A stretch of 64,000 nucleotides of DNA from the NCBI GenBank assembly GCA_034670305.1, contig JAXMNT010000009.1, positions 140,953 to 204,952 of the forward strand, given 5' to 3'. The notes below the pieces were generated by a model. That model was not told where the DNA came from and did no database searches. It saw only the letters and a program-made list of their open reading frames with translations. Below are positions 1-64,000 of the stretch, piece after piece. The DNA is from Deltaproteobacteria bacterium (GTDB lineage Bacteria > Myxococcota_A > Polyangia > Polyangiales > Houyiibacteriaceae). The first letter of the stretch is position 1. Each line of letters begins with the position of its first letter. Position numbers and translations under genes: made by a program.

Positions 1-53
1 GCATCCCGCAGAACGCGCGCGGTCGGGCACCACAGACGCGATACATTGGCGGG

Positions 54-2294
54 ATGCAAGCATTTGAGATCGCGTATGCACCCGACGAGACCCGCGTCGC
101 ACTCGGCTGGCCCGGCGGACTGCTCGCGGTGCACGAAGTCGAACCAACCGACGGTTCCCCGGGAGCGGAGGTGACCCAGGTCGTCCATCACAAAGCGACG
201 TTGGTGTGTGTCGGGTGGCTCGGCGACGAACACCTCGTGAGCGTCTCCTCCGACGGAGTCTGGGCTGTGAGCGACGCCAGCTCCGGAGGGGTGCTGCGTT
301 CGGGTTCGGTAGGCGGCAGCCGCGCGTCCGCTTCGATCTCACCAGCCGGCGGGTTTCTCTTCGTCAGCTCGAGCGACACGGGCGTCGGCACCTTTCGCGT
401 GAACCTCGAGACCGGCGCCACCGACGAAGGCGTGAATCTCAACGACCACCGAATCTACGGCTCGAGTCGGGTCTTCGCGTTGGACGATGGGTTGGCCGCG
501 TTCCACTTCATTCACGACGGGGCCGACGACAAGGTGGTCGAGGGGTTCGTCCAGGTGGACTTCGTGGCGGGCACCGCCGCCACCAAGACCTTCGACACCG
601 CGCCGGTCAGCGACTTCGACGACGACACGCGTTTGATGTGGATCGACGGCGGGCGCGGTCTGGGCGTTCGGCCGGACTACACGCCGCTCACCTTCGGCGG
701 ACCCGACGACTCGGTGGCGATCCTCTCGGTGGAACTCTTCGACGCGCGCACCCTCGAGACGCGGCATGTGCGCGTCGCCACCGGCTGGCCGCGCTCGCAC
801 TGCGAAGGGCCGCTGTCTGGACTCGTGTCGGCCGAACCCGGCTCGGACGAGTTCATGAAGAGTCAGGACTGGTTCGTCCGGCGCCTCAAGAGTGCGCGTT
901 TCGCGGGAGACCATCTCTGGTTCACGATCGAAGGGGGCGCCGTGCGGCGCATCGCGATCGACAGCGACGATCGCGACCAGGTCGTGATCCATGGAGGCGG
1001 CGCCAACACGTCGTACACCCTGGACGATGTCTTCGCGCGCAACTTGCACAACTGCCACACCCTCGGGGTGAGTGGCTCCGGCACCTACATCGCGTTCGGC
1101 AACCCCAACGACTTCTTCTCGGTCCGCTCGGTCGGCCTCGACGCCGCGGAGGAAGCGATTCGGCTCCCGAAACGCGCGACCTCAGGGGCTGTCGCGGAGG
1201 CGCCTGGACTCGTCGCGTTCGCGGGCGACCTGCTCGTGGTGTTCGACAAGGGCCACCGGATGTTCTTCGTCGATGGGGCCAGCGGCGAGATCGGCGCGAC
1301 GATCGAACTCGAGCGTTGGTACGGCGACGCGAACGACGTTGACCGCTCGCCCACAGGCCGGTACCTCGCGGTTGCGGTGGGCGGTGGTGAGTCGTTCTAC
1401 TGGGACTTCGAGACGAGCGAGTTGATGGGGCTGCCCATGCCGCCGCACGCGGTGCGGGTGGGCTTTTTCGGGGACGCGCGGGCAGCGCTCGTGCACCACA
1501 ACGGCGCGGTGATGACGCTCGACGTGGAAGAGATGGTCAGCTGCGCACGGCGCGCGCCGGACGAAGAAGGCGAAGAACCGGATGAGGACTACGACGCGTT
1601 CGAGCAGCGGTACGACGTGTATGCGTCGGCGGTCTTCGAGGTCGCCGGCGTGCCCACCGTCGCGACCTTGGACGAGAACGACGCCGTTCAGTTCTACTCG
1701 ATCGACGATGCACTCGAGATCGAGGTGGGCGCTGCGCATTCGCAGGCTGGCCGGCGGCTGGTGGGCGGAGACGGGTGGTGCGCGAGCCTCGACCGCAAGG
1801 GGCGGGTGACCGTCCGATCGTTGCCGTCCTTCGAGGTGACCGCCGAACACCAGTTGGCCACCGGCGCCGACCTGTTCGTGGGCGACGCGTCGGGCGCGCT
1901 CTTGGCGTTCGACGACGCGACCGGCCAGTTGCTCGCGCTCTCGCGCGACTCCGAAGAGACCGAAGTGCGGTTCGAGTACGTGGGCGCTGCGACCGCGCAG
2001 GTGCGCGTGAAGGAGTCGCTCGACCGGGTGGCGGTGGTGACCGCGGCCGGCCGCATCGAGTTGCGCGTGCTGAGCACGGGAGAACTCATCGCGGTGCTCG
2101 AAGTGCGGCCGACCGACGACGACGCGCGGACGCTGGTGACCGCGGGGGAAGACACGGAGCCGGCGAAAAAGAAACCGGCGGCGAAGAAGAAGCCGGCGGC
2201 GGCGACGAAGAAGAAGACAGCGGCGAAGAAGAAGCCGGCGGCGAAGAAGAAGACGGCGAAGAAGAAGAAGAAGACGGCGAAGAAGAAGAAGTAG
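54..2294 (+). CDS. Beta-propeller (WD40-like) protein with a Lys/Ala-rich histone-H1-like C-terminal tail
   Basis: 746-aa ORF with repeated WD40-like motifs (ISPAGGFLFV, SPTGRYLAVA, FYWDFETS); ends in PAKKKPAAKKK repeats. Confidence 0.65.
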   Translation: MQAFEIAYAPDETRVALGWPGGLLAVHEVEPTDGSPGAEVTQVVHHKATLVCVGWLGDEHLVSVSSDGVWAVSDASSGGVLRSGSVGGSRASASISPAGGFLFVSSSDTGVGTFRVNLETGATDEGVNLNDHRIYGSSRVFALDDGLAAFHFIHDGADDKVVEGFVQVDFVAGTAATKTFDTAPVSDFDDDTRLMWIDGGRGLGVRPDYTPLTFGGPDDSVAILSVELFDARTLETRHVRVATGWPRSHCEGPLSGLVSAEPGSDEFMKSQDWFVRRLKSARFAGDHLWFTIEGGAVRRIAIDSDDRDQVVIHGGGANTSYTLDDVFARNLHNCHTLGVSGSGTYIAFGNPNDFFSVRSVGLDAAEEAIRLPKRATSGAVAEAPGLVAFAGDLLVVFDKGHRMFFVDGASGEIGATIELERWYGDANDVDRSPTGRYLAVAVGGGESFYWDFETSELMGLPMPPHAVRVGFFGDARAALVHHNGAVMTLDVEEMVSCARRAPDEEGEEPDEDYDAFEQRYDVYASAVFEVAGVPTVATLDENDAVQFYSIDDALEIEVGAAHSQAGRRLVGGDGWCASLDRKGRVTVRSLPSFEVTAEHQLATGADLFVGDASGALLAFDDATGQLLALSRDSEETEVRFEYVGAATAQVRVKESLDRVAVVTAAGRIELRVLSTGELIAVLEVRPTDDDARTLVTAGEDTEPAKKKPAAKKKPAAATKKKTAAKKKPAAKKKTAKKKKKTAKKKK

Positions 2295-2590
2295 GCCGAC
2301 GCCGAAGCTGACGCCGACGCCGAATCCGACGCCGACGCCGAAGCCGACGCTGAAGCCGAAGCCGAAAACCGACGCCGAAGCCGATGCCGACGCCGAAGCC
2401 GATGCCGACGCCGACGCCGACGCCGAAGCCGACGCTGAAGCCGAAGCCGACGCCGAAGCCGAATCCGAAGCCGATGCCGACGCCGAAGCCGATGCCGAAG
2501 CCGAGTTCCGAGTTCCGACTTCCGACGCCGAAGCCGACTCCGGAGCCGACGCCGAAGCCGACTTCCGACTTCCGACTTCCGACTTCCGAA
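2295..2590. repeat. Intergenic low-complexity tract of GCCGAN hexamers and TTCCGAC heptamers
   Basis: Tandem gccgac/gccgaa/gccgat units followed by (ttccgac)n, between convergent genes. Confidence 0.9.
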
Positions 2591-2652
2591 ACGAGAGAAC
2601 CGACCGCGGCGGGGCCGGGGTCGGTTCTGTTGGGGTGGACGCTGCTCGCGTT

Positions 2653-4124
2653 CTAGAAGCGCGCGGCGGCGATGGCGTAGTCGAGGACCCAGTTGGGCAT
2701 CAGGCCCCAGGCCATGACGGCGGCGCCACTGAGGGCGAGGGCGGTGGTGACGTAGCCGCTCTTCATCGGAGTGGCGGTGGCCTGGCCTTCTTCCGGCGAC
2801 TCCATGAAGAGGCACACGAGGACGCGCAGGTAGTAGTAGGCGCCCACGGCGCTCGCGAGCACGCCGATGACAGCGAGCCAGATGTACTGGTCTCCGGCCT
2901 GCACCGCGGCGTTGAACACGTAGTACTTGCCGAAGAAACCAGCCGTGGGCGGGAAGCCCATCAGCGACAGGATCCCGATGATGAACGGGAGCGCGGCGGC
3001 GGGGTGGCGGCGGCCGGCGCCGCGCAAGTCCGCGTAGTGCACGGACTCTTTGCCCTTCGAACCGAAGTAGATGAGCGAGCCGAACGCGAGCACGTTGCTG
3101 ACGGTGTAGGCGAGCAAGTAGTAGAGCACCGAGCTGATGCCGAGCTCCTCCACCCGGAACGCTGCGACGAGCCCGACGAGGATGTAGCCGGCGTGGGCGA
3201 TCGACGAGTACGCCAGCATGCGCTTGATGTTCTGCTGGGCGAGCGCGGCGATGTTGCCGTAGATCATCGAGAGCACGGCGATGCCGGCGAGGAGCGGCGG
3301 CCAGCCGGCGGTGTCGTTCATGGTCGCTTCGCTTCCGAAACACACCATCATCACGCGTACGAAGACCGCGAACGCAGCGGACTTCACCGCGACGCTCATG
3401 AACGTGGTCGCCGGGGTGACGGCGCTCTCGTAGGCGTCGGGGGTCCACATGTGGAACGGAACCGCGCTCACCTTGAACGCGAGCCCGACGATGACCATCA
3501 GCATGCCGAAGAGCACGAGCCGGGTGTCGGCCGCGCCACTGTCGATCGAAGCGGCGATGCCGACGAAGTCGGTGTGTCCGGTCGCGGCGTAGAGAAGCGC
3601 GGCGCCGAAGAGCAGGATCGCGGCAGCGAAGGAGCCGAGCAGGAAGTACTTCATCGCGCCTTCGACGGCGCGTTTGCTGGTGCGCCGGAACGCGACCATG
3701 CAGTACACGGCCAGCGACATCGTCTCGAGCCCCAAGAAGAGTGAGAGCATGTCGACCGAGCGGGCCAGAATCATCGCGCCGAACGCGCTGAAGATGATCA
3801 GCACGTAGAACTCGCCGCGGTCGTGACCGTGCTCATTCAAGTAGCCGCCCGCGAGCAACGCGCTCAGCGCGCCACCCAGGCAGATGACCACATCGAAGAA
3901 GAGCGCCATCTTGTCGACGGCGATGAAGTTGCCGATCTCGGGAGGCAGCGCGGTCATGCCGCCGTCGCGCATCAAGAGCGCGAGGGAGATGCCGCCGGCG
4001 GCCGCCAGCGACACCGCGGTGACCATGCCGAGTTCGGCGCGTTCTTTGGCGAACGCGTCGACCATCATGATGAAGAGCCCGCTGAAGACCAGAAGCAGCA
4101 GCGGAGCGACGTAGAGCCAGAAGC

Positions 4125-4128
<4 letters not shown>
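2653..4128 (-). CDS. nuoN: NADH-quinone oxidoreductase subunit N
   Basis: [29 protein letters not shown] and [14 protein letters not shown] motifs; start MSFWLY overlaps the nuoM stop (ATGA). Confidence 0.95.
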
Positions 4129-8875
<4,747 letters not shown>

Positions 8876-8890
8876 CGGTGGTGTCCGCTA

Positions 8891-9196
8891 TCAGTGCTTC
8901 AAGGTGTCCGCGGTGTCCGTGTCCACAGATTTGTGGAGGCGGAACAACGCGATGAGGATCGCGAGCCCGACGGCAGCTTCTGCCGCGGCGATCGCGATGA
9001 CAAAGAACGAGAAAATCTGGCCGACGTGGTTGTCCACGTGCAGCCGGTTCACCGCGACGAGCACGATGTTCACCGAGTTGAGCATCAATTCGATGCTCAT
9101 GAGCTGGATCAGCGCGTTGCGCCGAACGAGAAAACCGATGGCGCCGATGCCGAAGAGCAACGAGGCCAAGGTCAGGTAAGCGTTGAGATCGACCAT
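8891..9196 (-). CDS. nuoK: NADH-quinone oxidoreductase subunit K
   Basis: RRNALIQLMSIELMLN and AAAEAAVGLA motifs; 101 aa. Confidence 0.97.
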   Translation of the reverse strand: MVDLNAYLTLASLLFGIGAIGFLVRRNALIQLMSIELMLNSVNIVLVAVNRLHVDNHVGQIFSFFVIAIAAAEAAVGLAILIALFRLHKSVDTDTADTLKH

Positions 9197-9762
9197 CAGG
9201 CTGCCTTCTCGATCTGCGCGCGGCGCTCACGCGCTTCGCTGAGTTCCTTGGCGGTCTTGGTGCGGGCGACCGCGAGCGCGCCAACGATGGCGACGAGCAG
9301 GGTGATCGACACGACCTCGAAGGGCACGAGGGACTGCCGGTAGAGCGCCTCGCCGACCACCTGGGTGCTGCCGAAGCCCTCGGGTGTGGCGACGTACTGC
9401 GCGCTCACGTCCACGAGCGTGAACGCGAGCGTGGCGGTGAACATGCCCATGCCCGCCAAGCTGAGCATGCGGACCATCAGGTGGCGTCCACCAGCGGTTG
9501 CATCGTTGCTGCCTTCGGACGACGGTCCGATCAGCATGATGACGAAGATGAAGAGGACCACGACCGCGCCCGCGTAGACGAGCAGCTGGATGGCAGCCAG
9601 GAGTTGTGCGCTCAGGCCGAGGTACAAGCCCGCGATCGCGATGATCGTGACGAGCAAGGAGACCGCCGCGCGCAGCGGACGCCGAGCGGCGACCGTGCCG
9701 ATGGCACCCAACACGGAGACCACCGCGCAGACCAAGAAGAGAACGAAGCCAGCCGTACTCAT
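9196..9762 (-). CDS. nuoJ: NADH-quinone oxidoreductase subunit J
   Basis: QLLVYAGAVVVLFIFVIML and PFEVVSITLLVAIVGA motifs; start MSTAGF overlaps the nuoF stop. Confidence 0.93.
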   Translation of the reverse strand: MSTAGFVLFLVCAVVSVLGAIGTVAARRPLRAAVSLLVTIIAIAGLYLGLSAQLLAAIQLLVYAGAVVVLFIFVIMLIGPSSEGSNDATAGGRHLMVRMLSLAGMGMFTATLAFTLVDVSAQYVATPEGFGSTQVVGEALYRQSLVPFEVVSITLLVAIVGALAVARTKTAKELSEARERRAQIEKAA

Positions 9763-11213
9763 GCCGCTTTTCCGCCTTCCGACTTCTTCACAAGGGCGCG
9801 CGCGCTGTCGTCGTGCCGCGCTTCGAGCGGCGCACCGCGTTCCGCGGCTTCGATGAACTCGTCGCGGAACTTCTGAACGAAGCCCAGCATCGGCATCGCC
9901 GTTCCGTCCGCGAACGCGCAGATCGTGTTGCCCATCATGTTGTTTGCGATGTCCACCAAGAGGTGCACGTCTTCGACTTTGCCGCGGCCGGTGCAGAGGC
10001 CGTCGAGCACGTCGACGAGCCAGCCGCAGCCTTCGCGGCAGGGCGTGCACTGCCCGCACGACTCGTGTTTGTAGAACCGCATCAGGTTGCGGCAGGCCTC
10101 GACCATGTTGACCGAGTCGTCCATGACGATGGCGCAACAGGTGCCGAGCATGGTGCCGAGCGCACGGTAGGTGTCGACGCCCATGGGCACGTCGATTTCG
10201 CTCTTGCCGTGCCAGGCGTGGAGCGGGTGGTCCTCGTTCGGCGCGTCGACCAACAGATCGGGCCGGAGCACCGGGGTCGACGAGCCACCCGGAATCACGG
10301 CCTTCAGCGGGCGGCTGTCGTCCAGCATGCCTCCGCCGTAGACCTCGATGAGTTCGCGCATCGTGATGCCGACGGGCGCTTCGTACACGCCGGGCGCCTT
10401 CACGTGTCCGCTGATGCCGTAGAGGCGCAGTCCACCGTCCGCGGGCGGGCCGCCGTCTGTGCCCTCGAAGCGGCTGAGCTTCGCCCAGGCTTCTCCGCCC
10501 ATCTCGACGATGTCGGGGACCGAGGCGATCGTCTCGACGTTGTTCACGATCGTGGGCATGTCGAACGCGCCCTTGATCGCGGGGAAGGGCGGCTTGAGGC
10601 GGGGTTCGCCGCGGCGCCCCTCGAGGCTGTTGAGCAGCGCGGTCTCTTCGCCGCAGATGTAGGCGCCGGCCCCGGTGTGGGTCCAGATGCGGACCGGGTG
10701 GTTCTTGCCGAAGGGACGTTCGCCGACGTAGCCCTTGGCGCGGGCCTCCGCGAGGGCGTCGTCCAGGAACTTGATGGAGTGCGCCAGCTCACCGCGGACG
10801 TAGATCCAGCAGTCGTGGGCACCGATCGCGAAGCAGCTCAGGAGGATGCCTTCGATGAGCCGGTGCGGATCCTCGTTCATGAGGGTCCGGTCTTTGAACG
10901 TGCCGGGCTCGCTCTCATCCGCATTGATGACGAGGTAGACGCTCTCGCCCTCTTTGGGGTTGAGGAAGCTCCACTTGCGACCGGCCGGGAAGCCCGCCCC
11001 ACCGCGACCGCGGATGGAGGCCTTCAGGACCTCATCCTTGATCTTGTCGGCCGTGAGCAGCCCAGCGAACGCCTTCTTCGCCAACGCGTACGCCCCGTGT
11101 TTCTCGGCGACCGCAAGGGTGTGGGCGTCGTCGATGTCGTACCGGGCGGTGAGCAGTTTCTTCTCGCACTTCGGAGGAAGTGCGTCCGGCGTGGTCGAGT
11201 CTTCGTCACTCAT
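9759..11213 (-). CDS. nuoF: NADH-quinone oxidoreductase subunit F
   Basis: GRGGAGFPAGRKW, NADESEPGTFKDR, GAGAYICGEETAL and ESCGQCTPCREG motifs. Confidence 0.97.
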   Translation of the reverse strand: MSDEDSTTPDALPPKCEKKLLTARYDIDDAHTLAVAEKHGAYALAKKAFAGLLTADKIKDEVLKASIRGRGGAGFPAGRKWSFLNPKEGESVYLVINADESEPGTFKDRTLMNEDPHRLIEGILLSCFAIGAHDCWIYVRGELAHSIKFLDDALAEARAKGYVGERPFGKNHPVRIWTHTGAGAYICGEETALLNSLEGRRGEPRLKPPFPAIKGAFDMPTIVNNVETIASVPDIVEMGGEAWAKLSRFEGTDGGPPADGGLRLYGISGHVKAPGVYEAPVGITMRELIEVYGGGMLDDSRPLKAVIPGGSSTPVLRPDLLVDAPNEDHPLHAWHGKSEIDVPMGVDTYRALGTMLGTCCAIVMDDSVNMVEACRNLMRFYKHESCGQCTPCREGCGWLVDVLDGLCTGRGKVEDVHLLVDIANNMMGNTICAFADGTAMPMLGFVQKFRDEFIEAAERGAPLEARHDDSARALVKKSEGGKAA

Positions 11214-11710
11214 GAAGCCGTCTCCGCGCGGCTCTGGCCACGGTAGGATTCGAGGATCGCGTCGATGCGCTCGAACGTGAGATTCTCGTGGTAGTCGTCG
11301 TCGATCTGCACCATCGGGGCTTGTCCGCAGGCGGCAAGGCACTCTGCTTTGAGCAGCGTGAACTTCCCGTCCTTCGACGTGCCACCAGGGTGGCAGCCCA
11401 GCGTCTCTTCCAGATGCTCCTGGATCGCTTTCGCGCCGCGCAGGTCACAAGACAACGTTCGGCACACGTAGATGACGTGTTCGCCGACCGGTTGCTGGAA
11501 GAACATCGTGTAGAACGTGACAACGCCCTTCACGATCGCGGTGGAGAGCTCGAGCCGGCTGGCGACGAACTGAATTACTTCGGGGCTGACCCAGCCATGT
11601 TGGCGTTGGCAGATCCAAAGGACCGGGATGAGCGCTGCCCGCCGCGTCGGGTAGTGGGTCAGCAGCTCATCGACTTCTTTATCCCGCTGTGGGGTGAGGG
11701 CGAAGGCCAT
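11210..11710 (-). CDS. nuoE: NADH-quinone oxidoreductase subunit E
   Basis: VVTFYTMF; CRTLSC...ECLAACGQAP 2Fe-2S motif; AGGA RBS before MAFALT. Confidence 0.95.
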   Translation of the reverse strand: MAFALTPQRDKEVDELLTHYPTRRAALIPVLWICQRQHGWVSPEVIQFVASRLELSTAIVKGVVTFYTMFFQQPVGEHVIYVCRTLSCDLRGAKAIQEHLEETLGCHPGGTSKDGKFTLLKAECLAACGQAPMVQIDDDYHENLTFERIDAILESYRGQSRAETAS

Positions 11711-11954
11711 GATTTCCTGCCTCACACGGCGTTTTTCCCCGTCGCAAGGCGAGCGGACGCTAGGCGGGAGGCGGCCATCTGTCAAGCGAGGTCGGAGCGG
11801 GCGAAGATGGCGGCAAACGTTGGAGAAAGTCCGTTTCGCACCGGCGCATTTTCGAGTAGGGTACGCCAGCCTGGAGTGCTGCGTCCGTACCGACCGGTTC
11901 TCCCATGCGATTACCGCCGATTGACCAAACTCGGCGAGATGAAGAGGGGATTCG

Positions 11955-13406
11955 GTGACCGTCTACTGTCCGAACTGCGGAAAGCCCAATACGGATGAGG
12001 CCGCAACATGTGTCTCTTGTCAGACCCAGCTCAAGAAAGCTGCGCCTGGCAAGGCCAAGTTTAAGGGAACGATGATGATGTCAGGACTGTCCGCTCCGGC
12101 GGCACCCCCCGGTGGCGCTGCTCCGCCCGCTGGCGCACCGCCTGCGGCTGCCGCTCCTCCCAAGAAAGACATGGCGTTTCAGGCGACCATGCTGGGTCCG
12201 ATGACCCCGCCGGCAGGCGCTCCTGGTGCGGCTCCGGCAGGCGCGCCGGCAGGTGCCCCCGCGGGTGCCCCGCCGGCAGGTGGTGGATTCGGCGCCGCAC
12301 CCGCTGCAGGCGGTTTCGGCGCGGCCCCGGCCGCGCCGCCTGCCGGTGCACCGGCAGGCGGCGCGCCCGCAGGTGGTGGCTTCGGAGCGCCTCCCGAGTC
12401 GGCCCCCGCGGGCGGTGGATTCGGAGCGCCCCCCGGTGGCGCACCCGCAGGCGGTGCTCCCGCCGGTGGGTTCGGAGCGCCTCCCGGTGGCGCACCCGCA
12501 GGCGGTGCCCCGGCCGGTGGGTTCGGAGCGCCCGCAGGAGGCGCGCCCGCCGGTGGCGCGCCCGCAGGCGGTGGATTCGGATCGCCCGCCGGTGGTGCGC
12601 CCGCAGGCGGCGCGCCCGCAGGTGGCGCGCCCGCCGGTGGTGGTTTCGGTGCCCCGGCGGAAGCGTCCGGTGGCTTCGGGCAACCGCCCGGTGGCGGAGC
12701 CCCTCCCGGCGGCGGATTCGGTGGCCCTCCTGGCGGCGCACCGCCCGGTGGCGGCGCACCTCCCGGCGGCGGTGGTTTCGGTGGTCCCCCCGCAGGCGGT
12801 CCGCCGGCCGGTGGACCTCCCGGCGGTGGCTTCGGCGGTGGCGTGCCTCCGAGCGCTGGCGGTGGCGGTCCCCCCATGGCGACCCCGCCCCAGAAGAGCA
12901 AAGCCGGCATGTGGATCGGCATCGGCGTCGGGTGCCTCGTGCTCCTCTTCGCGGTGGTCTTCGGAACCTGCTGGTGGTGCAAGAGCAAAGCGGAGCAGTT
13001 CGGCGAAGAGCTCGGTGAAGGCATGGGCGGACTGGGTGGCGAACTGACCCGCATCTCGCTCGGATTCCAACTGAGCGGCATCAAGATGAGCTGCGCCGGC
13101 GATCCCTCGGGCGCCGCTGCAGCGAACTACTTCCATCCGCAGGTCTTCGCCCAGAACCAGGCCGCTGCGTGCCAGGTCACGGACGCCACGCTCCAAGCGA
13201 TGGGCCGCTCCTGCAACACGGGACAGGTTCCCTGTTCCGCGGTGACCAACATCACGACGACCCCAGATGCCAGCCGCGCGACTTCGCTCGGCCTCGATGG
13301 CAACCAGTGCTGGGTCTACACCTCGGGCTCCGCGAAGATCATCGGCTGTCAGACGCCGACCGGGTTCAAGCTGATCCATCTCGAGAACCCAGGCGCCGTC
13401 CAGTAG
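11955..13406 (+). CDS. Zinc-ribbon protein with a Gly/Pro/Ala-rich disordered region, a TM helix and a Cys-rich C-terminal domain
   Basis: N-terminal CPNCG...CVSCQ; many GGFGAP repeats; TM segment WIGIGVGCLVLLFAVVFG. Confidence 0.8.
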   Translation: MTVYCPNCGKPNTDEAATCVSCQTQLKKAAPGKAKFKGTMMMSGLSAPAAPPGGAAPPAGAPPAAAAPPKKDMAFQATMLGPMTPPAGAPGAAPAGAPAGAPAGAPPAGGGFGAAPAAGGFGAAPAAPPAGAPAGGAPAGGGFGAPPESAPAGGGFGAPPGGAPAGGAPAGGFGAPPGGAPAGGAPAGGFGAPAGGAPAGGAPAGGGFGSPAGGAPAGGAPAGGAPAGGGFGAPAEASGGFGQPPGGGAPPGGGFGGPPGGAPPGGGAPPGGGGFGGPPAGGPPAGGPPGGGFGGGVPPSAGGGGPPMATPPQKSKAGMWIGIGVGCLVLLFAVVFGTCWWCKSKAEQFGEELGEGMGGLGGELTRISLGFQLSGIKMSCAGDPSGAAAANYFHPQVFAQNQAAACQVTDATLQAMGRSCNTGQVPCSAVTNITTTPDASRATSLGLDGNQCWVYTSGSAKIIGCQTPTGFKLIHLENPGAVQ

Positions 13407-13424
13407 GTCGGCCCACACTTCGAT

Positions 13425-13459
13425 GAGAAGGCGTCCCTCGGGGCGCCTTTTCTCGTTTA
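13425..13459 (+). terminator. Probable intrinsic terminator
   Basis: Hairpin gagaaggcgtccc-tc-ggggcgccttttctc with a T-rich tail, just after the stop codon. Confidence 0.7.
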
Positions 13460-13596
13460 TCGACGCGGCGAAGCCGAGCGAAGCGAGCACGCCGTGTCAC
13501 CGGGACGGGGTTTGGGGGCCGTGCCCCCAAGAATATTCGACGCGGTGAAGCCGAGCGACACCAGGACGGGGTTTGGGGGCCGTGCCCCCAAGAATG
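13460..13596. repeat. Two-copy REP-like direct repeat with a GC hairpin
   Basis: Both copies have tcgacgcggYgaagccgagcga and caccRggacggggtttgggggccgtgcccccaagaat. Confidence 0.8.
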
Positions 13597-13597
13597 T

Positions 13598-14278
13598 TCA
13601 GTCGGGGGCGCGGTAGCCGACGCCGAAGACCGTCTTGATCGGATCGACGTCGCAGACGCGGAACTTCCGCCGGATGCGCCGGACGTGGGTGTCGATGGTG
13701 CGTGCGGTCACGTGGTTGTCGAACGGGTACGCCCGCTGCATCAGTTGTTCTCTGCTCAGTACGATTCCCGGCCGTTCGTAGAGGGCCTGCAGCACCCCGA
13801 ACTCGGTGGCGGTCAGTTCGATGGTCTGGTCCCCGCAGCGAACGTCGTGGCAGTCGATGTCGATGCGCACCGAACCGTGTTTGAGGACCCGGGTGGTGGT
13901 TCGCTGGGTGTCGTCGCTCCGGCGCAAGATCGCCTTGATCCGGGCCACGAGTTCGCGAGGGGAAAACGGCTTGGTCAGGTAGTCGTCGCCCCCGAGCTCG
14001 AGGCCGAGCACCCGATCGATCTCTTCGCTCCGGGCGGAGAGAAACAGAATCGGGATCGAGATGGAGTCTTGCCGCATCCGGCGGCAGACCTCGAGTCCGT
14101 CGATCCCAGGCATCATCACGTCGAGCACGATCAGATCGAACGCGGTCTGCTTCTTCACCTGGTCGAGCGCGCCGGCCCCATCGGACACGCTGGTCACCGC
14201 GAAACCTGCGCGTTCGAGTGCGTACTGGACGACCTCTCGAATGCGCGCTTCGTCGTCGGCGATCAGAACGTGGGGCAT
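13598..14278 (-). CDS. OmpR/PhoB-family response regulator (no adjacent kinase)
   Basis: Receiver motifs IADDE, LDVMMP and GGDDYLTKPF; winged-helix RTIDTHVRRIRRK...TVFGVGY. Confidence 0.95.
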   Translation of the reverse strand: MPHVLIADDEARIREVVQYALERAGFAVTSVSDGAGALDQVKKQTAFDLIVLDVMMPGIDGLEVCRRMRQDSISIPILFLSARSEEIDRVLGLELGGDDYLTKPFSPRELVARIKAILRRSDDTQRTTTRVLKHGSVRIDIDCHDVRCGDQTIELTATEFGVLQALYERPGIVLSREQLMQRAYPFDNHVTARTIDTHVRRIRRKFRVCDVDPIKTVFGVGYRAPD

Positions 14279-14327
14279 CGCGGAATCCTACGTCGAGTGG
14301 CCCCAGGTCTGCCCTCTGCGCGCAGGC

Positions 14328-14690
14328 TCACGTGACGAACTTCACCGCTTCACGCGGGTCCGCGGTCACCACCTCGACTTCGGAGGAGGAACCCACTCGG
14401 GTGTGGTGTTGCTGCATGGCGATGGTCGGACTGCTCGCGAGCACGACGAGGCCCTGACACGCCTCGCTCCTCAGGCAGCGCTGCTTGAGGCCGCGAAACC
14501 GCTCCACCACATCTTCTTCGAGGGGCACCAGGTCGCGCAGATCGAACAGCGCTCGGAACGTTGCTCCGCCACTGGCGGTCAGCGCGTCTTCGAGCGCTGC
14601 GCTCAGATCGCGCACGTCCCGCTGGGTCAGTCGGTCGCACACCCGCACCGTGAGCCGAGACGAATCGGGCTCATACTCCACGCGCCACAC
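14328..14690 (-). CDS. Small hypothetical protein, possibly STAS/SpoIIAA-like
   Basis: 120 aa; ALFDLRDL motif and a C-terminal DPREAVKFV; TAGACT lies 6 nt upstream of the GTG. Confidence 0.55.
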   Translation of the reverse strand: MWRVEYEPDSSRLTVRVCDRLTQRDVRDLSAALEDALTASGGATFRALFDLRDLVPLEEDVVERFRGLKQRCLRSEACQGLVVLASSPTIAMQQHHTRVGSSSEVEVVTADPREAVKFVT

Positions 14691-14710
14691 CGGGCGAGTC
14701 TAGCAGGGTC

Positions 14711-14808
14711 GTCCGGCCGGTGCGCGGTCACCCAAGCGGAGTCTCGTTGGCCTGGTCGTGTCCGGCCGGTGCGCGGTCACCCAAGCGGAGTCTCGTTGGC
14801 CTGGTCGT
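14711..14808. repeat. Perfect 49-bp tandem duplication
   Basis: gtccggccggtgcgcggtcacccaagcggagtctcgttggcctggtcgt at 14711-14759 and 14760-14808. Confidence 0.95.
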
Positions 14809-14877
14809 GTCGTTCAGCAGTCCGCGGGCAAGGGCAGGGGCAAGGGCACGGGCAAGGGTAGAACGCCCTTGGGCGTT

Positions 14878-15834
14878 CTAGTCGACCTTGAGGTACCCGG
14901 CCTTGATCAGCTTCACGAGGATGCCGCTCGTCTCGAGGTCGCTCGCGAGACTCTTGTTCAGCACCGCTTCGACGTGGGCGTAGTTGTGCGCGAGCTGGAG
15001 GACGTCGAGTTCGTCGGGCGCGAGTTCACGCAGCGGAGGAATCAAGGGTGAGGCCAACGTGACGCTCGAGGAGAGGGGCGGCATGTCGGGCCCGAGCCGG
15101 CGGACTTCGTCGAGCTGCCGCATCGCCTCCATGAGCAACCCTTCGGTGCTCATCTCGATCGGGTCGAGGAACTCCCGATCCTCGGGCGCGGCCATGTCGA
15201 AGGTGCCTTCGGTCCAGGTGATGATCCGGTAGAAGCTCTTCACCGGCGACACGTCGTAGTTGTCGTTGATGACGGAGAACACGACGCGGCCCTTGTCGAG
15301 GAAGATCTTGCCGGTGTCGTTGTCCGTGCGAACCACGAGGGTGCCGCTCTTCTTACTCGCGCTGAACAGCTGCAGGAGATCGGGCAGCGGCACCTCACCG
15401 ATGGAGCCCGTCATGGTGCGCACCTGCGAGGTGCGCTTTCCGGCCGCCACATCTTCGAGATGCGCCTTGGCTTCGTCGAGCGACGCGGGTCCTTCGGTCG
15501 CGATGACCTTGATGATGCTGGTCCCGATGAGGATGCGATCCCCTTCGTTCAGCCGGGCGCGTTTGATCTTCTCGCCGTTGACGAAACTGCCGTTCGTCGA
15601 CCCGAGGTCCTGGATGAAGATCTGGTCGTTCGTGACCGTGATCTTGGCGTGGCGGCGCGAGACCATGTCCTCGACGAGCACCATGTCGAGTTCGCTCGAG
15701 CGACCGATCACGATCTCCCCCTCCTCGGGCAACGGGAATTCGCCACCTTGGTATTTGCCGGAGATGAAACGCAGCGCGAACGACCGAGCGGAGCGGTGTT
15801 GGGGCGGCGACATCTTGGGGGACGGAGGCTCCAT
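14878..15834 (-). CDS. FHA domain + DUF4388 (PatA-N-like) protein
   Basis: FHA motifs IGRS, VSRRHA and DLGSTNGSFVNG; C-terminal GSIGEVPLPDLLQL...W.EG.F...GLLMEAMRQLDE. Confidence 0.88.
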   Translation of the reverse strand: MEPPSPKMSPPQHRSARSFALRFISGKYQGGEFPLPEEGEIVIGRSSELDMVLVEDMVSRRHAKITVTNDQIFIQDLGSTNGSFVNGEKIKRARLNEGDRILIGTSIIKVIATEGPASLDEAKAHLEDVAAGKRTSQVRTMTGSIGEVPLPDLLQLFSASKKSGTLVVRTDNDTGKIFLDKGRVVFSVINDNYDVSPVKSFYRIITWTEGTFDMAAPEDREFLDPIEMSTEGLLMEAMRQLDEVRRLGPDMPPLSSSVTLASPLIPPLRELAPDELDVLQLAHNYAHVEAVLNKSLASDLETSGILVKLIKAGYLKVD

Positions 15835-16028
15835 GTGGGAGATGCGTGGGGCCGATGAGGGCCACGCGAGGGGGGTAGGCTAGGTCGTTGGAGCCAGCGC
15901 GGTCAAGGTTTGCTGGTGCCTGGATGCACGGTCATGTCCCTGAAATCATGAGAGACCCCCGGACGGCCAAGGGGAGGGCGCACCACCTCACACGATGGCC
16001 GAGGCCGCCAGCCGTGGTAGAGGTAGAC

Positions 16029-18953
16029 ATGTCGGCTGGCCCGAACGCCGCGAGGAGTAGGGCACCACGCTCCGGGCCGGTGCTTTGGGGTGTCGCGCTG
16101 TCGGTCGCGGCCGTGTTTTGGGCCCTGGCCGGCCCAGCGTCCGCGCAAGTCCGGGACCGCAGGCTTCGGTGGCGCACCATCGAGACCGAGCACTTCGCGG
16201 TCCACTACCCGCAGCCCCTCGGCATGCTCGCCCGGCGGGTCGCGGACGTGGCGGAGCGGGCCCATGCCCGGCTCGTCACGGTGTTCGACCACGCCCCACG
16301 AGAGCGGGTCGAGATGGTGCTCACCGACGACACCGATTCGGCCAATGGCTCGGCGACGCCGCTTCCCTTCGCCAACATCCGGCTTTTCGCCAGTGCACCG
16401 TCCGACCTCACCCCACTCGGGGACTACGACGACTGGTTCACGGTGCTCGTCACCCACGAAGACACGCACATCGTGCACCTCGACACGATCGGCGGGATCC
16501 CAGCGCTCATCAACGCGGTGCTCGGCAAGAGCTACGCGCCGAACCTCATCCAGCCGCGCTGGTTCATCGAAGGGCTCGCCACCCACGTCGAGTCCGCGGA
16601 GACCTCCGGGGGCCGCATCCGCTCGACGATGTTCGAGATGTACATGCGCATGGCGACGCTCGAGGACCGGCTTCTGACGCTCGACCAGCTGAGCTCGAGC
16701 GTCGATGCGTGGCCGCGGGGAACCGCCTGGTACCTCTACGGGGGGCGCTTCGTCGACTTCATCGCGCGGCGTTACGGACGCGATGCATTGACGCAGATCT
16801 CGCACGCGTATGGCCGGCAACTCGTGCCCTACGGGGTCAACCGGGTCGCCCAGCGCGTCACGGGAAAGACGTTCGTCGAACTCTACGCCGAGTGGCAGGA
16901 CGACCTTCGCGAGAAACACGGGCGGGTGCGCGACGAGGTCGTCGCCACGGGCCGGGTCGAGGGCGAGCGCATCACCTTCCACGGCGAGCTCGCGCGGTCG
17001 CCGCGCTTCGTCGATGAGGAGACGTTGGTCTACTACGTCGCCGACGGACACAACGATCCGGCGCTGCGCCTCATCGACCGCAGCGGCCACGACCCGCGAC
17101 AGCTGACGCGCGTGGTTGGGGAGGCGTATGCCGCGCCAGCCGGCCGGGGCCGGATGATCTACGACTCGCTCGACGCGCATCGGGACATCTACTTCATGAA
17201 CGACCTGTTCATGATCGACGGCGGCGAGCGAACCCGGCTCACCGAAGGGCTGCGAGCCCAGCATCCGGATCTCGCCCCGGACGGTCGCCGGCTCGTGTTC
17301 ACCTCGAACAGCGCGGGCACCACCCACTTGATGATGGCCGACCTGCAAGATGTGCAAGCGAGCGCGCGGGTGCTCCTGCGCAGTCGGCGCTACGAACAGG
17401 TCTTCACCCCGCGCTGGTCGCCCGACGGAACCACGATCGCCATCAGCCGCTGGCGCGCGCCCGGATATCGAGACGTCGTGCTTGTGGACGCACAAAGCGG
17501 CGACGTGCGGGCGGTGACCGACGATCGCGCGCTCGACACCGGACCGGCGTGGTCGCCCGACGGCCGCACCTTGTACTTCAGCAGCGACCGCACCGGGATC
17601 GCGAACCTCTTCGCGTACGACCTGGAAACCGGCGCGACCCACCAGGTCACCAACAGTCTCTCAGGCGCCTACGCCCCGACGGTGAACCCGAACGGCCGAG
17701 AGCTGGTCTACCTCGGGTACACCAGCTTCGGGTTCGACCTCTTTCGGTTGCCCCTCGATCGTTCGACCTGGCGCGACGCGCCGCTCTACGAGAACAACCG
17801 GCCCGCGGCGGTGGAGCCGGGGGAGAGCGCGCTTCTCTCCTCGCGGTACCGGCCAGCGCGCACGGTCTACCCCCGCTCCTACCTGCTCGACTTTCAGCCG
17901 GACTCGTTCGGCACCCAGCTCGGCGTCACCATCGCCGGCACCGATCTGGCCGAACACCACCGCTACGCCGCTCGGGTCGGGGTGAGCCTCGCAGAGGGGT
18001 ACGTGAACGCGGACGCGAGCTGGGTGTTTCAGCGAACCCCGGCGCCCGTCACCCTTCACGCGTTTCGTCGGGTCGCACTTCGGGGCGGACTGCAGGTGGC
18101 TGGCGAGGAACGCAACTGGGTCGAGGATGCGATCGGCGCCGACGTGGGGTTGAACTACAGCATCCCGCGCATGCTCCATGCGGAGTCCATCAGCGCGAAC
18201 TACTCGGTGGTGAACCTGCGGCAGGGCGAGCCGTTCGGCGGGACCCTCGATCCGAACACCCCGCCGCCGGTCCTCCCGACCACCGGGCGGTTGGCGTCGC
18301 TCCGGGTCGGCTGGGGGTACTCGAATGTGCGCCAGCACTTCTACGACATGTTTCCGTCCGAGGGCCGGAACTTCGGCGCCAGCATCTCCCTCTCGCACCC
18401 GGTGCTCGGAAGTGCATTTCGCGCGGCGAGTCTCTCGTGGTCCTGGACGCGTCACGTCGAAGCCCCGTGGCGGCAGCACCATGTGTTCTCCCTTCGTTAT
18501 GGGGGCGGGATCAGCGGCGGCGACCTCGGCCACCGCGGGGTGTTCGCGCTCGGAGGCTTTGGCGACGCGAGCCTCTTCGACCAGCTCCGCAACCAGAGTT
18601 CGCTCGGCGGCACGGCGCTGCGTGGGTACGACCCGTTCAGTCGAGCCGGCACCCAGTTCCAGCTGGTCCAGCTCGAGTACCGGTTCCCGCTCTTCCGGAT
18701 CATGCGGGGGATCCAGACGCTGCCGGTCTATCTGAACCGCACCTACGCGCTGGTCTTCGTGGACGTTGGCGATGCGTACCGGGGGCGCTTCGACCCCACG
18801 ACTCTGCGGGTCGGTGCGGGGGCGGAGATCTTCCTCGACTTCACCCTGGGCTTCATCCTCCCGTTCACGATGCGCATCGGGTTCGCCTACGGATTCATGG
18901 ACGAAGAGGCGGGTGGCGCCCAGTTCTACGCCCACCTCGGCGTGCCTTTCTAA
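16029..18953 (+). CDS. Omp85/BamA-like outer-membrane protein with N-terminal Zn-metallopeptidase and TolB-like (PD40) propeller domains
   Basis: Signal peptide; HEDTH plus WFIEGLA (gluzincin); P.WSPDG repeats; barrel motifs LRGY, LEYRFP and GAGAE; ends in F. Start chosen at the GAGG-preceded ATG. Confidence 0.85.
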   Translation: MSAGPNAARSRAPRSGPVLWGVALSVAAVFWALAGPASAQVRDRRLRWRTIETEHFAVHYPQPLGMLARRVADVAERAHARLVTVFDHAPRERVEMVLTDDTDSANGSATPLPFANIRLFASAPSDLTPLGDYDDWFTVLVTHEDTHIVHLDTIGGIPALINAVLGKSYAPNLIQPRWFIEGLATHVESAETSGGRIRSTMFEMYMRMATLEDRLLTLDQLSSSVDAWPRGTAWYLYGGRFVDFIARRYGRDALTQISHAYGRQLVPYGVNRVAQRVTGKTFVELYAEWQDDLREKHGRVRDEVVATGRVEGERITFHGELARSPRFVDEETLVYYVADGHNDPALRLIDRSGHDPRQLTRVVGEAYAAPAGRGRMIYDSLDAHRDIYFMNDLFMIDGGERTRLTEGLRAQHPDLAPDGRRLVFTSNSAGTTHLMMADLQDVQASARVLLRSRRYEQVFTPRWSPDGTTIAISRWRAPGYRDVVLVDAQSGDVRAVTDDRALDTGPAWSPDGRTLYFSSDRTGIANLFAYDLETGATHQVTNSLSGAYAPTVNPNGRELVYLGYTSFGFDLFRLPLDRSTWRDAPLYENNRPAAVEPGESALLSSRYRPARTVYPRSYLLDFQPDSFGTQLGVTIAGTDLAEHHRYAARVGVSLAEGYVNADASWVFQRTPAPVTLHAFRRVALRGGLQVAGEERNWVEDAIGADVGLNYSIPRMLHAESISANYSVVNLRQGEPFGGTLDPNTPPPVLPTTGRLASLRVGWGYSNVRQHFYDMFPSEGRNFGASISLSHPVLGSAFRAASLSWSWTRHVEAPWRQHHVFSLRYGGGISGGDLGHRGVFALGGFGDASLFDQLRNQSSLGGTALRGYDPFSRAGTQFQLVQLEYRFPLFRIMRGIQTLPVYLNRTYALVFVDVGDAYRGRFDPTTLRVGAGAEIFLDFTLGFILPFTMRIGFAYGFMDEEAGGAQFYAHLGVPF

Positions 18954-19463
18954 TTGCCACTACGGGCCTGGCTCGCTTCGCGAGACTGGCGGCCCTAATT
19001 CGGCGTCCAGAGCACATCGACGTGCTCACCGCCTGTTCGCTTGATGCACTGAAGAAGCATCTGGATGCTCTTGGCGGCTGCGCGCGGTCGATGCACTCCC
19101 GCCGCCTCCATGACGCACTTGGGGAGTGCACCAGTTGCTCGGCCTTCGGCCTGCGCAGGTGCACGGGTGGAGATGCCTGACTCGCTGGCGCTGGTCGAGG
19201 CCTGGCTCGCTTCGCGAGACTGGCGGCCCTAATTCGGCGTCCAGAGCACATCGACGTGCTCGCCGCCCACTCCTTGGGTGCACTGAAGAAACATCAGGGG
19301 CAGTTGGCGGCTGCGCGCGGTCGATGCACTCCTGCCGCCTCTGTGACGCACTTCAAGAGTGCACCAGTTGCTCGGCCTTCGGCCTGCGCAGGTGCACGGG
19401 TGGAGATGCCTGACTCGCAGGCGCTGTTCGGGCCTGGCTCGCTTCGCGAGACTGGCGGGCCTA
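18953..19463 (+). repeat. Tandem array of a ~234-bp structured repeat (2 full units and the start of a third)
   Basis: Units begin ggcctggctcgcttcgcgagactggc at 18965, 19199 and 19431; a homologous copy lies at 24383-24645 (-). Confidence 0.92.
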
Positions 19464-19544
19464 TGCTCGAGGAATACACCCAGTGGGGAGAAAGAACGCC
19501 CGGGTCCGTATGAGGGGTGAACATCTCCCATTTCGAGGTCTCCC

Positions 19545-21140
19545 GTGCGCACCACCCGCTTTGTCTTTTCGCTTCTCTTTCTCTGCGGCGCGCTCGCGTG
19601 CGGCGACGACGACGCTGGTGTCGATGTGGACGGTGGCACCGACGATGGCGGCACGACCGAAGACGCCATGGTCGAGGCCGATGGATTCGTTCCGGACGGC
19701 TTCGTGCCGGACCCCGACACGGGCGTCGAAGAGATGTGCGACACACCCGGCGCCGTCGAGAGCACCCCATGCGGCATGTGCGGCACCGTGGAGCGGTTCT
19801 GCAACTCGGACCGTGTGTGGGTGTACGGCGACTGCGAAGGCGAGTCGGGTGTCTGCGAAGCGGGCACCACCGAGACCACCATGTGCGGCAACTGCGGCAC
19901 GCAGATGACCCGTTGCAGCGCGACGTGTGAGTGGGAAGACGTCGGCGCGTGCTCCGACGAAGGGGAGTGTGCACCTGGCGAGCGGACCCGCAGCACCGAA
20001 GGGTGCCCGGAGGGATCGAATCGGGAAGTCTTGTGCTCCGACGTCTGCGTGTACGAACCCACCGAAGAGTGCAACTCCGACCCCTGCGACCGGCCCGGCG
20101 CGATCGAAGACGTGCCATGTGGTTTGTGCGGCACCGCGGAACGGTTCTGCAGCGTCGAGGGTTCGTGGGAGTACGGCACCTGCATGGACGAAGGTGTCTG
20201 CATGCCGGGCACCACCGACGACATCGAGTGTGGCATGTGCGGTTCACGCACCGCGCGGTGCAACGACTCGTGCGCCTGGGTCGCCAGTGGCGCGTGTATG
20301 GACGAAGGCACCTGCGCCCCCGGAGAGACCCGTCGCATCACGGCGGGCTGTCCCTCCGGCGAGACCCGTCTGATGGAGTGCGGCGATGGCTGCGGCTACA
20401 CGATCGAGCTCGAGGGCTGCACCGCGGCCCGCCCGATCGACGTCATCTTCCTGCTCGAGACCACTGGCTCGAACAACGCCCAGTTGACGTCCGACCTGCC
20501 CGCTCTCGAGTCCGCGTGCGTGCGACCGTTGCTCGCGCTCGACGATGTGAACGTGGGCGTCGCCTACTTCGGCGAGTACCCGATCTCCCCTTACGGTTCC
20601 CCCGGTGACCGTCCGTTCCAGGGCGGCGTCGAACCCGGCACGACGGTCCGAGCGGTGACCAACGAATGGGACGGCCGACCCATGTTCGGTGGTGCCGATG
20701 GTCCCGACGGGTTGGTCGAAGGACTCTTCTCGCTCCATGGCGGACGACTCGCGGCGGCCTCCATCGCGATGGAGTGCAGCGCGGGACGAGAAGCCGGCGG
20801 CTGCTGGCGTCCGACGGCGCAGCAGGTCGTCGTCGTCCACACCGACAGCGAGGTCCACAACGGACCGAACCCCGAGGGCAGCGGACTCTACTCGCCCTAC
20901 GCTGGGATCTCGCCGGCGCCGGCGACCTGGCCGGGAACCCGGACCCGCATGCGCAGTGACGAGACGGTTCTGCTCATCTTGGACGACAGCGACTTCTCGA
21001 CGACCAGCACCCAGCAGTTCGACCTGATGATCGACGATCTGGGTCAACCCGCCACCGACCGCCACGACATCTCGAGTGGCACCGTCACGGACGCCTGTGC
21101 GGAAGTCGTCGCGCGGGTGCGCGGCTTGATGACGCCCTGA
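19545..21140 (+). CDS. Lipoprotein with Cys-rich CGxCG repeats and a C-terminal vWA domain
   Basis: Lipobox ALAC; repeated C..G....CG.CG...R.C...W; vWA-like DVIFLLETTGS, VGVAYF and GGADGPD. Confidence 0.8.
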   Translation: MRTTRFVFSLLFLCGALACGDDDAGVDVDGGTDDGGTTEDAMVEADGFVPDGFVPDPDTGVEEMCDTPGAVESTPCGMCGTVERFCNSDRVWVYGDCEGESGVCEAGTTETTMCGNCGTQMTRCSATCEWEDVGACSDEGECAPGERTRSTEGCPEGSNREVLCSDVCVYEPTEECNSDPCDRPGAIEDVPCGLCGTAERFCSVEGSWEYGTCMDEGVCMPGTTDDIECGMCGSRTARCNDSCAWVASGACMDEGTCAPGETRRITAGCPSGETRLMECGDGCGYTIELEGCTAARPIDVIFLLETTGSNNAQLTSDLPALESACVRPLLALDDVNVGVAYFGEYPISPYGSPGDRPFQGGVEPGTTVRAVTNEWDGRPMFGGADGPDGLVEGLFSLHGGRLAAASIAMECSAGREAGGCWRPTAQQVVVVHTDSEVHNGPNPEGSGLYSPYAGISPAPATWPGTRTRMRSDETVLLILDDSDFSTTSTQQFDLMIDDLGQPATDRHDISSGTVTDACAEVVARVRGLMTP

Positions 21141-21384
21141 CACCGAGTCGTTGAAGCCCGCGCCCGTCTGGACCACCAGGCGGGCGCAGTCTTTCGTGCG
21201 GGACGCTCTGGCCGCAGGAACGAAGCGACGAGCAGTCCTGAGCCCCGCGAGAGACGAGCCAGCCATGTGTGGGTTTGGGGACCGGCTTGGGCAGCCACCT
21301 TCTTTCACGAGCGCGGCGGGGCTTGCGAAGGTTGGGACGCCGCCTTACCCACATCCCCATGCGCACCCTCCACCAACCCCGTGT

Positions 21385-21655
21385 CGAGTATGCGCACCTC
21401 TGCGTCTGGCCAGCCTTGAACTGAGGCCGTGGCGGTCGACTGAACGCGTTTACACGGGGATAGTCGCTGCGGGGCTGGGCTCGACCTCGTCGGATGCCTC
21501 CTTCGCGACAATCCTTCGCGTTCCCGCCACGGAAACCCCGCGATCGCGACCGCTCTTCTTCGGAGGAGGGGTCCATGCGTGTCGCGGTCGTTCGTGCCGT
21601 TCGAGTCCCGTGAACCGGGACTCGGGAGGGCACGCCTCCATCTTCGAGAAGTCTC
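21385..21655 (+). promoter_or_regulatory. Structured 5' leader of the EF-G paralog
   Basis: Stem ctcttc-TTCG-gaggag nested in cgatcgcgac...gtcgcggtcg; perfect stem cgagtcccg-tgaac-cgggactcg; short uORF at 21390-21419. Confidence 0.4.
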
Positions 21656-23674
21656 ATGACCACCATTTCCAGAACCCGAAACTTTGGCATCGTCGCGCAC
21701 GTCGACGCTGGCAAGACCACGCTCAGCGAACGCATCTTGCGTTTCACCGGACGCATCCGTCGCACCGGTGAAGTCCACCAGGGCGACACCGTGCTCGACC
21801 ACCGTGCCGACGAACGCGACATGGGCATCACCATCACCGCCGCGACCGCGCGGTGTGCATGGCGTGACCACGTCCTCCACTTGATCGACACCCCAGGCCA
21901 CGTCGACTTCACCGTGGAAGTCTCGCGCTCTTTGCGCGTGCTCGACGGAGTCGTGGTGGTGCTCGATGGCGTTGCCGGCGTCGAACCTCAGACCGAAACC
22001 GTCTGGCGTCAGGCCGATGCGCACACGCTTCCGCGCGTGCTGTTCGTGAACAAACTCGATCGGGCCGGCGCGTCCTTCGATCGCTGCCTCGCGGCGGTGG
22101 AAGAACGTTTTGGCGTGCTCGTGGCGCCGGTCGTCGTACCGGTCGATGGCGATGCCGACTGTCTGATCGACGTCGTCTCGGCTCGGCTCCTGATCTGGGC
22201 CGACGCCGAGGGACTCGAGCTGTCCACAGGTCCGGTCCCAGAGCGCTGGCGCTCGCTTCTCGAGCAAGCGCGCGAACGACTCGTGCTTGCGTGTTCGCTC
22301 TTCGACGGGTCTCTGCTCGAAGAACTCTTGCAAGACGGTCCGCTCGGCATCGAACCGGAGCGTCTTCGGAACGCGCTTCGGCACGCCACGCTGGAGCGTC
22401 TGGTGGTCCCGGCACTCGCCGGGTCCGCCTACACCAACCGTGGCGTGCAGCCCTTGCTGGACGCGGTGGTGGATCTGCTTCCATCACCGGAAGACCGAGC
22501 GCTTCCGCTCGGCCTTCGTCCGGAGGCAGACGCACCACTGGCCGCGTTCTGTTTCAAAGTGGTGCACGACAAGTTCGGCGCACTCACCTTCGCGCGCGTC
22601 TATTCGGGCACCCTTCGAGAAGGCACCCGGGTCCGGCGCGGGCGAGACGACTCGAGCCCGCGCGTCGGGCGACTCGTGCGGGTGTTCGCAGCGGACCGTG
22701 AAGACGTGTCGCTCGCGACGGCCGGCGAGATCGTCGGCCTGCTCGGTGGTGACTTCATCACCGGCGACGTGCTCTCCGACGTCGGAAGCGACGTCGCGCT
22801 CGAACCCATTCACATTCCGGAGCCGGTCACACTGCGTGCGATCGAGCCCCAGACCCGGAAGGATCGCGACCGCCTCGGCGGTGCCCTGCGCCGGCTGCTG
22901 ATCGAAGACCCGTCTTTGCGGGTCTCGACCGACGCCGACACGGGCCAGACGCTCCTCGCGGGCATGGGGGAACTCCACCTCGACATCGCGCTCCGTCGTC
23001 TTCGCGACGACCATGGCGTGGGTGTGACCGCGGGTTCGCCTCTGGTCGCCTACCGCGAGACCATCGCGCGCAGCGCCGACCACGACGTGAAACTCAAGAA
23101 GCAGAGCGGTGGACCAGGGCAGTTCGCACACATCGTGGTGCAGGTTCGGCCCGGTGCGCCTGGGTCCGAACTCGTCTTCGCCGACCGCACTTCGGGCGGC
23201 GAAGTGCCTCGGTGTTTCGTACCCGCCATCGAGCGGGGTCTGCGCGACGGAATGACGCGCGGTCCGCTCGGCCAGCCGATCGTCGACCTCGAGGTCGATC
23301 TGGTCGGCGGTTCGTTTCACGCGAACGATTCGCACGAACGCGACTTTCAGTTGGTCGCGGCGCGTGCGGTTCGGGAAGCGTGCCGCCTCGGCGGCCCGGT
23401 GCTGCTCGAACCTTGGATGAGGCTCGAGGTCACCGTGCCCGAATCCGAACTCGGCGATGTGCTCGGAGATCTGAGCAGTCGTCGCGCCCGCATCACCGAC
23501 CTCGAGGCCGGCGTGGGCACGTCGACGGTGCGGGCGGAGGTTCCGCTCTCCCGCACGTTCGGATACGCAGCGAAGCTCGCGTCGATCTCGCATGGACGCG
23601 GCAGCTTCGTGCTCGAACCGCTGGCGTACGAACCCGTTCCGGGTGCGCTTGTGGCGGAGGCTCTGGCGGGCTGA
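21656..23674 (+). CDS. fusA: Elongation factor G paralog (EF-G2/FusA-like GTPase)
   Basis: AHVDAGKTT, DTPGHVDF, NKLD, GMGELHL, KKQSGGPGQF and LLEP motifs; not in the str operon. Confidence 0.9.
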   Translation: MTTISRTRNFGIVAHVDAGKTTLSERILRFTGRIRRTGEVHQGDTVLDHRADERDMGITITAATARCAWRDHVLHLIDTPGHVDFTVEVSRSLRVLDGVVVVLDGVAGVEPQTETVWRQADAHTLPRVLFVNKLDRAGASFDRCLAAVEERFGVLVAPVVVPVDGDADCLIDVVSARLLIWADAEGLELSTGPVPERWRSLLEQARERLVLACSLFDGSLLEELLQDGPLGIEPERLRNALRHATLERLVVPALAGSAYTNRGVQPLLDAVVDLLPSPEDRALPLGLRPEADAPLAAFCFKVVHDKFGALTFARVYSGTLREGTRVRRGRDDSSPRVGRLVRVFAADREDVSLATAGEIVGLLGGDFITGDVLSDVGSDVALEPIHIPEPVTLRAIEPQTRKDRDRLGGALRRLLIEDPSLRVSTDADTGQTLLAGMGELHLDIALRRLRDDHGVGVTAGSPLVAYRETIARSADHDVKLKKQSGGPGQFAHIVVQVRPGAPGSELVFADRTSGGEVPRCFVPAIERGLRDGMTRGPLGQPIVDLEVDLVGGSFHANDSHERDFQLVAARAVREACRLGGPVLLEPWMRLEVTVPESELGDVLGDLSSRRARITDLEAGVGTSTVRAEVPLSRTFGYAAKLASISHGRGSFVLEPLAYEPVPGALVAEALAG

Positions 23675-23692
23675 ACGTCAGACCCACGAGAG

Positions 23693-23734
23693 ACGGCCCG
23701 GTTCACGTTCGCACGTGGGCCGGGCCGTTGTTTT
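23693..23734 (+). terminator. Intrinsic terminator between the convergent EF-G paralog and frr
   Basis: 16-bp stem acggcccggttcacgt-tcgc-acgtgggccgggccgt (G-U pairs allowed) followed by tgtttt. Confidence 0.75.
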
Positions 23735-23764
23735 GTCATGAGGTCGGGTGAACGCGGAAGCGCG

Positions 23765-24322
23765 TCAGACCACCATGATGTCTTTCTCTTTCTTGGAGAC
23801 GAGCTCGTCGGTCCGCTCGGTGCCGGCTTTCACGACGGCTTCCATCTCCTTGCGGCCGCGATCGGCTTCGTCGGCACCGACGTCGCCGTCCTTCTCCATC
23901 GCATCGAACATGTCTTTCGCTTCGTGTCGAGCGGCGCGGATGGCGACCTTGCAGTCTTCGCCCTTCGCTTTCGCGACCTTGACCAGATCCTTGCGGCGCT
24001 CTTCGGTGAGGGCGGGCATGGGGATGCGGATGAGCTCGCCGTCGTTCGACGGGTTGAGCCCCAGCTGGGCCTTCATGATGGCCGCTTCGATCTCCTTCAT
24101 CTGAGTCCGGTCGAAGGGCTTGAGCAGGATCATGCGCGGCTCGGGTACGCTCATCGACGCGATCTGTTTGAGCGGCGTCGGCGTGCCGTAATAGTCCACG
24201 CGTACCCCGTCGAGAACGTCGGGGTTGGCGCGACCAGTGCGGATCTTCGCCAGCTCACGTTTGAGAGAATCGTGCGCCTGCTTGATGGACGCGTTCAGCT
24301 CGTTGAGGGTGTCCTTGATCAT
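23765..24322 (-). CDS. frr: Ribosome recycling factor
   Basis: IRTGRANP, DYYGTPTPL, LGLNPSNDG and LTEERRK motifs; 185 aa. Confidence 0.98.
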   Translation of the reverse strand: MIKDTLNELNASIKQAHDSLKRELAKIRTGRANPDVLDGVRVDYYGTPTPLKQIASMSVPEPRMILLKPFDRTQMKEIEAAIMKAQLGLNPSNDGELIRIPMPALTEERRKDLVKVAKAKGEDCKVAIRAARHEAKDMFDAMEKDGDVGADEADRGRKEMEAVVKAGTERTDELVSKKEKDIMVV

Positions 24323-24382
24323 CGTCCGACTGTACCCGACCCCACACCAGGCCGGGAAGCGAGATGTTCACTCGACGGGTAC

Positions 24383-24645
24383 CTCGCGAAGCGAGCCAGG
24401 CCACGAGATGACGCCAGCGAGTCAGGCATCTCCACCCGTGCACCTGCGCAGGCCGCAGGCCGAGCAACTGGTGCACTCCCCAAGTGCGTCACAGAGGCGG
24501 CGGGAGTGCATCGACCGCGCACAGCCGCAAACGCCGCACTGCTTCTTCAGTGCACCCATCGAAGGGCGGCGAGCACGTCGATGTGCTCTGGACGCCGAAT
24601 TAGGGCCGCCAGTCGAGCGAAGCGAGCCAGGCCCGTAGCGGCAAT
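24383..24645 (-). repeat. Single copy of the ~234-bp structured element between pyrH and frr
   Basis: Its reverse complement matches the 18953-19463 unit and is bounded by direct repeats of ggcctggctcgcttcgc. Confidence 0.92.
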
Positions 24646-24648
24646 GAA

Positions 24649-25371
24649 CTAAGCCTCGTGGACCAAGGTGCCGACGTCTTCGCCGAGCACGACCCGTTTG
24701 ATGTTGCCGCGCTGATGAAGCGCGAACACCCGGATCGGGAGCTTGTTGTCACGGCAGAGCGTGACGGCCGTCGAATCCATCACCTGGACCCGGTCGACCA
24801 GGAATCGATCGTAGGCGAGGCGCCGGTACATGACCGCGTCGTCGTGTTCGACGGGGTCTTTGTCGTAGATGCCTTCGACCTTGGTGGCCTTGCAGAGACA
24901 CTCGGCGCCGATCTCCATCGCTCGGAGCGCGGCCGCGGTGTCGGTCGAGAAGAACGGGTTGCCGGTGCCCGCCACGAAGATGACGATGCGTCCCTTCTCG
25001 AGGTGCCGAATGGCTTTGCGGCGGATGTACGGCTCGGCGACTTGGCGGATTTCGAGTGCGCTCACGAGCCGCGTCTGGACCCCGAGTTTCTCGAGCGCGT
25101 CCTGGAGCGCGATGCCGTTGATGACCGTCGCGAGCATGCCCATGTGGTCGGCCGCGGTGCGGTCCATGCCCACCGCGTTGCCCTTGAGGCCGCGGAAGAT
25201 GTTTCCGCCCCCGATGACGATTCCGAGCTGGCACCCGAGCGCGTGAACTTCGCCGATCTCCGCTGCGATTTCGCGGAGGGTTTCGGGGCGAATGCCAAAC
25301 CCCCCGATTTCGCCGCAGAGGGCTTCACCGGAGAGTTTCAGCATCACGCGCTTGAGCGCCAGTTCGGCCAT
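24649..25371 (-). CDS. pyrH: UMP kinase
   Basis: [30 protein letters not shown] and VMDSTA motifs. Confidence 0.98.
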
Positions 25372-25373
25372 CC

Positions 25374-26351
25374 TCAGGCTTGCTTCAGCGTTTCGGCGAC
25401 GTCGGCCGCGAGGTCGACCTTCTTCTTCTCGATGCCCTCGCCAAGCTCGTAGCGAACGAAGCGGCGGATCGAGACCTTCTCACCGATCTTGGCGCTCAAC
25501 TCGTCGGACACGACGGCGACCGTCTTCTTGTCTTCCGACATGATGAACTCTTGGTCGAGGAGCACGACGCCCTTCTTCCACTTGGCGAGCTTGCCTTCGA
25601 TGATGCCGGCGATGGCCTTGGCGGGCTTGCTCTTGCCCGTCTCCTTGGCTTCTTCGTCGAGCTGGCCCTGGAAGATGCGCTTTTGCTTTTCGATCGCCTC
25701 GTCGGTGATCTCTTCGCCGCGCACGTACTCGGGCTTCTCGGCCGCGATGTGCATGCCGACCTCTTCGACGAACTGCTGGAACTCTTCGTTGCGTGCCACG
25801 AAGTCGGTCTGGCAGTTCACTTCGACGATCACCCCCACGCGGTTGCCCGGGTGGATGTAGGCGTGGACCCAGCCTTCGGCGGCGATGGCGCCGGCCTTCT
25901 TGGCGACCTTCGCGAGGCCCTTGGCCTGGATGAGCTCGAGCGCCGCTTCTTCGTCGCCGCCGGCCTCCTGGAGTGCCTTCTTGCAGTCCATCATGCCAGC
26001 GCCGGTGCGGTCGCGGAGCGCCTTCACCATCTTCGCGTCGATCTTGCCGGCCGGCTTCGCCGCCTTCTTGTCCGACTTCGCGCCCTTGGCGCCCTTGTCG
26101 GCGGCCCACTTGCGAACTTCCGTGCGGAACCACTCGTCCGCTTCGTCCGTCCACTTCAGCTTGTCGCGGATGTACGCCACGGTGTCTTTTTCGACGTCCG
26201 TGTAGGTGTCGCCATCCTTGACGAGCTTGAAGAGCATCGCTGCGTCGTCTTTGCTGATCCGTCCATCGCCCTTGCCGGCGACGGCCTTCTCGGCTGCGTC
26301 GATCAGCTCGCCGTCGTACTTCTTGCCTTCGATCTGCTTGTAGTAGCCCAT
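25374..26351 (-). CDS. tsf: Elongation factor Ts (short type) fused to an extra N-terminal domain
   Basis: [34 protein letters not shown] and [12 protein letters not shown] motifs; AGGA RBS before MGYYKQ; located between rpsB and pyrH. Confidence 0.93.
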
Positions 26352-26391
26352 CGTGTTTCCTGAGTCTGGAGTTGGGTTGAGAGGCGAGGGG

Positions 26392-27255
26392 CTAGCGGCG
26401 ACCGCCGCCACCGCCGCCGGGGCGACGCTTGCCACGCTGGAACTCGACGGCGACGCCGTCGGCCGAGGACGCGGGCTGACCCGAGCCGACCATCTCGCGA
26501 CGGCGCTGGTGGCCTTCGATGCATGCATCGGCGAGGCGCGACGTGACGAGCTTGATCGAGCGGATGGCGTCGTCGTTGCCCGGGATGATGAAGTCGACGA
26601 GATCCGGATCGCAGTTCGTGTCGGTGAGCGCGACGATCGGGATGTGGAGCTTGCGGCCCTCGCGGACGGCGATGTGCTCGTGGTTCGGGTCGATCACGAA
26701 GAGCGCCGACGGCAGCGCGTTCATGAGCTTGATGCCGCCGAGGAACTTGTGGAGCTTCGACTGGTCGCGGCGAAGGGAGAGGCCCTCCTTCTTCGGAAGC
26801 GAGTCGAGCGTGCCGTCCTCGTCCTGGCGCTCGAGGTCGCGCAGACGCTCGATGCCGCCCTTGACGGTGCGGAAGTTCGTCAGCGTGCCACCGAGCCAGC
26901 GGCCGGTGACGTAGAACTGGCTCGCGCGGGTCGCTTCTTCGTAGACGACGTCGGCGGCCTGGCGCTTGGTGCCGACGAAGAGCACGTGGCCACCGCGGGC
27001 GACCGCGTCCGACACGAACTGGAACGCCTTCTTGAAGAGCTGGGCGGTCTGGTCGAGGTCGATGATGTGGATGCCGCTCCGCGCGCCGTAGATGTACGGG
27101 CGCATCTTCGGGTTCCAGCGCTTGGTCTGGTGGCCGAAGTGCACGCCGGCGTCGATGAGGGGCTTGAGGCCGATGGGCAGGTCGCCCGAGGCGACGTCGG
27201 GGCTGCCGAGCGCCGCAAGTTCGGGCGCTTCCTGGATATCGTGGGTCTGGGTCAT
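26392..27255 (-). CDS. rpsB: 30S ribosomal protein S2
   Basis: [32 protein letters not shown] and PGNDDAIRS motifs; GGAGG RBS. Confidence 0.98.
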
Positions 27256-27539
27256 GTTTGCCTCCGGTTGTTCCGCCATCCCCTCCGCTTCGAGGACCCT
27301 TGCGGGCACCGGCTCGAGCGTTCCAAAAACGAGGAGATGTGAGTGATTTCGGCGCCCTCGGAAGGAAGGAACCGGCTCCGTGAGGAGCGGCCGCTCTTTA
27401 CCCCAGGGGGATGGGGTGGGCAAGCGGCGGCGTGCGCTCTCCAGGGTGGCCTGGCTTGGGGCGTCGGGTCGTCGGGCTGGGTCCCCCGCCGAACACGGGG
27501 TTGCTGGCGCCGACCACGGGGTGGGCGTAGAGGGGGGCC

Positions 27540-28841
27540 ATGCCCACCCTCCACCTCGATCGCCCACTGGAGCGCGCCATTCTTCAGGGACATCCCTGGA
27601 TCTACGAGGACGCGCTCAAGCCGTCGCGCGTCGCCGCCGGCGCCGTCGTGACCGTGCGCGACCGGCGGGATCGATTCCTGGCGCGGGGCATCCGCGAGGG
27701 CGGGCCCATCGGCGTCCGGGTCTGGTCCCTCGACGGCCAGGAGACCATCGACCAGGCCCTGGTGGAACGCCGGGTGCGGCAGTCGATCGAACGGCGCGAA
27801 GGTCAGGTGGGCGACTCCGACGCGTACCGCCTGGTGCACGGCGAAGGGGATCAGCTCCCGGGCATCGTCGTGGACCGCTACGGCCCGTACGCGGTCGTCC
27901 GCCTGGAGGGCGCGGTCGCGGAGTGTGGTTTCGTGCTGGACGGATTGCGCATGGCGCTGCGCGACCATCGCGGCGTGCTCCTTCGTCGGGGACGGAAACA
28001 CGATGTGCAGTCGGAGGTGTTCTGCGGTCAGGCGCCGCCCAAGGATCTCGTGGTGCGCGAACACGGCATGCGCCTGTGTGTGAACGTCTGGAAAGGGCAG
28101 AAGACCGGTCTCTTTCTCGACCACCGCGAGTCGCGCCGCCGGGTGCGTGAGTTGGTCGCCTCGATGCGTGCCCCGCGCGTTCTGAACCTCTACGGCTACA
28201 CCGGCGGGTTCAGCGTCGCGGCCGGACTGGGTGGGGCATCGACCGTGACGACGGTCGACATCGCGGCGCCGGCGATCGCGCTCGCCAACGCGAGCTGGGC
28301 GGAGAACGGACTCGACACGCCGCACGAAGGACTCGCTTCGGACGTGCCGAAGTTCCTTCAAACGGACGATCGGGTGTGGGACCTCATCGTCGCGGACCCA
28401 CCGAGTTTCGCACCGAGCCGCAAAGCGCTTCCGAACGCGCTTGCCGCATACCGCAAACTTCACGCCGCATGTTTCGCCGCGCTGCGCGAGGGCGGGACCT
28501 ACGTCGCGGCGTCGTGCTCCAGCCATGTCGATCACGCGATGTTCGAGCAGGGCCTGCGGGATGCGGCGTCGGACGCTCGGGTGCAGGTCGAAGATCTCGA
28601 GCGCTGGGATGGCGCGCCGGATCATCCGCGGCTCCCCGCGTTCCCAGAGGGCGACTACCTGTCCGTGATCCGTTGTCGCCGCGGGCGGACCCTGGGTGCG
28701 AAGAAGCCCGGCACCCCACCGAAGCGCGCAGCCGACTCGAAGCCGAAACGCAGCGACTCGCCGAAACGCGGCGCGGGGTCCAACAAGGGATCCCAGAAAC
28801 CGAAGTCGGGCCGGAAGGGTGGGAAGGCTGGCAAGGGGTGA
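27540..28841 (+). CDS. RlmI-like SAM-dependent rRNA methyltransferase (PUA-like + MTase) with a basic C-terminal tail
   Basis: [46 protein letters not shown] and SCS motifs. Confidence 0.9.
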
Positions 28842-29437
28842 GTCGAACCCCCGGACCGCCCTACGTCGATCCGCTCGACCTCGTCTGGACCGCGACCGCG
28901 CGCCGCTTCGGTCTGATGATCGTCCGATCCGACGAAGTCTTCGCGTCCACCGACGGTGCGGGCACCTTGACCTTGGGCACACCCGAGACGCTCGACCCCG
29001 ACGACTGCCTCGCGCAGATGGTGTTGCACGAGCTGTGTCATTGGCTCGTGCAAGGCACGAATGCGGCGGGTGAGGCCGATTGGGGACTCGACAACGACAG
29101 CGTGCGCGACGTGCATCGAGAACATGCCTGTCTGAGAACCCAGGCCGCGCTCCTCGAGCCCCTGGGCCTCCGAGCCGTGCTTGGTCCGACGACTGATTTT
29201 CGCAGTTATTACGACGCGCTTCCCAGCCGCCCGCTCGACGAATCGACCGAAGAAGACCCGTCGGTTCCGATGGCCCGAGAGGCGATGCGACGCGCGGGCC
29301 AGCCCGAGTGGATGCCATTGCACGAGGCGCTCGACGCCACCCGCCGCATGGCACAGATAGTTCAAAGATACATCCCCGCAGGAACCGCCGAAACGCTCTG
29401 GGCCAGACTCGTTTGCGCGATCGAAGAGCCGTCCTGA
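28838..29437 (+). CDS. Hypothetical HExxH protein with an EpmC/YfcM-like motif
   Basis: GTG start overlaps the upstream stop (GTGA); LHELCHWLVQG...DWG motif. Confidence 0.7.
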   Translation: MSRTPGPPYVDPLDLVWTATARRFGLMIVRSDEVFASTDGAGTLTLGTPETLDPDDCLAQMVLHELCHWLVQGTNAAGEADWGLDNDSVRDVHREHACLRTQAALLEPLGLRAVLGPTTDFRSYYDALPSRPLDESTEEDPSVPMAREAMRRAGQPEWMPLHEALDATRRMAQIVQRYIPAGTAETLWARLVCAIEEPS

Positions 29438-29524
29438 AGCCGGGACCCATCCGATGTTCGTTTGGCCTCGAAGGCACCCTGGATCGGCGTGCACTTATCG
29501 AAGTACGGGCGTAGACTCGCCTGC

Positions 29525-30619
29525 ATGGGGGAAGTGGACTTCAGCGGAAAGGCGGACCGCGCTTCGCAGTCCTCGGTGCGTCCTCGACGCGACCGCCGCA
29601 GCTCCATCACGATCAGTCAGCAGGCCTACGACCATCTGCTTCGTCGTCCGCTGGACCCGAGCTTGCTCGACGGTGCGACGAACGCCCTGGAGAACGCGCT
29701 TGGTCTGAAGGGCGGAGAGAGACTCGTTCTCATCGTCGAGACCGGTTCGGAAGCGATCGGCACCGCGTTCGTGCGTGGGTGCGAGACACTCGCGCTTCAG
29801 ACGCGCACCTACGTGGTCGGCTTCAAGGAGTCCGAGTCCGATGGGTTCCGCGCCCGCTTGTACGAACAACTCGACGGCGCCGACGCGAGCATCCTGATCG
29901 GCACCGTCGGCGGGTTGTCTCCGGAGTTCAGGCGCGAAGTCTGCACCCGGCCGGGCCGGCGGCGCCATGCGCACATGGTGGGCGTGACCGTCGAGATGAT
30001 GCGCCAGTCCATGCGGGCCGACTGGGTGGATGTGCATCGACTCGGCGAGCAACTCAAACGCCATTTGTTGAACGTCCAGACGATCGAGATCACCTCCGGT
30101 CCGCTCGACGTGCTCCGGGTTCAGACCGATCCACGGTGCCGCTGGCACAACGGAAGTGGCCTGTTGCGCAAACCGGGCTTCGCCAACTTGCCTGGGGGTG
30201 AGGTGGCGACCTCGCCCGGCATCGTCTCCGGGAGCTTTCGCGCCGACGGCGGTGCCTTCCTGCCCGACGGAAGTGTCTTGCGCACGCCGCTTCGTCTCGT
30301 GTTCGAGCGCGGGGTGCTCGTCGATGTCGAAGGCCATGGGCGGGAGCGGGTGCTTGACGCCGTCGACGCCGATCTCGACGGCCGCCGCATCGGCCAGATC
30401 GCATTCGGCACCAACACCAACGTGCTCACGCCGATCGGCGCGATGCTGCAAGACCTCAAGATGCCGGGCTGTCACTTGGTGCTCGGCTACACGTGCCCGG
30501 AGCTCACCGGCGCGACCTGGACGAGCACCGTGATGGTTCCGCTGGTCTGCCGCCGGCCCGACGTCGTCGCGGACGGCGAGCCCCTGATGGTCCGCGGCCG
30601 CTACACCCGCTTGCTCTGA
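29525..30619 (+). CDS. Peptidase M29 (thermophilic aminopeptidase)-like protein with degenerate metal ligands
   Basis: NLPGGEV, RRIGQIAFGTN and DLKMPGCHLVLG motifs. Confidence 0.75.
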   Translation: MGEVDFSGKADRASQSSVRPRRDRRSSITISQQAYDHLLRRPLDPSLLDGATNALENALGLKGGERLVLIVETGSEAIGTAFVRGCETLALQTRTYVVGFKESESDGFRARLYEQLDGADASILIGTVGGLSPEFRREVCTRPGRRRHAHMVGVTVEMMRQSMRADWVDVHRLGEQLKRHLLNVQTIEITSGPLDVLRVQTDPRCRWHNGSGLLRKPGFANLPGGEVATSPGIVSGSFRADGGAFLPDGSVLRTPLRLVFERGVLVDVEGHGRERVLDAVDADLDGRRIGQIAFGTNTNVLTPIGAMLQDLKMPGCHLVLGYTCPELTGATWTSTVMVPLVCRRPDVVADGEPLMVRGRYTRLL

Positions 30620-30621
30620 CC

Positions 30622-31134
30622 ATGTGGAGCCAGCTGGAAGCAGCGCTGCTCGCACAGGGCTGGAAGAGCGACACGCCCCAGCCGCCCGCCGTGGCCAGTG
30701 CGGCGCTCGAACGAGCCGACGGATGTCGGTTGGTGATTGAACAGCGCCCCAGCGGCTCCGCCGCGTTCGCCTTCTGGCTGTGGGTGCTCGAAGGCCGACA
30801 AGCGCGTGCGTTCGGACTCCCGCTGACGGACGCGAACTGGGATGCGGTCGTCGCCGAGCTTCGAGCGCACCAGGACGCCGTGACCACCGGCAACTACTTC
30901 ACCGCGTACCTCGCGCTCCAGAAGGTCTGCGAAGTCTCCATCATGGCCTGGGAGCAGTTCGAAGGTGGCCCACCGTTCGGTTCCGGAGCCAGCACTGCGA
31001 CTCCCAGAAGCACTGCGACTCCCGAGGCCAGCCCCGCGACTCCCGAGGCCAGCACGGCGACTCCCGAGGCCAGCACTGCGACCAGCGGTTGGGGCAACCC
31101 TGAGCGATCGGACCCGGGCAAGAAGGGCTGGTAG
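30622..31134 (+). CDS. Hypothetical protein with C-terminal 21-bp (STATPEA) tandem repeats
   Basis: ATG 2 nt after the upstream stop; repeats at about 30990-31082. Confidence 0.6.
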
Positions 31135-31250
31135 GACCCGGCATCGCCAGGCGGGTTTCCCGGTCGGGTTTCGAAGTCGGGTTTTCGAAGTCGGGGACCC
31201 GGCGGGACTCGTAAGCGACAGCCGCGACCTTTCGGTGAGAAGCTGAGGGC

Positions 31251-32741
31251 ATGCTTCGTTGCAGCGCCCTCCTCTTCGTTCTCTGTGGGTCCACCATCGC
31301 TTCGGCGGATGATCTTCACGTCGCCCCCGGTGGCAGCGGGGACGGCACCCTCGCGTCCCCGTTCGGTTCCGTCGCCGACGGACTCGCCGCCGCGGTCGAT
31401 GGCGACCGCGTGCTCCTGCACGAAGGCGACTACGGGGACGTGACGGTGTCCGGCGAGTTCGGTGCCGACACCTTCGTCGAACCGTACGAAGACGACGCGC
31501 CGCGCCTGCGCACCTTGCTCGTGCAGAACGCACGCAACGTCGTCGTGCGCGGACTCTCGATCAGCCTTTCGCACGCAGAGACGTACGCGTCGGACACGAT
31601 GGTGACGGTGCGCGGGTCGTCGAACGTGACGATCGAAGACAACGACATCTTCTCGGTCGACGACGCCACGACCGCGGGCTGGAGCGCGACCGATTGGGCC
31701 GACCTGCCGGGCACCGGCATCAGTCTGCGCACCGGCGACGTGACCTTGCGCAACAACCGTGTGCGCAACGTCGGCTACGGCATCTCGGTCGCGCACGACG
31801 CGCCGAACGCGCACGTGGTGTCGAACCTGGTGGAGAACTTCTCCCGCGACGGATTGCGGGGCATCGGCGACTACGGCGTCTTCGAATTCAATACCGTGAA
31901 GAACGCATACGACGTCGACGACCACCACGACGACTTCTTCCAGTCGTGGTCCGTCGGCGAAGACGGCGCGCCCGGCACCGGCGTCGTGCGTGGCGTCGTC
32001 CTGCGCGGCAACCTCTTCATCAACTTCGACGATCCCGACCAACCCTTCGCCGGCGCAGCGCAAGGCATCGGCTGCTTCGACGGGTTCTTCGAGGACTGGG
32101 TGGTCGAGAACAACGTCGTCATCGTGAACCACTGGCACGGCATCACCTTCCTCGGCGCGCGCAACATGCGCATCGTCAACAACACCGTGCTCGACAACCG
32201 CCGCGGCGAACGACCCGGTCCGCCCTGGATCATGGTCTCGAGCCACAAAGACGGAACCCGCAGCGAAGACATCGTCATCCGCAACAACCTCGCGGAGACC
32301 ATCACCCTCGAGGACTCGGACCGCGCCGTGGAAGACCACAACATGGGCTTCGACGATCCCGCCGCGGTGTTCGTCGATCCCGCCGGCTTCGACCTGCATC
32401 TGTTGCCGGGCGTCGCTGCCATCGACTCCGGAAGCGCCGAGATGGCGCCCGGCTTCGACCGCGACAACGTGCCGCGACCGCAAGGCGACGGGCACGACAT
32501 CGGCGCCTACGAATGGCATGACGGAACGGTGGTGACCCCCGACGGCGGCGCGCCGATCGACGCAGGACCACGGCCTGACGCGGCGCTCGGGCCGGACGCC
32601 GGCGCCGAGCGCGACGGCGGCGTGGGAGCCGATGCGGGCACCGGGCCAGGCGATGGCGGTTGCGGCTGCCGCACCACCACCGCCGACCCCCACGCCGCGT
32701 GGCTCCTGCTCGGCCTGTTCTGGTTCAGACGCCGCCAGTAG
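31251..32741 (+). CDS. Secreted right-handed parallel beta-helix protein with a MYXO-CTERM anchor
   Basis: Signal peptide; GDGTLASPF; Asn-ladder repeats ([18 protein letters not shown]); DIGAYE; C-terminal GGCGC...[12 protein letters not shown]. Confidence 0.88.
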
Positions 32742-32744
32742 AGC

Positions 32745-32950
<206 letters not shown>

Positions 32951-33028
32951 TGTTGCTTACGCAACCACTTCCATAAGCAACCGCCCGCTTTGTTGCCGCG
33001 CCGGCGCCGCGGACGCTACGCAGGAACC

Positions 33029-33985
33029 ATGCGTGGGTCGATCGCAGCTGCATTGGTGTGTCTGACGTGGTTCGCCGTCGTCGCGCGGGCGGACGAACCT
33101 GTCGCGGCGGAGCCACCCGCGCCGGAGCCCTCGGTGTCGCCGGCCGACCCGAGCCCGTGTCTGCGGCCGCCCGTGAACATTCGGCGGCGGCACATCGAAG
33201 ACGCCATCCGGATCGCGCTCACCACCTGCGACGGCGCACCGAACTTGGCGGTGCTCGACGAGCTGAGCGCCCTCGCGCGTCCGCGCACGACGCCGCGCCC
33301 CACCCGCGAGGCGATGGAAGCCTACCGTGAGGCGCATCCCGACCACACGAGCTGGCTCGTGCAGGGCAGCCGGCGACTTCACGAGGGGCTGCTGGTGCGC
33401 TTGCAAGCGTTGGCGGATCGGTGGCCAGATCGGGGCATCGAGATCAACTCCGGCTACCGGCCGAACGCGCGGCGCGGGAGCCGCCATCGGACGGGGCGGG
33501 CGCTCGATCTCTCGGTCGATGGAGTGCACCGAGAAGAGGTGGCGGCCTTCGCGCGTTCGTTCGCCGACACCGGCGTCGGCTACTACCCGCGCAGCACCTT
33601 CACCCACATCGACGTGCGCGACGCGTCCTACCACTGGGTGGATCGCAGCGGGCCGGGCGAGCCGCCCGACTACGGCCCGTGGCCCGCGAGCGATGCGGAA
33701 CAGGACGAGACCCGCAACGTGGTGCTCGCCAGCATCGACGCGGCGCTCGCAGACCTGGCCGACTCACCGTTCGCGACCGACGCACCTGCGCCGAGCCCGG
33801 CGTCCAGCGAATCGACGCCCGCCCCGGATGCCGCGTACACCCGCGCGGTTCGAGACGAAGCGCTGGCGGCGATCGAACGGGCGGCGCGCGCGCCGGTTCA
33901 GGTTCGTCCTCCGCCGACGCCCGCGCCGGTCACGTACACCCAGGTGCACGAAGACACCCCGCCCAGCTGGGACCCGCCGTGGTGA
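33029..33985 (+). CDS. Secreted peptidase M15 / DUF882 (YcbK/MepK-like) protein
   Basis: Signal peptide; INSGYRP...SRH..GRALD and GVGYYP...THIDVR motifs. Confidence 0.82.
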
Positions 33986-34029
33986 TGGGGTAGGGGCGGG
34001 TTGCGTCAGAATGTGAGTGGCTGAGCTGC

Positions 34030-34350
34030 TCGTCTGTCGCTGTGGCTGGTTCTGTCGCTGTCGCTGGTTCTGTCGCTGTCGCTGGTTCTGTCGCTGTCGC
34101 TGTCGCTGGTTCTGTCGCTGTCGCTGTGGCTGGTTCTGTCGCTGTCGCTGTTGTCCCCTGAAGCCGAAACCGATCGCCGAGGCCGAATCCGATCCCCGAC
34201 GCCCCGATCCGAGAGTCCGGGCCGAAGCCGAAGCCGATGCCGAAGCCGACGCCCGACGCCGAAGCCGATGCCGAAGCCGAAGCCGAAGCCGATGCCGATG
34301 CCGAGGCCGATGCCGATGCCGATGCCGATGCCGATGCCGATGCCGAGGCC
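34030..34350. repeat. Intergenic hexamer tracts (TGTCGC/TGGTTC, then GCCGAN)
   Basis: Directly visible tandem hexamers between convergent genes. Confidence 0.9.
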
Positions 34351-34452
34351 GACTCCCGCAGCTTCCGCGCCCCTTCCCGGTTGGCTGGCCCGTGGGTTGT
34401 TCGACCGTAGCGGTCTGGCGCCGCGTAAAGGAGGCCTTTCGCTTCCAAGCCC

Positions 34453-36459
34453 CTACGGCCGGCTGACGGCGACTTCGAGGCTGTAGGCGCCTTCGTTGCC
34501 GGTGCGGAATCCGTCGACGACGACGAAGTAGGTGCCGGGGTCGAGGGTCTGCTCGATGCGGGAGTGGCGGTTGTCGCCTTCGTCGTCGTTGCACGCGACC
34601 TCGGTGGTCTGGTCGGTGCAATCGCGCCGCAGATGCAGGGCGCCGTCGTAGTCGCTCGACATGTCGATGCGCACGCGGGAGCGGCGCGTGATGCGGAGCC
34701 GGTAGAGCACGTCGTTGCTGCCGGCGTTGCCAGCGCAGCTCGCCTGGAAGTCGTCGCTGCCGCCGCTCGTGTTGCCGTTGACGGTGCGGCCGGGCCGGAG
34801 GAGCGGCGCGGTGCGGCAGGCGCGTTCGAGTGCCTGCAGGTCGGTGACCTGCACGTTGACGGTGGCGGAGCCGAACGTGTCGGGGCGCGCGCCGTCGAAC
34901 ACGAGGTTGTAGCGACCGGCGGGCAAGGTCGCGGTCATCGTCGTCTCGTTCTGCCCCGCCGCGGCGCCTTCGATGGCGGTGCACTGGACTTCGGTGTTCG
35001 CCTGACCGCAGGTGCGCTGGAAGTACATGGCGCCCGCGAACTCGGACTCGCGTACTTTCACTTCGACCTGCGAGCGGTTCGCGAGCGTCATCGCGTAGAC
35101 GACGTCGGCGCCGCCCTGACCACCGCAGGATCCGCTCAGGTCGTCTGCGGCTTCGAACGTGTCGATGACGATGTCTTGCCCAGGCGTGAGGTTGGCGACG
35201 TTGCCGCAGGAGTCTCCGGTCGCGGTGCCGCCGGCTGGGGACGCGAGGTCGGCGGTCAGCGAGAAGTTGCCGGTCACCGCCTGCTGCGCGGTGTAGCCGT
35301 CGGAGTAGATGAAGTAGCGGCCGGGATCCACGACGGAGGTCACGAGGCTTCGGCGGGTGTCGACGAAGTCGTCGTTGCACGCGATCTCGGTCGTCGCGTC
35401 GTCGCATTGGGTGCGCACGTAGAGCACGCCGTCGTGGTCGCTGTTCTGGCGCACCCGGAGCCGACTGCGCTGCGGCACATCGAGCGCGTAGACGCGATCG
35501 GGAGAACGCGCGCCGCCCGCGCACGTCGCCTGGAAGTAGTCTGCGGCGCCCTGGGTGGTGTTCTGGACCTGCTGCCCAACGACCAGGTTGGTCGCTCCCT
35601 GGCACATCTGGGCCACGGTCTGCAGCGGCGTCGTGCTCACCATCAACTCGTAGGCACCGGCAGCGTCGCCATAGCCGTCGACGACCAAGTAGTAGGTGCC
35701 CGGGTCCAAGGTCAGATCGAGGCGCGAGTGTTCTGTGTCGCCTGCGTCGTCGTTGCAGTCGACCATGGTCGAGACCTGGCCGCACTCACGCAGGACGTAG
35801 AGCGCGCCGTCGTAGCTCGAGGACAGAGAGAAAGAGATCTGTGCGCGCTGCTCGACGTTGAGCCGGTAGACGCGTTCGGGGGCGTTGCCGGTCGCGCAGG
35901 GTCCGGTCGTGACCGAGGGCGCGCCGGTGGTGTCGCCTGTGACCGGCTGACCCATCGTGATCTCGTACGGCTCGCCGCAGCTGCCCGCGCCTCCAGAAGC
36001 CACCATCATCCGGTTGTTGCCAGTTGAGGGCAGTACGCCGCGGGGTGCGCCCGACCAGCTCGAGACCAAGAACCCGCCGGAGCCTTCGGTCATCGTGACG
36101 ATGAGCTGGTAGTCGCCGGTGCGCTCTGGACAGACCTGGGCGGCCGCCTGGCGATCGTGGGTGACGTCGCGGCCGACTTCGAGGTCGCCCTCTCCGACGA
36201 TGCGAATGTCGAGGTCGCGGACCCCGCTGTCTCCGAGCCCGATGAAGGTGTAACAATCGCCGCCACGCAGCGCGAGGTCGAGCCGCGCATCGGCGCCTTC
36301 CGGCAGCGAGCCCTGGCTGATCGGCCCGGTCTGCGCCAACCCCATGGCGCTCATGGCGTTGTGCACGGCCACGAACCTCGGCTCCATCTGGGTGGTTCCA
36401 CCGCAGGAGCTCGCGAGAACGAGGGCGATGGGGAGGGCGAGGTAAGAGCGGGCGTGCAT
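34453..36459 (-). CDS. Lipoprotein with multiple PPC (pre-peptidase C-terminal)-like domains
   Basis: Lipobox ASSC; repeated YDGALY...CNDD...S.L...LDPGTYYLVVDG motifs; AGGA RBS. Confidence 0.82.
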   Translation of the reverse strand: MHARSYLALPIALVLASSCGGTTQMEPRFVAVHNAMSAMGLAQTGPISQGSLPEGADARLDLALRGGDCYTFIGLGDSGVRDLDIRIVGEGDLEVGRDVTHDRQAAAQVCPERTGDYQLIVTMTEGSGGFLVSSWSGAPRGVLPSTGNNRMMVASGGAGSCGEPYEITMGQPVTGDTTGAPSVTTGPCATGNAPERVYRLNVEQRAQISFSLSSSYDGALYVLRECGQVSTMVDCNDDAGDTEHSRLDLTLDPGTYYLVVDGYGDAAGAYELMVSTTPLQTVAQMCQGATNLVVGQQVQNTTQGAADYFQATCAGGARSPDRVYALDVPQRSRLRVRQNSDHDGVLYVRTQCDDATTEIACNDDFVDTRRSLVTSVVDPGRYFIYSDGYTAQQAVTGNFSLTADLASPAGGTATGDSCGNVANLTPGQDIVIDTFEAADDLSGSCGGQGGADVVYAMTLANRSQVEVKVRESEFAGAMYFQRTCGQANTEVQCTAIEGAAAGQNETTMTATLPAGRYNLVFDGARPDTFGSATVNVQVTDLQALERACRTAPLLRPGRTVNGNTSGGSDDFQASCAGNAGSNDVLYRLRITRRSRVRIDMSSDYDGALHLRRDCTDQTTEVACNDDEGDNRHSRIEQTLDPGTYFVVVDGFRTGNEGAYSLEVAVSRP

Positions 36460-36520
36460 GGAGTTCCTTGGACAGCGAAGGGCGCGATTGCTTGGGCGCG
36501 ATGCGGCTGCAGCGGTGGTG

Positions 36521-37678
36521 TCAGAGCAGTTTACGGAAGAGGTGGAAGAAGTTCTCAAAGAAACGGTCCCCGAGAGAACGGTAATGGAAGGCTTTCCAGT
36601 CCACAGGGGGTGCCCGCTCCAGATCCAGAAGGAATTGTTGCTCGCAGGCCCCGGCCACGTCCGGATCCTCCACGGACACCGCCACCTCGAGGTTGAAACG
36701 CCAGGACCGGTAGTCGAGGTTGTAGGTGCCTACGGTGCACCAGGACCCGTCCACGACGGCGGTCTTGGCGTGCAGGATCTCGCCGCCCCATTCGTGCAGG
36801 TGGACGCCTCGCGCGTGGAACCACGCGTACTTCTTCCGGCTGGCGTGGTGCACGGCGAAGATGTCGTTCTTGCCGGGCACGATGATGCGAACTTCCACCC
36901 CCCGCGCCGCCGCTCGGGTCAGGGCCAGACGGATGCGTCGATCCGGCACGAAGTAGCTGTTGGTCACGTACACGCATCGGCGCGCGGCGCGGATGCGGCG
37001 CAAGTACTCGGCTCGGATGGCGCGCCGTTCGCCGAAGTAGTGGTTGGCCAACACCCGGACCGCAGCCTGGCCGGCTTCTTTGGAGACCTCTTCCTTCATG
37101 GGCGACGCGCCTTTGGTGAGCGAGCCGATGCCGTGAAAGAAGATCCGCCGCATCTGGGCGACCGAGGGCCCACGGATCCGGATCATGTCGTCCCGCCAGC
37201 CACCGCCTCCGTCTTCGAGCGAAGCCCAGGGGTCTCCGATGTTGACGCCCCCGGTGAATCCGACTTCCCGATCGACGATCAACATCTTGCGGTGGTTGCG
37301 GCGATTGACGACGCCGATGCGGAACCGGCGACGCCACGGCGCGATGGGGTTGTACTCGTGGACTTCGACCCCCTCGGCGCGCAGGCGCTGCCACATGGCT
37401 GGGTCCGCCTCGAAACTGCCAACCGCGTCGTACACGACCACGACCCGCACGCCGGCCTTGGCGCGCGCGATCAGCGCGTTCGCGAACCGCTGCCCAGTTC
37501 GGTCGGAGCCGAACCAGTACATCTCCAGCAGGATCTCGGAGCGGGCCCCGGCGATCGCTTCCAGCATCGCCGGGTAACACTCTTCGCCGTCGTGCAAGAG
37601 CGAGACGGAGTGTCCGCCTGCGAGTCCTTCGAAGCCTTCGGTGGACCCGAAGACGTTGCGCAGCTGGCCATACCCCAC
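36521..37678 (-). CDS. cls: Cardiolipin synthase (ClsB-like) / phospholipase D
   Basis: Two HKD motifs (NHRKMLIVD and LHAKTAVVD); WRD; YFVPD. Confidence 0.9.
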   Translation of the reverse strand: MGYGQLRNVFGSTEGFEGLAGGHSVSLLHDGEECYPAMLEAIAGARSEILLEMYWFGSDRTGQRFANALIARAKAGVRVVVVYDAVGSFEADPAMWQRLRAEGVEVHEYNPIAPWRRRFRIGVVNRRNHRKMLIVDREVGFTGGVNIGDPWASLEDGGGGWRDDMIRIRGPSVAQMRRIFFHGIGSLTKGASPMKEEVSKEAGQAAVRVLANHYFGERRAIRAEYLRRIRAARRCVYVTNSYFVPDRRIRLALTRAAARGVEVRIIVPGKNDIFAVHHASRKKYAWFHARGVHLHEWGGEILHAKTAVVDGSWCTVGTYNLDYRSWRFNLEVAVSVEDPDVAGACEQQFLLDLERAPPVDWKAFHYRSLGDRFFENFFHLFRKLL

Positions 37679-37779
37679 GGCTTACTTGTACCAGCGCGGC
37701 GAGATGCCTGGATCCCTGTCGCGTCTGCGGGCCGGGAAGGTGGGGTTCATAGGGACGCGCGCGAAGAAGCGCGCGGTGG

Positions 37780-38730
37780 TCAGATGTGGAACGTCAGGTG
37801 CGCGTGGATCCGCATCTGCAGTCCGACCGCGTCGCCGTTCTCTTCTAGGTCGACCGAACCGGCGGAGCCGGCCATCGAGATGCCTTGGCGGGTCATGTTG
37901 AGAAAGACCGCGTCGAACCCGGCGCCGAGGGAGACGACCCGGCCGAGTTTGATGTCGAGGCCGGCCCCGACGTCGAGCTCGAAGCCGTAGACGTCCGTCG
38001 TGCTCAAACTCGGGTCCATGTAATCGGCATCGCCCATCCACGCGTAGCCGAAGCCGGCGCGGATGTAGGGCTGTACACCGGGGATCGGGAAGTGAAGGGC
38101 CAGGTCGATGCCCGCGGTGCCGATCTCGAAGCCGAAGTAGCTCGCGATCGAAGCGCGTGCGCCGATCGTCAGCCAGTAGAGGCGGAACCCGAGCGCGAGA
38201 CCCCCGACGATGCCGCTGCCTTCGAGGCGCTCCGCTTCGGGGATGAAGTTGGTGGAGTCGAACTGGACGATGTTGACGAACGAGTACCCGCCCTGGAGCT
38301 CGATCCAGAACACGCCCCAGTCCTCCTCGTCTTCTTCTTCGTCTTCGGAGGCCTCCGGGTCATCGAGGCTCGACGAACGCGGCCGCGGGGTGGGCGAAGG
38401 GGCCGCCCGTGGAGCTGGCGCAGTCGGCTGAAGCTCGGGTTGAGCCTGAGCCTGCGGTTGCGTCTGCGGCTGCGGCTGAGTCTGCGGCTGAGTCTGCTGC
38501 TGTTGCTGAGTCTGCTGCTGTTGCTGAGTCTGCTGCTGTTGCTGCTGCTGTTGCTGAGTCTGCTGCTGTTGCTGAGTCTGCTGCTGTTGCTGTTGTTGCT
38601 GCTGCTGTGGGGGCGGCGCCGGTGTCGGCGGCGGCACCGTCTCGTCCACGCCCGCAGCCTGACCCAGCGCCACAGACGAGATCATCGATGATGCCAGCGC
38701 CACAACCATGCGCGTGCGCCAGCGACTCAC
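37780..38730 (-). CDS. Outer-membrane beta-barrel protein with an N-terminal polyGln/Pro linker
   Basis: GTG overlaps the yacG stop; signal-like N-terminus; QPYIRAGFGY; ends HLTFHI; polyQ at about 38455-38610. Confidence 0.7.
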   Translation of the reverse strand: MSRWRTRMVVALASSMISSVALGQAAGVDETVPPPTPAPPPQQQQQQQQQQTQQQQQTQQQQQQQQQTQQQQQTQQQQQTQPQTQPQPQTQPQAQAQPELQPTAPAPRAAPSPTPRPRSSSLDDPEASEDEEEDEEDWGVFWIELQGGYSFVNIVQFDSTNFIPEAERLEGSGIVGGLALGFRLYWLTIGARASIASYFGFEIGTAGIDLALHFPIPGVQPYIRAGFGYAWMGDADYMDPSLSTTDVYGFELDVGAGLDIKLGRVVSLGAGFDAVFLNMTRQGISMAGSAGSVDLEENGDAVGLQMRIHAHLTFHI

Positions 38731-38915
38731 GAGGGATCCTCGAGCTTGGTCTGCATCACTTCGGCCAACGCGATCGCGTCCAGCTCGTCCTCGGGAACCG
38801 TTGGTACGGCATACGCCCCCTCGAACCAGCTGCCGAGGTCGGCGCTTCGGCAGCGGCGGGAACAGAAGGGGCGAACTTCGGGGTCGCGCGGTTTTCCGCA
38901 GATGGGACAAGTCAT
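38727..38915 (-). CDS. yacG: DNA gyrase inhibitor YacG
   Basis: MTCPICGK...RPFCSRRCRSADLGSW; 62 aa, present in the ORF track only as the tail of a longer ORF. Confidence 0.92.
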   Translation of the reverse strand: MTCPICGKPRDPEVRPFCSRRCRSADLGSWFEGAYAVPTVPEDELDAIALAEVMQTKLEDPS

Positions 38916-39020
38916 GCAGTGAGGGTAGCAGGCCGAAGAGGCCGGGGAGGAGACCCGAAGCCAGAGGCGTGATCTCCCCGAAAACTTCGGCGCTTCGCCC
39001 CGCTCACGTAGGGTCGGGCG

Positions 39021-40739
39021 GTGTTGCGTATGCTCGCATGGGTCGCGGTGTGGGCGCTGTGGACCACCCCCACCGCGCTCGCGTGGACCGATGCTCAGGT
39101 CCAGACCGCCCGGGTGCGCGTGGAGGTCGATCCGCAGGCGCAAGCCACGGTCCAGGTCGAGTTGCGGGTGGAGGTTCGCGCGGGCTGGCTCGAGGGGCTC
39201 GAGGTGGCCGGGTTCGACGACGCGCTTCGGCTCGACGACGAGTCGGTGCGGTTCGAGGGCACCGAAGAAGAGGGCAGCTTTCACCCACGGGTCCGGCGCC
39301 GGGACGACGGCCGGATCCAGTTTCGATTCGAGCGCCGACACGCACCGCGCCGTGGCGCCTACCGGGTGTTGTTCAGCTACGTCTCCGATCTCACCTCGGT
39401 GCTCCGGCCCGTGGCGGAAGACGAGTCGCATCTGCATGTCGAGTGGACACTGCCCGGCTGGCGCTCCGGATTGGACGGAGTCGAGATCGCGCTGGTCTTG
39501 CCGGGCGACGCGATCTTTGGTGCCGACGAGTCCGAGCGGGCGACCGTGCAGCGGGACCGGACGACCATCGGCGGACAGACCCAGCTGGCTTGGCGCCGCG
39601 CGCACCTCCCACGCACGTTGCCGTGGCGGGTGACGGCGGCGGTGTCCCGAAGTGCGATGGATCCACAGGTCGTGACCGCCGCCACCGTACCCGCGCTCGC
39701 GACGCCGGCTGAACAGGACGCGGAACCACTGGAACCCGTGGTTGGCGCTCCGACCCGCGAAGCGACCGCGAGCGCTACTCGGCCCCTCGCGTTCGGGGCC
39801 TTGTTCGTGTTTTGCGGGTTGCTCTTGCTCGCGTTTCGCGCGGAGGCCATCCGGCTTCGCGCGAGCCCACGGGGGCTTTTGCCGGGGCCCCTCTGGATCC
39901 GGATCACGATGTTGGCGGCCGCCTGTGCCGTCGGCGCGTGGGCGGTCGCGACAGCGTGGATCTGGGGCGCGGCGACCGCCGCCACGCTCTGCATGGTGAT
40001 GAAGGAAACGGCCCCGCTGGCGCCGAAGCTCGGGCGCTGGGCCGCACTCGATGCCGAGGACGTGGACCGCCTGCGTCGCGAGGCGATCCTCGAGCGCGTC
40101 CGTCCGCTCTCGTGGTTCGATCCCTCGCGCGCCGCGGGCGTGGCGGTCTGGGTCGCGGGCGCGATCGCGATCCGCGCTTGGCTGAGCGCCGGTGCCGCGC
40201 TCGAAGATCTGTTGCCCTGCGTGGCCGCGGCGGCGGCTGCGTCTCTGACGTGCGGTTGGTCCCGGCTGCCCAAGTCGGTTGCCGAGAAGACGCAGCGCCT
40301 TCTCGAGTGGCAGAAACAGCAGCCGAGCCTGCGACTCGTTGGGCACACCTCGAGCGGAACCTCCGTGACCCTGCAGGACATCCGCCTGCGCGCGCCGCTC
40401 GACTGCGTGCGGGAGGGTTTGTTGCGCCTCGACTTGGTGGTCGCGCGTTCCGCCCCGATGGGCCTCGTCGTCACCCGCACCGGTTCGGATGCCGAGCACG
40501 CGTTGAGCGAAGCCGCGGGCACATCGGCCCCGGATCCCATCGTCGGTCCAGGCGGCCGGATCGCCCGCACCGCGCTGCTCGCCGACAGCCGTGCGGCCGC
40601 CGATCACATCGCAGCGTGGATGCGGGTACTCGAAGTTCCGCTCGAGGCGGCGCGCACGCAGCCGGCCGAAGCGCCTGGTCCTTCAGTCGACGCTGGGCGG
40701 CGCCGGCCCGGACTCGAGTCGTTCCAGGAGCGCGCGTAG
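39021..40739 (+). CDS. Hypothetical membrane protein with an exported N-terminal domain
   Basis: Signal peptide ending ALA-WT; several hydrophobic segments; TAGGGT lies 6 nt before the GTG. Confidence 0.65.
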   Translation: MLRMLAWVAVWALWTTPTALAWTDAQVQTARVRVEVDPQAQATVQVELRVEVRAGWLEGLEVAGFDDALRLDDESVRFEGTEEEGSFHPRVRRRDDGRIQFRFERRHAPRRGAYRVLFSYVSDLTSVLRPVAEDESHLHVEWTLPGWRSGLDGVEIALVLPGDAIFGADESERATVQRDRTTIGGQTQLAWRRAHLPRTLPWRVTAAVSRSAMDPQVVTAATVPALATPAEQDAEPLEPVVGAPTREATASATRPLAFGALFVFCGLLLLAFRAEAIRLRASPRGLLPGPLWIRITMLAAACAVGAWAVATAWIWGAATAATLCMVMKETAPLAPKLGRWAALDAEDVDRLRREAILERVRPLSWFDPSRAAGVAVWVAGAIAIRAWLSAGAALEDLLPCVAAAAAASLTCGWSRLPKSVAEKTQRLLEWQKQQPSLRLVGHTSSGTSVTLQDIRLRAPLDCVREGLLRLDLVVARSAPMGLVVTRTGSDAEHALSEAAGTSAPDPIVGPGGRIARTALLADSRAAADHIAAWMRVLEVPLEAARTQPAEAPGPSVDAGRRRPGLESFQERA

Positions 40740-42371
40740 CCGCGTGCGTACCCGGCGGTTCTCGGAACCGGCGAGCGCGACGCGGACCCGCTCGATGGCC
40801 CGCTCACCAAAGATCCGGTGAATGGCCGCGCTCGCGGGCTCTTGGTAGCGGTCGCTCGTCGCGGCTTCGAGGAGGTCGGTCAACATCTGAGGGTCGTTGC
40901 GCGCGTTCTCGTTGCGCACGAGCGAGAGTTCGTAGCGCTCGATGGCCTGGGGCCACGCGTTGTGGCGGACGAAGTCGCGTCCGAGCAGCAACGACGGCCG
41001 CGCGTCGTCCGGGTGCAGACGCTGGTAGACCCGCATCGCCCGATGGACCTCACGGTCGAGTGTGGTGCTTCGTTCCAGTCTCGACTGGAGCGCGGCGAGT
41101 TCGCGCGGCAGCGCCTCGTCGAACGGGTCGGCGGGGGCCACGACCTCCACCGGGACCACGGGCTCCGGCGGCTCGACCGCTTGGACCGGCTCGATTGGCT
41201 CGGGTGGGACGATCGGATCCGGCATGGTGGGCTGGGCGATCGGGACGGGGGGCGGGGTGGGGGCGGGCGTTCGCTTCGAGAGCCAGTAGGCGCCGCCCAA
41301 GAGCAGCATCGCCGCGGCCGCGACCAGCACCCAGCGGATCCGGGTGGGCGGAGGTTTCGGCGGGGCCCGCCGCGCTTCGATCAGCGTCTGTTCGCGGCGG
41401 GGTTCGATCGCGCCGCTCTCCATGCGTGCGGCCATCTCGGGCAGGGCGTCGAAGCGCTCGAGCAGCTCTTTGCAGTCGGCCGGCCGGTCCACGGGTTCTT
41501 TCGCCAGTGCGGTCAGCAGCAGTTCCTGCAGCTCCCGGCTGAGCACCAGGCCCGGCCGCATGCTGGCGGGGTCGGGCACCGGCTCGACCATGTGCGAACG
41601 GAACAGATCACTCCGACGGTCTTCCACGAACGGTGGTCGTCCGGTCAGGAGTTCGAAGAGCAGCACGCCGGCGGCGTAGACATCGGCGCGCGCATCGACG
41701 GTGCCGCCAGCGGCCTGTTCGGGGGCCATGTAAGCCGGCGTGCCGATGATGGTTCCCGCCTTGGTGAGGGTCGGCTCGCCTTCCCCGCCTTCGTCGTCGA
41801 TGTAGAGTTTCGCGAGCCCGAAATCCAGCAACTTCGGGTGGTGGGGTTCGTCCGGCAGCGACTGGAGAAACACGTTCCCGGGCTTGAGGTCGCGGTGAAG
41901 GATGCCGCGGCCGTGGGCGAACGCCATGCCGCGGAGGACGCCGCGTGCGATGTCCAGCGCGACGTGCGGATCGGGCGCGCCGCCGTCGTCGATGAAGTCC
42001 GCGAGCGAGAGGCCTTCGAGCAGCTCCATCACCAGGTAGGGCATGCCTTCGCAGATGCCGTAGTCGGTCAGCGCGACGATGTTGGGGTGGCTCAGCTGAC
42101 TGAGGATCCGGGCTTCGCGTTCAAAACGCCGGCGAAGCGACGAAACGTCCTCGAACCCGTGCCGAAGCACTTTCAACGCCACGGGCCGACGCAGACCGGT
42201 GTGCTCGGCGCGGTACACGACCCCGACGCCACCAGCACCGAGCACGCCCTCGATGCGGTAGCGGGCGTCGAGCACCCGCCCGATGAGCGGGTCGTCTTCG
42301 CCCAGCTTCTTTCTCACCGAGGTGATGCCGTCTGGCGGCCTCTCGGACGATGTTTGCGCCCGGCTGCCCAT
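40683..42371 (-). CDS. Membrane-anchored Ser/Thr protein kinase
   Basis: LGAGGVGVVY, VALK, HRDLKPGN, DFGLAK, GTPAYMAPE and DVYAAG motifs; TM helix; helical (TPR-like) C-terminus. Confidence 0.93.
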   Translation of the reverse strand: MGSRAQTSSERPPDGITSVRKKLGEDDPLIGRVLDARYRIEGVLGAGGVGVVYRAEHTGLRRPVALKVLRHGFEDVSSLRRRFEREARILSQLSHPNIVALTDYGICEGMPYLVMELLEGLSLADFIDDGGAPDPHVALDIARGVLRGMAFAHGRGILHRDLKPGNVFLQSLPDEPHHPKLLDFGLAKLYIDDEGGEGEPTLTKAGTIIGTPAYMAPEQAAGGTVDARADVYAAGVLLFELLTGRPPFVEDRRSDLFRSHMVEPVPDPASMRPGLVLSRELQELLLTALAKEPVDRPADCKELLERFDALPEMAARMESGAIEPRREQTLIEARRAPPKPPPTRIRWVLVAAAAMLLLGGAYWLSKRTPAPTPPPVPIAQPTMPDPIVPPEPIEPVQAVEPPEPVVPVEVVAPADPFDEALPRELAALQSRLERSTTLDREVHRAMRVYQRLHPDDARPSLLLGRDFVRHNAWPQAIERYELSLVRNENARNDPQMLTDLLEAATSDRYQEPASAAIHRIFGERAIERVRVALAGSENRRVRTRLRALLERLESGPAPPSVD

Positions 42372-42454
42372 CCGGGGTGCACTATACCACGGGCTCGCCC
42401 AGGACGAATGTCGGATGACGCCTGATCGCGATCCGCCCATGGCGATGAGGCCAA

Positions 42455-42612
42455 CGCGATCAGACCCGCGCGCTCAGGCCCGCGCGACCGCCCGCGTGCT
42501 CTGGCCCGCCGGGTCAGGCCCGCGCGAGCAGGCGCGCGACGAGGCCCGCGCGATCTGGCCCGCCCGGTCAGGCAAGCGCGGGTCAGGCCCGCGCGATCTG
42601 GTCGCGCGCAGG
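42455..42612. repeat. Degenerate ~14-bp tandem array (consensus tcaggcccgcgcga)
   Basis: About 11 imperfect units between the HD gene and the kinase start. Confidence 0.65.
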
Positions 42613-42647
42613 CTCCCGACCCAGACGCGGGGTTGCGTTCGGAGGGG

Positions 42648-43598
42648 TCAGAGGCCGAAGCGGTCGCGGTTGGCTTCGAGGAACTCGATGTAGTGCTCGA
42701 AGGGCTGCTGAGCTTCGACTTCACCGGCCCGGGCGACCTCATCCAGCTGTTTCATCAAGTCCCCGACGCGCTTGCTGGGCGGGATCTCGAAGTGCTCCAT
42801 GACCACCTTGCCGAGGCCCTTCGGCAGCGGCGCGACCTGCTCGTCCTCGGCCTGGAGCGCTTCGATGCGCTTCTTCAGATCGGAGATGTTGCGGACCCCG
42901 CGCTTGCGCTTGGCCGGCCGTTTGGTCGTGATGTCCGCGCGGCCGAGATCGAGTAGGTCCCGCAGACCCTCGCCCATCTGCTTGTAGAACCGGCGCACCG
43001 CGGCATCGGTCCACGACTCTTCGTACTGGCTCGGCCGCAGGTGAAACAGGATCAGAAAGTGGATGCGGTCTTCGAGCTGCTCGTCGAACCCGAGGCGGCG
43101 TCCCATCTTGCGGCGGAACATGCGCGCGCCGAGCTCGGCGTGGCCATGGAAGGTCACGCGGCCGCGTTCGTCGATCTTGCGGGTCTTGGGCTTGCCGATG
43201 TCGTGCAACAGCGCGCCCCACCGAACCGAGAGCCGCGGCACGCTCTGCATCACGACCTGCTTGGTGTGCTTCCAGACGTCCTTGTGACGCCACTCGGCGT
43301 CGCCGAGATCGACCATGGCTTCGACCTCGGGCATGAGCGCGCGGAACAGGCCCATGCGCTGCAGCGCCTCGAGTCCTTCGTCCACGCCGGGCACGATCAG
43401 GATCGCATCGAGGTGGGTGCGGAGGGTCTCGATCGGCAGCGCCTTCCATTCGGCTTCGGTCGGCTCGGGCGGCGACGACTCCAGCAGCGTGGGGTCGACC
43501 GCGACCAACATCGCCCAGTCGAGCGCTTCCAAGACGCGGGCGTGCACAGGCCCGGTGGGGGCCGGCGGAGCGCTGGAGTCGGTCAACATCTCGGTCAT
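42648..43598 (-). CDS. HD-domain protein resembling the C-terminal half of CCA-adding enzymes
   Basis: GLFRALMPEVEAM, HKDVWKHT, LLHDIGKPKT, TFHGHAELGA, HLRP, WTDAAVRR and ADITT motifs. Confidence 0.85.
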   Translation of the reverse strand: MTEMLTDSSAPPAPTGPVHARVLEALDWAMLVAVDPTLLESSPPEPTEAEWKALPIETLRTHLDAILIVPGVDEGLEALQRMGLFRALMPEVEAMVDLGDAEWRHKDVWKHTKQVVMQSVPRLSVRWGALLHDIGKPKTRKIDERGRVTFHGHAELGARMFRRKMGRRLGFDEQLEDRIHFLILFHLRPSQYEESWTDAAVRRFYKQMGEGLRDLLDLGRADITTKRPAKRKRGVRNISDLKKRIEALQAEDEQVAPLPKGLGKVVMEHFEIPPSKRVGDLMKQLDEVARAGEVEAQQPFEHYIEFLEANRDRFGL

Positions 43599-43804
43599 GG
43601 CAAGCTCGATGCACGAAAAGAGCCTAGAAAAGGCGGCCGTGCGGCAGACGGCGAAGTTAAGTCGCCCATGCCGCCCGCGCAAAGCGATCTTCCTTCTGGC
43701 CACTGCTGGCCAGGCTCGCATTGCGAGACTGGCCTTTCCTGGCCAGCGCCGCATACAACCTCCTACGCGTCGCGCGGCTGCGGAGCTGCGCCGCGTAGCA
43801 CCGA

Positions 43805-43943
43805 CCGATGCCCGGCGGCTTCGTCCGCTGGGCATCGGGCTCCGATTCGCGGCCGTCGCGAAACACACGGCGTCCACGACGCGGGCAAGGGCACGGGCAA
43901 GGGCAACGGCAAGGGAGCAGGTCGCTTTTCAGCGACCTGCTAG
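43805..43943 (+). repeat. Dispersed REP/MITE-like element, copy 1
   Basis: 43825-43943 nearly matches the reverse complement of 63878-64000; terminal hairpin agcaggtcgct-tttc-agcgacctgct ending in CTAG. Confidence 0.88.
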
Positions 43944-45613
43944 TGTTTGGCGGGGTCGGCGCCGGCGCCGGGGACGTCGTGGAGGGTCTCGTCCGCGCTT
44001 GGTTTGCTGCCGGCGGTCGCGATGTCGCTCGCGCTCGGGTCGTTCGAGGCGCCGCCCACCGTGGGCTTCGTGGACACCGCGGCGAGGTCCTCGAACCACG
44101 AGAAGAACTCGAGCAGCTTCGTCTTCCGTTCGGGCGAGAGGTAGTCGAAGTTCACGCCGCGGTCGCTGATCTCCCAGAACTCGCTCGACTTCACCTGGAG
44201 CAGCTCGTCGCGGATGCTCGCGAGCCGGTCGCGTCGTTCGCGTTCCATGTCGCGGTAGATCTCCCGCGCGAGCGGTTCGTCGCCCTTGAGCAGGTAGTAG
44301 GTGGCGAGTTTGACCTGGGCTTTGCGCACACCCCGAAGGCTGACCTCCTGAACGGCGCTCTCGCTCTCTTTGTCGACCTCCAGAAAGATGCGCAGCAGCT
44401 CTCGGGAGGCGGGCGAACGTTCGTCGAAGGCGAGCTCGTTGAGCGCACACAGGTCGTACGCCACCGTCTCGAGCACGAAGGGCAGCTTCGCGTTGTAGCC
44501 GACCAACCCGTAGTACTTGAAGTACCGGGCGATCTCGATGCTGGTGCTCCCGTCGCTGTACTGGAGCGCCCGCTCGGCCAAGAGCCGGTATTGGTTGAGC
44601 ACGTTGTACGCGGTGCGGACGTCGCGCGCGTTCACGGTCGCGCGTAGGTACGTGTTGAAGAACTTGAGGACCAGCTCGAACAGTTCTTCGTGCCCGTGTT
44701 CGAGCGCCCACTCGGCGATGTGCCGGGTGTTGATCGCGATCAAGTAGTTGATGTCGCGCATCCGGTTGAGCGCTTCGTTGTAGAGCGTCTGGTACTTGCG
44801 CAGCACCTTCATCTCGAACCAGATGCGGCGTCGCGTGACCGCCTCGAGCACCTCTTCGCTCATCGAGACGAAGTCCGGGTTGTGCGCCAACTCGCCTTCG
44901 ACGCGGAACCAGTTCGACTCCAGCGTCTCGCGCACCTTCTGGTAGTCGAGCACCATGGCTTTGAGCGCGTCGACGCTCGCCATGGAGATGCCCTTGTCCT
45001 TGTGTTCCATCGCGTTCAGCCCGACGTCCGCGAGCTGCTCGATGCCGCGCACCGCTTCCTTCTGTCGGTCGCCCATCGATCGCCGATCCCGCTGCGACAC
45101 GATCTTGATCGAGTGCCGCCGGATGCGATCAACGATCTGGATCGGGTTCAGGAAGTCGAAGACGAACGCGAAGTAGGGCAGCAAGATCAGCAGGCAGAAC
45201 GCCAGCATGCCAAGCGAGACCGTGATGCCGACGTAGGGGACGAAGTGTTCGTCGAACGTGACGCCCACGAAGATCGCGACGAGCGCGGAGACGACGAAGA
45301 ACCCCATCACGAGGAAGTTGATCGGCTCCTGTACGAAGAGCTCGGTGACGCGGTGCGTGTACCGGTTGGAGGCCAGTTCCACGATGATCGCGACGACCGT
45401 GATCGCGATGCCCAGGACCGCAGCGACGACTTCGCCGGCGTTGCCGATGGTGTTGGCGGCCGACGCGGGGTTCGGATGCCACAGGTTGCTGAGCTTCGAG
45501 AAGTCGCCGGCGTCGAGCCAGTTCGTTGCGAGGAAGATCGCCAACGAGGCGATCGCCAGCAGGCTCAGTGGAGCGAGCCAGATCCTCCATGCGCGCGGCT
45601 TCTCGGCGGCCAT
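43940..45613 (-). CDS. Membrane protein, DUF2254-like
   Basis: N-terminal TM helices (ITVVAIIVELASNRYT), IEQLADVGLNAM and a helical C-terminus; start MAAEKP. Confidence 0.7.
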   Translation of the reverse strand: MAAEKPRAWRIWLAPLSLLAIASLAIFLATNWLDAGDFSKLSNLWHPNPASAANTIGNAGEVVAAVLGIAITVVAIIVELASNRYTHRVTELFVQEPINFLVMGFFVVSALVAIFVGVTFDEHFVPYVGITVSLGMLAFCLLILLPYFAFVFDFLNPIQIVDRIRRHSIKIVSQRDRRSMGDRQKEAVRGIEQLADVGLNAMEHKDKGISMASVDALKAMVLDYQKVRETLESNWFRVEGELAHNPDFVSMSEEVLEAVTRRRIWFEMKVLRKYQTLYNEALNRMRDINYLIAINTRHIAEWALEHGHEELFELVLKFFNTYLRATVNARDVRTAYNVLNQYRLLAERALQYSDGSTSIEIARYFKYYGLVGYNAKLPFVLETVAYDLCALNELAFDERSPASRELLRIFLEVDKESESAVQEVSLRGVRKAQVKLATYYLLKGDEPLAREIYRDMERERRDRLASIRDELLQVKSSEFWEISDRGVNFDYLSPERKTKLLEFFSWFEDLAAVSTKPTVGGASNDPSASDIATAGSKPSADETLHDVPGAGADPAKH

Positions 45614-45676
45614 CGCGGGGAGCGTACCACCGGGGATGCTGGGTTGCGCTCTGCCGTTTTTGGGTATGATGCCGCC

Positions 45677-46408
45677 GTGACCCGCATCTTGATGGTTCTC
45701 GTGCTGTGCTTCGGGGCGTCCTCCGTTCGCGCCCAGACCGGTACGGCGGCGTTGCCAGAAACCGAGGACCCGGACTCGGTCGCCGCGCCACCCCCGGGGG
45801 TCGCGCCTGCAGACGACGGATCGGCCGAGACGGTCGAGGCGTTCCCAGAGCCGGATCCCGACGCGGATCCCACCCTCGAGATCTTCCGAGACGAAGACAC
45901 GCACTGGTGGCTCTCGGTGAACTACTTCGTCGCGGCTCAACTCGAAGACGACGCGATCGAAGACGCGCTCGACGCACGGGGCTACGGCGACGGGTCGATC
46001 ACGTTCGGCGGCGAAGCGAGTGGCATCTACCGCGTGCAGAAATGGCTCGGGCTCGGCGCGCGACTCGGGATCCGGCATCAGCACTGGAACCACTACAGCG
46101 AGACCCCAGCCTCGGCGCTCGGGATCGACCTGCAGTTCGTCGTGACGGCGCGCTGGGTCGCGAAGTTCGGAGACATCGGTGTGGACCTCTCGGGTGGCGT
46201 GGGGCTCATCGGGCTTCGCCTCAACGAAGTCACCGACTACCAGGTGGCTGGACGGCTGCAGGCCGGACCGGTGGTCGCCATCAACCTCTTTGGCTCGGTC
46301 CGGGCGCTCGTGCGCTTCGGATACGATCTCAACCGCCGCGACTTCGGCGGGTTCGAACTCGCCATGGGTGGCGGCTTCTTTGCGCTCGGTCTCGAGGTGC
46401 GTGAGTGA
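45677..46408 (+). CDS. Outer-membrane beta-barrel protein
   Basis: Signal peptide ending VRA-Q; alternating beta-strands; ends FFALGLEVRE. Confidence 0.7.
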   Translation: MTRILMVLVLCFGASSVRAQTGTAALPETEDPDSVAAPPPGVAPADDGSAETVEAFPEPDPDADPTLEIFRDEDTHWWLSVNYFVAAQLEDDAIEDALDARGYGDGSITFGGEASGIYRVQKWLGLGARLGIRHQHWNHYSETPASALGIDLQFVVTARWVAKFGDIGVDLSGGVGLIGLRLNEVTDYQVAGRLQAGPVVAINLFGSVRALVRFGYDLNRRDFGGFELAMGGGFFALGLEVRE

Positions 46409-46998
46409 AACACATTCTTTGGGTGCTCCTCTTCTGCCTCGCGTGTCGACAGCCCGAGCAGGCGCCGACGCGTCTCTTCGAAGAAGGCTTCGAGGAAGTG
46501 TGCGACGGGATGCCATGCGGCTGGGCGCAGACCGGTGGCGACGACGGCGCCGTTCGATTCGTCGAGACGATCTTCGCGGGCGAACACGGAGTGCGACTGA
46601 CCGGCGATGGGGCGGCGGTGCGCGGACCGGGTGGCCCGGCCCGCACCGCGACCTTGACCTTCGGCACGGTGGAGGCCCGCATCTCGGGGGTCTGTGACGT
46701 GGGGGCGCTCTTGGTCGTCGAGGCTGCGCTCGTGGACACCGACCGGTCCCTCTCGGACACCTTCACCGGGTTCGTGTCGTTGCCCGAGGACTACACCGAA
46801 GGGGTGCGTTACGTGCAGTTGACCGGCGCGACCGCGCTGCTCGACGGCGGCATCACCGGCGGCATGTTCGGCGGGGTGGTGAACGTACAGGTCTCGGCGG
46901 TCGCCTTTCGCGTACAGGGGTCCGGGCAGTGCACGGTCGACCACATCGTGATCGACGACACGGGCTTCACCGACACCCCGCGCCCTTCCTCCTGCTGA
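46405..46998 (+). CDS. Hypothetical lipoprotein
   Basis: Lipobox CLAC; GTGA overlap with the upstream gene. Confidence 0.7.
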   Translation: MKHILWVLLFCLACRQPEQAPTRLFEEGFEEVCDGMPCGWAQTGGDDGAVRFVETIFAGEHGVRLTGDGAAVRGPGGPARTATLTFGTVEARISGVCDVGALLVVEAALVDTDRSLSDTFTGFVSLPEDYTEGVRYVQLTGATALLDGGITGGMFGGVVNVQVSAVAFRVQGSGQCTVDHIVIDDTGFTDTPRPSSC

Positions 46999-47060
46999 GG
47001 TCGCGCCGAGGTCTGGCAATCGAGACACCCCGGCACGTCCGGGCTGAAGAGGAGAACGAC

Positions 47061-48611
47061 ATGGGGATCGTGGTGAAACGTGCGCTCAGCAGCGCGTTGG
47101 TCTGGGCACTCGCAGGATGCGGCGGCGAAGAATCGCCGCCTGAACCGACTCCGACCGAGACGACGGTGGCGGAGAACACCGAGCCCGAGGTCGAGACCCC
47201 GGAGGTGGAACCGGAGGTCGAGCCGACGCCGATCGAGCTCATCGATCTGGTGCACCGCGTCCCCGTCACCGTGGCCGCCGACAGCGCGTACCACGGTCAG
47301 CTCAACCAGGTGGAGCGGCTCTACGATGGAGACCTGACCACCGCCTGGAACTCCGAGTCGAACGAAGGCACCGCGGTGCTCACGTTCCTCTTCGAACGGC
47401 CGACCGAACTGCACGCGGTTGCGATGACTTCGGGGTACACGAAGACCGACGGCGACCGCGATCTCTTCGCCGGCAACCGGCGCATCAACAGCATCGAGAT
47501 CGTGGTGGATGGCGAATCGAAGAAGCGCGCGCCGCTCGACCCCGACTCGCGCGAACTCCAGACGGTCACGCTGGACGAACCCGTTGCTGGCCAGCGGGTC
47601 GAGGTGCGGCTCGCCGGGTTCTCCCCCGGCACCAACGCCGACTGGCGCGAGCTCTGCGTGAGCGAGCTTCGGCTGATGGGTGTCGACGCTTCGGCCAGCG
47701 CGGAACCCTTGACCCCGACGAGCCACTTGGGTCCGGTCGTGCCCACCGACACACGCGCGTTCCTGACCAGCACCTACGCCGACTACCTCACGTCGAGTGG
47801 GGACGAACAACCGATGCCGAGCGGTGTGGCTGAGGTCGCCACCGGCATGGGCACGCTCAACACGCGCGACGCCCGCGAGACATTCCGAGCGTCCGCCGGC
47901 AAGTGCTACCTCGTGGTCGGCGAGATGTCGTTCTACCCCCGTGAGCGGGATGAACTCGTCGGTGTGTACCCGCCGGACCTCGTCGTGTTGGTGGGGGAAG
48001 AAGACGATCAGAACGCCCTCGACGGCGAGGACCCGACGTTCTTGCTCGGCACCGGCAGTGCGTGTGCGGAGACCTCGGGGCGAGCGACGATCACGTTCAC
48101 AGCCCAAGCGATGCCCGCGGCCTACTGGTACTCGGTGTACGAGTTCGCCGACCCCGTGCTCGCCGGACTGGGAGCGGACGCTCTGGAAGAGGATCCGGAC
48201 GCGCTCGGTGAAGACGAGATGCCCGATGAAGACGCACTGGAACCGATGGAGTCCGAGACCGGCATCGTGCTCAGCGAGACCGCGCTCGGCACCGGCGTCG
48301 AGAGCCGCGCGCTCGTCGGCGCCCGCACGACGTTCTCCAAAGCCACCGACGAACGCGTCTACTGCTTCACCCGCCTCGACAACCCGAACCGAGTCGAGAG
48401 CCAACTCTACTTCGGCTGGGAACGCGGCGGCGAGCCGGTCGACTCCGCCGACTCCTCCGACTGGGGCCGCGCCAACTCCGTCCCCGCCAACCGCCACCAC
48501 GGCACCTTCACCTACCGCGGCACCGGGCAGCGCGCCGGTGAGTACGCCTGCGTCATCCGAGACGAGGACGGCGTCGTGCTGGCGCGGCTTCCGTACACGC
48601 TGACGGACTGA
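47061..48611 (+). CDS. Lipoprotein with a discoidin-like domain and a C-terminal DUF2914-like Ig domain
   Basis: AGGAG RBS; lipobox LAGC; YDGDLTTAW...GYTK...NRRI...CVSEL; C-terminal RVYCFT...GEY.C.IRDEDG.VL. Confidence 0.7.
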   Translation: MGIVVKRALSSALVWALAGCGGEESPPEPTPTETTVAENTEPEVETPEVEPEVEPTPIELIDLVHRVPVTVAADSAYHGQLNQVERLYDGDLTTAWNSESNEGTAVLTFLFERPTELHAVAMTSGYTKTDGDRDLFAGNRRINSIEIVVDGESKKRAPLDPDSRELQTVTLDEPVAGQRVEVRLAGFSPGTNADWRELCVSELRLMGVDASASAEPLTPTSHLGPVVPTDTRAFLTSTYADYLTSSGDEQPMPSGVAEVATGMGTLNTRDARETFRASAGKCYLVVGEMSFYPRERDELVGVYPPDLVVLVGEEDDQNALDGEDPTFLLGTGSACAETSGRATITFTAQAMPAAYWYSVYEFADPVLAGLGADALEEDPDALGEDEMPDEDALEPMESETGIVLSETALGTGVESRALVGARTTFSKATDERVYCFTRLDNPNRVESQLYFGWERGGEPVDSADSSDWGRANSVPANRHHGTFTYRGTGQRAGEYACVIRDEDGVVLARLPYTLTD

Positions 48612-48619
48612 AGCGGCCA

Positions 48620-49040
48620 GCGCAGCGGTAGCGGTAGCGGTAGCGGTAGCGGCCAGCGGTAGCTGTAGCTGTAGCTGTAGCGGTAGCGGTAGCGGTAGCT
48701 GTAGCTGTAGCTGTAGCTGCAGCTGTAGCTGTAGCTGTAGCTGATTCTGATTCTGCTTCTGCTTCTGCTTCTGCTTCTGCTTCTGCTGCTGATTCTGCTT
48801 CTGCTGCTGATTCTGCTTCTGCTGCTGCTTCTGCTGCTGATTCTGCTTCTGCTGCTGCTTCTGCTTCTGCTTCTGCTTCTGCTTCTGCTTCTGCTTCTGC
48901 TTCTGCTGCTGATTCTGCTGCTGATTCTGCTGCTGATTCTGCTGCTGATTCTGCTGCTGATTCCGAAACACGCATCCCGATCCCGATCCGATCCCGAAAC
49001 CGACGCTGATTCCGACGCCGACGCCGAAGCCGATCCCGAC
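48620..49040. repeat. Compound intergenic microsatellite-like tract
   Basis: (TAGCGG/TAGCTG)n, (TTCTGC)n and (CTGCTGCTGATT)n, then GCCGAN units, between convergent genes. Confidence 0.92.
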
Positions 49041-49047
49041 GCGTCCT

Positions 49048-50136
49048 CTACGAGAGCGCGGGCAGGCGTTTGCGTAGGGCTTCGAGCAACGCTTCGTTCT
49101 CGGCGGGCGTGCCCACCGTGACGCGCACCCGTCCCGTGAGTCTGGGGTGGCCGGTGAAGACCCGGACGCCGATGCCGTCGGAGCGGAGTTGTTCGGCGAG
49201 CAGCTCCGCGCGCTCGTGGTCGACCAGCAGGAAGTTCGCGTCGGACGGCCAGACGTGGAGTTCGAGTTCGGTGAGCGCCGCCCGCAGGGTCTCGCGCGCC
49301 TCCACGATCGAGCGCAGGTGCATCTCGAGGTCCGGTGCGAGCTCTTCGAGCGCGAAGGTCGCGGCGCGCTGCGCCAAACGGTCGAGGTTGAAGGGCTGGC
49401 GCACTTTCTCGAACTCGGCGGCGAGCGCCGGGTCGCACTCCAGCCAACCGACCCGCAACCCGGCGAGCCCGATCTTCGAGAGCGTGCCCATGATCGCTGC
49501 CTGCGGGAAGTCCTGCACCCAGTCGCGCTCCGAGACGATGACGCCGTCGTCGCGTCGGAAGGGACCGTAGGCTTCGTCGATCACATGCAGCGTGTTCGGG
49601 AACGCTTCGACGAGCTGCTGGAGCACTTCGGGCTCGAACGCGTTGCCGGTCGGGTTGTTCGGGGTGGCGTAGTAGACGAGCGCCGGATCGTGTTCTTCGA
49701 TGCCGAGCACCATCGCGTCGACGTCGAGCGAGAAGTCGCCCTTGAGCGGCACTTCGATCGGATGAAGTCCATGGGTGAGCGCGTTGATGCGGTACATCAC
49801 GAAACTCGGACCGGGGTAGAGCACCGTGGGTGGCGCATCGCCGCGGGCCATCGCCGTGTGGAGGATCGAGATGATCTCGTCGCTGCCGCTGCCGAGGACC
49901 AGCGCCTCCGGATCGCAGCCTATGCGAAGCGCCAGGGCGCCGCGCAAGTCGCTCGCGCGCGCGTCGGGGTAACGGTGGAGCGGTTCGGTCGCGAGCACAT
50001 GCGCCATGCGGACGCGGGCATCCGCCGACAATGGCCATGGGCTCTCGTTGGCGTCGAGTTTGATCGGCGGCGCCGGCTTCGGGCTGTACGGATGCAGTTC
50101 GGAGAGCGCCGGCCGCAGTCGATCGAAGACGCTCAA
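49048..50136 (-). CDS. hisC: Histidinol-phosphate aminotransferase
   Basis: KLDANESP, RYPD, GSDE, PNNPTG, IDEAY, TLSK.GLAGLRVG, ANFLL and RVTVG motifs; TTG start overlaps the upstream stop. Confidence 0.92.
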   Translation of the reverse strand: MSVFDRLRPALSELHPYSPKPAPPIKLDANESPWPLSADARVRMAHVLATEPLHRYPDARASDLRGALALRIGCDPEALVLGSGSDEIISILHTAMARGDAPPTVLYPGPSFVMYRINALTHGLHPIEVPLKGDFSLDVDAMVLGIEEHDPALVYYATPNNPTGNAFEPEVLQQLVEAFPNTLHVIDEAYGPFRRDDGVIVSERDWVQDFPQAAIMGTLSKIGLAGLRVGWLECDPALAAEFEKVRQPFNLDRLAQRAATFALEELAPDLEMHLRSIVEARETLRAALTELELHVWPSDANFLLVDHERAELLAEQLRSDGIGVRVFTGHPRLTGRVRVTVGTPAENEALLEALRKRLPALS

Positions 50137-50792
50137 CGCGGCGCGCCTTCGCGGAGGGAGGAGGGGACTTCCAGCTCTGGGTCGCCGTCGCCGTCGCTGT
50201 CTGCGGCCGCGGCGCCCGCGCTCTCGGTGCCCTCGCGCGCGTTGCCGTGATCGTCGAGGTCGCTCGGGTAGAGCGAGGCGTAGGCGTCGACCAGCGCGTC
50301 GGCGACGTCGCGCCCTTCGGGGCCGCCGAGTTTGACGACGTGGCGGCCGCTCACCCAGACGAGCCAGACGCTGTCGCCGCCGGTGCGCAGCTCCCACATC
50401 CACTCCCCCTCGCGTTTGATCACGCCGACGTCGTAGGAGTTGAGTTCTTCGATCTGCTCGCGCACTTCGGATGCGAGCGCGGCACCATGCGCGTAGACGC
50501 TCACAAACGCCGTGGAGGTCAGCAGCGCGTCGCCATCGCGTTCGAGGTAGGTCGCGGTGTGTCCTTCGGCCGCGTTGCCCTCGATCGCGAACTCGATGTC
50601 GAGCACGTGCTGGTAGCGGCGGTACGAGAGCTCGTCGACGTCGCGCTCGAGCACGTAGCGGGGCGGCAGGGTGGGGCTGCAGCCCGCGGCCAGCAGTCCG
50701 AGCAGCACACTGCTGAGGAGCAGGCTGCTCGTGAGCGCGCGGCTCCTGACGACGCGGGTCAGGAGCCTCGGGACCACGGACAACGGGCGCAT
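50133..50792 (-). CDS. Hypothetical lipoprotein
   Basis: Lipobox LAAGC; starts 4 nt after the porin stop. Confidence 0.75.
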   Translation of the reverse strand: MRPLSVVPRLLTRVVRSRALTSSLLLSSVLLGLLAAGCSPTLPPRYVLERDVDELSYRRYQHVLDIEFAIEGNAAEGHTATYLERDGDALLTSTAFVSVYAHGAALASEVREQIEELNSYDVGVIKREGEWMWELRTGGDSVWLVWVSGRHVVKLGGPEGRDVADALVDAYASLYPSDLDDHGNAREGTESAGAAAADSDGDGDPELEVPSSLREGAPR

Positions 50793-50796
50793 GGGA

Positions 50797-52485
50797 TCAG
50801 AACCGGAACTGGGCTTCGAGACGGACTTCGCGCTCGAGGGTGCGGTCGTCGTCGCGGTCCAGCTGGTCTTCGATGTGCGTCTCTCGGTAGAGCAGCGTGA
50901 GCAACCCGATGTTGCGGAACCACCACCAGTGCAGCGCGACGCGGAACTGGAACTGGTCGAGCGGCTGCTGCAGATCCGGGTTGGTGGTGTCGATGTCCGC
51001 GGCGGTCAGCTGGGCGACGTCGGCCGCGAGCACGAGGTGTTTCGGCCAGAGCAGGAACACGGCTTCCGCCTGCCAACCGTTGCGGCTGCCGCCGCCGTCG
51101 AGCACGAACTTGTAGTAGTTCTCGACGCGCAGCGCGAAGATGTTGTAGCGGAAGTAGACGGTCGCGTTGGCGGCGCCGAAACGCTCGAGCGGGCGCTGGT
51201 CCCACTTGCCGCCCAGAAGCGCGCCGAACATGGCGGGCACGCGGTTGTAGAGCAGGTGCGAGTCGAAGCGGTTGAAGTACCCGACGAGGTTGAACTGCAT
51301 CTGGGCGCCAGCGCTGTATGCGAAGTTCGGGCTCGCGCCGCTGCCTTCGGTCCGTCGTCCGCCGACGTTGCCGGCGAAGAGGCCGGTGCCGCCCGCGGCG
51401 TAGAGTCGGAAGGCCACTCGGCCATTCTCGGTCAGCGGTCCGCCGGACTCGATGGCGGCGCCGTTGCCCTGTTCGAACTCGTTCAGGATGAAGAAGACCG
51501 GATCGAGCAGCGGCTGCTTCGAGGTCGAGATGATGCGGCCGACCGAGAGGTTGCCCGAGCCGCTGTTGAGCGCGAGGAAGTGGCCACGCGAGCTGAGCGG
51601 CACCTGGAAGTGCGCGAAGGTCAGGCGCGGGCTCGTGTCCCAGCGGGTCGAGAGCAAGAAGAAGCTGTTCTCGATGAACGGGATCTGGCCGAGCGCTCGG
51701 ATCTGGAGGCGGCTGAAGTTCACGTCCGCAGCCGAGCGGAAGTCGCTGTCGAGCTCGAGGTCGTACCCGAAGCCGACGCCCGCGACGACGCTGAAGCGGT
51801 AGCCCGGGCTCGACGTGCACACGGTGACCTGCGGGTCGAATCGGCAGCCGAAGTCGGCACAGTCGGTGCGGCCGTCGTGGTCGTTGTCGACGCCGTCCGA
51901 GCAGGTGTAGTCGTTGCGTTCGCCGTCCGCGTCGCCGTAGCCACCGATGAGGTCTTCGGCGCTCATGTCGCCGGTGAGCTGCGGCAAGTCGTTCGCGCTG
52001 TCGTCGGGCCGCACGGGGTTGTGTCCCGCCGCCGATCCTTCACAGACCGTGATCCCAGGTCCGGTGCAGTCCGAGTCTTCGCAGTCGGTGAATCCGTCGC
52101 CGTCGTTGTCGACCCAGTCGCTGCACGCCTGGTCGTTGCGCTCCTGGCCTTGGCCCGCGAGGCACGAGGCGTGGTGGAAACAGTCCGCGTCGCCACAGTC
52201 GACCATGCCGTCGCCGTCGTCGTCGTTGCGGTTCTCGCAGTCCGTCTCCGTGGTGGAGAGGGTGGGCGGAAGGGGGCGGGGTGCCTGGACCTCCTCGACC
52301 GGCACCGCCAACCGGGTCTCGACCGCCGGCTCGATCGGCTCCTGGGGTGCTTCGTCCTCCGCGACGATGCCCGCGGGCGCGCCTGCGCCTGCCTGAGCCT
52401 TCACGTCGGCGGTGAGGGCGGTGGCGAGAAGGAGCGCGCCGATAAATGAAAGTGATCGCATCGTTCTGGGCTTACCTGTTCGCAT
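50797..52485 (-). CDS. Outer-membrane porin-like beta-barrel with three N-terminal Cys/Asp-rich DxDxDG repeats
   Basis: Signal peptide ending VKA-Q; 3 repeats of consensus C.D..DND.DG..DC.D..C; barrel FSRLQIRALG...; ends EAQFRF. Confidence 0.78.
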   Translation of the reverse strand: MRTGKPRTMRSLSFIGALLLATALTADVKAQAGAGAPAGIVAEDEAPQEPIEPAVETRLAVPVEEVQAPRPLPPTLSTTETDCENRNDDDGDGMVDCGDADCFHHASCLAGQGQERNDQACSDWVDNDGDGFTDCEDSDCTGPGITVCEGSAAGHNPVRPDDSANDLPQLTGDMSAEDLIGGYGDADGERNDYTCSDGVDNDHDGRTDCADFGCRFDPQVTVCTSSPGYRFSVVAGVGFGYDLELDSDFRSAADVNFSRLQIRALGQIPFIENSFFLLSTRWDTSPRLTFAHFQVPLSSRGHFLALNSGSGNLSVGRIISTSKQPLLDPVFFILNEFEQGNGAAIESGGPLTENGRVAFRLYAAGGTGLFAGNVGGRRTEGSGASPNFAYSAGAQMQFNLVGYFNRFDSHLLYNRVPAMFGALLGGKWDQRPLERFGAANATVYFRYNIFALRVENYYKFVLDGGGSRNGWQAEAVFLLWPKHLVLAADVAQLTAADIDTTNPDLQQPLDQFQFRVALHWWWFRNIGLLTLLYRETHIEDQLDRDDDRTLEREVRLEAQFRF

Positions 52486-52486
52486 G

Positions 52487-53902
52487 TCAGCGGCAAAGCA
52501 GTGGAATGGGGGAGGGAATGCGCGGAACTTCCGCGCCCATCGGGCGGCGCCAGGCCAAGGCGCCAGCGTCGAAGAAACCACCCTGACAGAGGCCGGGGTT
52601 GTCGTTGGAGAGGTCGCGCGCGCGCGGGTTCAGCAGCGGGTTCCACTGGCAGTCCCAGTCGTCGCAGTCGACGAATCCGTCGCCGTCGCCGTCGAAGCCA
52701 TCGGTGCAGCGCTCGAGCGCCTGCGCGACCGCGCGGGACTCTTCGATGCCGTCGACGAAGTCGTCGGGCACGCTCACGGACTCGTTGCAGGGGCTGGTGA
52801 TGAAGGTCGAGGTGCTCCCGTCCGGGCGGGTGAAGGTCACCGACTCGAGCACATCGCGGCAGGAGAAGTCGGCGCAGTCCGCGAACTCGTCGCCGTCGTC
52901 GTCGAGTCCGTTGATGCAGCTCTCGAAGCTCGCCTCGCAGATGTTGCGGAGCGCCGGGTCGAGTGACGCGCTACAGCTGAAGTCGTCGCAGTCCGTGAAG
53001 CCGTCGCCGTCGTTGTCGATTCCGTCGGTGCAGAGCTCCAGGGTCTCTTCTTCCGGCATCGCGTCGCAGAATGTCTGGATGGCCGGGTCGATGCAGGGCA
53101 TGCCGCGCGGGCAGCAGCCGAACTCGGCGCAGTCCTGGAATCCGTTGTCGTCGTTGTCGATGCCGTCGGTGCAGCGTTCGACGGTGTTCTCTTGGATGGC
53201 CATGCAGTAGGTCTGGATGGCGGGGTCGATCGCCGCGGTGCAGGAGCGGTTGCCGCAGCAGGAGAAGTCGCCGCAGTCCGAGAAGCCGTTTCCGTCGTTG
53301 TCGAAGCCGTCCATGCAGCGCTCGACGGTGTCTTCGGAGCCCATCACGAGACCGCACTCGATGCTCGACGCGCAGTCGCGGTCGTTGCAGTCGATGTCGC
53401 GGTCGCCGTCGTTGTCCAGCCCATCGGCGCAGTCGGTCTCGGTGCTGCAGACCCGGATGAAGGGGTTGCCGCGGCAGCTGAAATCCATGCAGTCGGCGAA
53501 GCCGTTGCCGTCGTTGTCCCGGCGGTCGGCGCAGAGCGCGTCGCTGAACTCGGTCACGCAGCACAGCTCGAGGATCGGCTGGCAGTTGCGGTCGCCGCAG
53601 TCGAAGTTGCCGTCCAGATCGTTGTCGATGCGGTCGGTGCAGCGCTCGAAGGTGTTCTCCGGCACCGCGCGCGCGTCGTCGATGACGATCAGTCCGCAGA
53701 AGTTGCGGGCGATGCAGTCCGGGTCGACGCAGTCGACGAGGCCGTCGAAGTCGTTGTCGCGCCGGTCCGTGCACGAGAAGAGATCCGCCTCGTAGCCCGC
53801 GGGCGGTCCGCCCTCGACGGGCTCGAAGCAGCCGGTGCCGAACACCGTGGCGACGAGCAGAGCCCAGGGGGCCACACGGCGACTCAGACGAAAGCGACTC
53901 AC
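52487..53902 (-). CDS. Lipoprotein with nine Cys/Asp-rich putative Ca-binding repeats
   Basis: Lipobox FGTGC; 9 repeats of consensus C.D..DND.DG..DC.D..C. Confidence 0.85.
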   Translation of the reverse strand: MSRFRLSRRVAPWALLVATVFGTGCFEPVEGGPPAGYEADLFSCTDRRDNDFDGLVDCVDPDCIARNFCGLIVIDDARAVPENTFERCTDRIDNDLDGNFDCGDRNCQPILELCCVTEFSDALCADRRDNDGNGFADCMDFSCRGNPFIRVCSTETDCADGLDNDGDRDIDCNDRDCASSIECGLVMGSEDTVERCMDGFDNDGNGFSDCGDFSCCGNRSCTAAIDPAIQTYCMAIQENTVERCTDGIDNDDNGFQDCAEFGCCPRGMPCIDPAIQTFCDAMPEEETLELCTDGIDNDGDGFTDCDDFSCSASLDPALRNICEASFESCINGLDDDGDEFADCADFSCRDVLESVTFTRPDGSTSTFITSPCNESVSVPDDFVDGIEESRAVAQALERCTDGFDGDGDGFVDCDDWDCQWNPLLNPRARDLSNDNPGLCQGGFFDAGALAWRRPMGAEVPRIPSPIPLLCR

Positions 53903-54903
53903 TGGTCACGCTCCAATACGAAACCGTCCGGCAATGAGCCATGTCCACGGAAACAGTGCGCCCGGTTCTGGCCGTAGCGTCGGGTGAACGCGGCGTACAC
54001 CACGCAGGAGCCCCGGACCTCTTGGGTCTCGCCGAGCAGGCCCGACGCGCGCGCGGCTTGCAGCCTGGGTTCGAGCGCGGCGCGCACATCGTCGGCGGTG
54101 TACTCGGGGATCTGCTCGAGCCGCGCGTAGCGGTCGACGAGCTCGATGAGCAGCAGGTTCGAGGTCTCGGCCAAGATGGGCGCGAGCGCTGCGTCGCCCC
54201 GAAGTGTCCGGGCGAAGTTCGAGACCCGCTCAGCGTCCGCTTGGATCTCGGTCGCGCACTGGATGCTGCACTCTGGGTAGAAGTCGTTGTGCTCCCAGCG
54301 CTCGGAGTGGCCGTCTCGGACCGAGACCATGCGGTTGTACTGCATGTCGCGGCTTGGATCTTCGTCGCGGGAGTGGAGTGAGGTCAGCACGAAGCCGGGC
54401 ACGCCGTGGGCCCACATCCCGCGGCGTGCCGCGATCGCTTCTTGTTGGGCGCGCAGGTACTCCGGGCGGGCCGGGGTGTCGTCGATCTGCATCGCGTGGG
54501 CGAGCCCCTTGCGGATTTGGTCGATCGCGAGGTCCGGGCAGTCGAGCAGTACCCGGCCGTAGGTGTCGGTCTCCCCCTCGCCGAAGCAGTGCCAGACGCC
54601 ACGCCGGCCGTTCAAGGTCGCCATCTTCGCGTTGATGTAGAGCTCGTACGGGTGCCAGCGGCCCCAGAGATGGGTCGGCCCGTAGCTCTCCAGGGTGTTG
54701 AAGCCACCGAGGCGGGAGCCGCGTCCCGACCAGGGGCCGTCGAGCTGGCGGAAGCTGTCGCCGTCGTTGAAGTACACGCGGGTCGGGCGGCCGTTGATGT
54801 AGACCAGGCTCTCCACCTCCGCGGCGAAGGCGAGGTCGCCCATCGCCAGCAGCTGCGCCGCGATGAGCAGTCCAAAGAAAAGGGAAGTGAGAAGGCGACG
54901 CAT
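53899..54903 (-). CDS. Secreted thermonuclease (SNase-like) family protein
   Basis: Signal peptide; DGDSF, RLGGFNTLE, DTYGRVL, GLA and AQQEAIAARRGMW motifs. Confidence 0.85.
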   Translation of the reverse strand: MRRLLTSLFFGLLIAAQLLAMGDLAFAAEVESLVYINGRPTRVYFNDGDSFRQLDGPWSGRGSRLGGFNTLESYGPTHLWGRWHPYELYINAKMATLNGRRGVWHCFGEGETDTYGRVLLDCPDLAIDQIRKGLAHAMQIDDTPARPEYLRAQQEAIAARRGMWAHGVPGFVLTSLHSRDEDPSRDMQYNRMVSVRDGHSERWEHNDFYPECSIQCATEIQADAERVSNFARTLRGDAALAPILAETSNLLLIELVDRYARLEQIPEYTADDVRAALEPRLQAARASGLLGETQEVRGSCVVYAAFTRRYGQNRAHCFRGHGSLPDGFVLERDQ

Positions 54904-55074
54904 GATCTGGGCCTGGGGTCCGGCGGGAAGGGGCGACCCTAGGCTCCCGATCGGAGGGCTGTCAACGCGGACCGTCCGCGCTTTGCGAGGTCGTCACGTG
55001 GATCTTCCAGCCGCCGAGCGGGACGATTCCAAGCGTTTCGGCCAGTCCCACCGAGGCCACCGGTCTGGGCCGCG

Positions 55075-57519
55075 CTACTCGATCGTTCCGCAGACCACGC
55101 CGGGCATCGTCGCTCGGTTGTTCTCTTCGAAGCATTCGCCGTTTTCGGCCAGATCGTCCGCCACGACCACCACGTCGGTGCCAGGTCGCATCGTCGGCGG
55201 GGTGTCCCAGACGCAGGACACCTCTTCGCAGTCCCCGGGGGAGAGGACGGTGGTGGTGGTGGCTCGGCAAATGAGGGTCTCTTCCGTGACGTCGACCTCG
55301 TAGAAGCCGACGCTCATGCCGGCGCCGATCGGCTCGGTGCCGCGGTTGCACACGCGGGTCTCGAGGGTCGCGGTTCCATCCACCGCGCAGCGCACCGGCG
55401 TCGTCCGGGCGGTTGCATCCGGTGCGTCGCCCGGTCGGCCCACGCCCTGCACGTTCGCTCGGAAGTTGTTGAGTCCCTCGGTGCTCCAGTTCAGCTCGGC
55501 GGCGGAGGTGCGGGGCACGGTGCCGTCTTCCGAGATGTTGGTCACGTGGTAGGCGTGCTGGTTCCAGATCGTGCGGGAGCCGACCCAGCGGTCGGCGGCA
55601 TCGGAGTACACCCGGATCCCGAGCGCGCCGCGCGGGTGGCTGGCACGACAGGTGTTGCCCGCGCCCGCGGTGCCGGCCGGCGGCGCAGCACACACGAAGC
55701 CCGACGCGAAGCAGTCTCCGCCCGGACAACATTCGGCGGTGTCCGTGCAACGGCAGAGGCCTTCGACACAAGAGCCGGAGATGCAGTCGATGCCTTCGCC
55801 GCAGCGCAGTCCCGCGTGCAAGGGATCGATGCCGCCGGGTTCGATGTGGGAACAGGGCACGCCCGCGGAGGCGGAGCCGCAGTTGAAGTTGTTGCCGATG
55901 ACGATCTCCGCGTTGAAGTCGCCGTCCACGTCTGCGACCACCGGGTTCTCGTACCAGGTACACGACGAGCGGAACTGGCTGAAGACGACGTCGCCGCTCG
56001 GGCCGTCGTACACGCGCAAGAAACACTCGTCGCCGTAGACCACTTCGGCACGTCCATCGCCTTCGAAGTCGAACACGCTCGACCCCGTGCGGTTGCTCGA
56101 GGCGTCCTGGCTGGTTTGGGACCAGAGCAGACCGTCGGTGCGCCCACTGGCACACGTGCCGATCGGTGTCGCGGTGCAGTCGAGATCGAAGACCGCGTAG
56201 CTCGTGGCGCCCGCGCTCGAGAGTTCCGGTCGGCCGTCGCCGTCGAAGTCCGCGATGGTCGGTGGCCCGCCGATGCCGCCGCCCGGAATCGCGACCGGCC
56301 CGAACACGATGGTGCCGTCGAGGGTCTGGACCCGCGCCGCGCCCGCGCTCACGACGACCACTTCGGGCGTCTCGGGCGGCCACGCCATGGCGCCGGGGTA
56401 GTCGCCGAAGTCGGCGATGGCGGTGTGACCGCCGGCCTGACCGGTGGTGAACGAGAGCACCCACTGGGAGAGGCCGGGATCCCATTCCCACACGTTGTCG
56501 CCCTGGATCTGCTCGACCCGCCCGTCTCCGTCGACATCGGCCACCACCGAGAAGACGCCTGTTCCGCCGCCGCCGGCCATGTTGCCGAGCGCTCCGTCGA
56601 GCAGCACGCCGTTGTTGTCGTAGACGATGCCGCTCCGCATCACCTCAGGGATGCCGTCGTCGTCCAGGTCGGCGACCGAGGGCCCGGCCCATCCGCTCCC
56701 GGTCGGGCTCGACGGGGCGCCACCGGCGGTGCTCCGCCACATCACCGTCCACGCACCGGCGGTCATGTCGAACGTGAAGGCGACCAGGCCACCGCCGGCC
56801 TGGAACGCGATGATCTCCGGTCGGCGGTCGCCGTTCAGGTCGGCGATCGCCGGCGGCGAGGAGTGACTGGTCAGCTGAAGCGAGCCGAGCTCGGCTTGTT
56901 GCACGCAGGTGCGCCCGTCGAGGATGCGGATGACGCCCGTCGGCAGCTCGCTGCTCCCGTCGACGCCATCGTCGAAGACCGCGACGATCGATGGCTGAGG
57001 CGCTCCGTCCGGATCGCGGCCTGCCGCGAGGTCGGCGACGAGCGGCGTGCTGAGTACGTGCAAGTGGGCGGGGAAGGGGTCGCCGGCTGGTGCCTCCACG
57101 AACTCGCACTGCACGGTGGGCTGGAACAGGCCGGCGACGATGACGCGGTTGCATTCGTCGTCGGACTCTCCGTCGTCGAAGGGAATGCAGCGGCCGTCCA
57201 CGCAGTGGCTGTCGTCGCTGCAATCGTCGTTGGTCGCGCAGGGGCCGAGGTCGTCGCGGCAGACGTCCGCGACACAGACTTCACCGGCGCCGCAGCACGC
57301 GGCGCCGCAGACGGTCTCGCACCCACCGGTGTCGACGCCGTCTGTGTCGATCGTCATCCGCGCGTCGGTGCTCGCGTCGGTCCCGATCCCCTCGCAGCGG
57401 CCGTCGGTGCACCGCTGACCGGCGGGACAATCGGCGCTCGTGGCGCACGCATCGCCGCTCCCGCCCCCGCAATCGCAGGCGACGAGACAACAGACGGCGA
57501 GGAATCCAAGAATGCGCAT
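55075..57519 (-). CDS. Lipoprotein with a Cys-rich N-terminus, FG-GAP/VCBS repeats and a CARDB-like C-terminus
   Basis: Lipobox LVAC; repeated ADLNGDRRPE, ADFDGDGRPE and FDFEGDGRAE; VCNRGT...ECFEENN. Confidence 0.85.
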   Translation of the reverse strand: MRILGFLAVCCLVACDCGGGSGDACATSADCPAGQRCTDGRCEGIGTDASTDARMTIDTDGVDTGGCETVCGAACCGAGEVCVADVCRDDLGPCATNDDCSDDSHCVDGRCIPFDDGESDDECNRVIVAGLFQPTVQCEFVEAPAGDPFPAHLHVLSTPLVADLAAGRDPDGAPQPSIVAVFDDGVDGSSELPTGVIRILDGRTCVQQAELGSLQLTSHSSPPAIADLNGDRRPEIIAFQAGGGLVAFTFDMTAGAWTVMWRSTAGGAPSSPTGSGWAGPSVADLDDDGIPEVMRSGIVYDNNGVLLDGALGNMAGGGGTGVFSVVADVDGDGRVEQIQGDNVWEWDPGLSQWVLSFTTGQAGGHTAIADFGDYPGAMAWPPETPEVVVVSAGAARVQTLDGTIVFGPVAIPGGGIGGPPTIADFDGDGRPELSSAGATSYAVFDLDCTATPIGTCASGRTDGLLWSQTSQDASSNRTGSSVFDFEGDGRAEVVYGDECFLRVYDGPSGDVVFSQFRSSCTWYENPVVADVDGDFNAEIVIGNNFNCGSASAGVPCSHIEPGGIDPLHAGLRCGEGIDCISGSCVEGLCRCTDTAECCPGGDCFASGFVCAAPPAGTAGAGNTCRASHPRGALGIRVYSDAADRWVGSRTIWNQHAYHVTNISEDGTVPRTSAAELNWSTEGLNNFRANVQGVGRPGDAPDATARTTPVRCAVDGTATLETRVCNRGTEPIGAGMSVGFYEVDVTEETLICRATTTTVLSPGDCEEVSCVWDTPPTMRPGTDVVVVADDLAENGECFEENNRATMPGVVCGTIE

Positions 57520-57604
57520 GGGGGCATTGTACCAAGCGCCGGGCCAGGGGCGATTCGATTGAAATGCGGGATGGGGTTCGTTCGTTGGGTACTCTGTGGA
57601 CTCC

Positions 57605-58360
57605 ATGTCCCTGCGCCCCCGCCCAAGCCTCGATGAACCGATCGTCTCGGAGTCGGACACGGGGCGACGTCCGTCCAAGAAACCGAAGAAAGACGCCCCC
57701 ACGCTCGGCCCACTTCGGGCGCTCGGGTGGCTCTTCGTCTTCGGACTGGTCGCCGTCGGCCTCCTGATCGGCGCGCTGCTCTACCGCATGATCGCACCCG
57801 ACCCGGCCGAAACGGTCCAGGTCATTCGGCCCACCCCCGACGTGATCGTGGCCGTCCGAGACCTCGCCCGGCTCGAGACCGCAGCGTTCCATGTGGAGCG
57901 GGTCATCGATCTGAAAGAGCGGCAGAGCGCCCTCTTCGGTCTCATCGAATCGGAAGATGCGATCTTGCTCGTCGCGGCCGCGGACGTCAGCGCTGGGGTC
58001 GACCTGACCCAGATGCGGGATGGCGACGTGGTGGTCTCGCCTGAAGAAGGCACCGCGGAGATCACGCTGCCGGCCCCGGAGATTTTCTATGCGGCGCTCG
58101 ACAACGAGCGCACGTACGTCCACACGCGCTCCACCGGCACCTTCGCCCGGCGCAACGACCAACTGGAGACCCGCGCCCGGCGCGAAGCCGAGCGGACGTT
58201 GAGAACGAGTGCGATCGAAGGCGGCATCCTCGACCGCGCCCGCAACAACGCCCAGACCGCGGTCCGCACGCTGGTCCGGTCTCTCGGCTACGACCACGTC
58301 ACCATCGTCTTCCAAGACGGCGAGTCCGCCATCCCCGCCCCCGAAGACAACCGCGAGTAG
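57605..58360 (+). CDS. DUF4230-like membrane-anchored protein
   Basis: Single TM helix; V.AGVDL, ITLPAPEI and GILDRARNNA...LVRSLGY motifs. Confidence 0.8.
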   Translation: MSLRPRPSLDEPIVSESDTGRRPSKKPKKDAPTLGPLRALGWLFVFGLVAVGLLIGALLYRMIAPDPAETVQVIRPTPDVIVAVRDLARLETAAFHVERVIDLKERQSALFGLIESEDAILLVAAADVSAGVDLTQMRDGDVVVSPEEGTAEITLPAPEIFYAALDNERTYVHTRSTGTFARRNDQLETRARREAERTLRTSAIEGGILDRARNNAQTAVRTLVRSLGYDHVTIVFQDGESAIPAPEDNRE

Positions 58361-58412
58361 AGGCGGCCTCCGGGCACTCGACAATCGTCGTTTGGGCCGT
58401 ACAAAGCTGCCC

Positions 58413-59510
58413 GTGCGTTTCTCTCCCCGCATTCGGTCCTCGAATCCCACCGGCGCCGCGATCCTGGGGCTGCTCGTCGCGCTCGGTTGCGGTGAAGCCG
58501 ACGCGGACGAAGGCGGCCACGGACGACCCCCGGCCCGCGTCGCGGTCGGCGAGGTCACGGCTGGGAGCGTGACGGTTCGCTGGACCTTCTTCGGCGAGGT
58601 CGAAGCGCTGGCTCGGGCCGAGCTCGCCGCGGGCGCGGATGGGACCGTGCGCCGCGTGCTCGTTCGGGAAGGCGACCGGGTCGAAGCGGGACAACTGCTG
58701 GTCGACGTCGACACCTCGGTCGTGCGGGCGCGCCTTCGGGCCGCGCAGCTCGACCGCGAAACCACCAACCGGGAACTCTCCCAGGCGCGTCGCGATGCAG
58801 AGCGCCTCGCGATGGCAGGCACCCGGCTCGTCTCGGAATCAGAGATCGAGCGGGCGCAGAACCGCGTCGACGTGCTCGACGCTCAGTCCACACGGCAGGG
58901 TGCGGGCGCGCGCGAGATCGCGGCCGCGCTTCAACGACACCGCGTGACGGCGCCCTTCGCCGGCGTGGTCGCCGACCGACGCGTCGATCCAGGCGACTAC
59001 GTCGCGCCGGGCACGCCCGCGCTGGTGCTCGTCGGCGACGACGCGGTGCAGATTCGGTGCGAGGTGCACCCCGACGCCGCGTCGTTCCTGGAGGTCGGCG
59101 CCGAGGCCACGTTGCGTCGAGGGGACGTCGAGCTGCCGGCCCGGATCGGCGGCATCGTGCGCGCCCTCGATCCGACAACCCGCACGGTGCGGATCCGGAT
59201 CGTGCCGGAAGGCAACACGCCGAGCTGGTTGGTGGCGGGGCAGACGGTGGACGTGGTCTTCGAAGTGCAGCGTTCCGAAGAAGGCGCGCTCGTGGTGCCG
59301 CTCGATGCGGTCGTGAGCGGTGCGGCCGGCGCCCGTCGGGTGGTTCGGGTGGTGGAGGGACAGGCCGCGCTCGTCGGAGTCGAAGTGCTGGCGGAGAGCG
59401 ACACGCAGGCACTCGTACGTCCCGCATCGCCGCTGTCCGCAGGAGACGCGGTCGTCACCCGGGGCAACGAACGGCTCCGCCCCGAGCAGCCGCTCGAGGT
59501 TCTCGAGTGA
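58413..59510 (+). CDS. RND efflux periplasmic adaptor (membrane fusion protein)
   Basis: Lipobox ALGC; VLVREGDRVEAGQLL, APFAGVV, DPTTRT and VVPLDAV motifs; start codon uncertain. Confidence 0.9.
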   Translation: MRFSPRIRSSNPTGAAILGLLVALGCGEADADEGGHGRPPARVAVGEVTAGSVTVRWTFFGEVEALARAELAAGADGTVRRVLVREGDRVEAGQLLVDVDTSVVRARLRAAQLDRETTNRELSQARRDAERLAMAGTRLVSESEIERAQNRVDVLDAQSTRQGAGAREIAAALQRHRVTAPFAGVVADRRVDPGDYVAPGTPALVLVGDDAVQIRCEVHPDAASFLEVGAEATLRRGDVELPARIGGIVRALDPTTRTVRIRIVPEGNTPSWLVAGQTVDVVFEVQRSEEGALVVPLDAVVSGAAGARRVVRVVEGQAALVGVEVLAESDTQALVRPASPLSAGDAVVTRGNERLRPEQPLEVLE

Positions 59511-59517
59511 GACCGAC

Positions 59518-62500
59518 GTGAGCGAACCGACCGACCCGCCGAGTTCGGACGAGGCGACCGAGCCGACAGAACCCAGCGACGCCACCCCCCAGGCCGCCCC
59601 GGTGCGTGCGCCGGTCCAGGGGTTGCTCGCGACGATGATCGCGCGGCCGGTCACCGTCATGGTCGGCGCGATCCTGGTCTCGCTGTTCGGTGCGCTCAGT
59701 GTGCTCGACCTGCCGATCCAGCTGACCCCCGACGTCAGCCGGCCCGTCATGAGCGTGTCGACCCGCTGGTTCGGCGCCGCGCCGACCGAAGTCGAGTCCG
59801 AGATCTTGGAGCCGCAAGAGGACGCGCTCGAGAACATCGACGGGCTCGTTGAGATGACCTCGACCGCCGCCGCGAACGGCGGCAGCGTGCGGCTCGAGTT
59901 CGAGGTCGGCACCGACATCGACGAAGCACTGGTCCGGGTCTCGAACCGCCTCGCGCAGATCGGTGCCTATCCGGAGTCCGCGGACGAGCCGGTGGTGGAG
60001 ACCTCCGATTCGTCCGGCCCGCCGCTCGCGGTGATCACCGTTCGTTCCCTCAACGGCGATTCGCCCGCGGCGTTTCGGACGTGGATGGAAGAAGAGATCC
60101 TGCCCGAGATCGAGCGGATCCCTGGGGTCGCGGGCATCCGCCACATCGGCGGCCGGGACACCGAGGTGCACGTCGACTTCGACGCGGGCGCGCTCGCCGC
60201 ACGCGGTCTCTCGGTGTCCACGCTCGCGGCGCGGGTTCGGACCGAGTTGCGCGACATCTCGGCCGGCGACGTCACCGTCGGCAAACGAAGTTTTCAGGTG
60301 CGCACACCGCTCGTGCCGCTCGACATCTCGGAGCTCGAACGCATCGTGCTCGGCGCCGGTCCGGACGGGACAGCGATCACCCTGGGCGACGTGGGCACCG
60401 TGCGCACCGGTCTGCGGGACGCGCGGGGCGTGGCGTTCTCGGACGACCGACCATCCATGGTCTTGCTGCTCACGCGCGAAGCCGGCACGAACGTACTCGA
60501 AGTGACCCGCGAAGTGCGGGCGCGGGTGGAGGCGCTGAACCTCGAGCGGTTCGCACCGGAGGGTCTCGAGATCGAGGTCATCAGCGACCAGACCCACTAC
60601 ATCCAGGGCGCGCTGGACCTGGTGCAGCAGAACCTCCTGCTCGGTGCGCTGCTGGCCATCTTCGCGCTCCTGATTTTCCTCCGCAGCCTCGGCGCGTCGA
60701 TCATCATCAGCGTGTCCATCCCCGTGTGCGTGTTCGGCACAGCGCTCGGCATGGCGCTGCTCGGTCGGTCGGTGAACGTCGTCTCGCTCGCGGGAGTGAC
60801 CTTCGCCATCGGCATGGTGCTCGACAACTCGATCGTGAGTCTCGAGAGCATCGACACGTGGCGGCGCCGGGTGGCGACCGCGTCGGAGGCGGCGCTTCAG
60901 GGCGTGCGGGACATCTGGGGCGCCGTGCTCGCGTCGACGGCCACCACCGCGGCGGTCTTTCTCCCGATCGTGGTCTGGGAGGGCGAGGTCGGTCAGCTCT
61001 TGCGCGACGTCGCGATCGCCATCGCCCTCGCTGTGTTCTTCTCACTGCTCGTCAGTGTGTGGGTGATCCCGAGCTTGGCCGCTCGGTTCCTGCCGCCGGT
61101 CAAGCCTCAGGTCGGCCCGCCGGGCACGTTGGTCGGCCTCGGCCTTCGCGCGCGTGCGTTCATCGGACGTCGGGTGCGGTGGTTGACGGCGCGGCTCTGG
61201 CGGTCGACCGCGATGGTCGCACTCGCGATCGGCGCTTCGGTGACGGTCGCGCTCCTGCTCTTGCCGCCGCTCGAATACCTGCCGCGCGGCAACCGGAACC
61301 TCGTGTTCGGCATCATCGTGCCGCCCCCCGGCTACGCCATCGCGGAGCTCGAACGCATGGGCGCGTCGGTCCAGGGGGAGATGGCCGAGGAGACCGGCGA
61401 AGGACGGGCGGTGGCGCGCAGCTTCTTCGTCGGCAGCGCGGACCGGATCTTTGCCGGCGCGGTCGCCGAGGACCCGGACGATGTCGATGCGGCACTCCAG
61501 CTGGTGCGCCGGGTCCAGTCGAAGATCCCCGGCGTCATCTCGTTCAGCAACCAGGCGAGCCTGTTCGGTGGTCTCGGCGGTGGCCGCTCGATCGAGATCG
61601 ACGTGAGTGGGCGGGACCTGACGGTCTTGACCGGACTGGCAGGGCGCATGATGGGGCTCGTGAGCGAAGTGCTGCCCGGCGCGCAGGTGCGCCCGATCCC
61701 CAGTCTGGATCCAGGCGCACCCGAACTTCACGTGCACCCGCGAAGAACGTCCGCCGCCATGCTCCGGGTGCCTGGCGACGAGCTCGGGCTCGCGGTCGAT
61801 GCGTTCGTCGATGGGGCGATCATCGGAGAGGTGGGTCCGGCGGGCGAACCCAAGGTCAACGTCGTGCTGCGCGGACATGCGCAGAATGGGGCGCACTACG
61901 GCACCCCGGCGCTCTTGCTGGCCGCGCCGATGGCGACCCCGAGTGGGCACGTGGTGCCGATGGCGACCCTCGCGGAAGTGGAAGAGCAGCTCGGGCCGAC
62001 GCAGATCCGGAGAATCGAGCGCCGCCGAGCGCTCACCCTTCAGGTCTCGCCGCCGGACGAGATCCCGCTCGAGGCCGCGATCGCAGCCATTCGCCGAGAT
62101 GTGGTGACGCCCCTCTCCGAGGACGGAGCGATCCCGAGCGACGTGCGGGTGGAGATGAGCGGTACCGCGGCCGACCTCGACATCGCGACCGGCAAGCTGC
62201 TCGAAGTGCTGGGTCTCGCGCTGCTGATCTCGTTCCTGTTGCTCGCGGCGCTCTTCGAAGACTTTCTCGCACCGGTGGCGGTCCTCGCGAGTGTGCCGCT
62301 GGCGGCCGCTGGCGGAGTCGGCGGATTGCTCGCCGTGGACGCGTGGGTGAGTCCGCAACCGCTCGATCTGATGACGGCTTTGGGTTTTCTGATACTGATC
62401 GGTGTCGTCGTGAACAACGCGATCCTGGTGGTCGACGGCGCGATCGGCCGGCTTCGCGAGGGACGTACGCTGCGGGACGCCGTGCCGGAAGCGGTCGAAG

Positions 62501-62709
62501 CCCGCGTGCGGCCCATCTTCATGACGACGGTGACTTCGCTCGCGGGTCTCTTGCCGATGCTGCTGTTTCCGGGGGCGGGCGCGGAGCTCTACCGGGGCGT
62601 CGGTGCGATCGTGCTCGGCGGGTTGGCGCTCTCGAGTGTGTTGACGCTCTTCGTCGTGCCGAGCTTGTTCACCATGCTGTGGAGCGCCCGCGCCCGCTTC
62701 GCGCGCTGA
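59518..62709 (+). CDS. RND efflux transporter permease (AcrB/AcrD/AcrF family)
   Basis: RPVTV, GMVLDNSIV, ASTATT, GVVVNNAIL and RVRPIFMTT motifs. Confidence 0.93.
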   Translation: MSEPTDPPSSDEATEPTEPSDATPQAAPVRAPVQGLLATMIARPVTVMVGAILVSLFGALSVLDLPIQLTPDVSRPVMSVSTRWFGAAPTEVESEILEPQEDALENIDGLVEMTSTAAANGGSVRLEFEVGTDIDEALVRVSNRLAQIGAYPESADEPVVETSDSSGPPLAVITVRSLNGDSPAAFRTWMEEEILPEIERIPGVAGIRHIGGRDTEVHVDFDAGALAARGLSVSTLAARVRTELRDISAGDVTVGKRSFQVRTPLVPLDISELERIVLGAGPDGTAITLGDVGTVRTGLRDARGVAFSDDRPSMVLLLTREAGTNVLEVTREVRARVEALNLERFAPEGLEIEVISDQTHYIQGALDLVQQNLLLGALLAIFALLIFLRSLGASIIISVSIPVCVFGTALGMALLGRSVNVVSLAGVTFAIGMVLDNSIVSLESIDTWRRRVATASEAALQGVRDIWGAVLASTATTAAVFLPIVVWEGEVGQLLRDVAIAIALAVFFSLLVSVWVIPSLAARFLPPVKPQVGPPGTLVGLGLRARAFIGRRVRWLTARLWRSTAMVALAIGASVTVALLLLPPLEYLPRGNRNLVFGIIVPPPGYAIAELERMGASVQGEMAEETGEGRAVARSFFVGSADRIFAGAVAEDPDDVDAALQLVRRVQSKIPGVISFSNQASLFGGLGGGRSIEIDVSGRDLTVLTGLAGRMMGLVSEVLPGAQVRPIPSLDPGAPELHVHPRRTSAAMLRVPGDELGLAVDAFVDGAIIGEVGPAGEPKVNVVLRGHAQNGAHYGTPALLLAAPMATPSGHVVPMATLAEVEEQLGPTQIRRIERRRALTLQVSPPDEIPLEAAIAAIRRDVVTPLSEDGAIPSDVRVEMSGTAADLDIATGKLLEVLGLALLISFLLLAALFEDFLAPVAVLASVPLAAAGGVGGLLAVDAWVSPQPLDLMTALGFLILIGVVVNNAILVVDGAIGRLREGRTLRDAVPEAVEARVRPIFMTTVTSLAGLLPMLLFPGAGAELYRGVGAIVLGGLALSSVLTLFVVPSLFTMLWSARARFAR

Positions 62710-62712
62710 ACG

Positions 62713-63651
62713 CTAGATCTGAGAGAGCACCAGCTGTGCCGCCTGTGCCGCCGTCCAGTAGCTCGCGGAGTTTCGGTAGGAGCGACCGGCCACGACGATG
62801 TCGTCGATGTGCCTTTGCCCCTGGAGCGCGGTCGAGAGGTAACGTTCGATCGTGGCCCGGACCTGGTGGCGCGGGCCACCGAGCGCAAACGGAAGACCCT
62901 CGACATGACCCGTGACCGTCGCGGCGGCCTGGCCCGCCGCGCGGGCGTTGAGTGCGCTCATCGCGCAAAGCGACTCGTTGCCCCAGTAGCCGGGGCCGTT
63001 GCGGTGGGCGGTGCCGAACACCGTGATGTCGTCGACATGGGTCAGCCGCACCGCGCTCACGAACTGGATGCACTGGGCGTAGATCTCATCGGGGGTTCGA
63101 CCGGTGAACACCGCGGGGGTGCGTTCGAACGAACCCTCGAAGCGCAACTGGTTCTGCGCACCGTAGCCGCCGTGTCCGCCGTGTCCGTGTCCGCCGTGTC
63201 CGTGTCCGCCGTGTCCGGGGTTCACGTGGCCAGCGGGGGGACGGTTTGGGATCCGCGCGGGGCGGCGCCGCATCTCGGTGGCGTGGAGCGCGACCTCGTC
63301 CCAGAGATCGAGCAGGTCTTCGTCGATGCGCTGGCTCCGATGCACCAGACGGCGGAGCCGGCGGTAGTCCTGTTCGAGGTGCGCCCGCGCACCGCGCCGA
63401 TGATGCACGAGGACCTGTTCGAGGTGCGCCGTCGCCTGCGCGACCGGGCCGCGGATGCCGTGCGCGAGGAGTGACTGGTGGAAGTCAGCCAATGCGTTCT
63501 GCAGCGCGTCGTTCGACCGAAGCGGTGGCGTCGCATGACGCACCACGGTCGTCGGCTGGCGAACCTGTCGACGCTGGCGCCGCTGGGCGTCGGCCTCGGA
63601 GGAGACGGAGAACGAGAGGGCGCAGAGCGCCGCGACGAGAGCAACCCGCAT
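62713..63651 (-). CDS. Secreted hypothetical protein with a His/Gly tract and two tandem C-terminal repeats
   Basis: Signal peptide MRVALV...ADA-Q; (GHGGH)n; HVDDITVFG..HRNGPGYW and HIDDIVVAG..YRNSASYW. Confidence 0.7.
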   Translation of the reverse strand: MRVALVAALCALSFSVSSEADAQRRQRRQVRQPTTVVRHATPPLRSNDALQNALADFHQSLLAHGIRGPVAQATAHLEQVLVHHRRGARAHLEQDYRRLRRLVHRSQRIDEDLLDLWDEVALHATEMRRRPARIPNRPPAGHVNPGHGGHGHGGHGHGGHGGYGAQNQLRFEGSFERTPAVFTGRTPDEIYAQCIQFVSAVRLTHVDDITVFGTAHRNGPGYWGNESLCAMSALNARAAGQAAATVTGHVEGLPFALGGPRHQVRATIERYLSTALQGQRHIDDIVVAGRSYRNSASYWTAAQAAQLVLSQI

Positions 63652-63877
63652 GGGAGGATCCTTGGTTGGCGTTGGAGATGAAACGGCGTCCGCTGATCTC
63701 CGACCCTGGATGCAGGGTTCGGGTCGTGGGGTGCGTGCGCAGTCACTCGTACCGACGGTCCACGGCGCGGTTCGCTTCACACGCCGGTCGGATTTCTGGG
63801 CGCGCCCACTTCCGGAAACCGGATCTCGAAGCACAGGACGGGGTGCGGATACAGCGGCCGCGGCAGCCGCGGCCGCT

Positions 63878-64000
63878 CTAGCAGGTCGCTGAAAAGCGAC
63901 CTGCTCCCTTGCCGTTGCCCTTGCCCGTGCCCTTGCCCGCGTCGTGGACGCCGTGTGTTTCGCGACGGCGAGGCGCGAATCGGAGCGCGATGCCCAGCGG
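63878..64000 (-). repeat. Dispersed REP/MITE-like element, copy 2 (runs off the window end)
   Basis: Reverse complement of 43825-43943 apart from a small indel and a substitution. Confidence 0.88.

Follow-up and report, generated by a model that had tools for sequence, protein, structure and literature searches.

Few components of bacterial translation are as uniform as EF-Ts. The closest described fusions of EF-Ts to an unrelated module come from chloroplasts. The chloroplast PETs/EMB2726 polyproteins carry PSRP-7 S1 domains ahead of EF-Ts in a single ORF, and the Chlamydomonas PETs protein is processed into two proteins (PMC8343077). A full-text literature search recovered no bacterial EF-Ts existing solely as a fusion to an unrelated domain, and chloroplast PETs was the only case found. 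Here, we analysed such a gene in a stretch of 64,000 nucleotides (the window) on contig JAXMNT010000009.1 of a Deltaproteobacteria bacterium (assembly GCA_034670305.1). It resembles PETs in that EF-Ts and an unrelated N-terminal module share one ORF. In PETs, the N-terminal part is made up of S1 RNA-binding domains and ends up as a ribosomal protein (PMC8343077), whereas the fusion in the window is bacterial and begins with an orphan domain. No S1 family matched the fusion protein (Pfam, E ≤ 10).

The gene is a single 325-aa ORF on the minus strand (26351..25374; ATG at 26351, TGA at 25376-25374, by ORF list and translation). The encoded protein starts with an N-terminal domain of 86 aa, which a Lys/Ala/Gly linker of 17 aa joins to a complete EF-Ts of the short form (Table 1). 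A previous sequence-only reading had placed tsf in the order rpsB-tsf-pyrH-frr, and the neighbouring families are indeed matched by TIGR01011, TIGR02075, and TIGR00496. It had also described an unrelated domain opening at ATG 26351, followed by a Lys/Ala linker and by EF-Ts from about residue 104. Both descriptions hold: the domain spans residues 1-86 and begins with the residues quoted there, the linker covers residues 87-103, and the EF-Ts match begins at residue 103-104. The rpsB stop and the fusion ATG are 40 nt apart. The N-terminal domain is acidic (net charge -3, pI 5.0) and the linker is basic (net charge +5).

Table 1. Features of the tsf fusion locus in the window (positions of the 64,000-nt stretch).
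Feature	Position	Strand	Evidence or remark
Shine-Dalgarno-like AGGAAA	26356..26361	-	5-10 nt 5' of fusion ATG; upstream sequence ...CTCAGGAAACACG then ATG
N-terminal orphan domain, residues 1-86	26094..26351	-	translation, homologue family, AF2, charge
Lys/Ala/Gly linker, residues 87-103	26043..26093	-	low pLDDT, in-frame indels, charge
Short-form EF-Ts core, residues 104-325	25377..26042	-	TIGR00116, PF00889, motifs
TGA stop of fusion gene	25374..25376	-	pyrH ATG 2 nt further on
rpsB (30S protein S2), upstream	26392..27279	-	TIGR01011 329.8 bits; start 27279 chosen
pyrH (UMP kinase), downstream	24649..25371	-	TIGR02075 309.1 bits
frr (ribosome recycling factor)	23765..24322	-	TIGR00496 193 bits

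The EF-Ts part was identified by TIGR00116 (202.9 bits, 6.2e-60, cut-off 104.05), which aligned protein residues 103-198 to profile positions 3-96, and by PF00889 (103 bits, cut-off 27). The Pfam UBA and EF-Ts_N models gave sub-threshold matches only. The motifs TGAG and TDFV are both readable in the translation; we take the former to mark the UBA-like N-terminal subdomain (about residues 105-145) and the latter to be a core motif. Like a canonical short-form EF-Ts (about 220 aa), residues 104-325 match the whole model, carry TGAG and TDFV, lie in the order rpsB-tsf-pyrH-frr, and are encoded in single copy. Unlike it, the fusion has 103 extra N-terminal residues and lacks the normal start codon and Shine-Dalgarno (SD) sequence.

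The absence of the usual EF-Ts start, claimed earlier, was confirmed: no ATG, GTG, or TTG stands at that place in the window. A start codon lies 7-10 codons 5' of the [VIL]KxLR motif in 27 of 30 tsf loci of relatives and is missing in the 3 fused loci. The internal start at MVKALR named in the earlier reading stands insofar as an in-frame ATG-GTG pair is present, with the correction that the internal Met is residue 108. No in-frame start other than ATG108 and GTG109 lies inside the gene near the core, and neither of these two is accompanied by an SD-like sequence. As an internal start, the fused genome G012 has a GTG only; in the fused genome G023, no in-frame start codon occurs anywhere from the fusion start to the [VIL]KxLR motif. 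With the canonical tsf start and SD sequence lost, EF-Ts now depends on the start of the fusion. A longer ORF from 26528 was rejected as it begins within rpsB in another frame, and the stand-alone homologues described below all start at the Met of 26351. GC3 amounts to 0.86 for the N-terminal domain, 1.0 for the linker, and 0.90 for EF-Ts; this is on par with the neighbouring genes (0.84-0.92), indicating that the extra part is native coding sequence. At the level of the gene, these data establish that one polypeptide would be made from ATG 26351.

The same architecture is found in G012 and G023, two genomes of the host's family (loci L014 and L009), as well as in the metagenome proteins P0123 and P0126, the former with a 5-residue linker insertion (SDKKS/DKKSD). 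Contigs from runs X6 and X7 span both domain borders, and run X5 spans the linker. These contigs, from two further studies, differ by in-frame linker indels only (-9, +12, and +12 nt). This DNA is known from marine habitats and from plastic surfaces. Relatives and reads had been proposed as the test for an assembly error. Since the junction recurs in frame in two genomes, two metagenome proteins, and independent contigs, the fusion is not such an error. The fusion gene is the organism's only EF-Ts gene, with exactly one tsf match each in the window's genome (G000), G012, and G023. Among the genomes searched, the closest EF-Ts core is that of G017 (78% identity), which is unfused; the unfused cores of sister genera are 75-78% identical to that of the window.

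The N-terminal domain belongs to a large family with the motif YYKxIxGKxYD ... GDGR[IL]S ... YTDxEK ... WFRxExRKW. The family comprises at least 1010 clusters (E ≤ 0.001; 50% identity clusters), and the 120 listed homologues are 67-80% identical to the query over 100% of its length. Small stand-alone homologues, which the earlier reading had proposed, are plentiful: of 281 candidates at E ≤ 0.01, 278 are of stand-alone size (47-151 aa). Stand-alone 86-aa hypothetical proteins contain the same domain end to end (65-79% identity), with the same first Met and the same 38 invariant positions, whereas the window's copy has a linker into EF-Ts in place of the stop codon. The invariant set was defined as the 38 positions constant in 21 stand-alone members. 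Of these, the window's copy keeps 38/38, G012 35/37, G023 34/35, and P0126 35/38. Judged from this conservation, the domain is under selection in the fused copies. Profile searches returned no Pfam, NCBIfam, or PDB counterpart for the family, in agreement with the earlier designation of the domain as an orphan. PADLOC did not match the domain, and neither did PHROGs match a single domain; a tandem family member matched phrog_5370, of unknown function (1.5e-5). A literature search for the GDGRIS motif gave no related description.

The stand-alone form occurs in many Bacteroidota and some Myxococcota. Its carriers include Brumimicrobium, Cryomorpha, Crocinitomix, Raineya, and Polyangiaceae MAGs, and some of them, such as Brumimicrobium and Cryomorpha, are culturable. 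Tandem copies, membrane anchors, and dinoflagellate proteins also contain the domain, and language-model neighbours indicate giant-virus members. Of the best 150 of the 1010 clusters, 53 contain 2-5 copies of the domain, 46 show it ahead of a predicted transmembrane (TM) segment, 16 show it behind a TM segment, and 12 are proteins of ≤125 aa with this domain alone. Pfam partners in 135 of these best 150 clusters include OmpA in 21 and LysM in 19. Other partners in some members are HC2 or linker-histone, PHD, Tudor-knot, PADR1, and BRCT domains, and in a Bacteroidales MAG the domain is fused to pyruvate:ferredoxin oxidoreductase (PFOR). The domain stands at the N-terminus, without a signal peptide, before a basic stretch and a TM segment, which places it in the cytoplasm. 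Of 69 N-terminal single-domain fusions, 55 have a basic stretch after the domain, and 48 reach a charge of ≥+3 in 25 residues. No tsf was found within about 6 kb of the stand-alone genes at 80 loci. These genes have no conserved neighbour: the top flanking family occurs at 16 of the 80 loci, and the top immediate neighbour accounts for 6 of 65 called domain genes.

The N-terminal domain was predicted to consist of a beta-hairpin and four helices. AF2 modelled it with a pLDDT of 89.8 when an alignment was supplied. For the full protein without an alignment, pLDDT was 78-91 in the N-terminal domain, under 50 at residues 90-101, and 54.8 on average in the EF-Ts part. According to these models, the domain folds autonomously and is joined by a flexible linker. 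The models contain two helix-loop-helix units, and a short bridge links residue 32 to residue 67. A two-copy complex prediction of the domain scored 0.17 against a mark of 0.42. Foldseek gave a best E of 1.9 against PDB and no match below E 1 against PDB and BFVD, and sequence profiles of PDB gave nothing below E 0.3. In VIA-align over 48,161 chains, the 50 best hits had Z of 5.0-7.3, the best (7.3) being generic helical repeats within the noise of helical models. Thus, as far as the models can tell, no solved fold is clearly similar to the N-terminal domain.

The window's genome contains 5 copies of the domain, carried by EF-Ts, by a stand-alone protein, ahead of a FadB-like 3HCDH/ECH enzyme, in TopA (embedded in a Lys-rich C-terminal tail), and ahead of a ~190-aa domain of no known identity. 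Protein similarity is 0.80-0.88 between copies within one genome and 0.67-0.68 between tsf-fused copies of different genera; branch supports of the copy tree are 84-97 on 86 columns. We considered recent gene conversion among the paralogous copies and found it unsupported: copies from the same genome show no excess identity at synonymous codons. The higher protein similarity within a genome fits a shared, lineage-specific constraint on the sequence, and independent lineage-specific duplications could equally explain it. The fusion had been suggested to link EF-Tu recycling to Ca2+ or to a partner protein. A role specific to EF-Tu is doubtful, because the same genome attaches the domain to TopA, a FadB-like enzyme, and the ~190-aa domain. 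The presence of the domain on EF-Ts and on other housekeeping enzymes in one genome points to an undescribed general-purpose protein module rather than a calcium switch.

We take the fusion, as had been suggested, to be an informative clue to the orphan domain. The reading that we favour, tentatively and with somewhat less than even confidence, is that a cytoplasmic adaptor or ligand-binding module is tethered to an ordinary EF-Ts core. The EF-Ts part, judged by its sequence, would carry out normal GDP/GTP exchange on EF-Tu. The N-terminal domain would be no canonical Ca2+ EF-hand but one of many portable modules that form a large family, very conserved and so far undescribed. It may serve as a generic adaptor that recognises a single conserved partner or ligand in the cell, which could be further copies of the domain. 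The host lineage would have hung this module on several abundant housekeeping proteins (EF-Ts, TopA, and the FadB-like enzyme), and other taxa would display it on the cytoplasmic side of membrane anchors carrying OmpA or LysM domains. The fusion may then tether or co-regulate EF-Ts via the shared partner, leaving its catalytic mechanism unchanged. Several observations weigh against the adaptor reading. The fusion partners have no obvious common pathway, and a tolerated fusion need not be useful. The neighbourhoods of the 80 stand-alone loci are uninformative, and the closest core (G017) is unfused.

A bolder version, which we regard as unlikely, is that the domain is an undescribed ancient docking tag and that, within a cell, its copies all recognise a single common partner or associate with each other. 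If so, EF-Ts, TopA, and the FadB-like enzyme, and elsewhere PFOR and cell-wall-anchored membrane proteins, would be gathered in one place or under one signal by a module that Bacteroidota and Myxococcota share with dinoflagellates and giant viruses. On this view, the EF-Ts fusion offers the first handle on the common partner. Of greater importance than the fusion is the domain, which is large as a family, 67-80% identical between Bacteroidota and Myxococcota, and without a Pfam, NCBIfam, or PDB counterpart. Its natural fusions (EF-Ts, TopA, FadB-like, PFOR, TM-OmpA, TM-LysM, and tandem arrays) are a starting point for finding the binding partner.

The sequence-only reading had proposed an EF-hand and Ca2+ binding, and the corresponding alternative is that the domain is a degenerate EF-hand-like Ca2+/Mg2+ sensor modulating EF-Ts and the other fused enzymes. 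In the canonical EF-hand loop of 12 residues, positions 1, 3, 5, and 12 provide oxygen ligands, position 6 is Gly, and position 8 is hydrophobic. In the numbering that we presume, the conserved GxGDGR[IL]SxxD keeps loop positions 5 (D29), 6 (G30), 8 (I/L32), 9 (S33), and 12 (D36). D29, D36, D46, and E54 are invariant or nearly so in both alignments; conservation of D52 is confined to the close alignment. The domain thus resembles an EF-hand pair (PF00036/PF13499) in its half-loop DG-x-[IL]-[ST]-x-x-[DE], its two helix-loop-helix units, and the inter-loop bridge 32-67 of the AF2 models, which is as in paired EF loops. EF-hand proteins also came top in the PDB profile searches, yet with non-significant E values of 0.53 and 0.32. 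However, the domain differs from such a pair in its ligands: Asp or Glu stands at position 1 in 3 of 21 members and at position 3 in 1 of 21, and the second loop, of about 4 residues (K-W-T), lacks an acidic ligand. Five EF-hand Pfam models (PF00036, PF13202, PF13405, PF13499, and PF13833) matched neither of 2 query forms and none of 22 diverse members at E ≤ 10, in a search where the HMMER filters discard most matches with E above about 0.1. Nor was any EF-hand chain among the 50 best of the 48,161 chains compared by VIA-align, and Foldseek gave E ≥ 1.9 in PDB. With half of the loop motif conserved, EF-hand profiles unmatched, and no significant sequence or fold match, the EF-hand/Ca2+ claim was not sustained and is weak. 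The models leave room for a degenerate EF-hand-like metal site, and a metal sensor of this kind seems improbable to us.

An equally improbable explanation holds that the acidic domain and its basic linker form a tether to the ribosome or to nucleic acids, keeping EF-Ts near translating ribosomes and TopA on DNA. The basic stretch found after the domain in 55 of 69 fusions, the Lys-rich tails around the TopA copy, and the members with HC2 or linker-histone, PHD, Tudor-knot, PADR1, and BRCT domains favour it. It also resembles chloroplast PETs, a precedent for EF-Ts fused to the S1 RNA-binding domains of a ribosomal protein (PMC8343077). On the other side, the domain is itself acidic, none of the nucleic-acid-binding families matched it, and a basic tail is absent from the stand-alone 86-aa proteins. 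Basic residues are expected anyway before the TM segment of the 46 membrane forms, and the FadB-like and PFOR fusions are unconnected to nucleic acids.

The fusion could also be functionally neutral or serve only for co-expression, or it could be a polyprotein. A stand-alone gene would have inserted between rpsB and tsf and lost its stop, and the two parts would function separately, perhaps once the linker has been cut; we give this little credence, on a level with the two preceding explanations. The linker is flexible and variable in length, the EF-Ts cores of sister genera are unfused despite their 75-78% identity, the fused partners are heterogeneous, and the Chlamydomonas PETs protein is split in two (PMC8343077). 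Against this, the domain has diverged to 67-77% identity and yet retains 34-38 of 35-38 scorable invariant residues, the canonical tsf start and SD sequence are gone, the frame is preserved through three independent linker indels, and several such fusions arose in the same genomes. An artefact, either mis-assembly or sequencing error or EF-Ts made from ATG108/GTG109, has in its favour the in-frame ATG-GTG pair just 5' of VKALR in the window, but is very improbable and largely refuted by the recurrence in two other genomes, two metagenome proteins, and contigs of two other studies, by an internal start that lacks an SD-like sequence and is not conserved (GTG only in G012, none in G023), and by the uniform GC3 along the gene.

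Relationships to other small helical families were also considered. TerB (PF05099) was the nearest named neighbour in language-model space (0.75-0.77); it was rejected, with no Pfam match and an hhalign probability of 0.4% (E 0.15, 15 columns) against 11 TerB domains. SHOCT-like (PF22746) was rejected as sub-threshold: it matched 7 of 22 members (best E 4.1e-4), and the scored matches reached 18.8-19.4 bits (cut-off 27) over residues 31-48 only. Like TerB and SHOCT-like domains, the N-terminal domain has a short DG-x-L-S-x-x-E motif at a helix start and is promiscuous, small, and helical. Period-6 repeats beside three paralog loci, considered as a trait linked to the domain, proved to be a genome-wide feature.

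The tsf gene of the window encodes one polypeptide, the sole EF-Ts of the organism, in which an extra N-terminal domain (the N-domain) and a linker precede an intact core. The sequence-only reading had described it as such a fusion, and the 325-aa frame, the EF-Ts profile matches, and the gene neighbours (rpsB, pyrH, and frr) bear this out. The EF-Ts part spans the whole model, scoring 202.9 bits with TIGR00116 (cut-off 104.05) and 103 bits with PF00889 (cut-off 27). Judged by its sequence, the core is an ordinary EF-Ts family member, and it would be expected to work normally. AGGAAA lies 5-10 nt 5' of the ATG, and GC3 (N-domain 0.86, linker 1.0, EF-Ts 0.90) is comparable to that of neighbouring genes. 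A longer ORF from 26528 was rejected: it starts within rpsB in another frame, and the Met of 26351 is the start of all stand-alone homologues. In rpsB itself, with 27279 taken as its start, the TIGR01011 match covers residues 36-258, preceded by about 35 residues and followed by a Gly/Arg-rich tail; a "sunset domain variant" model scored far under its cut-off.

Features of the window and of other loci carrying the domain in the same genome (G000)
Feature	Location	Strand	Basis or identifier
tsf fusion ORF, 325 aa	window, ATG 26351 to TGA 25376-25374	minus	translation
N-domain	residues 1-86 of fusion	minus	translation
Linker, Lys/Ala/Gly	residues 87-103 of fusion (window 26043-26093)	minus	translation
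EF-Ts core	from residue 103-104 of fusion	minus	TIGR00116 and PF00889 matches
rpsB, 295 aa if started at 27279	window 26392-27279	minus	TIGR01011
EF-G family gene, convergent to frr	window 21656-23674	plus	TIGR00484
Stand-alone domain gene	L003		
N-terminal domain on 889-aa 3HCDH/ECH (FadB-like) enzyme	L004:1213-3252, contig C28		P0287
Domain without beta-hairpin, within Lys-rich C-terminal tail of TopA	L005:1-1857, contig C20		
Domain ahead of ~190-aa unassigned region	L002, contig C60		P0124
Period-6 arrays, window	2295-2562, 32758-32951, 34221-34352, 48628-48955		
Period-6 arrays, paralogue loci	L003:2029-2199; L004:1274-1386; L005:2911-3185		

The fusion of the domain to EF-Ts is real. When proteins of 178-569 aa were searched by a word-based method with residues 1-95 as the query, 8 were retrieved, 2 of them EF-Ts fusions from metagenomes: P0123, whose domain is identical to that of the window and whose linker carries a 5-residue insertion, and P0126, whose domain is 77% identical and whose source contig is 180 kb long. 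The domain was present in 7 of 41 genomes surveyed (the window's own and 40 relatives), all of the window's family (6 of the 24 relatives there), and in 0 of the 16 relatives of other families. Two relatives, G012 and G023, each carry one copy fused to tsf in the same manner as in the window. The junction is also spanned by contigs from three sequencing runs, which belong to two studies distinct from the possible source; the contigs extend 55 nt (X6), 40 nt (X7), and 29 nt (X5) into the EF-Ts core, and their indels relative to the window (+12, -9, and +12 nt) are all in-frame and all within the linker. Together with the insertion in P0123, these show that natural populations are polymorphic for the length of the linker.

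Each fusion genome (G000, G012, and G023) has one tsf match. In 27 of 30 tsf loci of relatives, a start codon lies 7-10 codons upstream of the [VIL]KxLR motif, mostly with an SD-like sequence. None of the three fused genes has a start codon at this distance, and in G023 the stretch from the start of the fusion to the motif contains no further in-frame start of any kind. Therefore, the EF-Ts of the fusion organisms would be made only as a fusion, unless it is later cleaved. The internal Met noted in the sequence-only reading is present in frame in the window, its correct number being residue 108. A tree was built from 32 EF-Ts cores, with eight weaker tsf matches that had no locus omitted. All five fusion rows fall within one clade of 16 (support 99/96), and the tree requires two changes for the fusion state, though a single origin is also possible. 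The tsf linkers of three lineages open alike, with (K/R)GAKG, which hints at a single origin of the fusion.

The N-domain belongs to an unnamed family and is undescribed in the profile and structure libraries searched; Pfam and NCBIfam gave no match at E<=10. Small stand-alone homologues, which the sequence-only reading had mentioned, do exist: of 281 candidates 47-151 aa long, 278 matched at E<=0.01, and the listed ones (120) share 67-80% identity with the N-domain over its full length. At the level of sequence, the N-domain is the same as a protein of about 86 aa that also exists on its own and is very conserved. Among the carriers (191 confirmed stretches, 80 kept), named genomes are mostly Bacteroidota (Flavobacteriales, Cytophagales, Bacteroidales, Sphingobacteriales, and others) with some Myxococcota, and the gene context of the stand-alone genes at 80 loci was uninformative. 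When 1.84 billion representatives were searched with a profile, 1010 clusters reached E<=0.001 and 623 of them E<=1e-10. Architectures were counted in the best 150 of the 1010 with our own HMM and a crude hydropathy rule for transmembrane (TM) segments: 53 are tandems of 2-5 copies, 46 have the domain first and then a predicted TM segment, 16 have the TM segment first and the domain C-terminal, 14 have the domain ahead of another soluble part, 12 are single-domain proteins (<=125 aa), and 9 have it internal or C-terminal in a soluble protein. In the membrane forms with an N-terminal domain, a basic stretch precedes the TM segment and there is no signal peptide, so the domain is predicted to be cytoplasmic. 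Pfam was run on 135 of the 150, leaving out the 13 shortest (<=125 aa plus P0128) and the two longest. The partners were OmpA (21), LysM (19), true EF-hands (4), PHD (3), HC2 (2), and, once each, WWE, PADR1, Tudor-knot, and linker histone; no further EF-Ts fusion was found among these 135. Source names include Myxococcales, Cyclobacteriaceae, dinoflagellate transcriptomes, and a PARP-1-like eukaryotic protein, and one cluster of language-model neighbours is mostly Nucleocytoviricota. Tandem copies occur in the dinoflagellate proteins and in the PARP-1-like protein, which has PADR1 and BRCT (P0237, P0147/P0286, P0157). A tandem bacterial member matched phrog_5370.

The domain folds autonomously. 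Its AF2 model, built from 21 aligned homologues (pLDDT 89.8), shows residues 4-13 as a beta-hairpin, followed by four helices (14-24, 34-47, 52-64, and 69-85), and a bridge joins residues 32 and 67; in the full-length model, made with no alignment, the domain is again confidently folded and the linker disordered. Foldseek gave no clear likeness (best E-value 1.9 in PDB and 1.2 among the viral predicted structures of BFVD), and the top VIA-align matches over 48,161 chains (best Z 7.3) were all helical repeats of a generic kind, inside the noise range stated for the tool. The proposed EF-hand is not supported. Loop positions 5, 6, 8, 9, and 12 are kept but positions 1 and 3 are not, being D/E in 3 and 1 of 21 family members, respectively; the second loop has only about 4 residues; and EF-hand profiles matched neither the query nor any of 22 diverse family members. 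EF-hand proteins topped the PDB profile searches, yet only with E-values of 0.53 and 0.32. That the domain is a metal sensor of a degenerate EF-hand-like type is an unlikely reading. TerB is the nearest named atlas neighbour (0.75-0.77), and TerB identity was rejected by hhalign against 11 TerB domains (probability 0.4%). SHOCT-like matches were sub-threshold. The domain, EF-hands, TerB, and SHOCT-like proteins have in common a short helix-start motif, DG-x-[IL]-[ST]-x-x-[DE].

The window's genome holds five copies (tsf, stand-alone, FadB-like, TopA, and the ~190-aa-region fusion) and G012 four, tsf and FadB-like fusions among them; the FadB-like fusion with an N-terminal domain is thus found in both (L004 and L008). 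In a third relative, G006 (L011), the domain interrupts the NAD-binding Rossmann domain of a FadB-like enzyme and keeps only 21 of 29 invariant residues. The TopA comprises Topoisom_bac and four Toprim_C_rpt repeats, its domain copy sitting between long C-terminal Lys/Ala-rich tails. The ~190-aa region (...DDPRGLxIHRHKxDGRWFLTQ...) is conserved in P0124 (L002), P0125, and P0127 and matched nothing in Pfam, PADLOC, or PHROG. In a Bacteroidales MAG (L069, P0290), the domain and a Lys-rich linker precede a full pyruvate:ferredoxin oxidoreductase in one protein. A tree of 30 copies groups them by genome, not by fusion partner, with the four G012 copies together (84/90) and the G000 TopA and stand-alone copies together (97/92). 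Copies within one genome share 0.80-0.88 protein identity, against 0.67-0.68 for tsf-fused copies from different genera. Synonymous identity among within-genome copies (L001-L015) is not elevated, and all four G012 copies have L or M in place of Y60, which is invariant elsewhere. This likeness would fit duplications specific to a lineage as well as co-evolution with a common partner.

We tentatively favour the domain as an adaptor that binds a single conserved partner or ligand, which might be further copies of the domain. The reasons are its portability, cytoplasmic location, extreme conservation from end to end, and frequent repetition, and its occurrence both on membrane anchors and on abundant proteins that are unrelated to one another. 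The N-domain would add a generic property to EF-Ts. Flexible and basic, the linker also varies in length; that domain and basic linker together form a ribosome or nucleic-acid tether seems improbable. It is likewise doubtful that the fusion is neutral or processed: the domain is conserved, and the tsf fusions keep the family-invariant residues (window 38/38, G012 35/37, G023 34/35, and P0126 35/38; the near-identical P0123, 38/38, stands outside these four). An assembly artefact, which the sequence-only reading had raised, or EF-Ts made from an internal start is very improbable, since the same architecture recurs in G012, G023, P0123, and P0126 and in the junction-crossing contigs of three other runs.

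In the literature excerpts returned by full-text search, the only EF-Ts fusion described is chloroplast PETs/EMB2726, with S1 domains ahead of EF-Ts (PMC8343077). What is new here is an EF-Ts carrying an accessory module from an undescribed family.

Period-6 tandem arrays (GCCGAC, GCCGAT, and similar, 14-44 copies), which translate as DA/GI/RS-type low-complexity runs depending on frame, were considered as a mark of domain loci and rejected, being genome-wide and not domain-specific. The EF-G family gene near frr passes TIGR00484 by a narrow margin (686 bits, cut-off 659.4) and, from its sequence, may be a second, divergent EF-G paralogue.
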